A stretch of 64,000 nt of DNA, taken from an uncultured delta proteobacterium. Its GTDB lineage: Bacteria; Myxococcota; Myxococcia; Myxococcales; Myxococcaceae. Shown one piece after another: positions 1 to 64,000 of this stretch. The DNA is taken from NCBI GenBank assembly GCA_963771175.1, contig CAVYSY010000026.1:320001-384000 (forward strand), read 5' to 3'. The notes beneath the pieces are model-generated. The model saw only the letters and a list, made by a program, of their open reading frames with translations, was not told the origin of the DNA and searched no databases. Numbering within the stretch: position 1 is the first letter of the stretch; each line of letters begins with the position of its first letter. The translations under genes were made by a program, and so were the position numbers.

Positions 1-509
1 ACCCATCCCACGAAAGTGTCTGTCGCAGGGCTCTCTGTCACGCTGTCGCGGTGCTCATGCGACGCCACCACGCCCCATTCCGGCTCCCAGGCCAGGGCCA
101 TGGCGCGCAACACCTCGGTCATGACGGGAGCGGTCAGTACCCGCTCCCCGATGGAACCGCTGTCGTAGGGCTCGAGCACGCAGGAGGATGGAAGCCAGAC
201 ATCAGCAGAACCGCACGACACATCGACGGCGGACGTTTCCCGAGGGTTGTCGCCTGCCCACAGGCTGAACAAAAAGCCATCGAAGATCCGATGCTTCTTC
301 TGGCCGAACAGCTTCAGGAAGCTCGCGGCGTCCGTGTCGAGCTGGCGTTTGCGTGCTTCCTCGAAGGAGCCAGCCGTCTGATGCCAGTGATTCCACGCCG
401 GGTCGCAGCGACCCAGGAGTTGGAAGAAGCGCTCCGCCCGGTATGCGCAAGCCTCTGCGGATTCGGACCGGGCCAGCCAGTAGGCCCCAGCGTAGTAGGT
501 CTCTTTCAT
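1..509 (-). CDS. Immunity protein, Imm52-like family (runs off window start)
   Basis: Manual translation from ATG at 509 after an AAGGAGG RBS: MKETYYAGAYWLARSESAEACAYRAERFFQLLGRCDPAW..., the typical N-terminus of myxobacterial Imm52 proteins; lies directly downstream of the Tox-REase-5 gene. Confidence 0.75.
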   Translation of the reverse strand, partial: MKETYYAGAYWLARSESAEACAYRAERFFQLLGRCDPAWNHWHQTAGSFEEARKRQLDTDAASFLKLFGQKKHRIFDGFLFSLWAGDNPRETSAVDVSCGSADVWLPSSCVLEPYDSGSIGERVLTAPVMTEVLRAMALAWEPEWGVVASHEHRDSVTESPATDTFVGW

Positions 510-523
510 CGAACGTCTCCTCC

Positions 524-1942
524 TTACGACGCCGGGGAAATATGGACGACCTCAATCTTCAGGCGCGCCCCCTCAAACATCTTCTTGAGCGCACCCGCGA
601 GTTTCTCCTCCGCCACGATCCACCGGATGGGCGTTCCCCGGGCGGCCCTGACCTGGCGCTTCGCCTGATCGAGCATCTGGTCACGGCCCTTGAAGAATCT
701 GACAAAGTTCAGCTCGTCATCAATGAACGTCGCATAACCGGTGCCCTTGGCCTCGAGCAGGACGCCCTGGTCGGAGCCGTCGAAGTCCACCTTCTCGCCT
801 CCCACCTTGACGCGGTAGGCGTAGCCCTTGGGGGCCCCCGTCACCTGTGCCTGGTAGTTCCGGGCGCTCTCGGACATGGACTCCTCCACCTGCACCCATT
901 GACCCGGGCCTCCGGAGGGTGGCGGCGGGGCCTGCCCGCCCCCATGTCCTCGCGCCACCATGGCCACCGCCGTGGGGGCGAGCACGAGGGTGACGCCTTC
1001 GGCCCCCAGGGCCACCGACTCCACCTCCGCCAGGGCCCCCGCCGAATAGCGGATGCCAAGCTGGGCCTCGGCCATCACCGCCGCCTGTCCGGCCCCTGGC
1101 AGCGTGGGCATCGCCGCAGCCATTCCCCCCGCCGTGTTCCCCACCGCCACCGTCGCCAGCATCACGAATGCTCGCGCCGCCTTCTCCCCCATCACCCCCC
1201 CGAATTTCTCCCCGGCCTCCTCTATCTCCTCGAAGGAGGTGGCCTCGTCCACCTCCTCCATCAGCACCAGCCAGCCCTCGATGAGCTTCCACACCGTGTC
1301 CCACCCCAGGTACGCCACCGCGCCCACCGTCATCAGCACGGCCACGCTCTTCGAGACGGGCTCGGGTAGCGCCAACAAAACCGCATACATCGTCAGGGCA
1401 CCGACCACCGTGGCGACCACCGCCGTGGGACTCACCAGGAGCCCGAGCTCTTCCTTCATGGCACCCAGCACCGAGCCATGGGCGATGGCCATGGCCAGGG
1501 CGTACCTGCCGTCGCCATCCAGCACGGGGCCGTCCACCAGCAGGCGCAGGCAATCTCCCGGTTCCCACGTCCGCTCGCACCACAGCAGGTAGCGGCGGCT
1601 CAACTCCACGTCCGCGGGCGATATCCCCTGCTGCTGGCGCTCCTCCTCACCCAGCAGCGTCAGCCGTCGGCCCCTGCCCTCGTACCGGAACCAGCCACTT
1701 CGCTCGGGAACACCGAACAACCGCCGGGCGTACTCCAGCGTCCGAGCAGCGGGCGGCACGGTGCGGGCGTGCTCCACCATGGCTTGCTTGAACTCGTCTT
1801 CGCCCAGCTCCACCGGCGCCATACCCTGGCGCGGGATGTGAACGATGGGGGAGCCCTGACCCGTGTCGAGACGGACGACCTTCGTTGCGCCGCCACACCC
1901 CGCGAGGAACGCGAACAGCAGCGGAATCATCCAGCGTGGCAT
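524..1942 (-). CDS. Lipoprotein polymorphic toxin with C-terminal Tox-REase-5 nuclease (SitA5-like)
   Basis: Lipobox FLAGC; hydrophobic middle region; C-terminal ARNYQAQVTG...VDFDG...LLEAKG (PD-(D/E)XK REase-5 motif). Confidence 0.85.
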   Translation of the reverse strand: MPRWMIPLLFAFLAGCGGATKVVRLDTGQGSPIVHIPRQGMAPVELGEDEFKQAMVEHARTVPPAARTLEYARRLFGVPERSGWFRYEGRGRRLTLLGEEERQQQGISPADVELSRRYLLWCERTWEPGDCLRLLVDGPVLDGDGRYALAMAIAHGSVLGAMKEELGLLVSPTAVVATVVGALTMYAVLLALPEPVSKSVAVLMTVGAVAYLGWDTVWKLIEGWLVLMEEVDEATSFEEIEEAGEKFGGVMGEKAARAFVMLATVAVGNTAGGMAAAMPTLPGAGQAAVMAEAQLGIRYSAGALAEVESVALGAEGVTLVLAPTAVAMVARGHGGGQAPPPPSGGPGQWVQVEESMSESARNYQAQVTGAPKGYAYRVKVGGEKVDFDGSDQGVLLEAKGTGYATFIDDELNFVRFFKGRDQMLDQAKRQVRAARGTPIRWIVAEEKLAGALKKMFEGARLKIEVVHISPAS

Positions 1943-2392
1943 GCGGAGCCCTCATGCGCGTGCCCACCGAACGCCGGGAGCATTAACAGAATCTACAGGT
2001 GCGCCCTGACTCTCACGTCACTCGGCACAAGCCGCCGCACCCGCTGCGCGGCCCCGTGGGCATCGCGCGCCTCCACTGCCGCGCATCCGGTAGCGGAGGA
2101 CTCTCCCGCTGGAGCGCCGGGCCTCACCCGGACAGCATCGCTTGTACTTCCGTCCACTGCCGCGAGGACACAGTCCATCGCGAGATGACATGGCGCCGGC
2201 ACAAGCACCCCCGACTCACCACGTCGTCTCCGCCAGCCTTACCTCTCCTCCCCCTGCCCGACCCCGCGGGCACGGTCCCCGGACTTCTCCCACCTCGTTC
2301 CCCACACCTCTCTTCACCCCTCCATCACCCTGCCGTAGACTTCTGAACGCTCCGTCCCCGGAGCCCGCTCCCTCCACCCCAGGAGTCTCTTC

Positions 2393-3387
2393 TTGAACCG
2401 GCGCATCATCGGCCTGCTCGCCACCGTCTGCCTCGCCTCCGCCTGCTCGGAGAAGCCCGTTGGCCAGATGGAGCCCATTCCCCGTCCGCCCGGCATGGCC
2501 TCCGCCCCAGAGAAGGCCGAGGCCCCGGCCGCGAAGCCGACCCCCGCTCCCGCGCCGCCAGCGGATCCCTCCAAGGTGGTGATGCGCTGGAAGCTCGATG
2601 CCCCCATCGCCTTCCGCCTCACCACCACCTCCTCCTCCGCGCCAGAGCCGGCCGCCAAGGACAAGCAGCCCGAGCCCGCGGCCGGCGAGCGGAGACGTCC
2701 TCCATCTTCGTCCTGCGCAAGACCGACTCCGGTGAATACGCCGTCACCATCACCCCGCAGGGGCCGGGTGGCGAGGCGGACCAGGGCACCATGAGCGAGC
2801 GCGGCTTCGTGGTGGACGGGCTGTCCGGGCCGCTGCACACCACGGCGGCGCTGGTGCTGGAGCTGCCGTTGAACCCGGTGGGCAAGGGCGCCACCTGGGC
2901 GCTCGGCATGGACCTGCTGGACCTGAGCTCCGTGCCCAACTTCATCGAAATGAAGGGACTCCTGGGGCAGAAGGCCGAGCGACAGAATCAAGTGAAGCTC
3001 GTCGAGCTCACCCCGGCCGAGAACGGGGAGCAGGTGGCGACGCTCGAGTACGACCTCTCCGACAACATCTACGGCAACCTCCGTGGCGACCTCCGCGTCT
3101 ACAAGTCGGCCCCGAAGCCGGAGAAGAAGGACGCGGCCGCCAAGAAGGGCGAGGGCGAGGACGAGGTGGCCAAGCCCCCGCCGCTGCAGCCCGCCTCGGC
3201 CGAGGTGCGGGTGAAGGGCCGGGGCGAGTTCCTCGTGAAGGCGGGTCGCTGGCGCTCCTGGGAGGGCACCGTGACGACGACCACCGAGGGCGCCCTGCCC
3301 GGCCTGAGCGCCGGCGAGCGGAAGCTGCGCCTCACCCCGCTCGATGCGGTGCCGCCGGAGCTGCTGCCGCAACAGGCGAAGAAGTAG
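2393..3387 (+). CDS. Hypothetical lipoprotein (frameshifted)
   Basis: Lipobox LASAC and Pro/Ala-rich linker; ORFs 2393..2794 and 2791..3387 join. Confidence 0.55.
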
Positions 3388-4425
3388 CAGCCGCCGCCTC
3401 CGACTCGCGGACGAGTCGGACCACGGCCTCCACCCAGGCGGGGTGCGAGTTGAGCGAGGGGACGAGGGTGAGGGACTCGCCCCCGCTCGCGAGGAACTGC
3501 TCGCGCCCGCGAATGGCCACCTCCTCCAGCGTCTCCAGGCAGTCGGCGACGAAGGCCGGGCACACCACCGCCAGACGCTTCACCCCGCGGGCGGCCAGCT
3601 CCGGCAGCACCACGTCCGTGTACGGCTGGATCCACGGGGTGCGGCCCAGGCGGGACTGGAAGGAGATGCTCCACCCCTCGGGCCCGAGCCCCAGCCGCCG
3701 GGCCAGCGCCCGCGCCGTGGCGAAGCACTGGGCGCGGTAGCAGTGGCGGTTCATCGTCCGTGAGGGCGTCGCAGCACCCGCCCGAGGCCAGGCAGTACCG
3801 CCCCGAGGGGTCGCTCTTGCGGATGTGGCGCTCGGGCACGCCGTGGAAGCTGAAGAGGACGTGGTCCGCCCGCGTTTCGGCGATGACGGGGCGCGCCACC
3901 TCGACGAAGGCCTCCAGGAAGGCCGGGTGGTCGTGGAACGCCGGCACCACCCGCACGTTGGGCACGTCCCAGGGCTCGGACAGCACCTCGTAGATGCGCG
4001 CCAGGGAGGAGCCCGAGGAGGACGGCGCCTCCTGCGGGTAGAGGGGCATCACCGTGAAGTCCGTCACCCCGCGCTTGCGCAGCCGGGCCACCGCGTCCGG
4101 CAGGGACGGGTTGCCGTAGCGCATGGCGAGCTCCACCTCGTACTCACCGGCCAGCCGCTGGGCCACGGCGGCCTCCAGGGCGCGCGAGTGCACCATCAGC
4201 GGCGAGCCCTCCTTCATCCACACCTTGCGGTAGGCGTCGCGCGCTCTTCGGCGGGCGGAAGGGCAGGATGATGCAGTTGAGCAGGAACCAGCGGCCCACC
4301 GGGTGGAGGTCCACCACGCGCGGGTCACTGAGGAACTCGCGCAGGTAGCGGCGCACGGCGCCGGTCTCGGGGGCGTCCGGCGTGCCCAGGTTGACCAGCA
4401 GCAGACCCTTGCGATTGGCGGTCAT
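3332..4425 (-). CDS. hemH: Ferrochelatase (frameshifted)
   Basis: [13 protein letters not shown]...[46 protein letters not shown] motifs across three frames. Confidence 0.93.
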
Positions 4426-4431
4426 GTCCTG

Positions 4432-4816
4432 TCAGTGCAGGGAATGGGGTTGGGTGAGGGCGAACTCGCCAATCCGCGCCTCGAACTGGCGTCCGTCCGG
4501 GCGCTCCATGGTGTAGATGCCCGCGCATGGAGCCGAAGGGCGTGCGCAGCTGGGCCCAGCTCGTGTACTCGAAGCGCTCGCCTGGACCCAGGCGGGGCTG
4601 CTTGCCGACCACGCCCTCGCCCTTCACCTCCTCCACCTTCCCGGTGGCGTCGGTGATGATCCAATGGCGGCCGCGAAGCTGCGCCGGCTCTCCGCCCACG
4701 TTGAGGATCTCCACCGTGTACATGAAGGCGTACCGGTGGGACTCGGGGGTGCTCCGCTCCGGCCAGTAGGCGGGCTTCACGGTGATGCGGATGCCTTCGG
4801 TGATGACGGAGGACAT
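4432..4816 (-). CDS. apaG: ApaG protein
   Basis: YAFMYTVEI...RHWIITDATGKVEEVKGEGVVGKQP...FEYTS...TPFGSMRG. Confidence 0.9.
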
Positions 4817-4877
4817 GCCACACAATTGGCCGGCTCGCCGCCCGGACGCAAGCCCAACGCGCCAGCCACCCGAGCGC

Positions 4878-5864
4878 TCAGGGGTTGGTGCCTTTCCGAT
4901 CCCCCTGGGACTGCGCCGGCACCTCGGGCGACCTCCCGCTTCGGCCAGATGAGCGAGGCCACGATGGAGGCCACCAGCACCCCGCCGATGATGCCCAGCG
5001 ACAGCCCGATGGGGACGTGGATGCCGAAGCACCAGGGGCAGCAGCATCTTCGTGCCCACGAAGCCGAGGATGACGGCGAGGCCCACCTTGAGGAGGTGGA
5101 ACTTGTCCATCAGGCTCGACACCACGAAGAAGAGCGAGCGCAGGCCGAGGATGGCGCACACGTTGGACGTGTAGACGATGAAGGCGTCCTGGCTGATGCC
5201 CAGCACGGCGGGGATGGAGTCCAGGGCGAAGAGCAGGTCCGTGGCCTCCACCACCAGCAGCACCAGGAAGAGCGGGCGTCACCTTGCGCCGGCCGTCCTC
5301 GACGGTGAAGAAGTTGTTGCCCTCGCCCTGGCGGGCCACCGGGAGCATGCGCCGGGCCACCCGCACCACCAGCGTGCTGCTCGGGGTCCGCGGCGTCCTC
5401 ATCCTTGGAGAACCCCATCTTCACCGCGGTGAAGACGAGGAAGCCGCCGAAGATGTAGAGCAGCCAGTGGAAGCGGTGGACGAGCGCGGTGCCGGCCAGG
5501 ATGAGGGCGGCGCGCATGATGAACGCGCCGATGATGCCCCAGAAGAGCACCCGGTGCTGGCACCTCCGGCGGCGACCCGGAAGTAGGCGAACACCATGAG
5601 GAAGACGAAGAGGTTGTCGACCGAGAGCGCGTACTCGACGACGTAGGCCGTCACCCACTGGAGGGACTGGGCCTTGTCCCAGAAGCCGAAGTACCAGAGG
5701 CCCCCGCAGAAGAGCATGCTGAGGGTGATCCACACACCCGTCCAGATGCCGGCCTCCTTGGGCGAGACCGCATGCTCCTTGCGGTGGAAGAGACCCAGGT
5801 CCATGGCGAGCATGGCCACCACAAAGAGGTTGAAGCCCAACCAGAGCGCGGATTGTGTATTCAC
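4878..5864 (-). CDS. TerC/Alx family membrane protein (frameshifted)
   Basis: YVVEYALSVDNLFVF, QHRVLFWGIIGAFIMR, TDLLFALDSIPAVLGI, YTSNVCAILGLRSLFF. Confidence 0.9.
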
Positions 5865-5945
5865 GAGCGAGTTTCCCTGAGCCGGCAGACGGCGGACGTC
5901 ACCCTATAACGGGCAGGCGCCCCCGCCGTCGATATCCTTGCGCGT

Positions 5946-8115
<2,170 letters not shown>

Positions 8116-8119
<4 letters not shown>

Positions 8120-11100
8120 CCATCGCTCCTCTCCAGCAGCACCACCGGGAAGCCGGCCAGCAGCGGCGCCAGGGGAAGCACCACGCTCCCCGCCCGACGC
8201 CCCGGCCGGACCTCTCGTCCGGTGAACACATCCCGGAACGACATGCTCGCATAGGACTCGGGCAGATCCAGGGACGTTTCCTCATAGGCCCCAGCAAGGC
8301 CGCTGGGGGACTCCAGGGCCGGGAGCGTGAAGCGCGGTGCGGCAGCGAGGACGACGGCCCGCTCGTACTCGCGGGCGAAGGCCACCACCGCGTCCGCGCG
8401 CGGGCCCACCGCGTCGAGCGCCCGGTAGCCGCCGTGGCGGAAGACGGCCGCCTGGCGCTGGCGCAGGCGCAGGGCCTCGGCCAGCACGAAGAGCTTGATG
8501 CGCCCGTCGTCCATGTCCGCGACCAGCCGCGAGCACAGCCCGAGCCGATCCGCCTCGGCCTCGCGCTCCAGCGCCTCCAGCATGCCGAGCGCGAAGGCCG
8601 TAGTCCACCGGCCGCCGGTTGTCGGGGTCCACGAGGGACAGGTCCCACAGCTCGCAGCCCTGGTAGGTGTCCACCACCCCGGGCGAGCCGAGCTTCATCA
8701 GCAATTGACCCAGTGCGTTGTGCTGCCCGGGCCGCTCGATGCGGCGCTTGAAGGCACGGAGGTCGTCCAGGAAGGCGCGGCTGACGCTCGCGTCCAGGCA
8801 GGCGTCCACGAAGCGCGACACGCCCTCCTCGTAGGCCGGGTCCGGGTTGGTCCAGGAGGTGCGGACCTTGGCCTCCTTGATGGCCTTGAGCATGTAGTCG
8901 CGGACGCGGCGGCGGAGCTCCGCCAGCTCCGCCTCGGAGAGGGACTCGCCCATGGGCCAGACGCCCACCGCCGTCTGGTAGAAGAGGTACTCGTCGTTGC
9001 GGCTGGGGGCGCCGCCCCCGGGGAGCCGCGTGCGGTGCGACGCCGTGAGCTGCGACCAGCGCTGCACCCGCTGGCGCCACTCGTCGGGCACCTCGGAGAG
9101 GACGTTGAGGCGCGCCCGCACGTCCTCGCTGCGCTTGGTGTCGTGCGTGCTGGTGGTGAGCATGCTCGCCGGCCAGTGCTCCGCGCGCTCCTGGTTGCGC
9201 AGGTGGAAGGTCGGCGGTGGTGCCGAAGTGCTCCGGCTCCCCGCCCACCTCGTTGAGGGCGACGAACCGGGTGTAGATGTAGAAGACGGTGTCCTCGAGC
9301 CCCTTGGCCATCACGGGGCCCGTCACCTGCTGGAGCTTCATGGCGAAGCGCAGCATCTCCGCCCGCTCATGAGGCCCCAGGTGCCCCGGGTAGCGCCGCA
9401 GCAGCACGTCCCGCAGGAAGTCGAAGATGGTGGCGTTGAGGGTGGCGTTGCGCTCCTTGGCGCGCTGCGAGCGTCTCCTGGATGTAGCGCACGTCGCGCT
9501 CGTCCAGCTCCGGCCGCCAGTCGTCCACGTAGGTGCGGTAGACCGGGAAGAGCGCGATGAACTCGGCCAGTGCCCGCCGCAGGCTGTTGAGGGTGAAGTC
9601 GCGCGTGCGCCGGTTGATCTCCGAGACGCGGTTGAGCCGGTGGGCGAGCATGTTCAGCTCGCTCGACATGAAGTCGCGCAGGATGAGGCGCTTCTTCTCG
9701 TAGACCAGCTCGTCGAAGTCCGGCGACTGGCCGATGAAGCGGTGGTACGTCTCCGTCAGCGGCTCCCGAGCGTCCGGCCGGACGAAGATGCCGCACACCA
9801 CGTTGGCGAAGCGGTAGCCGGTGGTGCCGTGCACCGCCCAGCCCTCGGGGATGCGCTCGCGGCCTCCCTGAATCTTCTCCACCACCACGTAGAGCGCCTT
9901 GCGCAGTGGCGAGTCCAGGCGCGCCCCCGCCTCCGCCTGCCAGCGCTCGCGCAACCGCAGCTCCACCTCTGGCCAGAGCGCCGCCTGGGCCCCGTGCTCG
10001 GCCTCGAAGACGGCCCGCGCCCGCTCCAGGAAGTACTGCTCCTGCAGGTTGAGGAAGTAGGCCGTCGGATCGAAGAGCCCGTCCGGGTGATCGATGCGCA
10101 GCCCGGTGACGCAGCCCTCGCCCAGCCAGTCGAAGATGCAGCTGGTGCGCCTCGTCGAAGACCTCCGGGTCCTCCACCCGGATGGCGGCCAGCCCGTTGA
10201 TGTCGAAGAAGCGACGGTAGTTGATCTCCTCGCCCGCCACGCGCCAGTGGGCCAGCCGGTAGCTGCACCCCTCGAGCAGCGCGTCCAGCTCGTCGAAGCT
10301 GCGCGGGTCGCCCGGACGGCCGTTGAGGGCCTCCACGTTGGCGGCGATGTGGTCCGCCACCGCGAGGCTGGACTGGACGAGGGCCGCCAGCCGGCGCTTG
10401 ATGACCTCCTTCTCGCGGTTGCGCTCGACGACCTTGGCGCGCTCGGTCTCGGTGCGAGCGGGCAGGTGGTGGATGGCGGTGAGGATGGAGTGGCAGCTCG
10501 AGGAGGTGCGGCTCCTCCGCGCCCAGCCGGCCCTCCAGCCCCTCCAGGTTGCGCCGCAGCACCCGCTCGTACTGCCGGGGAGCCACCGGGAAGCAGCCGG
10601 TCGTAGTAGTGGATGAAGAAGGCGCCGTCCCGGAAGCCCAGCTCGCAGCTCGCCCCGCTCGAGCACCACGCCGTACTGGTCCCCGAGCACCGGCAGCAGC
10701 ACCTTGTCCAGCAGCTCCTCCTTCACCGGATGCCAGTCGATGTCGAAGAAGCGCGCGTAGAGGGACGCGGGGCCGTTCTCCAGCACGTCGAACCACAGCG
10801 GGTTGAGGCGCTCGATGCCCATGTGGTTGGGCACCACGTCCAGGACCTGACCCAGGCCCTGCTGCGCGCACGGCGGAGCAGAAGGCCGCGTGCTCCTCGG
10901 GCGAGCCCACCTCGGGGTTGAGCTGCTTGTGGTCCACGCAGTCGTAGCCGTGCGTGCTGCCCGGGCGTCGCCTTGAGGTAGGGCGAGCAGTACACGTCCG
11001 TCACCCCCAGCCGCGCCAGGTAGGGCACGACCTCCCGCGCCGCGGAGAAGGGGAAGCCCTTGTGCAGTTGCAGCGCGATAGGTGGACAGGGGCGTGGCGC

Positions 11101-11203
11101 GCCCCAGCAACTCCTCCCGCACGCGCGAGTACACCGTTCCGGCCAGGGCCTCCGCGCCCCTCCCGCCCACCTCACCCGCTACGTCCATCCCCTCGAGTCG
11201 CAT
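8116..11203 (-). CDS. treY: Malto-oligosyltrehalose synthase (frameshifted)
   Basis: [77 protein letters not shown]. Confidence 0.93.
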
Positions 11204-11366
11204 GGCCCCCGTCGTAGGCGCACCGCGCCACACTGACCACCACGACGAGGCCGTTCCGCCAGCTATCCAACGCTCTCCGAGCTTCCGAGCCCGCAAGTGC
11301 AGAGGGCCCGCCACTCTCGTGACGAGCCCTCCGAAGGACAGCAACCGGTCATCCCGGAGATGCGGC

Positions 11367-11703
11367 TCAGCTCAGCTGCTTGTTCACCAGCGCCGTCATC
11401 TCGAACATGGTGACGGACTTCTTCCCACCGAAGATGGGCTTGAGCTTGTCGTCGGCGTTGATCTGCCGCTTGTTCTTCGCGTCCTGGAGGTTGTTCTTCT
11501 TGATGTAGTCCCAGATCTTGCTTGACGACCTCGGTGCGCGGAAGCGGCTTGTTCCCGACGATCTCCGCCAGAGCGGCGGACGGGGTCATCTCCTTCATGA
11601 ACGCGGCGTTCGGCTTGCGCTTGGCACCAGCGGCCTTCTTGGCGGCAGGAGCCTTCTTGGCGGCAGGGGCCTTCTTCGCGGCGGTGGTCTTCTTGGCGGC
11701 CAT
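11367..11703 (-). CDS. SWIB/MDM2-domain protein with Lys/Ala-rich N-terminus
   Basis: AAKKAP repeats followed by [39 protein letters not shown] (one frameshift). Confidence 0.85.
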
Positions 11704-11899
11704 TCGGTTCGGATCTCCTCCCCCCTATCGAGTGTCCGGGGGCGTTGCACGGCTTGTTCACAGCCAGAGCCGTCGGGCGCCTCCTAGCACGCCCGAGGCC
11801 GAAAATCAGCCCTCCGCTGCATTTTTCCCTCTGAGGGCCGAGGGGAAAATAGTGTTTCTCCCTCGGAAAGGAAGAGTGTTTTCTCTGGAGAAGCACACC

Positions 11900-12886
11900 A
11901 TGGTGAACACACTCGTCACTGGCGCGAACGGTTTCCTCGGCTCCTGGCTGGTGCGAGCGCTCACCGCACGAGGCCAGGAAGTGGCCTGTCTGCTGCGCCC
12001 CGGAAGTGACGTCTCGAGTCTCGTCGGGCAGCGCTACGAGACTGTAGCGGGGGACGTGACGGACGCGTCCAGCCTGGCGCGAGCGGTGGAGGGCCGGGAC
12101 GTGGTCTTCCACCTGGCGGGCATCCGCCGAGCCGCCAACCGTGAGGACTTCTTCAGGGTGAACGCCGAGGGGACGCGGCTGCTGTGCGAGGCCCTGGTGG
12201 CCGCCCCCGGGCCTCGCAAGCCCCGACTGGTGCTGGCCGGCTCGCTCGGCGCCTCGGGGCCCTCCACCCGCGAGCGGCCCAGGGTGGAGGAGGATCCGTT
12301 CCAACCCGCGGAGTGGTATGGCGAGAGCAAGGCCGAGGCCGAGCGCATCGTCTTCTCGTACGCGGACCGGCTGCCGGTGACGGTGGTGCGTCCGCCCCGC
12401 ATCGTGGGGCCGGGGGACCGCGAGAACCTCCTCATCTTCAAGCTGGTGGCGAGGGGCCTGCGGTTGGAGCTGGGCGGAGGCCCCCGGCCGTTGACGCTGG
12501 TGGACGTGGAGGACGTGGTGGACCTGCTCCTGCTGCTGGCGGAGCGAGACGAGGCCGTGGGCCAGGCCTTCTTCGTGAGCCACCCCCAGCCGCTCACCCT
12601 GGAGGAATTGCAGGACCTGACGGCCGAGGCGCTGGGGGTGAAGCCGCGCACGGTGCGCCTGTCCCCCGCCGTGCTGACGGCCCTGGCGACCGTGGCGGAC
12701 GGGGTGACGCGGGTGACGGGCCGTCGCCTGCCCCTCAACCGGAAGTTCGCGCGTCAGCTCCTGGTGCCGGCCTGGACGTGCTCGAGCGCCAAGGCCGAGC
12801 GGCTGCTGGGCTTCCGCGCCACGCGGAATCCGGCCGACTCCATCCGCCGCAGCGCCCACTGGTACAGGGAACACGGGTGGCTGTGA
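11900..12886 (+). CDS. NAD-dependent epimerase/dehydratase (extended SDR)
   Basis: LVTGANGFLGS, VFHLAG, YGESK. Confidence 0.85.
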   Translation: MVNTLVTGANGFLGSWLVRALTARGQEVACLLRPGSDVSSLVGQRYETVAGDVTDASSLARAVEGRDVVFHLAGIRRAANREDFFRVNAEGTRLLCEALVAAPGPRKPRLVLAGSLGASGPSTRERPRVEEDPFQPAEWYGESKAEAERIVFSYADRLPVTVVRPPRIVGPGDRENLLIFKLVARGLRLELGGGPRPLTLVDVEDVVDLLLLLAERDEAVGQAFFVSHPQPLTLEELQDLTAEALGVKPRTVRLSPAVLTALATVADGVTRVTGRRLPLNRKFARQLLVPAWTCSSAKAERLLGFRATRNPADSIRRSAHWYREHGWL

Positions 12887-12906
12887 GGGACGCGTCGTCG
12901 GAGTCG

Positions 12907-13004
12907 CTTGTAGACGTCTACGAGTGAAGGGCAATCCATATGTAGGATAAACCCGGTTTCACTTGTAGACGTCTACAAGCGAGCCGCTTCTAGACGTCCA
13001 GAAA
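12907..13004. repeat. Palindromic element cluster (CTTGTAGACGTCTACAAG)
   Basis: Copies at 12907-12924 (1 mismatch), 12962-12979 (perfect) and a degenerate copy at 12987-13004. Confidence 0.85.
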
Positions 13005-13200
13005 CAGCTCGCTCGCCCCCGCACCGGATGCGCATGCGCTGACTCGTCGGGTCCTCCACCGCGAACCACTCTACGCACCGCGCCTGCTCGGCCGCCCTGT
13101 CCAACGACCTCCGCGCCTTCTCTCTCCCATTCGCCGAATTCCGGGCCGTTTAGCGCGGTTGACACATGCCTGATTCCAGTGTCAGGAAGCCCGCCAGCCC

Positions 13201-13866
13201 ATGCCCGCGAAAGCCGCCTTCTACGATGTCGACGGGACGTTGATCAAAACCAACGTCGTCCACGTCTACGCCTATTACGCCATGAACCGGGGCTCCCTCC
13301 TGGGCATCGCCGGGAGGACCCTGGCCACTGCCGCCAGCGTGCCCCTCTTCGCCGCAATGGACGCGTTGGACCGGAAGACCTTCAACGAGTTCTTCTACCG
13401 GTACTACGCCGGCCTCTCCGAGGACCGCCTCATCTCCATCGCCGAGGACATGTTCGAGGACGTGCTCAAGCCCGCCATCTACGAGCAGACGCGCGACCTC
13501 ATCGACCAGGCGCGCCGGGTGGGCTGCCGCATCGTGCTCGTCACCGGAGCGCTGGACTTCAGCATGCGCCCGCTGGCCCGCTACCTGGGCGCCGACGACA
13601 TGATCGCCAACAAGATGCAGTTCGTCGGCGGCAAGGCCACCGGCAAGGTCATCCCCCCCATCATCGAGGGGGCGAACAAGGCCAACGCCATCCGCTCCTA
13701 CTGCGTCCGCGAAGGCCTGGCGCTCGATCAGTGCCACGGCTATTCCGACAGCTCTTCTGACTACGCCATGTTGTCCGTGGTCGGGCGGCCCAACGCCGTC
13801 AACCCGGACATGCGGCTGCGTTCCATCGCCCGGGCCTACAACTGGCCCATCCTCGACCTCAAGTAA
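13201..13866 (+). CDS. HAD-IB family phosphatase (ether-lipid cluster)
   Basis: FYDVDGTL, VLVTGA, GYSDSSSDYAML, AVNPD motifs. Confidence 0.85.
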   Translation: MPAKAAFYDVDGTLIKTNVVHVYAYYAMNRGSLLGIAGRTLATAASVPLFAAMDALDRKTFNEFFYRYYAGLSEDRLISIAEDMFEDVLKPAIYEQTRDLIDQARRVGCRIVLVTGALDFSMRPLARYLGADDMIANKMQFVGGKATGKVIPPIIEGANKANAIRSYCVREGLALDQCHGYSDSSSDYAMLSVVGRPNAVNPDMRLRSIARAYNWPILDLK

Positions 13867-13884
13867 GGAAAGCCTCCGCTCACC

Positions 13885-15498
<1,614 letters not shown>

Positions 15499-15517
15499 GT
15501 CCCCCGAGCCCCCCACG

Positions 15518-18500
15518 ATGAGTCTTCCCGAGCTGAACGTCACCGAGGTCTTCACCGGCAAGCGCCTGCTCTTCGCGGGCTCCACCGGCTTCGTGGGCAA
15601 GGTCACCCTGTCCATGCTGCTGTCGCGCTACGGCGAGACGCTGGACAAGCTCTATGTGCTGGTGCGCAAGGGCAGTGCCGCGTCCGCCGAGCGCCGCTTC
15701 TTCGACAAGGTGGCCACCAGCGAGCCCTTCCAGCCGCTGCGCGACGCCTACGGCGAGGAGGGTGCGCTGGAGTTCATCCGCCGCAAGGTGGAGGTGCTCG
15801 ACGGCGACATCACCGACCCGCTCATGGGCCTCACCCCGGAGCAGGCGGACGCGCTCACCGGCAAGGTGCACGCCATCGTCAACTGCGCGGGCCTGGTGTC
15901 CTTCAACCCGTCGCTGGAGGTGGGCCTCAACGTCAACACCCACGGCGTGAAGTACACCGTGGACCTGGCGCTCAAGTGGAATGTGCCGCTCATCCACATG
16001 TCCACCGCCTTCGTGGCCGGCAACCGCAGCGGGCTCGTCTTCGAGGACGAGGAGGTGGTGGGCTACTTCCCCCGCCGCGAGGAGCTGGACGGGCGCGACT
16101 TCAGCCTGGAGCAGGAGCTCGCGGACGCGGAGAAGATCGTCGCCCGGCTGCGCGAGCAGGCGGATGACAAGGCGCTGGCGTCCCTCTTCCGCAAGAAGGC
16201 GCTGGAGCGGCTGGAGCAGGAGGGCCGCGACGCCACGGACGAGAAGACGCTGCGGCTGGCGATGGGCCGCGAGCGCAAGCTGTGGCTCACCGGCGAGCTG
16301 GTCCGCGCCGGCATGGAGCGGGCGAAGCACTGGGGCTGGCCCAACACGTACACGTACACCAAGAGCCTGGGCGAGCAGGTGATGGCCAGCACGCCGGGCC
16401 TGCGCTACGCCATCGTCCGGCCCTCCATCGTCGAGTCCGCCCAGCACTTCCCCTTCCCCGGGTGGAACGAGGGCTTCACCACCTCGGCGCCGCTGGCCTT
16501 CGCCGGCATCAAGGGCCAACGCAACATCCCCGCCGGCGAGCGCGCCATCCTGGACATCATCCCGGTGGACCACGTGGCCGGCGCCACCATCGGCATCACC
16601 GCGCACTCCATGCAGGTGGAGGAGCGGCGCGTCTACAACCTCGCCTCGGGTGACGTGAACCCGTTCTACGCCAGCCGCTCCGTCGAGCTGGTGGGCCTGT
16701 ACCGGCGCCGCTACTACCGGAACAAGGAGACGGGCAACGCGCTGATGAACGAGCTGCGCTCGCGCGTCGAGCCGGTGCCGGTGAGCCGCAAGACGTTCGA
16801 GAACTTCAGCGCCCCCATGTTCGTCAAGGGCGCGCGCTTCCTGCGTCAGGTCATCGACGAGGTGAAGCCCGCCTGGGGCGCGCCCGCGGTGCAGGCCATG
16901 CTGGAGCGGGCCAAGGGCACGCTGGATGAGGTGGAGAACCAGGCCATGAGCCTGGTGGGGCTCATCGAGCTCTTCCTCCCCTTCCTCTACGACAACCGCT
17001 ACGTCTTCCGCTGCGACAACACCCGCTCGGTGTACGCGCGCATGGCCCACCACGACCGGGTCCGCATTCCGTGGGCTCCGGAGGCCATCGACTGGCGCAT
17101 CTACTTCCTCGACACCCACCTGCCCGGCCTGGAGAAGTGGGTGTTCCCCGGCCTGGAGGAGGAGACGAAGAGGCGCACCGTCATCGCCGCCAACCGCGAC
17201 CTGCTGGAGATGCTCGAGGCCAGCGTCAACGCGTGGCGCCACCGGGTGGCCTTCCGCTACGCGGTGGACGAGAAGGAGGAGCGCCTCACCTACGGCGAGG
17301 TCAACCGCTACGCCAACCGCGTGGGCAGCTTCCTCCTCAAGGAGGGCGTGAAGCGCGGGGACCGGGTGATGCTCCTGGGGGAGAACCGGCCCGAGTGGCC
17401 CGTCTCCTACTTCGGCATCCTCCGCGCGGGCGGCACCGCCGTGCCGGTGGACCCGAGCCTCAACGAGGCCGAGGTCGTCAACATCGCCCGCCGCGCCGAG
17501 GCCAAGGTGCTGCTGCTCACCGAGCAGACGCTGGAGGACATGCCCGGCATCATGGCGGCGCTCTCCCAGGCGGGCCTGTCCACGCGCGTGGTCGGCTTCG
17601 GCGAGGCCATGGGTGGAGACCCGACGTACCCGGACCACATCGGCCCGGTGCGCCGCACGGCCGCCGCGGACGACGTGGCCAGCCTCATCTTCACCTCGGG
17701 CACCACGGGCACGCCCAAGGGCGTGATGCTCACCCACCGCAACTTCGCCTCGCTCATCGCGAAGCTGGCGGGCGCCTTCGACATCGGCATGGGTGACGGC
17801 GTCCTCTCCGTGCTGCCGCTGCACCACACCTTCGAGTTCTCCGCCGGCTTCCTCACGCCCTTCTCGCGTGGCGCGGAGATTACCTACATCGACGAGCTCA
17901 CCTCGGACCGGCTGGGCGAGGTGTTCGAGACGGGCCGCGTGTCCGCGATGATCGGCGTGCCCGCGCTCTGGCAGCTCCTGCACCGCAAGGTGACGCAGGA
18001 GATGGCCAGCCGGCCGCCCCTGGTGGAGCAGACGCTCAAGTCGCTCATGGCGGCCCACGGCGAGCTGCGCAACCGCAGCGACATCAACCTGGGCAAGCTG
18101 CTCTTCTGGCCGGTGCACCGCAAGTTCGGCGGGAAGATCAAGTTCCTGGTGTCGGGCGGCTCGGCGCTGCCGGATGACGTGCACAAGGCCTTCCACCAGC
18201 TGGGCTTCAACATCATCGAGGGCTACGGCCTCACCGAGGCGGCTCCGGTGCTGGCGGTGTCCGAGACGCGCGTCAACAAGCGTCAGGTGGGCACGGTGGG
18301 CAAGGCACTGCCCGGCGTCGAGCTGCGCATCCTCGAGCCGGACAACGAGGGCATCGGCGAGGTGCTCGCGCGCGGCCCCAACGTCATGGCCGGCTACTTC
18401 GGGGACAAGGAGTCCACCGACGCCGTCCTCAAGGCGGGCTGGCTCTACACGGGCGACCTCGGGCGCATCGACGACGAGGGTCGGCTGTACCTCGTGGGCC

Positions 18501-19922
18501 GCAAGAAGGACGTCATCATCGACGCCAACGGGAAGAACGTGTACCCGGACGAGCTCGAGGACGTGTACGGCGTCCACCCGCACATCAAGGAGCTGTCCAT
18601 CGTCGGCCTGCCGGACGAGGGCGGCGGCGAGAAGGTCGCCTGCCTCTGCGTGCCGGACAACAAGGAGCGGCCTCGCGAGGAGGTGCGGCGCGAGCTGGAG
18701 GAGCACTTCCGCAAGACGAGCGCGGAGATGCCCTTCTACCGCCGGGTGAAGGTGCTGCGCTTCTGGGACGGCGAGCTGCCGCGCACCTCGTCGCGCAAGG
18801 TGAAGCGCAAGGTGGTGGTGGAGGAGCTGCAAGCGGCTGGAGAAGCTGGCCGCCTCGGGCGAGAAGGCCCGCGAGAAGGTGCAGGCCACCGGCGGCGTGG
18901 CCGACTGGCTCTACCCGCTCATCGCCGAGGTGGTGAACAAGCCCCTGGGCGACATCCGCCCCGAGGCCCGCCTCTCGGTGGACCTGGGCCTGGACTCGCT
19001 GATGCTCACCGAGCTGTCCGTGGCACTGGAGCAGACTGGCGTGCCGCTGCCCGCGGTGAATGACCTGACGCACGTGCAGACGGTGGACGATCTGCGCAAG
19101 CTGATCGTCGCCAGCGGGCGTCGTCCCACCCAGGAGACGCGCGCCAAGGACATCTCCCAGGAGGCCGAGAAGGCCGAGGATCTGGAGATTCCGGTGCCGG
19201 AACCGCTGGTGACGGTGGGCCGGAACCTCGTGCGGCTCGGCCAGCAGGCGCTCTTCGGCGGCCTGTTCGACGTGAAGGTGACGGGCAAGCCCTTCATCCC
19301 GATGAACCGCAACTTCCTCGTCATCGCCAACCACACGAGCCACCTGGACATGGGGCTCATCAAGGTGGTGCTCGGCGAGCAGGGGCAGCGGCTCACCACG
19401 CTCGCCGCGCGCGACTACTTCTTCGATACCCCGCTCAAGCGGGCGTACTTCGAGAACTTCACCGACCTCATCCCCATGGACCGCCACGGCTCGCTGCGCG
19501 AGTCGCTGCGGCTGGCCGGCAACGCCCTGCGCCAGGGCTTCAACCTGCTCATCTTCCCCGAGGGCACGCGCTCGACGACGGGGGAGCTGCTCGAGTTCAA
19601 GCCCACCCTGGGCTACCTGGCGCTCACCTACGGGGTGGACGTGCTGCCCGTCTACGTGAAGGGCGCCTTCGAGGCGCTGCCCAAGGGCCGCATGGTGCCC
19701 AAGTCGCGCGAGCTGGAGGCCCACGTGGGGCCCGCGCTGACGTACGAGATGTTGCGCGCCAAGACGCAGGGCATGGCGCGCTCGGAGAGCTACCGCTACG
19801 CCACGAAGCTGGCGGAGGACTCCATCCGCGCGCTGGCCGCCGGTCGCGTGCTGAGTTTCGATGAATCGGCGACGGTCGAGGACCAGCGCCGCGCGCTGTC
19901 GTCAGGAGGGAGCGAGTCGTGA
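15518..19922 (+). CDS. elbD: Multidomain fatty acyl reductase - acyl-CoA ligase - ACP - acyltransferase (one frameshift near 18835)
   Basis: FAR (GSTGFVGK, WPNTYTYTK), adenylation (FTSGTTGTPKG, GYGLTE, YTGDLG), ACP (LGLDSL), acyltransferase (NHTSHLD, IFPEGTR); architecture matches myxobacterial ElbD. Confidence 0.8.
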
Positions 19923-20948
19923 AGCTGCTCATCACCGGAGGCTCGGGCTTCCTGGGCTCGCACCTGGTCCCGCGGCTGGTGGCCGCGGGGCATGAGGTGC
20001 GCATCATCGGCCGCACCAGGCCCTCGGGCCCCGGCTACGAGAAGGCGGAGTACGTCCCGGGAGACCTGAAGAACCGCGAGGCGGTGCGACGCGCGCTGCA
20101 AGGCGTGGAGGCCGTCTACCACCTGGCGGGGCTCGTCTCCTTCCAGGAGAAGGACGCGCGGCGCATGTACGAGCTGCACGTGGACGCCACGCGCGAGCTG
20201 CTGCACGACGTGCGCGAGGCGGGCGTCCAGCGCGTCATCCTCGCCTCCACCTCGGGCACCATCGCGGTGTCCAAGGAGGAGCGCGTCGGCACCGAGGACG
20301 ACGGCTACCCCATCGAGGTGGTGGGGCGCTGGCCGTACTACCTGTCCAAAATCTACGAGGAGAAGCTCGCGCTGGAGTACTGCCGCAAGCACGCCATCCC
20401 CCTCGTGGTGCTCAACCCGAGCCTGCTGATGGGGCCCGGGGATGACCGCCTCTCCTCCACGTGGACGGTGATGAAGTTCCTGCAGGGCGAGCTTCCCGCC
20501 ATGCCCGGTGGAGGCATGTCCTTCGTGGACGCCCGGGACGCGGCGGACGCCTTCGTGAACGCGCTCACGCGCGGCGAGGTGTACGGGCGCCACCTGATGG
20601 GCGTGAACCTCACCATGGTGGACTTCTTCCACCGCCTGGAGCGCCTGTCGGGCGTGTCCGCGCCGCGGCTGAGGCTGCCCTCGCAGGTGAACGTGCTCGG
20701 GGCGAAGCTGCTGGAGCAGGTGGCGAAGTGGCGCGGGACGAAGCCCGCGTTGGATCCGCAGGAAGTGGACATCGGCGAGCACTACTTCTGGCTCGACGCC
20801 TCGAAGGCCGAGGCGCGAGCTGGGCTTCAAGGCCCGCGACGTCCACGAGACGCTGCACGACACGGTGCAGTACCTGTACACGCGGATGGCCCCGGGACAC
20901 CTGCCGGGCACCAGGGGCCGGCTCGACGAGCTGCGCGAGGGCACCTGA
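19919..20948 (+). CDS. NAD-dependent epimerase/dehydratase (ether-lipid cluster)
   Basis: LITGGSGFLGS, YHLAG, YYLSK; frameshift near the C-terminus. Confidence 0.8.
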
Positions 20949-20990
20949 GGTTCCCTCGAGGCCCCCCTCTCCCGAGGGGGGGCGGACCGC

Positions 20991-21875
20991 CTACCCGACC
21001 ACCCGGTTCCGCCCGGTCTTCTTCGCCTTGTACAGGTTCGCGTCCGCCACCTTGATGAACTGCAGCGGATCCACCATGTCCGGCGCCATGTCCGCCACGC
21101 CCAGCGATAGCGTGACCGGGATGTCCTGGGCCTCGAAGGTGAACTGCTTCTCCTCGATGGTCCGGCGGATCTTCTCCGCGAAGATGCGCGCCTTCTCCAC
21201 CCCGTCCTCGGGCATGACGAGCGCGAACTCCTCGCCGCCGTAGCGCGCGAAGCACTGCTCCTTGCGCACCAGCCGCTTGATGGTCTGCGCCAGCTCGCGC
21301 AGCACGTAGTCACCCGCCAGGTGCCCGTGCACGTCGTTGATCTTCTTGAAGAAGTCGATGTCGAACATCATCAGCGTCAGCGGGCGCCCGTAGCGGTGGC
21401 ACCGCCCCATCTCCCTCTCCAGGTACTCGAGGAAGTAACGCTTGTTGTTCACCCCGGTCAGGCCATCCACGATGGTGAGCATGTAGATGGTCTCGTGGTA
21501 CTGCAGCTCCACGTTGTCGCCGGTGAGGAACTTGAAGATGGAGCCGCCCACCTTGATGAGGTCACCACTGCGCAGCGGCGTCTCCTGCGTCACCTCCTGG
21601 TCGTTCAGGTAGGTACCGTTGGTGGAGCCGAGGTCCTGCACGAACATGCGTCCCTGCTTGCGGACGATGCGCGCGTGCTTGCGCGAGACGTTGTCGAGGT
21701 CCACCACGATGTGGTTGCCCTCTTCACGCCCGATGGTGAAGTCGTTCTCCAGGAGCGTGTACTTCTTCCCCAACTCCGGCCCGTGAATCTGCACGATGCA
21801 GCATTCCGAGTCGACGGGAGTCGCCAGCTCCTTGATCGACGAGATCTTGGTTACTCGGGTTTCGTCGCCAGCCAT
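20991..21875 (-). CDS. FHA-domain diguanylate cyclase (GGEEF)
   Basis: FHA motifs [40 protein letters not shown]. Confidence 0.92.
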
Positions 21876-22012
21876 CGCCTCGGAGACATAGCACGGCTCC
21901 CCGTGTGGAAGCCACGAGGGCCGGACCCCACCACCCCGGTTCCGTTATTCAACGAAGGGGAAAGAGCGGCCTTGCCGGGGCCGCCACCCCCCCGGGTAAC
22001 TTGGCCGCCCAT

Positions 22013-23242
22013 ATGGCCAAGACGCTGGCAATGATCCTCGCGGGCGGAGCCGGAACCCGGCTGGAGCCCCTCACGCGTGAGCGCGCCAAGCCGGCAGTCC
22101 CCTTCGGCGGGCGCTACCGCATCATCGATTTCGTCCTCTCCAACTTCGCCAACTCCGGCATCTACCGGATGAAGGTGCTGACGCAGTACAAGAGCGACTC
22201 GCTCAACAAGCACCTGTCCCGCGCCTGGCGGATGACCGCCTTCCTCGGCCACTACGTGGAGACCGTCCCCGCCCAGATGCGGACCGGCATGGACTGGTAC
22301 AAGGGCAGCGCCGACGCCATCTACCAGAATCTCAACATCATCACCGACGAGGAGCCGGACTACATCTTCGCCTTCGGGGCGGATCACGTCTACCGGATGG
22401 ACTGCCAGCAGATGCTGGACTTCCACATCGCCCGGAAGGCCGCCTGCACGGTGGCCGCCATCCCGGTACCCATCGAGGAGGGCAAGGATTTCGGCATCAT
22501 CGACGTGGGCGCGGACGGGCGGATGAAGGGCTTCGTGGAGAAGCCCAAGAACCCGCCCCCCATGCCCGGCAATTCGAAGATGTGCCTGGCCTCCATGGGC
22601 AACTACCTCTTCTCCACCGACGCGCTGGTGAAGGAGGTGGTGCGTGACGCCGCGGACGAGAACAGCGCCCACGACTTCGGCAAGTCCATCATCAGCGAGC
22701 TGTACAAGCGCGAGCCCGTCTATGTGTACGACTTCGCGCAGAACACCATCCCCGGCCAGGAGCCGAAGGAGCGCGGCTACTGGCGGGATGTGGGGAACAT
22801 CGACACCTACTACCAGTCCAACATGGACCTGGTGGAGGTGGACCCCATCTTCAACCTCTACAACGACCGCTGGCCCATGTACACGCAGCCCAACAACCTC
22901 CCGCCGGCCAAGTTCGTCTTCGCCGATCGGGAGCACCACCGGGTGGGCCACGCCACGGACTCGCTGGTGAGCGAGGGGTGCATCATCTCCGGCGGCCACG
23001 TGAACCGCTCGGTGCTCTCGCCCAAGGTGCGCGTCAACTCGTTCTCCGAGGTGCAGGACTCCATCCTCTTCGAGAACGTCACCATCGGGCGGCGCTGCCG
23101 CATCCGCCGCGCCATCATCGACAAGAACGTGGAGATCCCCCCGGGGATGACCATCGGATACGACCTCGAGGAGGATCGGCGCCGCTTCCACGTCACCCCG
23201 GGTGGCGTGGTCGTCATCCCCAAGGGCATGAAGGTCGCCTGA
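22013..23242 (+). CDS. glgC: Glucose-1-phosphate adenylyltransferase
   Basis: [50 protein letters not shown]. Confidence 0.96.
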
Positions 23243-23316
23243 GCCCTCGAAACGGCGGAGGCCCGGACACGCGGTGCGCGCCGGGCCTCCCCTCTCCTAC
23301 CGTCTGGGCCGTGGGC

Positions 23317-23769
23317 TCAGCGGAAGGCCGACTTCACCTCGGGCTTGTTGAGCACCACCAGCGACCAGATGCCCACCGGGATGCCGATGCAGCAGCACGG
23401 CCCGAAGCAGGGGATGAGGGCGATGATGGAGGCGGCCATGGCCAGGCCGAAATTCTCCAGGTTCTTCATCTTCAGGGCGCCGAAGAACGTCACACCGCTC
23501 AGGGCGAGCGTGAGCAGGTTGCCGACGGCCCCGAAAGACTGGGTGCGCTCCAGCCACGGGCGGAACTGCTGAAGGTTCGGATCATTGAGCATCTCGGGAG
23601 GGATGCCCCCCATCCCCAGGAGCGCCTGCACCAGCCCCAGCAGCGCGCCCGCGATGCCAAGCCCGGCCACCACCATCAGCAGGATGGCCGGCGTGGACAC
23701 CTGCTGGCGGGCCGCGGCCGTGTCCGACGGACCCGGCATCCCCGGAAAGTCACCCGGAATGTTCGTCAT
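23317..23769 (-). CDS. Membrane protein
   Basis: Three to four hydrophobic segments, PCFGPCCCIGIPVGIW motif. Confidence 0.65.
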   Translation of the reverse strand: MTNIPGDFPGMPGPSDTAAARQQVSTPAILLMVVAGLGIAGALLGLVQALLGMGGIPPEMLNDPNLQQFRPWLERTQSFGAVGNLLTLALSGVTFFGALKMKNLENFGLAMAASIIALIPCFGPCCCIGIPVGIWSLVVLNKPEVKSAFR

Positions 23770-23888
23770 GTGTGTTCCCCTCCCCTTGCGTGGGATGAAG
23801 CTTCCGCGAGCTTGGAGCCCGCGCGCCGGCTGATTCCACCCGGAGGTGGGAGGGAGCGCCAGAGAATTGACGCGCCCTCCCACGGAAA

Positions 23889-25313
23889 TCAGGCCTTGAA
23901 GGTCATCAGCGGGGCCAGCCGCGCCACCTCGCGGACGATGCCGGCCTCCACCTGCGAAGCCACCACCGGGCCAATCGGCTTGTAGGCCGCCGGCGCCTCC
24001 TCGATGCGGCGCTCGGCCCGCAGGGTGATGCAGTCCACCCCGGTGAGGCCCAGCGCCTCATCCCGGCGGTCCGCCCCACCCCGCGCCATGGAGAAGCGTG
24101 AGCGCGCCCGCCCCGCCCCATGCGACGCCGAGGCCAGTGCCTCCGCGTTGCCCTGCCCCACCATCAGATAGGACGCCGCCCCCATGGAACCGGGGATGAT
24201 GACCGGCTGCTCCGCCTCGGCCGGGCAGGCCCCCTTGCGCGCCAACCACCCGCCCTCCCACGGCAGGGTGATGTTGTGCGGCACGTCGTAGACGAGCGGC
24301 GCCTCCACGTCTCCGAACAGCTCCCGCAGGGTGAGCCGCAGCAGCTCCGCCAGCAGCAACCGGTTGAGGAAGGCGTAGTTGGCCGCCGTGGCCTCGGCCT
24401 GGAGGTACTCGCGCACCAGCTCCGGCTCCGCCAGCGGGAGGATGCCGCTCTCCGGAAATGGAGCTCCCACCGGCCACGCCGCTCGCGCCCGCTCCTGCCA
24501 CGTGAGTCCCACGTGCCTGCCCATGTCCCGCGAGCCCGAGTGCACCATGAACGCGAGCTGGCCCTCGCGCACACCCCACTCCCAGGCCCGCGCACGGTCC
24601 ATCACCGCCTCCACCCGCTGCACCTCGACGAAGTGGTTGCCCCCGCCGATGGTGGCCAGGCCCGGGTCTCGCACCACACCCTCCCGGCGCAGCCCCGTGG
24701 GTGCCCACTTCGGGTCCCCCCCGAGCGCCCCGCCCAGGTACACCCGCGCGGACTCCCGATCGAGCTGACCCAGGTCCGCCTTCGTCACCACGCCCAGCGG
24801 CTCCTCCAGCGTCTCCAGGAACCAGCCGGGCAGACCGTCACGCAGGAGAGCCTCCACCGCGCGCGAGCCCAACGCCACGTCCCGGGTGCCGAAGAAATAG
24901 TGGCCCTTCATCCGCTCGACGAAGGCGTCGCGGCGGGCGAGGAAGTCCTCCACGGGAATGTCCGCGACGTGCAGGCGCATGCCGCAGTTGATGTCGGTGC
25001 CCACCGCGCCGGGCACCACCAGCCCCTCCGTGTGCACCACCGAGCCGATGGCCACTCCGGAGTCACCCGGGTGGAAGTCCGGCGTGGCGCGCACGCGCTT
25101 GACCGCGCCGCCGCCCGGGTGCTTCAGCGCGGCGAGGTTCGCGAGCTGTTGAAAGGCCTTGCCCTCCACGGGCAGGTCCGGTGGGAGGAGCACCTCGGCG
25201 GGCGGCGCGTTCGCATCGCCCTGGCGGCGCACGGTGTAGACACGACCGTCGTACGTCACATCGAGCCCCTCTCGGGCGAGCGCCCGCAGGAGCCGGTTCA
25301 GTTTCGGCTGCAT
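23889..25313 (-). CDS. rtcB: RtcB family RNA ligase
   Basis: TPDFHPG, GTDINCGMR, GGGNHFVE, VHSGSR, PHN, PGSMG, SHGAGR, EEAPAAYK. Confidence 0.92.
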   Translation of the reverse strand: MQPKLNRLLRALAREGLDVTYDGRVYTVRRQGDANAPPAEVLLPPDLPVEGKAFQQLANLAALKHPGGGAVKRVRATPDFHPGDSGVAIGSVVHTEGLVVPGAVGTDINCGMRLHVADIPVEDFLARRDAFVERMKGHYFFGTRDVALGSRAVEALLRDGLPGWFLETLEEPLGVVTKADLGQLDRESARVYLGGALGGDPKWAPTGLRREGVVRDPGLATIGGGNHFVEVQRVEAVMDRARAWEWGVREGQLAFMVHSGSRDMGRHVGLTWQERARAAWPVGAPFPESGILPLAEPELVREYLQAEATAANYAFLNRLLLAELLRLTLRELFGDVEAPLVYDVPHNITLPWEGGWLARKGACPAEAEQPVIIPGSMGAASYLMVGQGNAEALASASHGAGRARSRFSMARGGADRRDEALGLTGVDCITLRAERRIEEAPAAYKPIGPVVASQVEAGIVREVARLAPLMTFKA

Positions 25314-25430
25314 GACCTTCTCGGAATCTGGCCCGCGCCCACGGGGGCACGGGGGACCATGACGAATGGATTCGAGACCTCGGGTCAGCAGCCGCGGTCG
25401 TCGGACGGCCGGAGCCGTCCTTCAGCGAAG

Positions 25431-25460
25431 AGGGACGAACCAGCCAGGAGCCGCCTGACA
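25431..25460 (-). promoter_or_regulatory. Putative ECF promoter of rtcB
   Basis: Reverse strand TGTCAG-GCGGCTCCTGGCTGGTT-CGTCCCT (17-nt spacer). Confidence 0.7.
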
Positions 25461-25525
25461 CCCGACCGCGCCATCGTGGGAGACTCACGGAGAAGCAACT
25501 TCATGGAGAACGAGGGACGAGGCTC

Positions 25526-26161
25526 ATGCTGAACAGGCGAAGAACCTGGAAAGAAACGCGCAGGTATCCATTCACCGCCAGCCTCCTGCTGTGGGCATTT
25601 CTCTCGGGATGCCTCCATAAAGAACCGCCAGCCCCCCGGCTCGCGCCCGAGTGCAAGGCGCCAGGGCCCACGGGGCCTGACACAATCCCCTGCCGGGTGT
25701 CCCCCGACTGGGTCAGGCAACAGGCGGCCCCGCCTGTCCATCCCCTCATCCAAGCGGCATTTTCCGATGAAGCAACGACCCGCTGGCCCAAGATTCCACT
25801 CGCGTCCGTTGAAGAGAGCCTGACGGACAGTCATCGAATCCTGCTCACTGGGCGGCTCGCGATGGTGAGCGGAAAATCCCAGGGAGGAGAGTTCATGAGG
25901 TTCTTTGACAATGATTCCGATGGTTATGTGGATCGTGTGGATGAACTCATCCTCGGCCCAGATCGCAGCACCACGCGGATCGCGCGAGATACGAATCAGG
26001 ATGGCCGCCCGGACCAGCGAGAACTACTGATTTCATTCTGGCGGGAGAACGAATGGCAGCACCGAATAGCGACACTAGATGAACAAATCATCAAGACATC
26101 CAAGACATTGACCTGGAGCATGCATGGGTATGCGTGGCTCCAAAGCAACATAGAGGACTGA
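25526..26161 (+). CDS. Hypothetical lipoprotein, lower GC
   Basis: Lipobox FLSGC; DNDSDGYVD and DTNQDGRPD Ca-binding-like loops; AT-richer codon usage. Confidence 0.5.
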   Translation: MLNRRRTWKETRRYPFTASLLLWAFLSGCLHKEPPAPRLAPECKAPGPTGPDTIPCRVSPDWVRQQAAPPVHPLIQAAFSDEATTRWPKIPLASVEESLTDSHRILLTGRLAMVSGKSQGGEFMRFFDNDSDGYVDRVDELILGPDRSTTRIARDTNQDGRPDQRELLISFWRENEWQHRIATLDEQIIKTSKTLTWSMHGYAWLQSNIED

Positions 26162-26522
26162 ATGAATGCGCATGATGGATGCGCGAGGTCTCTCGCGTCC
26201 AACTGGCCAGGTGTTACTGCGGCAGTTCCACGCTGAAGTGCCCATCTGGATACAACGAATGATGGGGGAGTCTGGCGCGGCACGCACTCGCGCCACGCCG
26301 CCTGGGGGTTTCTGCAGGACCTGCTGAACAAGTTGCCGGAAGAAATTGCTGCGGTCGCGAAAACAGCGAGGGCCCATTGCCCCCCAACCCGGTGCCCTCC
26401 GCGCTCGCCCGACCGGTGGGCGGGAGAGGGGTCCTGACTTTCTGGGAACTCACCCTTGTTAGAGGCCAGAGGAGGTCACGCGGACCGACCCATGTGCGCC
26501 GCGCCGCACCTCGAGGAGAACC

Positions 26523-28811
26523 ATGGCCCACACGCAGGCGAGCGAGGGAATGCGGGAGGCGCCCTTCGTGGCGAGCAGCCAACCGATGCTCTGGATTGGG
26601 GGCGGCCTGCCCCCGCGTTTCCGCTGGGCGAGTCCCGCCCTCGTGCACGCCCTCGGCCATCCCCTGGAGGAGTGGAAGACCCGGGGCTTCTTCCGGCGAC
26701 TCGTGCACCCGGAGCATCTCGACCGGGTGATGGACGCCTGGCGCGGAGTGGCCCAGAGCGGGAGTCCCCCGGACGGTCGAGTTCCACGCGGTATCGGCGG
26801 AGGGAGGGCTCGTCCGTCTGTCCGTCGAGCTGAGCGCGATCGAGCCCACGGCCGACGGCGCGGGAGAGCTCATCGGCACCCTCCAAGTCCTCCCCTTCCG
26901 GCCCCAGGCGGCCCTGGAGTCGCCTGCCTCTCGCGATGGAGCGCAGGGATACGCCTCCCCGGCCTGCGCCTGCCTGCGGGTGGAGACGCCCACAGGCGCC
27001 GAGGTGGACCTCCGCGAGACGCTGGACGGGCTCCCTGGTCCCGCCTGGCTGGTGGGTGAGGACCTGTCCATCGTGTGGTGCAACCCGCCGAAGCAGGCGC
27101 ACGGCACCGAGGAGCTGCTGTGCTCCGCGGCCCGCGCCTCGGCTCCCCAGGGCTGGGCCTCGGCCCATCGCCGGGCTCTCGCGGGAGAGCTGGGGAGCTT
27201 CGACTTCACCACCTGTGGCCACTCCTACCGGTGCCGCGTGGGGCCGGTGAGGGGGACCGAGGGTGACATCGTCGCGGCCCTCGGGGTCGCCACCGACGTC
27301 TCCGACCTCGACGAAGTGGCCCAGGAGCTCACCCGCACCCAACGCCATGCACGAGGGGCTCGTCGATGCCATCGACGGCATCGTCTGGGAGGCCGATGCG
27401 AGCTTCCGCTTCACCTTCGTCAGCAAGCAGGCCGAGCGCCTGGCCGGCTATCCCGTCCAGCACTGGACGCAGGAGCCGGACTTCTGGCTGAAGCACCTCC
27501 ACCCCGAGGACCGGGACTGGGCTCCCGCCTTCTGCATGAAGGCGACGCTGGAGTGCAGGCCGCACGAGTTCGAGTACCGGATGCTCGCGGCCGACGGGCG
27601 CACCGTGTGGCTGCGCGACATCGTCACCGTGGTCTCCGAGAATGGAATCCCCCGCAAGCTGCGGGGCATCATGGTGGACGTCACCGAGCATCGCCGGGCC
27701 CGGGAGGACCTGGAGCACACGGTCTCGCTGCTGCGCGCCACGCTCGACTCGACGGCGGATGGAGTCATCGTGGTGGACCGGAACCGGCAGATCACCGCCT
27801 CCAACGGGAGGTTCCAGCGAGCTCTGGCACGTCCCGCCCGAGCTGGTGGACACCCGGGAGTGGGAGCAGGTGTTCGAGCACGTGCGCGCCCAGGTCCAGC
27901 ACCCGGAGCAGTTCACGGCGCGGCTCCTGGAGCTGTACGCGGACCCCGAGAAGGAGGGCGTCGACACCATGGAGCTGCGCGACGGGCGCATCCTCGAGCG
28001 CTACTCGCGCCCCCAGCGGTTGGGAGACACCATCGTCGGCCGCGTCTGGAGCTACCGGGACGTGACGGCGGAGCGCCGCGCGCAGGCGGAGCGGGAGCGG
28101 CTGCTCCGCGAGGCCCAGGAGGCCATCCGCGTCCGGGACGACTTCCTGTCCATCGCGTCACATGAGCTGAAGACTCCGCTCACCCCCCTCAAGCTCCACC
28201 TGCAGGTGCTGAAGCAGCGGGTGGCACCCGGGCGGCCCGTCTCGTCCCCACACGTGGAGAAGGCGCTCGCCCAGGTCACCCGGCTCTCCGGGCTCATCAA
28301 TGACCTGCTGGACACCTCGCGCATCCAGGCGGGACGACTGGAGCTGAAGCACGAGCCCGTGTCGCTCCGGGAGCTCACCCGCGAGGTGCTCGCGGACCTC
28401 CGCCCGGTCAGCACCGACCACACGCTCGAATACGAGGAGTCCGACGAGGCGCTCGTCATCGAAGGAGACCGCGGCCGGCTCGGCGCAGGTGCTGGTGAAC
28501 CTGCTGGAGAACGCCCTCAAGTACAGCCCCACGGGAGGGAGCATCCGCGTCCGGGTGGAGAGGGACGAGACACAGGCCCGCATCTCGGTGTCGGACTCGG
28601 GGATTGGAATTCCACCGGACCAGAAGGCCCACCTCTTCGAGCGCTTCTTCCGCGCCCGCAACGCCCCCATCTCGGGCTTCGGCGGGCTGGGCCTCGGGCT
28701 CTACATCTGCCGGGACATCGTCGAGCGCCACGGCGGCCGCATCTGGGTGGAGAGCGAGGTGGGCCAAGGCTCCACCTTCCGATTCACCCTCCCGGTGGTG
28801 GCGCACCCTGA
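26523..28811 (+). CDS. Multi-PAS sensor histidine kinase (frameshifted)
   Basis: PAS repeats (LVHPEH, HLHPEDR), H-box FLSIASHELKTPLT, NLLENALKYS, DSGIGI, GLGLGL. Confidence 0.88.
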
Positions 28812-28888
28812 ACCACGGCGGACGACACGCGGGGGACAGCCCCCCGTCGCGAACACCACCTTCCCACCGAGCTTCCAGCCTTCCCGGC

Positions 28889-30055
28889 TCAGGCCGGCTG
28901 CTTCACCATCTGCGGCCGCTTCTCGAAGGCCGCCAGCGTCTGGGCGATCTCCTGGTTCACCTGGCGCAGCAGGTCCTGCTTCTCGCGGAACGGCAGGAAG
29001 GCGCTCTTGAAGCCGGAGACGATGATGGTGGTCAGGTCCTCCAGCGACAGCCCCAGCTGCTTGTGCGCGACCCACAGCTCCTTCGTCACCGTGGTGTCGG
29101 TGATGAGCCGGTTGTCGGTGTTGATCGTCACCCGCAGGCCGTAGTCGAAGTAGAACTTCAGCGGGTGCGCCTCCAGGCTCGACACCGCGCCCGTCTGCAC
29201 GTTGGAGGTGGGGCACACCTCCAGCGGAATGCGGTGGTCGTTCACGTAGTTGAGCAGGTCGCCGTCCTCGCGCAGCCGCGTGCCGTGGCCGATGCGGTGC
29301 GCCCCCAGGTAGTGGATGGCCTGGGAGATGGACTCGGGCCCGAAGGCCTCGCCCGCGTGCGCCGTGCAGTTGACGTTGTTCTTGAGGATGAGCTGGAAGG
29401 CCTCCTTGTGGTCCTTGGCCGGGAAGTTCGCCTCGGCGCCCGCCAGGTCGAAGCCGATGACGCCCCGGTTCTTGTAGGCCACGCGACAGCTCCGCCAGCC
29501 GCATCGACGTCTGCGGGTTGATGTGGCGGATGCCGCAGACGATGACGCCGTATTTGGATGCCCGTCTCGCGCTTGGCCACGCCGCAGGCCCTCGAGCACC
29601 GAGTCGATGACCGTCGTCATCTTCAGGCCCTGCTGCAGGTGCAGCGCCGGCGAGTAGCGCACCTCCAGGTAGCGCACGTTCTCGGCCGCCGCGTCCACCG
29701 CCAGCTCGTAGGCCGAGCGGTAGAGCGACTCGGCCGTCTGCAGCACCGACAGCGTCACGTCGAAGGCCACCAGGTAGTCCTCGAGGCTCTTGCACACCTT
29801 CGCCCATGTGGATGGCCTTGGCCAGGCCGTCCTCGGTGTCCGCGGGCAGCTTCACCTTCTGCTGCTCGGCCAGCTCGAGGATCGTCTTGAGCCGCATGCG
29901 AGCCGTCGAGGTGGCAGTGCAGGTCCGTCTTGGGCAGCGCGTGGAGCAGCTCCTCGGTCACCGGGAGGGTCGGGGGCGCGGACCAATCAGCCCGTGCGAG
30001 CGGATGAGGGAATACCAGTCGAGCTGGGGAGCTCGTCGTCGCGAATCGAAGCCAT
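28889..30055 (-). CDS. add: Adenosine deaminase (frameshifted)
   Basis: LPKTDLHCHLDGS, GFDLAGAE, TAHAGE, HRIGHG, EVCPTSN, INTDN. Confidence 0.92.
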
Positions 30056-30109
30056 GTCGGGTTCCTTCCTTGCCAAGCATCCTAGGGGTCTGAAAATCCT
30101 CGCTCAACC

Positions 30110-31180
30110 ATGCCGTCATCCCTCTGTCAGCGCCTCGTCTTACAGCTCGCCATGGCGGCGCTGATGGCCGCCTGCCGGCAGCCCACCGACAAGCTCTTCG
30201 CCTTCTCCTCCGATGCCCCCTCCCGGGCGGCGCTCGTCCCCTTGGAAAACGGGGTGCTGGTGGGCAACGAGGCCGGCCGGCTCCTGCGCCTGGACCTCGC
30301 GGGCGAGTCGCCCTGGAAGGTGGAGCTCGGACGCGAGGTGGCCGCGCGCCCCACGGTGTCGGGGGACGGCGTCATCGTAGGAACGGTTGGCGGAACGCTC
30401 GTCAGCCTCGCGCTCGACCAGGGCACGGAGCGCTGGCGCCTCACCGGGCAGCCGCCCGTGCTCACCCCGCTCGTCTCGGATGCGAGCGCCGTCTACGTCG
30501 TGGCCCCGGACGGCACCGTGCGCGCCCATGCCGTGGACTCCGGCGAGGTGCGCTGGCGGCGCCCGTTCCCCTCGGGTGCGCCCCGGCCTCGATGCCACCC
30601 GGCCCCTCCCCTCCCCCGTCCTCGCGGGCGGCCTCGTGGTGGTGGTGCTCGGGGACGCGGGACTGTTCGCGCTGGCGCCGCGAGGATGGCGCGGTGCGTT
30701 GGCGCCGGCCACTGGCCCAGGTGCTGGGACTGGAGGCCCAGGGGGACGTGCTGTACGTCTCCACCCGGAAGGGGGAGGTGCTCGCGCTCGGGCTCGCGGA
30801 CGGGCAGGTGCGCTGGCGGCAGACCCCCGCGCCCGTCCTCACCAGCCCGCCGAGCTTCGCCCTGGGACAGGTGTGGGTGGGCGCGGAGGACAACCTGCTC
30901 CTGGCCCTGTCGCCCCAGGATGGGCGGGAAGTCTCGCGCATCGGCCTGCCCGCGCCCCTGGTGACGCAGGTGGCGGAGTACCGCGAGTGGTTGCTGGTGC
31001 CCACGCGCGGCAGCCAGGGGTGGCTGATCGCGCTCGAGCCCGGAAAGGGGCCTCCGGTCTTCTCGCTGCGGCTGGACACGCCGCTGCTCACCCGGCCGGT
31101 GGTGCATCGGGGACCAGCTCTTCGTGCTGGGCCAGGACGGGCGCGTGCTGTCGTGGCGGCTCCAGCCCCCGAAGTCGTGA
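30110..31180 (+). CDS. PQQ-like beta-propeller lipoprotein (frameshifted)
   Basis: Lipobox LMAAC; repeated A.D..G.VRW blade motifs. Confidence 0.8.
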
Positions 31181-31196
31181 GCCGAAGTGGACCTCA

Positions 31197-31267
31197 CTTG
31201 TAGACGTCTACAAGCGAAGCAGCACCATTCCCCACATCAACCCACACCGCTTGTAGACGTCTACAAG
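31197..31267. repeat. Pair of perfect 18-bp palindromes CTTGTAGACGTCTACAAG
   Basis: Copies at 31197-31214 and 31250-31267. Confidence 0.88.
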
Positions 31268-31295
31268 TGAGCCGCGCCAGATCCCGCATTCTGGA

Positions 31296-32175
31296 ATGGA
31301 GAGTGGGCTACGGTGTCCGAGGCGGCGTCGCGTGCTGGAGAGGTGCGGCTTGTCCACGCCGTCTGGCAGTTCGAGCCCGGCAGGTGCGCGGCGACGGCTC
31401 CTGGCGGGCGACGCTGGCTCTGGGCACCCTGCTGCTCTCCAGCCGCGTGCGTCACGGGCGCGAGGCTGCCAAGGGTGGTCAGGAGCTGGCGCGGACGGCA
31501 GAGTGGGTGGACTCAAGCTGACGAGCAGTGCTGTGGGCTCGCCGCTGTGTGTGCCGCTCCGGCGGCCGGCGGAGAGTGTCGTCCCCACCACGGTGCAAAA
31601 GCTGGCGGAGGCGGCGGAGGCTGTCCAGGGACTCACCCGGACTTCCTCGACGAGGCCGAGGTGGCCCGGGTCGAGAAGGTCCTCGTCCAGTGCGCCAAGG
31701 AGGCCGACTACCAGGTCATCAACGGGAGCATCCCAAGGAGGGGTACCCAAGTGACACCGAGTGCAACCGCGTCGTTGGGTACGACAGAGTCGGCGAGAAA
31801 GTGACGCGTGCCATGGAACTCGGGACGATGAAGCGTGATCACCTTTCCTGGTCGAGCGAGAACTCGGGCCGGGAATCTCGACCGCCTATTCGCCAGGGAA
31901 CCGCGCTACGGCAAGAAACCGCCGGGCGAAAGTACGCCCTCACCGATGATAGGACGGGACCTCTCGTCCCCGACATCGTTCTGCACCTGGTGCGCGAACG
32001 CCGAACAGAATTCAATTCCTCTACGACTTCCTGTTCCCCTGTACCGCCGAGAGCAAGAGCGAGCCGCTCGGAGAGCAGAGTCAGAAGGTGCGGAAGCTGG
32101 ATAAGTACAAGGACCCCTCGCAGGAGGACGGACATGCGCGCTCTCGTGACGCCTCAGCTTGGAATCAGCCGATGA
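31296..32175 (+). pseudogene. Lipoprotein toxin with PD-(D/E)XK/VRR-NUC-like nuclease tip, multiply frameshifted
   Basis: Fragments LSSACVTG, CAKEADYQV, RAMELGTMK, LVPDIVLH, YDFLFPC; upstream of a DUF3396 gene. Confidence 0.55.
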
Positions 32176-33155
32176 CCGAGCACTACCCCCGGCTGCGTCG
32201 TCTACTCCTCCCAGCAGGGGGAGACCACCTCGTCCAGCGGAAGTGGTTAGGCTCGTCGTGCACCTTCCGTTTGACCACTATGACCTCTCGGACGGAGTGA
32301 ACCGTGCGCTCGATGTGTACCTCCGCGCTATTGGACAGGGACCGGAAATTCTTTCGGAGTGGTGCGACGTCTGGCGAATTCGACGCATTTCCGCTGGATG
32401 AGTGCGGGTGGGAGTTCGTCCGGTCAGCGCTTTCGACACTCGCGGGGGACGCTTCCTCGACGACGTCAAAGACGAGCAATACGTCCATCGCCCGGTGAAG
32501 AAACAGTTCACCGTGCGCTGGCTGTTGGGTGGGTCATCGGGCGTCGTGGCTATGGATTCTTCTACTGGGCCCGCCTGCCTGGCGTACTCCCGTGGAGGAA
32601 AGGGTCACGCATCGGTGGCGCTTCTCCTGGCCCACGGAGTACCTCGAGGAGCACGGCCCCGGGACGAGTGAGGGGAGTTGCGCATGGAGCTGGCGTCAGT
32701 CCTGCCCTTCTCCTCCGGCCACGCCGGCCTCGCCTTCTTATTCGCCCAACCCCTTCGTGCGCTTCCATGGAAAGGGATTCGCGAGGACGCCTTCCGGTAC
32801 CCGGGGCTGGATGTGGCCCACGGCAGCACGATCCCTCGGGCCCCGCGTGGATGGCGTGCATTGGCTCAACTTCCTCGGCCAGCCAGTGCTGGGGGAGTTG
32901 GGCGGCGCCGCGGGCCTGCGCACCCGGCTGCACTCCCCTGGAACCACCGTCCAGGAGCTGGAGGGCGAGCGGGTCGTGGTGACGCTGGGAGAGTGGCCGG
33001 AGGCTGGAGACCTGGCGCGAGGCCAGGACCTCCCCGCGTACCGCGAACTCGCACATGTGCTGGAGCCCTGGCTGTACCAGTGCCCCAGCTACGAAGCGTT
33101 CCACGGCACCACACACGAGGAAACCGTTCGCTGGTGGCGCCGCTTCCTCGATTGA
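32172..33155 (+). CDS. DUF3396/TsiV-type immunity protein (frameshifted)
   Basis: MTEHYPRLR..., [60 protein letters not shown]. Confidence 0.8.
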
Positions 33156-33165
33156 GTGCGGATGC

Positions 33166-35526
33166 TCAGCCCGGCATCAGGAAGCGCGCGATGACGCGCT
33201 TGAGGCCCACGCTCCGTCCGAACTCCACCGTCACCTTCGCGTTGGGGCCGTTTCCGTCCGTCGACACGATGCGCCCCATGCCGAACTGCTCGTGGCGCAC
33301 CGACATGCCGCGCACGTCTCCGCCCTCGCCGTCCATTCCGAGGCCTGCGAGTAGGAGCGGTCGATGCGCGGCCCGTCATCGTCCTCGAAGTGGCGCCGGC
33401 GCTGCACCATCGGAGATGCCCTCGAGGGCGGCGTCTCCAATCCTCTCCGCGAAGCCGAAGAGCGCCTGCGGCACCTCGCGCAGGAAGCGCGAGGGCGGGT
33501 TGTAGCGCAGCTCGCCGAAGAGGCGCGCGGCACTGCGCCAAGCGTGACGAACAGCCGCTTGCGCGCGCGCGTGAAGCCCACGTAGCAGAGCCGCCGCTCC
33601 TCGGCCATCTCCTCCCCGTCCGGGTCCTCCGCCGCCAGCGAGCGCGGCAGTGCGGGAAGACCCCGTCCTCCATGCCGGTGATGAACACCGCGTCGAACTC
33701 GAGCCCCTTCGCCGCGTGCAGCGTCATCAGCGCCACCCGGCCCTCGCCCACGTCCGCGTCCGCGTCGCCCACCAGCGCTGATCTGCTCCAGGAAGGCCTG
33801 CAGCGCGGGCACGTCCGCCGTAAGCGGCGAGGGTCCAGGCCCTCGTCCTCCGGCGCGCGCGGGCGCGCGTCCTCGCCCTCTTCGTCCCCGCCGAGGCCGC
33901 CGCCACGGCCGCGGCCGCGCGGTTCAGGTCGAACTCCTGCGCGGCGCCCAGGAACTCGCGCAGGTTCTCCGCGCGCGTCAGCGACTCGTCGGTGCCCTCG
34001 GCGATGAGCGCCTCCACCAGCGTGCGAGTCCTTGAGCATCTGGTCCACCGCGCTCGCCGCGTCCTGGGCCTCCTGCGCGAAGGCGTGCAGCGAGGACACC
34101 AGCCGCGTGGAAGCCGGTGAGCCGGCGCACCGCCGCCGAGTTGAGGCCGGTAATCCGCTCGGGCGCCGCGAGTCGCCTCGTAGAGGCTCACGCCCGCCTG
34201 GTTGGCCCAGTCCTCCAGCCGCTCCACCGTGGTGTCGCCGATGCCGCGCGCCGGCGTGTTGATGACGCGCAGCAGGTCCGCGTCCGAGCGCGGGTTCACC
34301 ATCAGGCGCAGGTAGGCCGCCGCGTCCCGGACCTCGGCCCGGTCGTAGAAGCTGCGCCCGCTCACCAGCGTGTAGGGCACGCGCGCCAGCCGCAGCGCCT
34401 CCTCCAGCACGCGGCTCTGCGCGTTCGTCCGGTAGAAGACCGCCATCCCCGAGTACTTGATGAAGCCCTCGCGCTGCAGCTCGTGGATGCGGCGCGCCAC
34501 CTCCTGGGCCTCGGCGCGCTCGTCGCGGTTCATCAGCAGCGTGAGGTTGCTCGCCCTTGGGCCGCTCGCTCCACAGCTTCTTCGCCATGCGCCGCGTGTT
34601 CGCGCGCGATGACCGCGTGCGCCGCGTCGAGGATGTTCTGGTCCGAGCGGTAGTTCTGCTCCAGCTTCACCACCCGCGCGCCCGGGTAGTGGTCCGGGAA
34701 GTGGAGGATGTTGTCCACGCTCGCGCCGCGCCAGCGGTAGATGGACTGGTCGTCGTCGCCCACCACCACCAGGTTGGCGACGCCGCTCCGGCGGAGCCAG
34801 CAGGCGCAGCAGCTCGTACTGCACGGGGTTGGTGTCCTGGAACTCGTCCACCAGGATGTGCTGGAAGCGCCGCCGGTAGTGGTCCAGCACGTCCGGGCGC
34901 TTGCGGAAGAGCCGCCACCAGCAGCAGCAGCAGGTCGCCGAAGTCCACCGCGTTCGCCGCGCGCAGCAGCCGCTGGTAGGCGCGGTAGGTCTTCTGCACC
35001 ACCCCGCCGCGCAGGTCGTCCACGTCCACCACCATGCTCGTCCGGGAGGCGGGCGGCGTTCTTCTCCTGGTCGATGCGGTGGAGGATCTCCCGCGGCTGC
35101 ATGACGGGGTCCATCGCGGACCTCGCGCATGGCGCGCTTGACGAGCTGGAGCTGGTCCCCGTCGTCGTAGATGACGAACGAGGGGGTGAGCCCCAGCAAC
35201 TCCGCTACCGACTCGTCCCGGAGGACGCGGCGAAGAATCATCGACGCCGAGGAGTGGAAGGTGCTCACCACCAGCTCGTGCGCCTGGAAGCCGAGGAGCT
35301 GGACGAGCCGCTCGCGCATCTCGCGCGCGGCCTTGTTGGTGAAGGTGACGGCGAGGATGCGCCACGGCGCGACGCCGCGCACCTGGACCAGGTGGGCCAT
35401 CCGGCGGGTGATGACGCGCGTCTTGCCGCTGCCCGCGCCGGACAGCACGAGGAGCGGGCCATCCCCATGGAGGACCGCTTCCCTCTGGGGCTCGTTCAGG
35501 TCTTTGAGGAGTTCGTCGGCGTTCAA
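33166..35526 (-). CDS. uvrD: UvrD/PcrA ATP-dependent DNA helicase (frameshifted)
   Basis: [67 protein letters not shown]. Confidence 0.92.
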
Positions 35527-35645
35527 GGCAGGGTGCTCTTCTAGAGGCAAACCCTGCTTGTAACGAGTTTCCGCCCATCTGGAAGGACGTTCAGCGGTGG
35601 GGGCCCCTCGCCTGCCCTGCTGGGGAGCATGTCTCCCCGAGCGGC

Positions 35646-36993
35646 TCAACACCCGCAGTCGCAGTTCTCCACCTCGGCCCCGACCACCTCGGAGCCGTCC
35701 TCGCGGATCAGCCGCACCCGTTGTGTGGGCCAGGACGCGTGCAGGAGCAGCTCCACCTGCCCGTCCCCCTCCAGGTCCAGCACCGCCGCCACCGTGTCCC
35801 CGTTCAACTCCTTCGCGGTCAGCACCCGCTCCCCGCCGCCGGGTCCCAGCACCACGGCCCGGGTGAGCTGCTCGTTGTAGTCCGAGCCGCATTCCGAGTT
35901 GCCCTCGCCCGTGACGAAGCGCGCCACCGTGAAGACGACGTCGTGCTCCCCCGAGGAGTAGCGCGCCGTCTTCACGTCCTCCGCCAGATTCTCCTGCACC
36001 TGCTCCGCCCGGACGGAGCCCTCCGAGCGCAGCGTGGCGAACCGGGGAGAGCTCCGGAGCGCGCGCTCCTGGGCCGCCCGCACCTCCTCGGAAGGCTCGT
36101 CCCCGAGCGAGTAGAACACCGGCGCCTTCGTGCCCGCGGGCAGGGCGAACACCAGGTCGCTCGGCGTCATCCCGCAGTCCAGCTCCGCGAAGGCCCACGC
36201 CCGGCCACAGCCCGGCTCCGTGGGCAGCGGCTCCTGCTGGGCGTAGCTGAAGTGGGGCACGCCGCGGTTGAGCCACGCGAACCCCGCCACCTTGCACCCG
36301 GACTGCACCAGCCCGTTCGCCCCATAGAGGTCGACGACATCTCCCGGGACGAAGCGGCCGGTGGGATCCTTCTCGGCCGGGGCCATCCACAGGCGCCGGC
36401 CCTCGTCCACGGGCGCGAGCCCGTCATTGCCGGCGTCCTTGTCCAGCAGCATGAAGGTGCGTCCGGCATGTACCTCCACGAAGCGCGGCCCCACCTCGTG
36501 CTTCCGGGTTCCGGCGCGCGCGGCAGCGGCCTCGGCCTCGGTGCGACAGGTGGCCTCCTTGCGTTCCCGCTCGGAGTCCAGCGGCCCGGCGTTCTTCACG
36601 TAGGCCTCCACCCCCGCCTCCGCCAACCGCTCGCGGAAGCCCTCCGCGGCCACCTTGTCAGCGAAGGCGTTGGCCACCACCACCTCCAGGCACGGCCGCA
36701 GGTTCCGGAAGGCGTTGGTGGACAGCCGGCCCGGCTCCGCGGGCAGCCCCGTCTTCTTCAGTGCATCCAGGGCCTCGGCCCCCTGCCCCAGGGTGGGCGA
36801 GGAGTGGAGGATGACCAACCAGCGCCTCGCATAACGCGCCTCGGGTGGTGGAGGATGCCACACCCGGAGTGGAGGCGTCCGGCGCCGGGGCCGCCACGAC
36901 GGGGGCCGGCTCGGAGGAACCACAACCCCGGAGCCCCTGGCATCCCAACACAGCCAGCAGGGGCAGGAGGAACAGGCGCGACAGTCGAGGCAT
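35646..36993 (-). CDS. SPOR-domain lipoprotein (frameshifted)
   Basis: Lipobox VLGC; SPOR-like segment AEGFRERLAEAGVEAYVK; C-terminal NCDCGC. Confidence 0.55.
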
Positions 36994-37022
36994 ACGAGAT
37001 GTTGTACCAGTAGACTCGCGCC

Positions 37023-37493
37023 ATGTCCGACACCGAGACCCGCCCCACCCAGGAGCAGCTCGACCGCTACGCCGAGCTGTTCAGCCAGAGTCAGACGATG
37101 CGGTTCTTCGGCCTGCGGTTGAGCTTCCCCCAGGGCGAGAAGGTCGTCATCACCCTCCCCGAGGTGCGCCCCGAGCACCGCGGGGGCCTGGGCACCGCCG
37201 CCATCAACGGGGGCGTGCTCTCCGCCATGTTCGACTACGCCATCGGCTGCACACCCGCCCTGAAGGACCCCTCCCGCCGCGCCGCCACCATGCAGCTCTC
37301 CATGAGCTTCGAGCGGCCCGTGCTGGGCGACGTCGTGCGCGCCGAGGCCACCATCGACTCGGCCGGCACCTCCACCCTCTTCGCCTCCGCCCGGATGTAT
37401 GACGCACAGGGTCAGGTGTGTGCCCGCTGCCAGGGGGTGGTCAAGCTGTCCCAGATGAAGTGGGCCTCGGGGCAGAGCCCCGCCATCAACTGA
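37023..37493 (+). CDS. PaaI/hotdog-fold thioesterase
   Basis: HRGGLGTAAINGGVLSAMFDYAIG, ATMQLSMSFERP. Confidence 0.85.
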   Translation: MSDTETRPTQEQLDRYAELFSQSQTMRFFGLRLSFPQGEKVVITLPEVRPEHRGGLGTAAINGGVLSAMFDYAIGCTPALKDPSRRAATMQLSMSFERPVLGDVVRAEATIDSAGTSTLFASARMYDAQGQVCARCQGVVKLSQMKWASGQSPAIN

Positions 37494-37603
37494 CCCCCCC
37501 TCCGCCTTCACCCCGCTCCGATATGCCCACTGGCACCGGACGTTTCCCAGGCACCGGGGAGCAGCGAGACCCTGGCGGGCCCTCGGATTCTCGGGAAGGC
37601 GCG

Positions 37604-38242
37604 ATGGGTGTGGCCTTGGTGCAACCAGTGCGGAGCGTGGTGCGACAGCGGGAGGAGAGCACGCGACCGGGGGGGAGCGTGCGGGAGGACGAGGTCGAGC
37701 TCGCACGGCGCGCCCTGCACGGGGAGCGTGCCGCCTGGGATGTACTCATCTCCCGCTACCATCACCGAGTGGTGGTCTCGCTGCTCGCCCGGGGAGTCCG
37801 GGCGGATCGGGCACAGGAGATTGCCCAGGAGACGTGGGTGCGTCTCATCCAGCAGCAGCAGAAGGGGCAGCTCCCCGAGCTGCGCCTGCCCAACCTCGCC
37901 CTCACCCAGGCGGCGTTCCTCGCGGCGGACGAGGGGCGTCGGGCCCGCCGGGAGTCCGTGGCGGGCAGCGTGGAGGAGCTGTCCGAGGCCCACCACCCGG
38001 TGGACCCCTCGGTCTCCGCCGAGCGGCGCCTGTTGTCCGAAGAGCAGCTCGCCCGGGCCCAGACGGCCCTGAAGCAGTGCTCGACGAGCGCCCAGCGGGT
38101 CTTTCAACTGGCGTGCGACGGCCAGGAGCTGCCGCACGCCGAGGTGGCCGCGCGCGTCGGCTTGTCCGTGCAGCGCGTCCGACAAATCTTGTGCGAGGTC
38201 CGCAAGAAGCTGCGGAGCGCCCTCGAGGAGGAAGCACCATGA
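37604..38242 (+). CDS. ECF RNA polymerase sigma factor
   Basis: Region 2 AQEIAQETWVRL; region 4 HAEVAARVGLSVQRVRQIL. Confidence 0.85.
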   Translation: MGVALVQPVRSVVRQREESTRPGGSVREDEVELARRALHGERAAWDVLISRYHHRVVVSLLARGVRADRAQEIAQETWVRLIQQQQKGQLPELRLPNLALTQAAFLAADEGRRARRESVAGSVEELSEAHHPVDPSVSAERRLLSEEQLARAQTALKQCSTSAQRVFQLACDGQELPHAEVAARVGLSVQRVRQILCEVRKKLRSALEEEAP

Positions 38243-38778
38243 ACCAGCCGCACATCCACCCCGCCGACGCCGAGCAGTACGTCCTCGGGGCGATGGAACC
38301 GGAGGCCGCGGCGGCCCTCGAGGCCCACACGGTGGAGTGCCCCCCGTGCGCCCTCATCCTCCAGCGCGAGGCCCTGCTGGAGGAGCAGCTCCGCGAGGTG
38401 GCCCAGGCGGCCGCCGACGAGGCCCGGGTCATCCGCCCGGCCCGCTGGAGCCGCCCCCGGGTGCCCGCCGCCGCGGGGGTGGTGATGGCGGCCGCGGCGG
38501 CGGTGATGCTCGTCGTCCTCCGTCCCCAGCCGGTGAGCACCCCGGAGACCCAGGACGACGGCTTCCCGGTGATGGCACTGCCGATGAACCTGCCGGAGAC
38601 GCCGGAGCGGCTGGTGGCCTGTCCGGACCTGGCGAGCCAGGAAGCGTGTGCCTCCGAGGCGCTGGCTCGCGGGCTGCTGGTGCAGTACCCCCAGGGGGTG
38701 GGCGAGGTCCCCCGCTACGAGGGCCACGCCGGACTGCCAGCCGGCGCGCTCCTCGCCGAAGGGCCCGCTTCGCTGTGA
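38239..38778 (+). CDS. Membrane anti-sigma factor (zf-HC2)
   Basis: HTVECPPC ZAS motif, one TM segment, overlaps the sigma stop codon. Confidence 0.8.
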   Translation: MNQPHIHPADAEQYVLGAMEPEAAAALEAHTVECPPCALILQREALLEEQLREVAQAAADEARVIRPARWSRPRVPAAAGVVMAAAAAVMLVVLRPQPVSTPETQDDGFPVMALPMNLPETPERLVACPDLASQEACASEALARGLLVQYPQGVGEVPRYEGHAGLPAGALLAEGPASL

Positions 38779-38789
38779 AAGGCTCCGCC

Positions 38790-39908
38790 ATGACCGACCG
38801 GATGAAGTACAGCCTGACGCTCCTGTGGGTGGCGGCGCTCGCCGTGGGGTGGCCCGCGGCGGCGGCGGACGGCAAGAAGGCCCTGCCCGAGGGGTGGTTC
38901 GTCACCGAGAGCGCGCCCCAGCTCTACGAGGCGGGCCTGGACACCGAGAGCCCGTGCGAGGGCAACCGCAGCGCGTTCCTGCGCTCGCGCCAGGAGATGA
39001 CCGAGGGCTACGGCACCTTCATGCAGGCCTTCGGCGCGGGGGCCTTCCGGGGCAAGCGGCTGCGCTTCTCCGCCCTGGTGCGCACCGAGGACGTGCGGGG
39101 CTGGACGGGCCTGTGGATGCGGGTGGAGGGCGAGGACCCGAAGGAGCCGCTCGCCTTCGACAACATGCAATCGCGCGCGCTGGTGGGCTCCACGCCGTGC
39201 AAGCGCTACGACGTGGTGCTGGACGTGCCCCAGGAGGCCAAGGCCATCATGGCCGGGCTGATGCTCAGCGGCACGGGCAAGGCGTGGATCGGCTCGGTGC
39301 GCTTCGAGACGGTGGACGCCTCGGTGCCAGTCACCAACCTGATCGCCGACAGGCCCCAGCCGCGCGCCGACAGGCCCACCGGGCGCATCGGTCGCGTCTG
39401 GTTCAACCGGGGGCAGGTGGAGGGCGAGCAGTACCGCGCCCTGCTGCAGCCGGACGGCTCCTGGAAGGACAACCTCGCAAACACGCTCTCGGTGGTGGAG
39501 GGCAACACGGTGCAGGGCACCGTGGGCAAGCAGCCGGTGCGCCTCACCGTCAAGGCCGGCGGCCCCTCCACCATCATCGAGGGTCAAGTGGGCAAGGAGC
39601 CGGTGTACATCGAGCTGGGCGCGCACAAGCTCGTCATGAAGCGGGGCATCTACACGCGGGACCTGGTGCGCGAGGACGAGCGCCCCGAGGACCACTCCTG
39701 CATCCGCTACCGGACCGGGGAAGGGATTGCCGTGAGCGACTTCCTCGACGTGTGTGGCGAGGCGCTCAGCAAGAAGCCGCCGCTGGTGCCCCTGGTGCTC
39801 TCCTTCCTGCAGAACGGTTTCCGCACGGTCTCGGCGGATAGGACCGCCTCTCCTCGCGTGGCGCCCAAGGATCGGCTCGCCGCCCCCCAGGTCCCCCAGC
39901 CCCGCTAA
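38790..39908 (+). CDS. Exported protein with beta-sandwich (CBM-like) domain
   Basis: Signal peptide; YGTFMQ..FRGKRLRFSA..WTGLWMRV..AFDNMQ segment. Confidence 0.6.
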   Translation: MTDRMKYSLTLLWVAALAVGWPAAAADGKKALPEGWFVTESAPQLYEAGLDTESPCEGNRSAFLRSRQEMTEGYGTFMQAFGAGAFRGKRLRFSALVRTEDVRGWTGLWMRVEGEDPKEPLAFDNMQSRALVGSTPCKRYDVVLDVPQEAKAIMAGLMLSGTGKAWIGSVRFETVDASVPVTNLIADRPQPRADRPTGRIGRVWFNRGQVEGEQYRALLQPDGSWKDNLANTLSVVEGNTVQGTVGKQPVRLTVKAGGPSTIIEGQVGKEPVYIELGAHKLVMKRGIYTRDLVREDERPEDHSCIRYRTGEGIAVSDFLDVCGEALSKKPPLVPLVLSFLQNGFRTVSADRTASPRVAPKDRLAAPQVPQPR

Positions 39909-39960
39909 CCATGACCCGCCCCCTGGCGCCGGTACGCGGGATGTGCTGAGCATCCCGCGC

Positions 39961-40620
39961 ATGGAAACGCAAACGCGCACCGCGGTCGTGGCCGGCGCGA
40001 GCGGGCTCGTCGGAAGCCACCTGCTCGACGCGCTGCTCGAGGACCCTCGCTACCGGGAGGTCCACTCCCTGGGCCGCCGTCCGCTGCCGAAGCAGCACCC
40101 GAAGCTCGTCCAGCACACCGTGGACTTCGCCCGGCTCGGGGACGAGGCGCTGCCGCCCGTCGATGAGGCCTTCTGCTGCCTGGGCACCACCATCAAGAAG
40201 GCTGGCAGCCAGGAGGCCTTCCGCGCCGTGGATCATGACGCCGTGCTGGCCTTCGCGCAGGCCGCGAAGAAGGCGGGGGCCCGGAGCTTCCTGGTGGTGA
40301 CGGCGCTCGGGGCGGACCCGCGCTCGCGCGTCTTCTACAACCGCGTGAAGGGCGAGGTGCAGGAGGCGCTCAAGGCCATCGGCTTCGAGTCCCTCGTCCT
40401 CCTCCAGCCGTCACTCCTCCTCGGTGAGCGCACCGAGCACCGTCCGGGCGAGCACGCGGCCATCGTGGCCTCGCGGGTGCTCGCGCCACTGCTGCGCCCG
40501 TTCGGAAGCCGCCCCATCGAGGCGCACACCGTCGCGCGGGCGATGCTCGCCCTCGCACGCGAGGCGCCGAAAGGTGTGAAGGTGGCTCCGTCGGGAGAGC
40601 TGCAGAAGCTCGGCCGGTAG
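39961..40620 (+). CDS. NAD(P)-binding oxidoreductase (YraR/TIP30-like)
   Basis: VAGASGLVG, FCCLGTTIKKAGS, FYNRVKGE, QPSLLLG. Confidence 0.85.
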   Translation: METQTRTAVVAGASGLVGSHLLDALLEDPRYREVHSLGRRPLPKQHPKLVQHTVDFARLGDEALPPVDEAFCCLGTTIKKAGSQEAFRAVDHDAVLAFAQAAKKAGARSFLVVTALGADPRSRVFYNRVKGEVQEALKAIGFESLVLLQPSLLLGERTEHRPGEHAAIVASRVLAPLLRPFGSRPIEAHTVARAMLALAREAPKGVKVAPSGELQKLGR

Positions 40621-40636
40621 CGCCGGGGCGGGTCCT

Positions 40637-41824
40637 TTAGAAGGAGAAATCCCGCTCGAAGAGCTCGCTGTTGCCCACCCGCACCATCAGGTGGGCGGAG
40701 CGACCGCCGGCACCGGTACCGAGGTCGAACTCGAGACCTTCCGGACCTTGCTGGGGCTTGAGCGAGGGCTTGCCGGGGGCGAGGAACACCGCCGCGGTCA
40801 CGGCACGGCCCGAGAGGGGTTGCACCAGGAGCCGGGAGCGCTGGCGCTCGCGAACGAGCACCACGCGGAACTCCCGCCGCTCCTCGAGGACTTCGCGATG
40901 CTCGGGGTGGCGCGCGGCACCGGGCCTGCGCGCGGGGGCGGGCTCACGCGAGGAACGGGCAACGGGCATGGGCTGCTCCTCGTCCCGCAGCGCCTTCTCG
41001 ATGGCGTTGTCCCCCTCCTCCAGGGCCCAGATGGCCTGCGCGCAATCGAGGCATTTCTGCGTGTGGCGATCCACCCAGGCCAGCTCGTTCGCGGACATCA
41101 TCCCCATGTCGAAGCGCCACAACTCGTCTTCGCTCAGGTGGAGCAACTGCCCCTTGGGTGGCTCCTCGACGCTCGCGGTGCTCTGGAGATCCGCGCGACA
41201 GTCGGGGCAACTCCGCAGGTGGGGACTCGGTCGCTCGGGCTCGTTGCCCAGGGCCGCCAGGAAGTCGTCACAGTCCGCGCGATCGTTGAACCACCAGGCG
41301 AGTGTCCTCTCGGCGGCATCGAGCACGTCGCGCTCGGCTCTGCGCTGCGCGTTGAGGGGGATGAACCAGCGGGCCTTCGAACGGAGCGCGGCGTCCAGAC
41401 GTCCGAGGCCCTCGCGAAACGCCTTCAACCGCGATGCTGAGTCTCCGTCGAGCGCGCCATGAAGTGCTTCCCACTCGCCTATCGCGCGGACGGCGGACTC
41501 GGCCCTGTCTCGCGCGGAGAGACCTTCCAACGAGGAGCTGCGCCACACCTCGGACTCCACGCCGTCTTCCCCGAGGGCCACCTCGGCGGCCTCCTCCGCG
41601 GCACGGAGGAGCGCGGGCTGGAGCGCCTCGGGCTTCTGCGCTCGGAGCCAGGTGTCGATGTCCGCACGACTCAAGCCCCGCAGGGCCTGCTCCACTCCGT
41701 CCCGTCCCAACCGCTCGCCGCGCCGGAGAACGTCTCCAATCGCCACGAGGGAACCGTCCGCGGGAGCGCTACCCCGCGCGAGCTGCTCACGACGGGACTG
41801 ATAACGAGAGAGTGTGTCGGACAT
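40637..41824 (-). CDS. Putative soluble zinc-binding anti-sigma factor
   Basis: Directly downstream of the ECF sigma; two Hx3Cx2C motifs (HLRSCPDC, HTQKCLDC); no obvious TM segment. Confidence 0.65.
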   Translation of the reverse strand: MSDTLSRYQSRREQLARGSAPADGSLVAIGDVLRRGERLGRDGVEQALRGLSRADIDTWLRAQKPEALQPALLRAAEEAAEVALGEDGVESEVWRSSSLEGLSARDRAESAVRAIGEWEALHGALDGDSASRLKAFREGLGRLDAALRSKARWFIPLNAQRRAERDVLDAAERTLAWWFNDRADCDDFLAALGNEPERPSPHLRSCPDCRADLQSTASVEEPPKGQLLHLSEDELWRFDMGMMSANELAWVDRHTQKCLDCAQAIWALEEGDNAIEKALRDEEQPMPVARSSREPAPARRPGAARHPEHREVLEERREFRVVLVRERQRSRLLVQPLSGRAVTAAVFLAPGKPSLKPQQGPEGLEFDLGTGAGGRSAHLMVRVGNSELFERDFSF

Positions 41825-41853
41825 GCGAGTACCCTCCTTCGGGTACAAAGGGC

Positions 41854-42516
41854 TCACTCCTGCCCGCCCTCCTTCTGGAGGTCGAGCAGGTAGAGCTTCA
41901 GGTAGGCCTGTGCGCGGCTGACGCGCTTGTACGAGTTGACCACGGTGATGTTGAGTCTCCGGGCGCATTCCTCGTGGTCCTCTACGTCCTGGTGGTGGTA
42001 CAGGTCCCACGCACCAGCTTCCTTGGGATGCTCACGCTGCAGGCGCTCGAAGGCGCGCCAGTAGAGTTCCTGGGCCTCGGTGCGCTCCTCGTCCCGCCGC
42101 GACTTGTCCATCGCGCGGTGCGCATCGACGGGCGACTCCTCCGGAGCCTCATCGGGGTTGGCCACGGCTGGCGCGAGGTCCTCGCGCTGCCGCCGGTAGA
42201 AGTCGATGGCCACGTGCTTGACGATGCGCAGGAAGAACGTCTTGGGAGACGCACTGCGCCCGGGCATCTGCTCGGAGACACCGCGGAACTGGTCGAGGCC
42301 GCGGTCGAGGAACTTGCCGATCGCGTCCTGGTAGAGCTCGTCCGCGTCCGCTGGAGAGCCGCGGCCATAGCTGGCCTGGATTTTGGAAATGACGTAGCGG
42401 GCCGGACGGGCCCAGCGCTCGCAGAGCGCGCCAAGCGGGGCTCCGACCGCCTCACCCGCGGCGCGGCGTTGGAGCACCTCTGCGAACAGTTCGTCATCCG
42501 TGAGCTCGTCGAACAC
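41854..42516 (-). CDS. ECF RNA polymerase sigma factor
   Basis: DADELYQDAIGKFL, FFLRIVKHVAIDFYRR, HEECARRLNITVVNSYKRVSRA. Confidence 0.85.
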   Translation of the reverse strand: MFDELTDDELFAEVLQRRAAGEAVGAPLGALCERWARPARYVISKIQASYGRGSPADADELYQDAIGKFLDRGLDQFRGVSEQMPGRSASPKTFFLRIVKHVAIDFYRRQREDLAPAVANPDEAPEESPVDAHRAMDKSRRDEERTEAQELYWRAFERLQREHPKEAGAWDLYHHQDVEDHEECARRLNITVVNSYKRVSRAQAYLKLYLLDLQKEGGQE

Positions 42517-42682
42517 CGGAAGGACCTCGGAGCGCCGCCAGGAGGCAAGAGACCCCCGCCTGGGCAGGGTGGGGTTCGGTGAAACGGCGGGTCAAGGTAG
42601 CACGACGGCATCCGAAGGCAGCCTCCCGATTACACCAGCGCCGTGTGTCCGACAGCGGGCACACGAAGGGCGTCTGAAAGGC

Positions 42683-42711
42683 AGGACGGAACCCGGGGGG
42701 GATTCCTGACG
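42683..42711 (-). promoter_or_regulatory. Putative autoregulatory ECF promoter of the sigma/anti-sigma operon
   Basis: Reverse strand CGTCAG-GAATCCCCCCCGGGTTC-CGTCCT (17-nt spacer). Confidence 0.7.
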
Positions 42712-42792
42712 GGGGGATTTTCCGGCCCATTTTTCCGGGCCCGGGTCCCCCCCGGCCGGACAGACCTCGCCCTGAACGCCCGGATAGCCTCC

Positions 42793-42822
42793 CGTCAGGA
42801 GGGGCGGCTGCGCCCCGTCCCT
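42793..42822 (+). promoter_or_regulatory. Putative ECF promoter of the metallophosphoesterase
   Basis: CGTCAG-GAGGGGCGGCTGCGCCC-CGTCCCT (17-nt spacer). Confidence 0.7.
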
Positions 42823-42854
42823 GCGGCTGAATTCAATTTAAAGGAAGCATCACC

Positions 42855-43559
42855 ATGTCCCGCACCATCGTCATCGGAGACCTCCACGGGTGTTACGACG
42901 AAGCCCTGGAGCTTCTCGACCGCGTGGGCGCCACCTCGAGTGATCGGATCATCTTCACGGGTGACCTCGTCGACCGAGGCCCCAAGCGCCGCGAGTGCGT
43001 CGAGCTGGCCATGCAGCACGAGTCCATCCTCGGCAACCACGAGGAGAAGCACCTGCAGCAGCGCCGCCGCAAGGACGCCGACCTCCTGCCGGATCATCTG
43101 GAGACCCGGCAGGTCCTCGGCCCCGAGCACCTCGAGTACTTCGCCACCCTGCCCCACTTCATCCGCCTGCCCGAGCACAACGCCGTCGTCGTCCACGCCG
43201 GAGTGCTGCCCGGAAAGGCCATCGAGGAGCAGGACACCTATCACCTGCTCCATGCCCAGTGCGTGAGGCCCCCGGAGCGCAAGAGCTTCTGGCCCTCCAA
43301 GGCGCCCACCGACTACCGCTTCTGGACGCACCACTGGAAGGGCCCCGAGCGCGTCATCTTCGGGCACACCGTGTTCGACCGGCCGCTCGTCACCGAGCAC
43401 GCGGTGGGCATCGACACCGGGTGCGTCTACGGCCGCTCGCTCACGGCGGTGGTGCTCCCCACGTGGGAGCTCGTCTCGGTGCCCGCGCGCCAGACGTACC
43501 GGGGCGGCAAGGACGTGGCCCTGCTCCCGGTCCACGGCGATGTGAACGTGTTCTCGTGA
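42855..43559 (+). CDS. Calcineurin-like metallophosphoesterase (PrpE/ApaH/Pnkp-phosphatase type)
   Basis: GDLHG, GDLVDRG, GNHE, VHAG, FGH, IDTG motifs. Confidence 0.9.
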   Translation: MSRTIVIGDLHGCYDEALELLDRVGATSSDRIIFTGDLVDRGPKRRECVELAMQHESILGNHEEKHLQQRRRKDADLLPDHLETRQVLGPEHLEYFATLPHFIRLPEHNAVVVHAGVLPGKAIEEQDTYHLLHAQCVRPPERKSFWPSKAPTDYRFWTHHWKGPERVIFGHTVFDRPLVTEHAVGIDTGCVYGRSLTAVVLPTWELVSVPARQTYRGGKDVALLPVHGDVNVFS

Positions 43560-43627
43560 GCTGACCCCGGCCGACAGGGACCTTCGGTGACCTTCGAGCG
43601 CGAACCGGCATAGAATCCAGGGAGCCA

Positions 43628-44383
43628 ATGACTGAGAGTTCGGACAAATCCTCCCGGGATGACGATTCCTCGATGGACACTGGCGATTCCCAGCCCAGTT
43701 GGCGGCTCCGAGGGCCGCTGCAGGATTTCCGGATCGTCAGGAGGCTCAGCCGGACCGGGGAAGAGACTCATGAGAGCGTTCCCGGGATCTTGCTCGTGGC
43801 CGAGCTGGATCGCTGGCTCTCCTCCGTCTCCAGCAGAAGAGTCTGTCACGAGTTGTACGAGGCCGTTACCGGCATGGGCTCAAGCGACCTCTTGCTCTAC
43901 CAACGGTCAGACCGACCGGAGCAGATCAGGCGTCGCCTGGCGAAGGCTTTTCGCGACGGCGAGCTGCTGGCCTTGCCGCTCGGGCCCCCTCGCATCCGCT
44001 CAGGCGGTGGGCCGAAGTCTGCGGGCACTGCCCCCGTCCTGGTCCCCCGACTGCCCGACAGCATGGCGGTGGACAACAGTGCGCCCGAGGAGCAGAAGCC
44101 GAAAGAAACGAAGGCGGACGAGAAGGAAGCCGAGCTGTCGTGGGTGGCCTTCGAGCTCGTCGACGAGGATGGCACACCGATAAGCGACGTCCGCTACCGC
44201 GTGGTTCTCCCCAACGGAGAGGTGCGCGAGGGTACGCTCGATTCCCAGGGCCAGGCGATCATCGAAGATATCGCCAAGGGCACGTGCAAGATCTTCTTCC
44301 CTGACCTGGATGACAGCGATGAGTCTCAGGGCGGCGAATCCGAGAGCGACGAGTCCGACAGCGGCGAAGAGGACGACCTGTAG
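43628..44383 (+). CDS. Hypothetical protein with C-terminal carboxypeptidase-regulatory-like beta-sandwich
   Basis: WVAFELVDEDGTPISDVRYRVVLPNGEVREGTLDSQG..IAKGTCKIFFPDLD; acidic tail. Confidence 0.6.
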   Translation: MTESSDKSSRDDDSSMDTGDSQPSWRLRGPLQDFRIVRRLSRTGEETHESVPGILLVAELDRWLSSVSSRRVCHELYEAVTGMGSSDLLLYQRSDRPEQIRRRLAKAFRDGELLALPLGPPRIRSGGGPKSAGTAPVLVPRLPDSMAVDNSAPEEQKPKETKADEKEAELSWVAFELVDEDGTPISDVRYRVVLPNGEVREGTLDSQGQAIIEDIAKGTCKIFFPDLDDSDESQGGESESDESDSGEEDDL

Positions 44384-44425
44384 CCAGTTCTCTCTCGTCC
44401 CAGCGCCAGGGCCCGCGGCAGGCGC

Positions 44426-44575
44426 TCAGGCGGAGAAGATGAACAGCCGCTTCTTGACGACAATCTTGACCCAGGTCTCGGTCTGGGCCTTCAGGCCCGC
44501 GGTCGCGAGCTTCTCGCGGGAGACGGTGACCCGCTTCTTCTCCGATTCCGTTGCCTTGGGTTTCGAGCGCGCCAT
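44426..44575 (-). CDS. Small basic hypothetical protein (49 aa)
   Basis: GAGGAG upstream; MARSKPKATESEKKRVTVSREKL... Confidence 0.35.
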   Translation of the reverse strand: MARSKPKATESEKKRVTVSREKLATAGLKAQTETWVKIVVKKRLFIFSA

Positions 44576-44901
44576 GGTTGCGTCCTGCTCCTCTTTGGTT
44601 CCTTGACGAATCCTGCCGTGCTTCGCTCCGGTGGGGAAGCCCCAGGGGCTCGGCTCGCCCGGAACGCATTGCCACGCGCTACGGCGCGAGCCACGGGCGC
44701 TGTCGCCAGGTGCGCGGCGCCGTCGTACGCTTCTCCCGTTCCTTCGCAATCTCCCCATCCGTCAGCCAGGGGATTTTGTCGGGGTACTTGAAGGCGAAGA
44801 ACTCGAAGTCATCCTTTCCCAGCGCTCCGGGGCGACCTGCGCTGCAGGGGCGCGGGACCTTGGGCACCTCAGCTTCGGAGTGGAGCGCCTTACGTCCGGC
44901 G

Positions 44902-44926
44902 GCGGGTTCGATTCCCGCCTCCACCA
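44902..44926 (+). other. Isolated tRNA/tmRNA 3'-end remnant
   Basis: GCGGG-TTCGATT-CCCGC T-arm followed by CTCCACCA; no matching 5' half found. Confidence 0.5.
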
Positions 44927-45010
44927 GCAGCGTGGCGTCAGGCAGGGTGCGGTCCCCCGCTTTTTGAAGGCATTCTCTACCGAGGGTAACCGGGGCAAGC
45001 CCACGGATCT

Positions 45011-46627
45011 TCAGGCGACATCCGAGGCGAGTGCAGTCCTTCTCACCGGGCTGACGCCCGCGGCGCCCACCCCGAGCTCGGCGGCGAGTGCCTCCAGGGC
45101 GGCGGGAGCGATGCGCGGATCCTGCCGCAAGTGACCCAGCGCGCGAGCCGATTCGGCCGCTCCGGGCTCGGCACTCTGCACCTGGACGACGAAGGCCGAT
45201 GCGCACAGCAGGGCTCTCGCGGCACACCCCGCGGTGGAGGCGGAGTCGCGCCCCGCGAGCAGCACGGCGGAGAGGATCTCATTCACCTCCGGGAGCGCAC
45301 CGCCCGCCAGGGTACGCACGCGCGAGAGTGTGGGGAGGATGAAGCGCCGGGGCTCCTCCAGCCGCGCGGCGAGCGCGAGCGTGCGGGCCGCCGTAACGGC
45401 CAGCATCTCCTCGCCATCACCGCCGCCCAGGTGCGCCACACAGCGGCGCGTGAGCCTTACCAGCAGCGGAGCCAACGCCGCGCTGCCTCCAATCAAACCC
45501 AGGGCCTCGTCGAGCAACCGCGCGTGACAGTCCTCGATTCGCGCGGGCAAGGGCCGCACGGGCGCCTCCACTCGCGCCACGGGAGGCTCCTCGAAGGCCG
45601 CGTCCGGAGGAGGTGGAGGCTCCACGGGGAGCAGCACCGGCGGAGGACCCGCGTGGCTCCGCTTGCCTGGCTCCGTCCGAGCAACGGGGAACAGCACGGG
45701 CGGACGCAGTGGGGTCCTGTCGCAGAGAGAGAGCTCCTCGCCAGCCGCACCGGCCAGGTCCTCCGAGAGAATCGAGCGGCGCTCGGGGAAGATCCGGGCG
45801 AAGAGACTGGCGATGTCGAGCTGGTCCACGCAGAGCTGACGCTCCTCGAGGAAGCGACGCAGGATGTCCGAGAGCTCGCGCGCCGAACGGAGCCGGGCCT
45901 CGGGATCCGCTGCGAGGGCGCGGAGCAGCACGGTCCAGAGCGACGGCGGACACCCGGGCAGCGGCTCCAGGCCGCGCTCGTCGAAGGCGCCGATCTGCTG
46001 GACGACCTGGGGAGAGTCCTCGAAGAGGGGCCGCCTGGCGAGCAGCTCGTAGAGGATCGACCCGAGGCGGAAGACGTCGCCGCGGGCCTCCACGAGGCGA
46101 CCTCGGGCCTGCTCGGGCGTGAGGTAGCGGGGCTCGCTCCGGACCCCCCCCGGGTCCACGAGCTTCACTTCACCAAGGCTGGAGATCCACACCAGGGAAG
46201 GCTGGAGGCCACGGTGGCCAGAGCGTGCGCGATGCAGATGGGCGAGGCCCTCGGCCACCTGCTGCACAATGAAACACACCTCGCGCAGCCCGATCGCCCC
46301 CCCGCGCGCCCCCACCTCATCCAGCAGGGAGTGCAGGTTCTCTCCGTCCACGAGCTCCAAGACCCGGCAGGGCTGGCCGTTGCTCACGCCCGTGCCCAAC
46401 ACCCGCACGACATTCGTGTGCGGGAGCGCGGCGGACGTCCTGGCCGAGCCCAGGAAGAGCTCGACGAAGATGACATCCCGCGCGGACTCGGGCAGCAGGC
46501 GCTCGATGCACACGGGCATCTCCGCCCCCTCGGCATCCACCGCCTTACCGAGGAGCACCTCGGCCACGGCGTTTCGCGACAGCGTCCGAACGATGCGATA
46601 GGTCCCCACGAGCGCCCCCAGCCCCAC
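45011..46627 (-). CDS. Ser/Thr protein kinase-fold protein lacking catalytic residues (pseudokinase)
   Basis: Kinase framework (LPHTNVVRV, LELVDGENL, YLTPEQARG, DVFRLGSILYELL) but VCIERL, HRGLQPS and LVDPG in place of VAIK, HRDxKxxN and DFG. Confidence 0.75.
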   Translation of the reverse strand: MGLGALVGTYRIVRTLSRNAVAEVLLGKAVDAEGAEMPVCIERLLPESARDVIFVELFLGSARTSAALPHTNVVRVLGTGVSNGQPCRVLELVDGENLHSLLDEVGARGGAIGLREVCFIVQQVAEGLAHLHRARSGHRGLQPSLVWISSLGEVKLVDPGGVRSEPRYLTPEQARGRLVEARGDVFRLGSILYELLARRPLFEDSPQVVQQIGAFDERGLEPLPGCPPSLWTVLLRALAADPEARLRSARELSDILRRFLEERQLCVDQLDIASLFARIFPERRSILSEDLAGAAGEELSLCDRTPLRPPVLFPVARTEPGKRSHAGPPPVLLPVEPPPPPDAAFEEPPVARVEAPVRPLPARIEDCHARLLDEALGLIGGSAALAPLLVRLTRRCVAHLGGGDGEEMLAVTAARTLALAARLEEPRRFILPTLSRVRTLAGGALPEVNEILSAVLLAGRDSASTAGCAARALLCASAFVVQVQSAEPGAAESARALGHLRQDPRIAPAALEALAAELGVGAAGVSPVRRTALASDVA

Positions 46628-46756
46628 ACCTGCCCGTCTCCCCGAACACTCTCGGGGCCGGGCAACCTGGGCATCGCTAGGAAGCTAGGAAGCTCGCCTG
46701 GACCGGCACCCCGCCCTGAGGTTGGGATTGCCCGCCTTGCAGTGGACATCTCCCGC

Positions 46757-47185
46757 CTAGGGCGCGGTCATGAGGCCCAGCACCTTCGCGCCTGCCGACT
46801 TCGCCCCGTCGAGCGCGGCCACCACCCTACCGTAGGGAGCGCGATCATCCGCCGTGAAGAACAGGACTCTGTCCTGCACGGGCATGGCGGCAAGGATGCG
46901 TGTCAGGCGCGGGACATAGTCCGCCTCGCTGACGGGCTCGTTGTTGAGGGTAAGCAGCCCCTCGGGGCTGATGGCCACCACCACCTGCTGGGTCTCTCGT
47001 GGCGCCTCGCTCGGCGTCTCTTCCTCTGTCAGAGGGAGCTTGACGTCGATGTCCTTCTCCATGAGCGGTGTCACCACCATGAAGATGATGAGCAACACGA
47101 GCACCACATCCACGAGAGGGGTGACGTTGATGTCCGCGTTCGCGTGGCCTTGAGGAAGAACGAAGGCCTTCTTGTGGGTGCGCAT
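46757..47185 (-). CDS. ExbD/TolR family protein
   Basis: DINVTPLVDVVLVLLIIFMVVTP, ADDRAPYGRV. Confidence 0.9.
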   Translation of the reverse strand: MRTHKKAFVLPQGHANADINVTPLVDVVLVLLIIFMVVTPLMEKDIDVKLPLTEEETPSEAPRETQQVVVAISPEGLLTLNNEPVSEADYVPRLTRILAAMPVQDRVLFFTADDRAPYGRVVAALDGAKSAGAKVLGLMTAP

Positions 47186-47198
47186 CGTGGACCTCCCG

Positions 47199-47618
<420 letters not shown>

Positions 47619-47734
47619 GAGGGTCCGCGCTCCTTCGTGAGGGGGAGAAAGCAAGACCACCGTACGCGGCCACACGAGGGCGTTGGCCGGCATGCCCTCA
47701 TGCTTCCGTCATGGTTTCGTCATCTCCGCCGACC

Positions 47735-47763
47735 TGTCAGGAATGAGGGGCCGCCACGTCCCT
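47735..47763 (+). promoter_or_regulatory. Putative ECF promoter of the vWA operon
   Basis: TGTCAG-GAATGAGGGGCCGCCA-CGTCCCT (16-nt spacer). Confidence 0.7.
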
Positions 47764-47798
47764 TCGCGCAGAACGACTCGCGCCCAGCGGAGGGGCAC

Positions 47799-49567
47799 AT
47801 GACCACCCAGAACCAGACCACCCCCACGCTCCCCGAGGCCCAGCGCGGCCCGGCGGAGAAGCTCCTGGACCTCGTCCTCGGGGGCTCCGCGCACCTGTGG
47901 CACAACCGCCCGGGCCTGGACGTGAACGGCGTCTGGCACCCGGCCCAGGCGGCGAAGCCGGACCTCGTCCGCCGCGGCACCCCGGTGAAGCCCGGCCTCT
48001 TCGTGCCCGCCGCGGTGAAGCTCTACGGCCAGCTGCTGGACATCTACCGGCTCAACACGGACCTGATGGCGCACTTCGCCTCCTACGCGCTCACGCAGAC
48101 GGACTGGCGCGATCTCAAGGTGGCCACCTGCGCGCTGATGCTCGTGCAGAGCCACTCCGGGCAGCCCGTGCGCGAGGACGACGGCTCCATCGCGTTCCAC
48201 GACGACGACTTCCGCGCCATCGGCGAGGCCATGCTCCTCCACTACGAGCGCAAGTCCACGCGCATGCTCACGCCCAAGGCGGTGCTGCGGGTGGCCGAGC
48301 TGCTCGAGACGCCGGAGATCGCCCGCCTCAACCGCGAGGCCGGCTTCGGTGACCCCGCGTCCCGCAAGCCGCCGCTCGGCCGCTGGAAGCGCGTGGCGAC
48401 GAAGTGGCTGCGGCTGCGCGAGCAGAACCTGCCCATGCTCCAGGGCCTGGTGAAGGCCGGCTACAAGGAGACGCTCAAGAGGATCGCCCGCAAGGCCGGT
48501 TACAAGCCGGTGTCGCAGGCCTTCTTCGAGGTGCTCGGCTGGAAGCAGAAGCAGGCGGCCGCGGGCCACCGCTCGGTGGGCCTGGAGGGACTCAAGCTCG
48601 TCAAGCGGGAGCGCTTCGACGGGCTCTCGGAGGCGGAGATCTGCGAGTGGATCGAGCTGGAGCGCCTCTCCTACAAGGAGGTGGTGGGCCGGCTGCCCAA
48701 GGACCTGGGCCTGACGCCGGCCATCATGGCGGCGCTCCTGCCCTCGCTGTCGGACCGCGACTTGCGCATGCTGACGCCCACGCTCGAGGAGCTGGGGCTG
48801 ATGTCCGACCCCGCGATCCGCGCGCGCTGGGAGAAGGCGGTCGCAGACGGCGACCGACCAGCGCGCGCTCCACATCGCGAAGAACGTCCGCAGCCAGGAG
48901 CTGAAGGCGAAGCTGGAGGAGGCGAGCGACAACGCGGCGAAGGCGGCGGTGGCGGAGGCGACGGCCGAGACGGACGTGAGGGTGATGTTCCTCATCGACA
49001 AGTCGGGCTCCATGGAGGGCGCCATCGAGCAGTCCAAGGAGGCGCTGTCGCGCATCCTCGCCGGCTTCCCGCTGGAGAAGCTGCACATCGCGTCGTTCGA
49101 CACGATGGGCACGGTGCTGAAGCCCAAGGCGGCGAGCCGGGCGGCGGTGCAGCACATGCTCGCAGGGGATTCAGGCGTCGGGCGGCACGACGCACGCGGC
49201 CGGTGTGCATGCGCTGCACCGGGCGGGAGTGCGGGTGCCGGAGGAGGCGAAGCTCGTCGTCATCGTCGTGGGTGACGAGGCCGGCGAGGCGGGTGACCAG
49301 TTCGCCCGCGCCTTCCGCGAGTGCGGCTACAGCGTGGCCGCCATGGCGCTGCTGGTGAGCGTGGCCAGCACGCGGGGCAGCACCGTGCGCACGTGCGCGG
49401 CGCAGCTCCGGGTGCCGTTCAGCGAGGTGCAGGTGGACCAGTTCGAGGACCCGTACCAGGTCCCCCGCGTGCTCAAGGCGCTGATGGACGCGCCGACGGC
49501 GACCGGGGCCAGCCAGTCCGGCTGGGTCGAGCGGGTGATGCGCACGCCGCTGCTGAAGGTGGCGTGA
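47799..49567 (+). CDS. Large helical N-domain + C-terminal vWA domain protein (frameshifted)
   Basis: MIDAS motif FLIDKSGSMEG, then GGT and VVGDE elements; frameshifts near 48845 and 49165. Confidence 0.8.
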
Positions 49568-49574
49568 GAGAGGA

Positions 49575-50575
49575 GTGGGTGTCGTGGACTACCGGAAGTT
49601 CCTCGGGAAGGTGGAGTCGGCGGTGCTGCCCTACTTCGGCGGCGCCTCCGTCGACGCGGCCTCGCGGCGCCTCCGCGTGTCCACGCCGCCCGCTCCGGGC
49701 TGGTGGCGCTTCGACGTGCAGGGGCGCACCGCCACCGCGCGGGAGCCGGCCGAGCCGGAAGGGCTCGACGGGCTCCCGCTCATTCGTGGACATCTCTGGG
49801 GCTCGCGGTTGGTGCGCGAGGGCGCGGTGGCCGAGCCGGTGAAGCTCCTCCCCGAGGAGGAGCCGCCGCGCTTCTCGCCGCTGCGCGCCCGGCGCTGGCA
49901 TGACGGGACGCTCGTCTTCGAGGGGCTCGACTTCGAGGGCGAGGCCGAGGGCACCGCACGCCTCCTGTTGGAGGAAGGCCGGGCGCTCGCGGAGGTGAAG
50001 GCCGTGCCGGCGTCGCTGCGGGCGGCCTTCGGTTACGCGGTGCTGGAGGGTGCCTCGCGCGCGCTCGGCATCCGCTTCTCCCCGGTCGAGGTGCGTGGAC
50101 AGGTGCTGTCCGTGTCCGAGGGAGGCCGTCCCGCGGCCGAGGCCCGGCTGCGGGCCCTGGCCGCCGAGCGCGAGGCCCACGTGCGGGCAGTGGAGGCACG
50201 GCCACGGGCGCGTGGAGGTCCAGCGGCAGCGGGCGGTGGAGGAGGTCCGGCTGCAGGCGGAACTGGCGCGACTGCGGAGCCAGCCGCGTCACCTGCAGCA
50301 GCAGGCGCAGGGGGCCGTGCGGGTGGAGCGGGCGTTGGAGGCGGCGGGGGCGCGGCTGCTCGACACGCGGCGGCTGGGGAGCGAGCGGCTCGAGGTGACG
50401 TTCGGCTTCATGGGCGAGCGCTTCATCAGCATCGTCGAGGCGAGACACGCTGCAGGTGGTGGACGCGGGCATCTGCCTCGCGGGAGCGGACCGGGAGGTG
50501 ACGCTGGAGAGCCTGCCGTCGGTCATCCGCGAGGCCATCGAGGACGACGTGCTGGTCATCACCCGGCACGCGTGA
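49575..50575 (+). CDS. Hypothetical protein with coiled coil and C-terminal E2-like DAGICL motif (frameshifted)
   Basis: Joined frames end ...LEVTFGFMGERFISIV...LQVVDAGICLAGADREVTLESLPSVIREAIEDDVLVITRHA*. Confidence 0.6.
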
Positions 50576-50585
50576 GGGCCTTCCC

Positions 50586-51048
50586 ATGGACAAGCGCGAG
50601 GTCTGCCTGCTCATCGGCCGGGACGGGACGGTGCTGTGGAGCGATGCCTCGGACAGTCCCGTGCTGGCTGCCGGACTCGCGCGCACGCTGGGAGGCCATC
50701 TGGCGGCTGCGCGACGAGCTGGAGGAGATTGCTCACAGCCACCCGGTGGGACCGCTGGGCTTCAGCGCCGAGGACGAGACGACGATGGCGGCGCTCACCG
50801 AGGCGCTCGGACGGCCAGTGCGCTTCTCGGTGGTGGCGCCCGACGGCATGGTGGTGCGCGAGGACGGTCGAGACTTCATCGTCACCGAAGAGCCCGCCTG
50901 GGCCGGACACATGCGGGCCGACTCCGGAATGAGCTCCCTCGACCATCCGGCGGTAACCGCACCTCCTCTCCGCCCTCCAGAAGGTGACACTCGTCGGTTC
51001 GACGGAGACTTCTTCGAGGCGCATGAGCCGGTAGGATGCGGCGCGTGA
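50586..51048 (+). CDS. JAB/MPN metallo-isopeptidase (frameshifted, end uncertain)
   Basis: N-terminal REVCLLI (catalytic Glu) and AHSHPVGPLGFSAED (HxH-x7-S-x2-D JAMM motif). Confidence 0.8.
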
Positions 51049-51308
51049 GCGCGAACGAGCACGACGATGAGGGACGGACGGATCGCTGGCAGAGCCTCGT
51101 GACAGGGGCCTTCCTGCTCGAGGAGTCGCTGAAGGCAACCCCTCCCCCGAGTGACACACGGCCCCCCAGAGCGCTCGCGGTGAGCTACCTCGACAGCGTG
51201 CTGGAGGTGTTCCCCTCCAGCGTGGACCCGGTCGAGGACTTCGAGGGCTACGCCATCCGGCGGATGGCGCTCGCCCTGCGCCGGGCCCTGGAGGAGAGCG
51301 GACGCTGA
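51036..51308 (+). CDS. Small hypothetical protein
   Basis: GC3-rich ORF of 90 aa following the JAB gene. Confidence 0.5.
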   Translation: MRRVSANEHDDEGRTDRWQSLVTGAFLLEESLKATPPPSDTRPPRALAVSYLDSVLEVFPSSVDPVEDFEGYAIRRMALALRRALEESGR

Positions 51309-51324
51309 GCGCTCCGGGCCGGGC

Positions 51325-51985
51325 TCACACCGGACGGAGCTCGGAACGGTAGCCGCCCTGCTCGACGGGAGGCTGGGTCCCGAGCTTCTGCTCGACGGCC
51401 TTCACGCCGAAGGCGCTGGGGTCGAGCTGGTCGCGGCCGGAGAAGACGCCGCGGGCGCGGCCCAGCAGCCACCCGAGGCCCTTCACCGCATCCCGGAGAA
51501 TCCGGATGGGCGCCGCGCGCGACATGAGCGGCGGGCTGAGCTGGTCGAGCTCCTCGCCCTTCAGGGTCATCTCCTTCACCCCCACGCCTTGCGAGTACAC
51601 CATCTCCGCCGCCCAGCCAGCCGGTATAGGAGGCGAAGGCGAACGCGCCCAGTCCCAGGAGGGTGGAGAGCAGAGAGGGACGGTGGCTCGCCCGCCATGT
51701 GGCGACCCCGAAGGCCCCCAGCACGATGACGACGTTGCCGAGCCCGTGCAGGAACATCATGTCCTTGGAGTGCTTGTCGGTCTTCACCTCCTGGGAAGCG
51801 GCCATCCCGGCCAGACCCGCGAGCAGCCCGCCCGCCGCGACGCTCCACCACAGCGTCCGGCCCGCCCGGTCCAACCTCCGGTCCTGGCTGAACGTCGCCG
51901 CCAGGTCGACGATGACCGTGGACGGCAACAGCGCCAGTGGAGCGTGAATCAACATCGGGTGCAGCTCGTGTACGCGCGTTTCCAT
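51325..51985 (-). CDS. DUF2231-type membrane protein (frameshifted)
   Basis: LHPMLIHAPLALL, AGLAG, FLHGLGN, YTGWLGG.MVY..GVGV. Confidence 0.75.
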
Positions 51986-52177
51986 GGGCTTCCTCCTCGT
52001 CCAGGGAACCTTGGGGCACGCGGCCCCACTGGCAACCCGCCCGCCTGTCCGTCGGGAGTCACGGTTCCCGACGGAGGAGCATCCGCGGGGGAGGGCAGGC
52101 GAGGCGGCAGCCCCCTTGTCGGGGAGGACGGGCGTGGGCAGACCCCGGGCACGGGCGCGCTGCCCCAGGAGGGCTCG

Positions 52178-52394
52178 GTGAAATCCGCGGGGCTGATGCT
52201 GGTGCTGGCGGGGCTCGTCCTCGCCGTCGTGGGGCTGCTGGTGTACTCGGGCGCGCTGTCCTGGTTCGGCCGCCTGCCGGGCGACCTGCGCTGGGAAGGC
52301 GAGCACACCCGGCGTCTACGTCCCGCTGACCTCGATGCTGCTGCTCTCCGTGCTGCTCAGCTTGCTGGCCTTCGTGGTGCGCCGGCTCCTCTAG
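52178..52394 (+). CDS. DUF2905-type small membrane protein (frameshifted)
   Basis: WFGRLPGDLRWE...YVPLTSMLLLSVLL. Confidence 0.75.
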
Positions 52395-52516
52395 CTCCAG
52401 GGCCTCGCGATGCGCGCGTGCATTCGTCGTGTGGAGTTCACTCGGCGCCGACAACACTTGGGTGCTGGCGCACAGTGACTAGGCTTGCACTCGCTCACCT
52501 TCAGGAGGAGCACTGG

Positions 52517-52999
52517 ATGACGAACGAGTCACGCCCGCCGCAAGAGGCCGAACAGCAGAACACGGCCGAGCTGATGGCCCCGCCCACCACCCCTTCCATG
52601 GGCCAGCGCCCCGCCTCCGTGACGCCCACGGGCCGGGCCGGTGCCCGGCGGAAGATGGGCAAGACGGGGCCGGCGGCCAAGAAGGGCCGCACCGTCGCGA
52701 AGCGCAAGCCGGAGAAGAAGCGCCCCGCCAAGCAGGCGAGGGGGGCGGCGGCACGCAAGACCACGCGTGCTGGCGCGACCAGCAGCTTCCGCAAGAAGGA
52801 GGGCTGGAAGTCCGAGGCCACGGTGGGCGGCCGCAAGCCCTCCGCCTCGCAGAAGAAGGGCCCCACCAAGAAGGCAGGTCCAGCCCGGAAGACCGTGGCC
52901 CGGCGCGCCACCGCCGCCAGGACCGCCACCGGGCGAGGCACGGCCGCGAAGCGCACCACCGCGAAGCGCACCACCGCGAAGCGCACCACCCGCCGCTAG
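52517..52999 (+). CDS. Lys/Arg/Ala/Thr-rich histone-H1-like basic protein
   Basis: AGGAGG RBS; low-complexity basic sequence; AKRTT tandem repeat x3. Confidence 0.6.
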   Translation: MTNESRPPQEAEQQNTAELMAPPTTPSMGQRPASVTPTGRAGARRKMGKTGPAAKKGRTVAKRKPEKKRPAKQARGAAARKTTRAGATSSFRKKEGWKSEATVGGRKPSASQKKGPTKKAGPARKTVARRATAARTATGRGTAAKRTTAKRTTAKRTTRR

Positions 53000-53015
53000 G
53001 CGCCCTCCCCGCTCC

Positions 53016-54761
53016 TCACGGCCTGACACCAGGAGGGGCCTGGAGGCGTCGCCGCTCGAGCACCCGCCGGAATCCGCTCTCCTTCTCGGAGGAGACGCAC
53101 ACCGCGTGGCCGTCGAGCACGCCACACACCACCGACTCCGGGTGGCGCAGGAAGGGCGCCAGGTACGCGGGGTGGACCACGTAGACGCTCTCGGGTTGGA
53201 ACTCGCCGCGCCCAGCCTCCTGCTGGAGCGCGGTGCAGTAGGCCTGGGCCCGGGCAGGGTCCACTCGCGCGAGGTATGCGCTGTTGAAGGTCATCCCCAG
53301 GGAGGCCGCCTTGTACGCGAACATGGGAGTGAAGGGCGCGCCGGCTCCGGGGTGCGGACAGCCTCGGCCGTTCCCGTCGTGGAGCTGCGGCGGGAACAGC
53401 ACGAGGTGGCGGTAGTCGTCCTTCATCCGGTCCCACTCGGGCGAGCGCAGGGCGTTCCAGGACTGGCCCTGGAAACGCTCCTGGGCCACGGCCGGGCCGA
53501 GGTCGAACATCTGCACGCCCACGGCGAGAGCGAGCAGCCCCGTGCCCACCCACGGTCGGCGGCGCCACGCACCCAGCACGAGCGCGAGCGCCCCCGTCAG
53601 CAAGGCGTAGTGCAGCGGCCAGATGAAGCGCCCCGAGGAGCGGAACGGCTCCACGAGCCGCATCACCGGCCCGTAGAGCCCCTGCAGGTCCAGCACCGGC
53701 CGACCCGCGAAGGTGACGCGCGAGGAGAGCGCGAACACGCCCAGCAGGAAGCAACCCACCGCCAGGGGCAGCGCGCGCTTCCACTGGGGCGTCCACTCCG
53801 AGTGCCGCGCCAGCCGCGACACCAGCGCGGAGCCCACGCCCAGCCCGAGCAGGAGCAGCACGCCCAGGCCCAGGTAGCCGAAACCCTCGTACTGGCCGCG
53901 CGCCGTGTTCAGGGTGGGCAGCAGCCGGGACCAGCCCATGGGATTGACGAGCGTGAGCAGGTCCGACGAGACATCACCGAAGCCCTCGATGCCGGCCGGG
54001 GTGCTCGTGCCCACGTAGCCGAGCAGCCAGAAGAGGCCCAGCAGGAGCGCGACGAGCCCCCCCAGGGAGAGTCCCACCCCACGCCAGGAGAGCGTCCCGT
54101 CCACCAGACGCAGCCGCAGCAGCGCCGCCGCCGCCAGCACCAGCCCCATGGCGGACAGGTACGGGTGGATGGTGGCGCTCAACGCCATCAGGAGGAACAT
54201 CACCGCCACGGCGCGCCGCGCCCCCGCCCGGTCCGGCCAGTCGCGCAGGTTCACCCAGAAGAGCCCGAGCAGGAGCCAGTGCGCGCAGAGGCTGTCATGC
54301 CCCAGGCGCCACATCAGCACGGGCGCGAGCGCGAAGAGCGCGCCTCCGAGAAAGTGCGCGGCCAGGTTCGGGGTGAAGAGCGCCGTCAGCCGGGCACCCA
54401 GATAGCCCTGGAGGGCGAAGCACAGCGCGAGCCAGGGGCCGATGTACTGGAACGGGAACGGCAGCAGCCCCGCGAAGGGCCGCAGCAGCAGGGCCACCAG
54501 GGGGATGGAGTCCATGTAGCCCAGGGTCGTCCCGAGCGGGTGCGCCAGACCGGGCACGGCCCCGAGGGGAAGCCCCAGCAGCGGCTCGTTGCGGAAGAAG
54601 AGCCAGCCCGTGAGGTGCTGGGACCAGTCGCCCACCATCAGCCAGTCCACCTGGCCCGGGTTCAGCGTCCGGTCTCCATGACTCAGGATGAACCAGAGCA
54701 CGCCGAAGGCCGCCGCCAGCAACGCGGGCAGGTGCTCCCGCCCCCGCTGCCACACGTTCAT
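53016..54761 (-). CDS. Polytopic membrane protein (GT-C-like, DUF6311 type)
   Basis: GDWSQHLTGWLFFR, GYMDSIP, FQYIGPW, QYEGFGYLGLG, FRSSGRFIWP. Confidence 0.65.
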   Translation of the reverse strand: MNVWQRGREHLPALLAAAFGVLWFILSHGDRTLNPGQVDWLMVGDWSQHLTGWLFFRNEPLLGLPLGAVPGLAHPLGTTLGYMDSIPLVALLLRPFAGLLPFPFQYIGPWLALCFALQGYLGARLTALFTPNLAAHFLGGALFALAPVLMWRLGHDSLCAHWLLLGLFWVNLRDWPDRAGARRAVAVMFLLMALSATIHPYLSAMGLVLAAAALLRLRLVDGTLSWRGVGLSLGGLVALLLGLFWLLGYVGTSTPAGIEGFGDVSSDLLTLVNPMGWSRLLPTLNTARGQYEGFGYLGLGVLLLLGLGVGSALVSRLARHSEWTPQWKRALPLAVGCFLLGVFALSSRVTFAGRPVLDLQGLYGPVMRLVEPFRSSGRFIWPLHYALLTGALALVLGAWRRRPWVGTGLLALAVGVQMFDLGPAVAQERFQGQSWNALRSPEWDRMKDDYRHLVLFPPQLHDGNGRGCPHPGAGAPFTPMFAYKAASLGMTFNSAYLARVDPARAQAYCTALQQEAGRGEFQPESVYVVHPAYLAPFLRHPESVVCGVLDGHAVCVSSEKESGFRRVLERRRLQAPPGVRP

Positions 54762-54912
54762 CCCAGCTCCACCTGTGTTCCCCATCGGTCCCCCCCTTAG
54801 CGGAAAGGCGAGCCGAAGCGTACCGCCTTCCCGTGGGCCCGGCGGGCCATCGGCCGCGCCCCGGACTCCGAGGCGGTGGACGGGCCCCGGAGGTCTTGCC
54901 ATCGTCCGGGCC

Positions 54913-55858
54913 ATGCGAATTGCTCGTCTGCTGACCCTCTCCGCGCTGGCGTTCGCGGCCCCCGCCGCTCGCCGCCCCCCCCAAGGGAAAGACCACCATG
55001 ACGAAGCCCTCCGAGACAAAGCCCTCCGAGACGAAGCCGCCCGACCTCGAGGCCGAGACGCGCGCCTGGCACCAGAAGCGCATCGCGAGCCTCACGTCCG
55101 ATGATGGCTGGCTCACCCTGGTGGGGCTGCACTGGTTGAAGGAAGGCGCCAACGACTTCGGCTCCTCGGAGGAGAACGAGTGCGTCTTCCCCGCGGGGAC
55201 GCCGGCGCGCATCGGCACCCTCACCCTGAAGGGCGGCAAGGTGACGCTGGCCGTCGCGCCGGGAGTCACCCTCACCCGGGCCGGCCAGCCCTTCACCGGA
55301 GGCGAGCTGCGCGACGACTCCGACGGCACGCCGGATGTGCTCTCGCTGGGGACGCTGCGCTTCTTCGTCATCCGCCGGGCAGAGCGGATTGGCATCCGGG
55401 TGAAGGACTCGGAGGCCGAGGCGCGCAAGAAGTTCCACGGCATCCCCACCTACCCGGTGAGCGCGGCCTGGCGCGTCGAGGGCCGCTTCGAGCCGGCGGC
55501 CACGCCCCGGAAGCTGTCGGTGCCCACGATGCTCGGCACGGTGGAGGAGATGAACTCGCCGGGCACGGCGGTGTTCACGGTGAACGGCCAGGAGTACCGG
55601 CTGGACGTCACGCAGGAGCCCGGGGACCCGCAGCTCTTCATCATCTTCTCGGACCTGACCAACCGCACGGAGACGTACGGCGCGGGCCGCTTCCTGTACG
55701 CGGACCTGCCCCGGGACGGGAAGGTGGTGCTGGACTTCAACCAGGCCTACAACCCCCCGTGCGCCTTCTCGCCCTACGCGACGTGCCCGCTGCCTCCGCC
55801 GCAGAACCGTCTGAAGCTGCGCGTGGAGGCCGGCGAGAAGCGCTACGGCGACCACTGA
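54913..55858 (+). CDS. DUF1684 family protein (frameshift after signal peptide)
   Basis: GWLTLVGLHWL, ETYGAGRFL, LDFNQAYNPPCAFSPYATCPLPPPQN. Confidence 0.88.
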
Positions 55859-55860
55859 GT

Positions 55861-55890
55861 CGTCAGGAACACCGTCCGCCTCACGTCTCC
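55861..55890 (+). promoter_or_regulatory. Putative ECF promoter of the Ubl-E1 operon
   Basis: CGTCAG-GAACACCGTCCGCCTCA-CGTCTCC (17-nt spacer). Confidence 0.65.
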
Positions 55891-55955
55891 CAAGCGGAAA
55901 ACCCGGCCGGGCCGAGCCCTCGGTCCGGGCCGGAGTGGACGCGAGGAGGCGTGAC

Positions 55956-56201
55956 ATGGCGACGCTGAACATCACCTACAACGGGCTGTCCTCGGACCTG
56001 CCGCTGGAGCTGGACGGCCACGTGGCGGACGTGGACGTGCGGCGCATCGCGGTGGAGGTGGTGCGCTCGGGCGGGGCGCCGGGGCTGCACATCGCCAACC
56101 TGCGCGAGGACGCCTTCGCCCACTACGTGGTGGACCGGTTCCGCGGGCCCCGGGGCGAGGAGCGCATCTACCTGCGGCCCAAGGTGCCCTTCGGGGCGTG
56201 A
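55956..56201 (+). CDS. Putative ubiquitin-like (beta-grasp) protein, 81 aa
   Basis: GAGGAGG RBS; N-terminal beta hairpin (ATLNITYNGLSSDL), helix, C-terminal IYLRPKVPFG-A; immediately upstream of the ThiF gene. Confidence 0.65.
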   Translation: MATLNITYNGLSSDLPLELDGHVADVDVRRIAVEVVRSGGAPGLHIANLREDAFAHYVVDRFRGPRGEERIYLRPKVPFGA

Positions 56202-56214
56202 GGGAGGGCCCACC

Positions 56215-56793
56215 ATGCGCATCGTCTTCTGCGGAGTGGGGGCCATCGGCTCCACGGCGGCGGTGCTGTGCCGCAACCTGGAGGCGACGCTCGTCTTCAT
56301 CGACTTCGACCGGGTGGAGTCCAAGAACCTGCTGGCGCAGGCCTTCGTGAAGCCCTCGGTGGGGAAGAACAAGGCGGAGGCGCTGAAGCTCCAGTTGCTC
56401 AACCTGCACGGGGTGAAGGCCGAGGCCTTCGGCGTGCGGGTGACGCGGGACAACGTGGCGGCGCTGTGCGGGAGCGCGGACCTGCTCGTCGACTGCTTCG
56501 ACAACCAGGAGAGCCGGCTGCTGCTGAGCGGGTTCGCCCGGAGCGCGGGCAAGCCGCTGGTGCACGGGGCGCTGGCGGCGGACGGCACCTTCGGGCTGGT
56601 GCGCTGGGACGAGCGCTTCGTCCCGGACGCCGAGGACACCGTGGGCCAGGCCACCTGCGAGGGCGGCGCGCACCTGCCGCTCATCGGCCAGCTCGGCGCC
56701 ACGCTCGCACGGGTAGTGCAGGACTTCGTGAAGCACGGCACTCGCCGTGACGCGATGGTGAGCCTCGTGGCGGTGACGCCGACCGCGAGCTGA
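56215..56793 (+). CDS. ThiF/MoeB/E1-like adenylyltransferase
   Basis: CGVGAIGS, IDFDRVESKNLLAQ, GKNKAEA, VDCFDN; candidate Cys in ATCEG. Confidence 0.88.
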   Translation: MRIVFCGVGAIGSTAAVLCRNLEATLVFIDFDRVESKNLLAQAFVKPSVGKNKAEALKLQLLNLHGVKAEAFGVRVTRDNVAALCGSADLLVDCFDNQESRLLLSGFARSAGKPLVHGALAADGTFGLVRWDERFVPDAEDTVGQATCEGGAHLPLIGQLGATLARVVQDFVKHGTRRDAMVSLVAVTPTAS

Positions 56794-56828
56794 AGGAAGG
56801 GGGATATGCTCCAGGGCACGAGGTCCTC

Positions 56829-57422
56829 ATGCACCGTGTCGCGTTGCTCCTCTGTTCCCTCTGTGTCCTCTGCCCGCGGGTAGCGCTGGCGGAAGACTTC
56901 GTGACCCGCATCCAGAACTGGTTCTCGGGGCTCGGGAAGCCCGCGGCCCCGCCCCCTCCCGAAGACCTGGGTGCCCGGAACACCTTCACCATCAACCCGA
57001 TGGTGCTCCGGGACGAGCGGCTCGGCGTCGAGTACGAGCGCGCCTTCGGCCGGGGCTTCTCCGTCTACCTCGCGCCCGAGTTCGCCTATGGCCAAGCGGA
57101 GCACTCCTGGAACCTGTCGCTCGGAGGGACGCTGGGCACGCGCTTCTTCGTGCTCGGCAGCGCCCCCAGCGGCATCTACTTCGGACCCGAGTTCGGCGTG
57201 GACTACCAGCGCGCCTACCAGGACCAGAAGCTGCGGAAGGGCTTCGGGCTGGGGCTCGGCGGGAACGTCGGCTGGACCCTGGTGCTCTTCAACCGCCTCA
57301 CGGTCGCGGCGGGGCTCTCGGCCCAGTACCGGGCCATCCCGGACCTCGAGTCCTCCGAGGAGGAGGCCATCCGTGTGGAGCTCGTGCCCACCCCTCGACT
57401 GGCCTTCGGCGTGGCCTTCTGA
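56829..57422 (+). CDS. Outer-membrane beta-barrel protein
   Basis: Signal peptide, alternating beta strands, C-terminal Phe (LAFGVAF). Confidence 0.7.
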   Translation: MHRVALLLCSLCVLCPRVALAEDFVTRIQNWFSGLGKPAAPPPPEDLGARNTFTINPMVLRDERLGVEYERAFGRGFSVYLAPEFAYGQAEHSWNLSLGGTLGTRFFVLGSAPSGIYFGPEFGVDYQRAYQDQKLRKGFGLGLGGNVGWTLVLFNRLTVAAGLSAQYRAIPDLESSEEEAIRVELVPTPRLAFGVAF

Positions 57423-57430
57423 CCCGGGGC

Positions 57431-58207
57431 CTACCGCCGCTTCACCGCGAAGGGCCCGAAGGCCTGGTCGGCCGGCATCACCTCGACGAGGTTGATGTTC
57501 ACATGGGCCGGTCGCGACGCCGTCCACACCACGATGTCCGCGATGTCCCGCGCGGTGAGCGGCTCCATGCCCGCGTACGTGGCGTTGGCGCGCGAGGCAT
57601 CGCCCTTGAAGCGCACCAGTGAGAACTCGGTCTCGACCATGCCGGGCTCGATGTTGGTGACGCGCACCCGGGTGCCGATCAGGTCCGCCTTGAGGTTCTG
57701 GGAGAACTGGTGGACGAAGGCCTTGGTGGCGCCGTAGACGTTGCCGCCCGGGTACGGGTAGGTGGCCGCCACCGAGCCGATGTTCACCACGTGCCCGCGG
57801 TTGCGCGCCACCATGCCCGGCAGCAGCGCGCGCGTCACGTAGAGCAGGCCCTTGCAGTTGGTGTCGATCATCCGCTCCCAGTCATCGAGCGAGCCCTGGT
57901 GCGCGGGCTCGAGCCCCAGGCCCAGGCCGGCGTTGTTGACGAGGATGTCCACCTCGGAGAAGGGCGGGGAGAGCCGGGCGAGCGAGTCCTCCACCTCGCG
58001 GCGCTGGCTCACGTCGAAGAGGAGGACGTGCGAGGGACCCGGCAGGCGCGCGGCGAGCTCCTCGAGGCGGGACTCGCGGCGGCCGGTGAGGACGAGGCGG
58101 GCACCAGCGGCGGAGAGGAGCTCGGCGCAGGCCGCGCCGATACCGGAGCTGGCCCCCGTGACGAGGGCGGTCTGGCCCGAGAGAGGGCCTTGGACAGGAG
58201 CGTTCAT
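57431..58207 (-). CDS. Short-chain dehydrogenase (YdfG-like)
   Basis: TGASSGIG, NNAG, YGATK, IEPGMVETEFS. Confidence 0.9.
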   Translation of the reverse strand: MNAPVQGPLSGQTALVTGASSGIGAACAELLSAAGARLVLTGRRESRLEELAARLPGPSHVLLFDVSQRREVEDSLARLSPPFSEVDILVNNAGLGLGLEPAHQGSLDDWERMIDTNCKGLLYVTRALLPGMVARNRGHVVNIGSVAATYPYPGGNVYGATKAFVHQFSQNLKADLIGTRVRVTNIEPGMVETEFSLVRFKGDASRANATYAGMEPLTARDIADIVVWTASRPAHVNINLVEVMPADQAFGPFAVKRR

Positions 58208-58227
58208 GGAGCCGCCATACTACCGGC

Positions 58228-59614
58228 TCACGGGGAGGGCCAGCGCTCCAGTTCCATCTCGTCGAGGAACACCGTGTGGTTGTTGCCGTTCAGCGGCTGG
58301 ACGGCGATGCCGCGCACGGCCTTCAGGGTGAGCCCGTCGTTGGGTGCGCCCGCGGGCTGCCAGTCGTTCCGCCGGGTGAAGGCCGACAGGGGCACGCTCA
58401 TCCACTTCCAGCCGACGTTGTCATCCTTGAAGCCGAACTCGAAGCGCTCGGCCGAGTCCGCGCTGTCGCCGTTGTCCCACAGCTCCAGGCGGAAGGAGTC
58501 TCCGGTGTTGGTGCCGTGGAACCAGAAGTTCAGGTAGTGCCCCTGGCTCCAATCCAGGGGCGTCTCGAAGGTGCGCGCGAGGCTGGCCTGCGACGAGCTG
58601 GCGATGTCGTACTCCAGCACGAACGTGTTCCCCACGTGCCCATACTCATGCAGCCAGACGTTGAGCCGCGAGCCCGACCCGACCGACATCGTCCAGGTGC
58701 CGAGCGCCTCGAAGTCCTCCACCACCTCCTTCGGAGCGGCCAGCCCGTAGCGGACCTCGTCATAGAAGGAGACCATCGGCGAGCCCGGCCAGGTGAAGGA
58801 GCCCATCCAGTACTCGGTGCCCGGACCGACGCCGGGCCAGAAGTTCATGATGATCCGCCCCGGATGGGAGGGCAACGACCCCAGCGGGCCCGTCGCGCTC
58901 TGGACACGCGAGCCGTCGACGTACCAGTGGAGGGCCTCGCGCGTCCATTCGAGGCCGTAGGTGTGGAAGGCCTCCGCGGCGTCGAAGGGAAGGTCGAGCC
59001 CCGCGTAGTGGCCCTGTCCGTTGACCACGTAGTTCATCTGCATCCGCCGGGTGTTCAGCCCGACGAAGGCGATGTCGATGCCATCCCAGCGCGTATTCTC
59101 AGCCGGGCCCGTGTAGATGCTGAAGGACGTCAGCGTGCCCGAGCCGCGCGCGGGCTTCATCCGGACCTCGTAGCGCCCGTAGCCGTGGAGCCGCGTGGAG
59201 GCGACCTCGCCCGAAGCATAGGGGCGGCCGGAGCACCCGTCCGGGCACGGCGTCTTGTCGAGCTGCAGCTCCAGGATCCCACCGTTGGCCCGCACGTGGT
59301 CGGCACGCCAGCCGGCATTGAAGTCCTCGCTGCTGGCCCAGCCATCCGAGCGGCGCCAACGCGTGGTGTCGAACGTGTCGAACGTGTCGTCGAAGGTCCC
59401 AGGGCCCTCCAGCCAGGAGAGTGTCGGGGGGCCACCGTCGACGCCGCCGACATAATCGCTACTTCCCGCGTCCGTCCCACCAGCCACCGCCACCTCCTCC
59501 CTGCCCCACACCTCCATCGGAGGTGGAGATGCCGTCGTAGTCGGACCAGCGGCAGCCCGCCTGGAGCAGACCGGTCGCCAGCAGGAGCAGTCCCCATCTC
59601 ACGTTGCGAGCCAT
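58228..59614 (-). CDS. GH16 (lichenase-like) lipoprotein with C-terminal CBM-like domain; catalytic glutamates absent
   Basis: Lipobox LQAGC; YASGE, YGRYEVRMKPA, FHTYG, IMNFWPG; WDGIDIAF in place of WDEIDIEF. Confidence 0.8.
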
Positions 59615-59730
59615 GTGTCGCACCCTCCTTGGACGCGCATGGCGCCGAATCTACCAAGCCGGGCCCTCCCGGGTGCGCCGCCTGGCTGCTCGCTCTCCGA
59701 AACCGTCCGAAAAACTCCGGGAAAATGCCG

Positions 59731-59759
59731 CGTCAGGATTCCGGGAACCCAGCGTCCAT
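59731..59759 (+). promoter_or_regulatory. Putative ECF promoter of the tRNA array
   Basis: CGTCAG-GATTCCGGGAACCCAG-CGTCCAT (16-nt spacer). Confidence 0.7.
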
Positions 59760-59782
59760 TACCCGTGAAAGGAGCGGTGACG

Positions 59783-59956
59783 ATGCGGACGATGACGAAG
59801 CAGAGCACGATGAATCCGAAGCAGCACAGCAACGCCGGTTTCAAGCCCGTGCGCTTCAGCATCCGCCCGGTCCCCGCCTCCTCGTATCCGCTGTATCCCG
59901 TCGACGGGCGCGATTCCCGCGGCTCCTTCGACCCGCCACACCCTGGCCTCTTCTGA
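59783..59956 (+). CDS. Putative leader peptide (57 aa) of the tRNA array
   Basis: AAAGGAG RBS; MRTMTKQSTMNPKQHS...SFDPPHPGLF*; ends just before a terminator hairpin. Confidence 0.55.
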   Translation: MRTMTKQSTMNPKQHSNAGFKPVRFSIRPVPASSYPLYPVDGRDSRGSFDPPHPGLF

Positions 59957-59983
59957 TGCTCCGCCTCCCGAAGTGAGGCGGCG

Positions 59984-60028
59984 GCGAAAGAGGCCGGGTT
60001 CCCGAAAGGGGCCCGGCCTCTCGCTTTT
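59984..60028 (+). terminator. Intrinsic terminator/attenuator hairpin
   Basis: GCGA-AA-GAGGCCGGG-TT-CCC GAAA GGG-G-CCCGGCCTC-TCGC followed by TTTT. Confidence 0.65.
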
Positions 60029-60044
60029 CCAGCCTCACTCCTCC

Positions 60045-60131
60045 GGGGACGTAGAGCGTTACGCGAAGACGCACCGGCCTGTAGAGCCGGAGCCTTCAAT
60101 GGCCCGCTGGGTTCAACTCCCAGCGTCCCCA
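60045..60131 (+). tRNA. tRNA-Tyr(GTA)
   Basis: Acceptor GGGGACG/CGTCCCC; anticodon arm CCGGC-CTGTAGA-GCCGG; long variable arm; T-arm CTGGG-TTCAACT-CCCAG. Confidence 0.8.
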
Positions 60132-60150
60132 CTCCGCAGTGGAAGTACGG

Positions 60151-60168
60151 GTTCTCTGACAACTGAAT
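60151..60168 (+). promoter_or_regulatory. boxA-like antitermination element
   Basis: GTTCTCTGACAACTGAAT resembles rRNA-operon boxA (GYTCTTTRACAA). Confidence 0.45.
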
Positions 60169-60211
60169 CGCAGTGGTGAAGCGCCGCCTGCCCTCAAGCG
60201 AGGCGGCACAC

Positions 60212-60282
60212 GCCTCCGTAGCTCACGGGTAGAGCATCCGCCTCTTAAGCGGACGGTGAGGGTTCGAGTCCCTCCGGAGGTA
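60212..60282 (+). tRNA. tRNA-Lys(CTT)
   Basis: GCCTCCG/CGGAGGT; TCCGC-CTCTTAA-GCGGA; GAGGG-TTCGAGT-CCCTC. Confidence 0.88.
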
Positions 60283-60289
60283 CTCATAC

Positions 60290-60363
60290 GCGGATGTCGT
60301 CCAGCGGCAGGACACCGGCCTCCCAAGTCGGAAACACGGGTTCGAATCCCGTCACCCGCTCCA
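60290..60363 (+). tRNA. tRNA-Gly(CCC)
   Basis: GCGGATG/CACCCGC-T-CCA; CCGGC-CTCCCAA-GTCGG. Confidence 0.88.
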
Positions 60364-60368
60364 CCTAT

Positions 60369-60439
60369 TCCGGGATCGTCCAGCGGCAGGACGGCGGGCT
60401 CTGACCCCGCAGACGCAGGTTCGAATCCTGCTCCCGGAG
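60369..60439 (+). tRNA. tRNA-Gln(CTG)
   Basis: TCCGGGA/TCCCGGA; GCGGG-CTCTGAC-CCCGC. Confidence 0.88.
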
Positions 60440-60462
60440 CTGTCGCAGCACAGGCAACACAT

Positions 60463-60534
60463 TCCACGGTAGCTCAATGGCAGAGCAGGCGGCTGTTAAC
60501 CGCAAGATTGGGGGTTCGAGTCCCTCCCGTGGAG
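60463..60534 (+). tRNA. tRNA-Asn(GTT)
   Basis: TCCACGG/CCGTGGA; GCGG-CTGTTAA-CCGC. Confidence 0.9.
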
Positions 60535-60539
60535 CAACT

Positions 60540-60615
60540 CGGGGTGTAGCTCAGTCTGGACGAGAGCGCGTGCTTGGGGTGCACGAGGTCGTCGGTTCGA
60601 ATCCGGCCACCCCGA
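60540..60615 (+). tRNA. tRNA-Pro(GGG)
   Basis: CGGGGTG/CACCCCG; CGTGC-TTGGGGT-GCACG. Confidence 0.9.
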
Positions 60616-60635
60616 CTCCGTTTCAACCGTTTCAT

Positions 60636-60709
60636 CTGGGTGTGGCTCAACTTGGTAGAGCGCGCGGTTCGGATCCGCGAGGTTGCAGGTTCAAATCCTG
60701 TCACCCAGA
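60636..60709 (+). tRNA. tRNA-Pro(CGG)
   Basis: CTGGGTG/CACCCAG; CGCGG-TTCGGAT-CCGCG. Confidence 0.9.
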
Positions 60710-60715
60710 CATTTC

Positions 60716-60789
60716 GCCTCCGTAGCTCAGGGGAACAGAGCGCACGGCTCCGGACCGTGAGGCCGCAGGTTCGAATCCTGCCGGGGGCA
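60716..60789 (+). tRNA. tRNA-Arg(CCG)
   Basis: GCCTCCG/CGGGGGC; CACGG-CTCCGGA-CCGTG. Confidence 0.9.
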
Positions 60790-60798
60790 CAGCTTCGA

Positions 60799-60870
60799 TG
60801 CGGAGTGGGACCGGACGTCCCACCGGGTCTCATACGCCTGGGTCGCAGGGTTCGACTCCCTGCTCCGCAA
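60799..60870 (+). tRNA. tRNA with CAT anticodon (Met, fMet-like or Ile2), atypical D-arm
   Basis: TGCGGAG/CTCCGCA; CGGGT-CTCATAC-GCCTG; CAGGG-TTCGACT-CCCTG. Confidence 0.7.
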
Positions 60871-60882
60871 CTTCTTCATCAT

Positions 60883-60955
60883 GCCGTCCTGGCGTAGGTG
60901 GTCCGCGCGCCCGTCTGAAGAGCGGGAGGACCGGGTTCGATTCCTGGGGACGGCA
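60883..60955 (+). tRNA. tRNA-Phe(GAA)
   Basis: GCCGTCC/GGACGGC; CCCGT-CTGAAGA-GCGGG. Confidence 0.82.
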
Positions 60956-60963
60956 CTCGTTTT

Positions 60964-61037
60964 GCTCCTGTAGCTCAGCTGGTAGCAGCACCGGTTTCGT
61001 AAACCGGGGGTCGTCGGTTCGAACCCGACCGGGAGCA
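60964..61037 (+). tRNA. tRNA-Thr(CGT)
   Basis: GCTCCTG/CGGGAGC; CCGGT-TTCGTAA-ACCGG. Confidence 0.88.
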
Positions 61038-61053
61038 CTGTTTCACGCAGCAT

Positions 61054-61125
61054 GTTGGCTGAAGGCAAAGGGTGAGCCACCGGTCGTGAATCCGGTTCCA
61101 GAGGGTTCGAGTCCCTCCAGCCGAC
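61054..61125 (+). tRNA. tRNA-His(GTG), irregular anticodon loop
   Basis: 8-bp acceptor with G-1:C73 (GTTGGCTG/CAGCCGAC); CCGG-TCGTGAAT-CCGG; GAGGG-TTCGAGT-CCCTC. Confidence 0.65.
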
Positions 61126-61132
61126 CTTCTTC

Positions 61133-61205
61133 GCACGCCGAGCCAGCTGGAGACGGCGTTGGTCCCACACACCAATTTCGCCGGGTTCGATCCCCGGGGC
61201 GTGCA
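61133..61205 (+). tRNA. tRNA-Val(CAC), non-canonical G8 and C33
   Basis: GCACGCC/GGCGTGC; TTGGT-CCCACAC-ACCAA; CCGGG-TTCGATC-CCCGG. Confidence 0.72.
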
Positions 61206-61226
61206 CTGCAACAGACTCCCCAACGC

Positions 61227-61301
61227 GTCCGCGTGGCCCAATCGGGAGAGGCGGCTGGCTCAAACCCAGCTCACGTGCGAGTTCGACTCTCGCCGCGGAC
61301 A
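61227..61301 (+). tRNA. tRNA-Leu(CAA) with short variable loop
   Basis: GTCCGCG/CGCGGAC; GCTGG-CTCAAAC-CCAGC; 6-nt variable region; GCGAG-TTCGACT-CTCGC. Confidence 0.8.
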
Positions 61302-61327
61302 TACCCCCCAAGAAGGACAACCGAGTC

Positions 61328-61870
61328 ATGGAGACACTGGTCCTCAACCAGTCCTATGAGCCCGTGGCCCGGATCTCCTGGCAGCGAGCGGTGATGCTGC
61401 TGTGGCAGGGGAAGGTCGAGGTGGTCGAGGAGTACGACGACCGCCTCGTCCGCTCCGTCACCGTCGAGATCCGGATGCCCTCCGTCATCCGCTTCCTGCG
61501 CGGCGCGCGTCGGGGCGGGCGCGGCGTGAAGTTCAGCCGCGACAACGTCTACATGCGCGATGGCTGCCGGTGCCAGTACTGCGGCCGGAAGGTGTCGCGC
61601 CCCGAGGCCACGTACGACCACGTCGTGCCCCGGGCCCAGGGCGGCCGTACCACCTGGGAGAACATCGTGATCGCCTGCGTGCCCTGCAACCAGAAGAAGG
61701 GTGGGCGCACGCCGGTGCAGGCGGGGATGGCGCTGCTCTCCGCTCCCGTGAAGCCTCGCAAGCTCACGGGTTCGGTGCAGCTCACCTTCGCCCACGAGAA
61801 GGGCATGCCCGTCTCGTGGAAGAAGTTCCTCCGTGACGTCGCGTACTGGCACACGGAGCTGGAGGAGTGA
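61328..61870 (+). CDS. HNH endonuclease (McrA-like) inside the tRNA array
   Basis: TLVLNQSYEP, PSVIR, FSRDNVYMRD..CQYCG, TYDHVVPRAQGG..TWENIVIACVPCNQKKG. Confidence 0.92.
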   Translation: METLVLNQSYEPVARISWQRAVMLLWQGKVEVVEEYDDRLVRSVTVEIRMPSVIRFLRGARRGGRGVKFSRDNVYMRDGCRCQYCGRKVSRPEATYDHVVPRAQGGRTTWENIVIACVPCNQKKGGRTPVQAGMALLSAPVKPRKLTGSVQLTFAHEKGMPVSWKKFLRDVAYWHTELEE

Positions 61871-62012
61871 GCGGCGGGTGAAGGGGAACCACCAGAGGTG
61901 GTTCCCCGGCTCTGCTCCGTGACAGGAGCAGTGCTGACAGGGAAGGCCAGAGGCGTTCCCGACACCCGTACGCCCCGCACGCCGGCAGGCGGGCCCTGCT
62001 GCCGGCATATTT

Positions 62013-62099
62013 GGAAGGTCGACGCCGGAGGCCCGGCGGCCCGCCTCGAAAGCGGTGCGGGCGCATGACGCGCTCGGGGTTCGAGTCCCTTGCCTTCTG
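62013..62099 (+). tRNA. tRNA-Ser(CGA)
   Basis: GGAAGGT/GCCTTCT-G; CCGC-CTCGAAA-GCGG; long variable arm; GGGG-TTCGAGT-CCCT. Confidence 0.7.
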
Positions 62100-62112
62100 T
62101 TCCGTCTCTTCT

Positions 62113-62200
62113 GGAAGTGTGAACTGGCGATGGCGCCAGGCCCCGTTGCTAGCGGGTGCGGACCGGCTTCCGGTCTGGGGTTCGAGTCCTCCGCCTTCCG
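62113..62200 (+). tRNA. tRNA-Ser(GCT)
   Basis: GGAAG../..CTTCC-G; CCCG-TTGCTAG-CGGG; variable arm GACCGG-CTT-CCGGTC; GGGG-TTCGAGT-CCTC. Confidence 0.7.
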
Positions 62201-62314
62201 TTCCTCTGCCCTCTTTCCGACGGTGTCGTGTGACCGCCGGACGGGTGAGCCCCCCGCCCCAGGAGCCTAGTGTCCCGCGCGCCCGGCATCCCCGCCGGGA
62301 AGGGGAAGACACAG

Positions 62315-62854
62315 ATGCGCGACTTCAAATTGGGACGCTGGGCGGTGTTCGGCCTCGTGCTCGCTGCTCCCGTGCTGGGTCTGGGCTGCGGCAATGACGA
62401 CGACGAATCGGAGCAGGAGAAGATCGAAAGGGGTCTTTCCCTCTCCCCCGTGCCCCTCAACCTGGACGGGAAGGACCGCGACCTCGTGGGCCTGGGCAGC
62501 TACATCGTCAACGCGCAGGCCGCCTGCAACGACTGCCACACCAACCCTCCCTTCGAGCCGGGAGGCGACCCCTTCAAGGGAGAGCCGGAGAAGATCAACG
62601 CGGCGCGCTTCCTCGGGGGTGGGACGCCCTTCGGCCCGACCCTCGTCTCGCCCAACATCACCCCGGATGCTTCCGGCAACCCGGGAGGCGCAGACTTCGA
62701 GGAGTTCCAGCGCTACATGCGCACCGGCAGGGAGGAGGACGGCGACATCCTCCAGGTGATGCCGTGGCCCATCTACAAGAACATGAGCGACCGGGAGCTG
62801 CGCGCCATCTACGAGTACCTGCGCGCCATCCCCCACGTCGAGTCCGGACCCTGA
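62315..62854 (+). CDS. Cytochrome c lipoprotein
   Basis: Lipobox GLGC; CNDCH heme-binding motif; SPNITPD, VMPWP..KNMSDRELRAIYEYL. Confidence 0.85.
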   Translation: MRDFKLGRWAVFGLVLAAPVLGLGCGNDDDESEQEKIERGLSLSPVPLNLDGKDRDLVGLGSYIVNAQAACNDCHTNPPFEPGGDPFKGEPEKINAARFLGGGTPFGPTLVSPNITPDASGNPGGADFEEFQRYMRTGREEDGDILQVMPWPIYKNMSDRELRAIYEYLRAIPHVESGP

Positions 62855-63004
62855 GCTGAAACGTCGGGGTCACAACCCCGTGAACCCTGGAAGTTCGGAA
62901 TCCACCATTTCCGCTCCGCACTGACGCGCGGCGTAGTGAACCCACCCGCGTGTCGGGCGCATGGATGCGCGCTGCAAGCAACCCCTACGCGGAAGGAGCG
63001 GCAC

Positions 63005-63211
63005 ATGGAATGGCTCGAGTTCGGTCGGTGGTCCCCGGAGGTGGAGAAGCGCCTCGCGCGCCAGGCGGTGCGCCTGAGTATCGCGGCCCAGCCCTCTCGC
63101 CCTCCCGCCCAGCATCCCGAGAGCGCCAGCGCCCGGGCCCGCCGGCTGGAGGCCCTGCTGCGGCAGACCCCAGCCTCCAACCCCTGGGGGCACCCCGCCG
63201 CCGAGTGCTGA
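63005..63211 (+). CDS. Small hypothetical protein
   Basis: GAAGGAG RBS; MEWLEFGRWSPEVEKRL... Confidence 0.4.
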   Translation: MEWLEFGRWSPEVEKRLARQAVRLSIAAQPSRPPAQHPESASARARRLEALLRQTPASNPWGHPAAEC

Positions 63212-63347
63212 GCGGCACGTCGGGGGCCGGGTCGGGAATGCGCCCGGGCGACAGGGATTGAATTGAGAGGTCCCGACGCGAGGTCGGGGTCCACCACTGC
63301 GATTCAGCACGCTAGAGTGCCCCTGCGCCGACGAGGCGTTCCCGACC

Positions 63348-64000
63348 ATGGCCACGAGGAAGAGCGAGGACAACGAGCGTCTCATCGACCGCGATCTCAC
63401 CGCGCTGGCGCGAGACGGGAAGCTGACGGCCGCGCACGGCGTGGACGGTCCGGTGACGGAAGTGCTGGGCCTGCTCACGCGAGGGGGCAAGCACCCGCTG
63501 CTCTCCGGGGAGCCCGGCGTGGGCAAGTCCGCCGTGGTGCAGGAGGTGGCGCGCCGCATCACCGAGGGCCGCGTGGACGCGGAGCTGGCCAACGCGCGCA
63601 TGGTGGAGGTGTCCGTCGCCAACATCCTGGCGCGCAGCACCCAGCGCCAGGCGGCGGAGAGCTTCGAGGAGTTGCTGGCGCTGGCTGAGCCGGCACCCCT
63701 GCCCCATCGTCTACATCCGGGACCTGCCCGCGGTCATCGGCGGGCCCCTGGCCCCCGTGGCCTTCCGCGCCCTGCGCACCGGGGGCATCCGCTTCATCTT
63801 CGAGACCGAGCCCAAGCGCGTGCAGGAGTTGCTGCGCGCGGACGAGGCCTTCGCCGAGCGGCTCCACCTCGTGCCCGTGCAACGAGCCGCCCGCCGAGCG
63901 GGCCCGCTGGATATTGGGCCGCGTGGCCGAGGAGCTGGAGCGCGAGCTGCACCTGCCCATCGACCCGGCGGCGTGCGACCTGACGCTGCGGCTGGCCTCC
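63348..64000 (+). CDS. ClpA/ClpB-like AAA+ ATPase (partial, frameshifted)
   Basis: RDLTALARDGKL, HPLLSGEPGVGKS Walker A; runs off the window end. Confidence 0.75.

Follow-up and report, generated by a model that had tools for sequence, protein, structure and literature searches.

The region between positions 59708 and 60044 of the DNA analysed here (a 64,000-nucleotide stretch, hereafter the window, on whose + strand all of the features described below lie) is tentatively interpreted as a cis-regulatory leader, in which a predicted switch would act as a ribosome-sensing attenuator of the tRNA gene array that follows. We would place this interpretation somewhat short of probable. Amongst the evidence for it is that a short open reading frame (ORF) is conserved in the manner of translated sequence, that conserved and stable hairpins follow it in a fixed geometry, and that the RNA can adopt two mutually exclusive folds. 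An initial annotation of this DNA had proposed a leader peptide with such a switch, and all of the features that it described were found where it had placed them when the coordinates were checked in the window. The comparisons below draw on seven related loci of Archangium and Vitiosangium (L001–L007), which with the window make eight; the loci represent three lineages, and L001 is nearly identical to the window.

The locus and its conservation

The tRNA array (60045–61301) comprises, in order, genes for the tRNAs of Tyr, Lys, Gly, Gln, Asn, Pro, Pro, Arg, Met, Phe and Thr, an odd tRNA, and the tRNAs of Val and Leu. ARAGORN reports 13 tRNA genes, to which relaxed ARAGORN and Rfam add 61055–61126. 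Against the Rfam tRNA model some of the genes are weak, tRNA-Tyr scoring 23.5 bits and tRNA-Met and tRNA-Val giving no match. Beyond the array lies the conserved tail of the unit (61328–62200), consisting of a gene for an HNH endonuclease (61328–61870; Pfam HNH, E=1.6e-15), the product of which is 91–98% identical in 7/7 loci, and then of tRNA-Ser(CGA) and tRNA-Ser(GCT) (62013–62200), detected by relaxed ARAGORN and Rfam. The synteny of the array, with 13–18 clustered tRNA genes, is kept in all seven related loci, and in all seven of these Archangiaceae loci the array adjoins the same HNH and ClpB-like genes. An invariant block also lies between tRNA-Tyr and tRNA-Lys; it may serve as a processing site or as a promoter internal to the array, in which case the gate proposed here may govern tRNA-Tyr only.

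The leader is found directly 5' of the syntenic array, with tRNA-Tyr as the first gene, in 7/7 related loci, and the ORF, its Shine–Dalgarno sequence, a TGA placed 4 nt before the first hairpin and a 'TTTCC' tail are all present in each of the seven. Leader and array together occur in the cultivable myxobacteria Archangium gephyra, A. lansingense and Vitiosangium. In the genome collection scanned, the leader peptide was seen nowhere away from the tRNA array, to which it is adjacent in 7/7 loci, and blastn against phage and plasmid collections gave generic tRNA matches only, none of them over the leader. The flanking upstream DNA cannot be aligned across the three lineages, yet the frame, the ribosome-binding site (RBS), the stop codon and the GC3 periodicity are kept.

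The leader ORF and its peptide

The ORF (59783–59956) has 57 codons followed by TGA; its ATG is at 59783 and its TGA at 59954–59956, and the peptide begins MRTMTKQSTMNPKQH and ends PGLF. The Shine–Dalgarno sequence GAAAGGAG (59767–59774) lies 8 nt 5' of the ATG, and the Shine–Dalgarno motif GAAAGGAGCGGTGACGATG is invariant in 8/8 loci. The 57-codon ORF with a strong RBS reported in the initial annotation is present in the window as described, and both the RBS and the position of the stop are invariant across all eight loci. The ORF measures 171, 171, 171, 186, 183, 186, 150 and 150 nt in the eight loci, all in frame (50–62 codons), with a GC3 of 0.79–0.88 (in the window, GC1/2/3 is 0.56/0.53/0.88). 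Judged by these patterns of conservation, the ORF is a real, conserved and evidently translated element.

It appears to evolve as a regulatory leader and not as a protein, the peptide being near-neutral and having neither a family nor a predicted fold. Between lineages, the pN/pS of the leader is 0.5–1.2 (pN 0.20–0.28), and that of the HNH gene in the same loci is 0.13–0.36 (pN 0.04–0.05). A 12-codon deletion in L006 and L007 takes out the best-conserved central motif and leaves frame and stop intact. No family for the peptide was found in Pfam, NCBIfam or the ESM Atlas, and AlphaFold2, supplied with a 12-sequence alignment, returned a pLDDT of 64, a pTM of 0.12 and no secondary structure. An all-protein profile search gave nine matches at E<=0.001, seven of which are proteins of 45–63 aa; the two long proteins amongst them (1508 and 3032 aa) were matched 7–8 times at profile positions 16–42, were taken as repeat or low-complexity matches, and were left out of the peptide alignment. 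There are five full-length homologues, which public sets list as predicted proteins, one under the name 'hypothetical protein'.

The conserved parts of the peptide are the N-terminal 16 residues and a C-terminal P-x-P-[GS]-L-F, which is followed by TGA in 8/8 loci. By analogy with known peptides, the C-terminal motif could slow translation termination. Its nucleotides are those of the segment that takes part in RNA pairing (segment a, below), so that its conservation may have a peptide or an RNA reason. A Pro-rich stall at DPPHP, also suggested in the initial annotation, does not extend across the loci, as DPP occurs in 2/8 leaders, those of the window and L001 only.

The upstream block

Similarity between the loci starts at 59708, with a conserved block (59708–59756) that is a candidate promoter or operator; its identity is 72–91%, against 25–35% further 5' (six loci, L001 left out). 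It contains two A-tract repeats 11–12 nt apart, CGAAAAA (59708–59714) and GGAAAAT (59720–59726), and in 8/8 loci GGAAAAT-like repeats can be recognised around -75 and -63 relative to the ATG. Two further motifs, CGTCAGG (59731–59737) and GCGTC (59752–59756), are invariant in 8/8 loci and lie at -52 and -31 from the ATG in each. A sigma-70 promoter scan of 59000–62500 gave no match. The block may be read as a promoter of the ECF type (consensus GGAAAA-N16/17-CGTC), and transcription would start within it, about 45–75 nt 5' of the ATG. The gap of 17 nt at 60028–60045 leaves no room for a separate promoter before tRNA-Tyr.

Hairpins between the ORF and the array

Hairpin 1 (59961–59981) begins 4 nt past the stop codon and is formed by the arms CCGCCTC (59961–59967) and GAGGCGG (59975–59981). 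It was described in the initial annotation as an inner hairpin, and it is common to 7/7 related loci; its stems are kept in all eight, variation being restricted to the loop, and it contributes -12.2 kcal/mol. A role as a pause hairpin for RNA polymerase is possible.

Hairpin 2, with a GAAA tetraloop, is terminator-like: the hairpin extends to 60024 and is followed by TTTT (60025–60028), and the region as a whole (59984–60028) folds at -33.1 kcal/mol. The GC hairpin and TTTT claimed to precede the first tRNA are thus present, and hairpin 2 recurs in 6/7 related loci, L002 being the sole locus without it; in the 7/8 loci that have it, the stems are invariant and the internal loop is variable. 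Only 10 of 42,638 45-nt segments, taken on both strands, reach <= -33 kcal/mol, hairpin 2 among them (top 0.02%), and the fold of 59930–60044 has a z-score of -3.5, with 0/200 shuffles as stable. A genome-wide repeat was considered and rejected as its origin, the hairpin being single copy within the window. In the five diverged loci with hairpin 2, the identity of the non-coding spacer is 84–89%, against 40–65% in the middle of the ORF. The U-tract is short, reading TTTT in the window and ATTT in five related loci. A simple terminator scan (criterion 5 T in 8) passed over the site, where the count is 4 T in 8; canonical terminator-like sites in this genome number 9, against 5.8 +/- 2.3 in shuffles, and so show no enrichment.

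The 5' leader of tRNA-Tyr (60029–60044, beginning CCAGCCTCAC) is complementary to the 3' arm of hairpin 1, and TTTCCAGCCTC within it is invariant in 8/8 loci. In both the single-sequence minimum free energy (MFE) structure and the RNAalifold consensus, 60029–60044 pairs with 59974–59982 and encloses hairpin 2; the register given for this pairing is that of RNAalifold.

Two mutually exclusive folds

It had been noted that GGCCTCTT (59945–59952), at the end of the ORF, is complementary to AAGAGGCC (59988–59995). This is the case, and the real pairing is longer. The end of the ORF, CCCTGGCCTCTT (59941–59952; segment a), would provide the 5' strand of the proposed antiterminator, and its partner is the 5' arm of hairpin 2 (59988–59998; segment d); in the nascent-RNA MFE structure of the window they form an 11-bp a:d helix (59941/2–59952 with 59988–59998). 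Within segment a, GCCTCTTCTGA is invariant in 8/8 loci.

Folding with and without a ribosome footprint, a check that the initial annotation had called for, gave two mutually exclusive folds. In the nascent RNA, segment d pairs with the end of the ORF in 7/7 loci with hairpin 2, and a truncated transcript of the window (59940–59996) adopts the proposed antiterminator at -30.2 kcal/mol; when a ribosome footprint covers the stop codon, the same seven loci form the terminator hairpin. To this extent the predicted folding agrees with the switch proposed in the initial annotation, in which a ribosome at the stop decides between the folds. The full-length folds are near-equal in energy, the MFE structure being the antiterminator fold in the window and the terminator fold in 6/7 loci. 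At equilibrium, the terminator fold reaches -49.6 kcal/mol and the a:d helix by itself only -25.9 kcal/mol, a large difference in stability, so read-through would need kinetic trapping.

The part of the proposed switch that is less well supported is the a:d pairing itself, which erodes or shifts register between loci. The helix has 11 bp in the window and in L001; five loci have a weaker one or pair in another register, and L002, the locus without hairpin 2, has none. In L003 and L005–L007, a:d pairing is possible only in a shifted register that includes G-U pairs and a bulge, and the outer a:d pairs survive in only 3/7 and 2/7 loci. Shuffled upstream sequence equals or exceeds the a:d gain in 8/300 trials for the window and in 5/300, 18/300, 90/300, 41/300, 5/300 (with a different partner) and 26/300 for the other loci; the a:d pairing beats shuffled controls weakly. 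Covariation in the leader helices, proposed earlier as a check, returned no compensatory change, whether in the a:d helix, hairpin 1 or hairpin 2, in the 8-sequence alignment, on which it is uninformative because the stems are invariant.

Proposed mechanism

The first cistron of the predicted transcript would be the 50–62-codon ORF, of which the translation would matter and the encoded peptide would not. A ribosome at the fixed TGA would cover segment a and melt hairpin 1; segment d, being freed, would close hairpin 2, which together with the short U-tract would halt or strongly lower transcription 17 nt before tRNA-Tyr. Were the ribosome lagging, stalled or absent, segment a would pair with segment d once d is made, the base of the terminator would stay open, and RNA polymerase would continue into the tRNA genes. 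Hairpin 1 may pause the polymerase and in this way keep ribosome and polymerase in step. In L002, which lacks hairpin 2, the arrival of a ribosome at the stop would open the sole hairpin, and this implies the opposite logic.

A more specific form of this mechanism, which we regard as speculative and improbable, would make the leader ORF a multi-tRNA gauge, that is, an attenuator in which every codon served by the array counts as regulatory. Shortage of any array tRNA, through starvation, antibiotics or tRNA-cleaving toxins (of competitors or in phage defence), would stall the ribosome in the leader, leave the end of the ORF free and block the terminator; new divergent, putatively spare tRNAs would be made, and the gate would close once decoding was restored. 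The tRNAs of the array itself decode between 56 and 78% of leader codons, compared with a background of about 21–47%, and the figure is 33% in L002, where the array is decayed. The window has 34/57 such codons, including 14 of the first 15; other loci have 46/62, 43/61, 45/62 and 39/50, values reached by 0/20,000 random gene windows and by 0/~1,500–2,400 GC-matched windows, although orthologous leaders are not independent for these counts. Synonymous codon choice shows no bias toward the anticodons of the array (p 0.03–0.79), and the enrichment is at the level of amino acids, not of synonymous choice. The leader contains no run of a single regulatory codon. Across the loci compared, its codons were not seen to track the gain and loss of tRNA genes: L001 retains CAG with no tRNA-Gln detected there, and L003 and L005 use TGG without having a tRNA-Trp.

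Alternative interpretations

A processing or stability element is an unlikely alternative to the attenuator. One constitutive transcript would be made, and the composite helix at 59974–60037, which is hairpin 2 extended by GTGAGGC:GCCTCAC, would be cut by RNase III or RNase E; alternatively, once RNase P had cut at tRNA-Tyr, the helix would shield the small mRNA at its 3' end. Both the MFE structure of 59930–60044 and the RNAalifold consensus pick this extended helix, in which the U-tract, weak for a terminator, lies within an internal loop. Moreover, CCAGCCTC, 3' of the U-tract, is invariant in 8/8 loci, and the single-stranded A/U-rich ATTTCC beside the stem resembles RNase E sites. Such an element would, however, leave unexplained the maintenance of the frame, and of a stop 4 nt from hairpin 1, while the peptide drifts, as well as the invariance of the end of the ORF at synonymous sites, and L002 copes without hairpin 2.

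We consider it distinctly unlikely that the logic is the opposite one, of the Rho type, in which translation of the ORF would be needed for read-through, the ribosome shielding the second half of the ORF, rich in C and poor in G, from Rho or melting hairpin 1, and stalled or uncoupled translation would turn the array off. The C/G ratio in the second half of the ORF is 1.3–2.0 in 8/8 loci (38 C and 19 G at 59860–59937 of the window), and the sole hairpin of L002 would be melted by a terminating ribosome. A Rho-dependent sensor of this kind is known in the upstream ORF (uORF) regulating topAI–yjhQ (PMC12121999). Against this, the C-richness derives partly from Pro and Ser codons and GC3 bias, the strongly structured spacer would be a poor Rho substrate, and there is no obvious benefit in turning off putative spare tRNAs when translation fails.

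The conservation of both peptide termini (the N-terminal 16 residues and P-x-P-[GS]-L-F), and the prediction of the homologues as proteins, would fit a normal small-protein gene that ends in a leaky terminator of its own; the peptide would then act in trans, and the tRNAs would be co-transcribed incidentally. We think this very unlikely, given a pN/pS of about 1, the lack of a predicted fold, the tolerance of an in-frame loss of 12 central codons in two loci, and the confinement of the peptide to the array (beside it in 7/7 loci, with no occurrence elsewhere in the scanned genome collection). A chance open frame with chance hairpins in GC-rich intergenic DNA, where a GC content of 69% makes extended open frames frequent (antisense frame -1 stays open in 8/8 loci as well) and GC-rich shuffles fold well too, is a negligible prospect in view of a frame, RBS, stop and GC3 kept across three lineages and of a hairpin in the top 0.02% of windows.

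Comparison with known systems

The closest parallels to the proposed attenuator are found amongst systems in which a ribosome on a leader ORF controls transcription. In Bacillus subtilis, the 53-aa bmrB leader of bmrCD senses translation inhibitors by ribosome-mediated transcription attenuation (PMC4191407). It resembles the present leader in its length (53 aa, 50–62 codons here), in its alternative stem-loops, in having a terminator before the regulated genes, and in having no single-codon run, a general slowing of translation being proposed to favour the anti-termination fold. It differs in that its terminator lies inside the ORF, whereas here a terminator-like hairpin follows the stop, and in that it regulates an ABC transporter, not tRNAs; there is no sequence similarity. 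The classical attenuators (trp, his, leu, thr and pheA) share a translated leader, a possible pause hairpin, exclusive folds and a decision set by ribosome position. Their leaders, however, have 14–32 codons with one-codon runs, which the present leader is without, and they own a segment that enforces termination if the leader is untranslated; there is none here, and untranslated RNA should read through.

In Anabaena sp. PCC 7120, the trn operon or L-array is a supernumerary tRNA array that is normally silent and is induced when translation is impaired, being switched on by translational stress through a repressor (PMC8421152). The L-arrays of that paper are defined as long sets of supernumerary tRNA genes disseminated through horizontal transfer. 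The Anabaena array has the physiology which the initial annotation proposed for the present one; the present arrays differ in having 13–18 genes at one conserved chromosomal position, by HNH and ClpB-like genes, and a leader ORF. The text of that paper has 0 occurrences of attenuat*, of terminator and of leader and mentions neither Myxococc* nor Archangium, and the one repeat motif quoted from it has no evident similarity to the GGAAAAT-like repeats.

TnaC, the ErmL family and the topAI–yjhQ uORF (PMC12121999) likewise have a conserved C-terminal motif at the stop. These are sensors based on a nascent peptide or uORF, whereas in the present leader the conservation may stem from the pairing of these nucleotides at the RNA level. 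T-box riboswitches also couple tRNA status to transcription read-through, but the sensor here would be the ribosome and not a direct tRNA–RNA contact; a T-box was rejected, as an Rfam cmscan of 58000–64000 at E<=1 gave only tRNA-type and chance-level matches, with no cis-regulatory family beyond chance level.

Implications

A ribosome-sensing attenuator ahead of tRNA genes would be a variation on a known mechanism. To our knowledge, the control of putative spare tRNA arrays in bacteria has one studied case, that of Anabaena, and in the open-access literature searched we found no report of a leader peptide or uORF before tRNA arrays or operons. The element is small and is conserved in harmless myxobacteria that can be cultivated, and it is therefore testable with standard reporters and 3'-end mapping.

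If the gauge were true, the leader would be the first leader-peptide attenuator over tRNA genes and would act as a homeostat of tRNA supply; provided that the codon match is real, it would be a natural sensor for many tRNAs depleted at once, with a bearing on tRNA-targeting toxins and phage defence. More generally, if the ribosome-sensing attenuator is true, it would tie tRNA supply in these myxobacteria directly and simply to the failure of translation, and it would extend leader-peptide attenuation from genes for amino-acid synthesis and drug efflux to the decoding machinery.

Leader, hairpins and array in the window and its relatives

In the window, which has a G+C content of 69%, sequence checks place a leader ORF of 57 codons (ATG at 59783, TGA at 59954-59956) 8 nt behind the SD-type site GAAAGGAG. 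It is followed by a 7-bp hairpin (hairpin 1, 59961-59981) and by a long GC hairpin (59984-60024) with TTTT at 60025-60028, together termed hairpin 2. The first of 13 tRNA genes found by ARAGORN, tRNA-Tyr, starts at 60045, and the array reaches 61301. All coordinates of the initial annotation for the ORF, hairpins, T-run and tRNA start match the sequence, and the observation of a leader ORF and hairpins ahead of a tRNA array is thus confirmed. Relaxed ARAGORN and Rfam add an odd extra tRNA (61055-61126) and two tRNA-Ser genes (62013-62200) behind an HNH endonuclease gene.

The nearest relatives of the window are Archangium and Vitiosangium genomes (Myxococcota), and screening one genome per species yielded seven leader loci (L001-L007), every one in these genera. 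In all seven, the leader ORF (50-62 codons) lies 48-88 nt 5' of tRNA-Tyr, the opening gene of a syntenic array with 8-16 tRNA genes (default ARAGORN). The peptide has five full-length homologues (58-63 aa, identity 58-95%), and a profile search of 1.84 billion protein representatives gave nine matches at E<=0.001, seven of them proteins of 45-63 aa; two long repeat proteins were set aside. Downstream, HNH and ClpB-like genes are common to all seven loci and a cytochrome-c-like ORF to four. L001 is the one locus that fully shares the window's upstream flank; L002 shares it in part. Comparison of the eight loci (the window included) shows that alignable sequence starts approximately 75 nt 5' of the leader ATG; the leader-array unit therefore begins there and must have its own promoter. 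A sigma-70 scan of 59000-62500 gave no match. Two repeats resembling GGAAAAT (near -75 and -63), CGTCAGG (-52) and GCGTC (-31) keep a fixed spacing in 8/8 loci, a block that we read, from the consensus GGAAAA-N16/17-CGTC, as a putative ECF-type promoter.

The hairpins and the question of termination

The ORF and hairpins exceed chance. The predicted folding energy of 59984-60028 is -33.1 kcal/mol, which places hairpin 2, a single-copy sequence in the window, within the top 10 of 42,638 45-nt windows (both strands), and 59930-60044 is more stable than 200/200 shuffles (z = -3.5). A simple terminator scan did not call hairpin 2, because the T-run is too short. Canonical U-rich terminator-like sites show no enrichment in 20 kb of the genome (nine versus 5.8 +/- 2.3 in shuffles). 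At 23249-23293 (minus strand), a GC hairpin of -34.9 kcal/mol followed by GUUUC has the architecture of hairpin 2, and may exemplify the form that terminators take in this genome.

A longer helix is favoured by the MFE of the single sequence and by the consensus from RNAalifold alike. In it, GTGAGGC (hairpin 1, 3' arm) is base-paired to GCCTCAC, an invariant stretch at 60031-60037; this encloses hairpin 2 and leaves the U-tract in an internal loop. Such a helix fits a processing or stability structure at the leader/tRNA junction at least as well as it fits a switch, and we consider that role somewhat unlikely overall. An inverse or Rho-type mechanism is unlikely. It is L002 that would suit inverse logic: this locus, with its interrupted and reduced tRNA array, lacks hairpin 2 and has hairpin 1 adjoining GTTTCC, so that a terminating ribosome would melt hairpin 1. 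Rho is brought into consideration because the second half of the ORF (59860-59937) is C-rich, G-poor and rut-like, with 38 C versus 19 G in 78 nt; its C/G ratio is 1.3-2.0 in 8/8 loci.

The proposed antiterminator

It had been suggested that the end of the ORF pairs with the 5' arm of hairpin 2 as an antiterminator, which a ribosome at the leader stop would mask to cause termination and a ribosome stalled earlier would free. The pairing is formed by the truncated transcript 59940-59996 (-30.2 kcal/mol), and it is longer than first described, at 11 bp (59941/2-59952 with 59988-59998). When a ribosome footprint covers the stop codon, hairpin 2 folds in all seven loci that possess it, in agreement with the proposal, and in nascent RNA ending at the loop of hairpin 2 its 5' arm is paired to the ORF end in 7/7. 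For full-length free RNA, the antiterminator and terminator folds are of near-equal energy, the MFE being the antiterminator in the window and the terminator in 6/7 loci.

Covariation is uninformative for the hairpins because both stems are invariant. The antiterminator helix itself has no compensatory pairs and keeps its outer pairs in just 3/7 and 2/7 loci; in L003 and L005-L007 the pairing shifts to a different register that includes G-U pairs and a bulge. As a control, the 64 nt upstream were randomised in 300 trials per locus, and the stability gained by sequestering the hairpin 2 arm was equalled or exceeded in 8 (window), 5 (L001), 18, 90, 41, 5 (L006, where the pairing partner differs) and 26 shuffles, in listed order. 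The margin of the pairing over chance is small and limited to some lineages. The DPP stall motif invoked in the initial annotation occurs in just two of the eight leaders.

Translation of the leader

Among the eight loci, the SD-to-ATG stretch and the TGA stop are invariant, and ORF lengths are 171, 171, 171, 186, 183, 186, 150 and 150 nt (window, then L001-L007), so all length changes keep the frame. GC3 is 0.79-0.88 versus approximately 0.5-0.58 for GC1 and GC2 in 8/8. The peptide drifts: comparisons among the three lineages give pN of 0.20-0.28, pS of 0.23-0.38 and pN/pS of 0.5-1.2, compared with pN of 0.04-0.05 and pN/pS of 0.13-0.36 for the HNH gene at those loci. In L006 and L007 an in-frame deletion has removed 12 central codons, the best-conserved internal motif among them. 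The peptide has no family match in Pfam, NCBIfam or Atlas, and AlphaFold2 (12 sequences) returned pLDDT 64 and pTM 0.12, with secondary structure absent. Conservation is concentrated at the two ends of the ORF, in the first 16 codons (80-83% nucleotide identity, with hardly any synonymous changes) and in the final codons; among the five diverged loci retaining hairpin 2, the non-coding spacer is 84-89% identical versus 40-65% for the middle of the ORF. The distance from the stop to hairpin 1 is a constant 4 nt. Judged from these sequence patterns, the leader ORF is translated and its product hardly matters, which is the conservation expected of a regulatory leader ORF. That the ORF encodes a small protein acting in trans is improbable.

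The best explanation, which we hold tentatively, is a ribosome-sensing attenuator, given a conserved, translated, fast-evolving ORF at a fixed distance from hairpins just before a tRNA array. The switch as originally interpreted is supported in part, its particular antiterminator, response direction and Pro stall being putative. In its favour are the conserved translated leader, the hairpins and the footprint folds; against it stand the poor conservation of the antiterminator pairing, the rarity of the DPP motif and the lack of hairpin 2 in L002.

Codon content of the leader

Codons read by the tRNAs of the leader's own array number 34/57 in the window, 32/57 in L001, 19/57 in L002, 46/62 in L003, 43/61 in L004, 45/62 in L005, 31/50 in L006 and 39/50 in L007, against a background fraction of 0.21-0.47. 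They fill 12-14 of the first 15 positions (8/15 in L002). Among 20,000 random same-length windows, which overlap and come from 82 sense-like ORFs chosen by composition rather than from annotated genes, 83 reach the window's value and none those of L003, L004, L005 and L007. The effect persists when the background is matched for GC at codon positions 1 and 2, with 14/2,238 windows reaching the value for the window and none those for L003-L005 and L007. It should be noted that the eight leaders are mutually related and represent about three lineages. Synonymous choice, given the peptide, has no bias toward array tRNAs (p 0.03-0.79); the signal thus sits in the amino-acid content, in which Ala, Leu and Asp are scarce, Glu is absent, and Pro, Ser, Thr, Met, Lys, Asn, Gln, Phe and Tyr are abundant. 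Leader codons do not track tRNA-gene gains and losses between loci.

The array and its neighbours

Some tRNAs of the array (60045-61301) are atypical: Tyr scores 23.5 bits in Rfam, and Met and Val have no tRNA match at E<=1. Content varies, with L001 lacking Gln, L004 having His and Trp, and four loci having Arg(ACG) or Arg(GCG). The tRNA-like gene at 61055-61126 (Rfam tRNA, 31.5 bits) has an 8-nt anticodon loop (ARAGORN 'gtga', His|Ser), and its slot, of variable content, holds an unrelated tRNA-Asp(GTC) in L001. The Tyr-Lys spacer of approximately 80 nt (60133-60211) contains a block, CTCTGACAACTGAATCGCAGTGGTGAAGCGCC, that is invariant in 8/8 loci and is followed by a hairpin (GCCGCCT/AGGCGGC) with one compensatory change, in L004. 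No Rfam family matches the block, which may serve as a promoter within the array, as a processing site or as a small RNA; in the first case, the leader would gate tRNA-Tyr alone.

The HNH gene (61328-61870) lies inside the tRNA cluster; its product, 91-98% identical in 7/7 loci (pN/pS 0.04-0.36), has an HNH domain like those of IscB and Cas9, and a strong hairpin (61873-61917, -29.8 kcal/mol) follows its stop. Two of the eight loci carry an insertion of one and the same two-gene cassette in the array before tRNA-Val (L002 6856-8033, after tRNA-Trp; L007 7502-8454, after tRNA-Thr), encoding a Cys-rich protein whose N terminus has a hydrophobic, signal-like stretch, and a second protein of approximately 170 aa; neither has a Pfam match. 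On the minus strand, 59459-59623 encodes the lipoprotein-type signal peptide MARNVRWGLLLLATGLLQAGC of a divergent GH16+CBM11 gene (58228-59517), out of frame with that gene, in a frame ending in a Gly-rich run; the break would be due either to a frameshift (pseudogene) or to an error in the assembly. The ClpB-like ORF (63348-63983) is one open frame matched to 7/7 related loci in three different frames, which points to indels in the sequence of the window or to a misassigned frame beyond about residue 119.

Comparison with known systems

The logic proposed here is that of the classical trp/his-type attenuators, whose own feature is a short leader with a run of one codon. The closest working analogue is BmrB of B. 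subtilis, a 53-aa leader that must be translated for antibiotic-induced terminator read-through (PMC4191407). Full-text searches of open-access literature turned up no description of a leader peptide or uORF ahead of a tRNA array or operon. The main text on the Anabaena tRNA L-array, which is induced by translational stress, ascribes control to direct repeats at the promoter and makes no mention of attenuation, a terminator or a leader (PMC8421152). Phage tRNAs that counter tRNA-targeting defences are documented (PMC10264068, PMC11555353), which would make a spare tRNA set induced under stress plausible. If the leader is an attenuator, what is new would be attenuation applied to tRNA genes.
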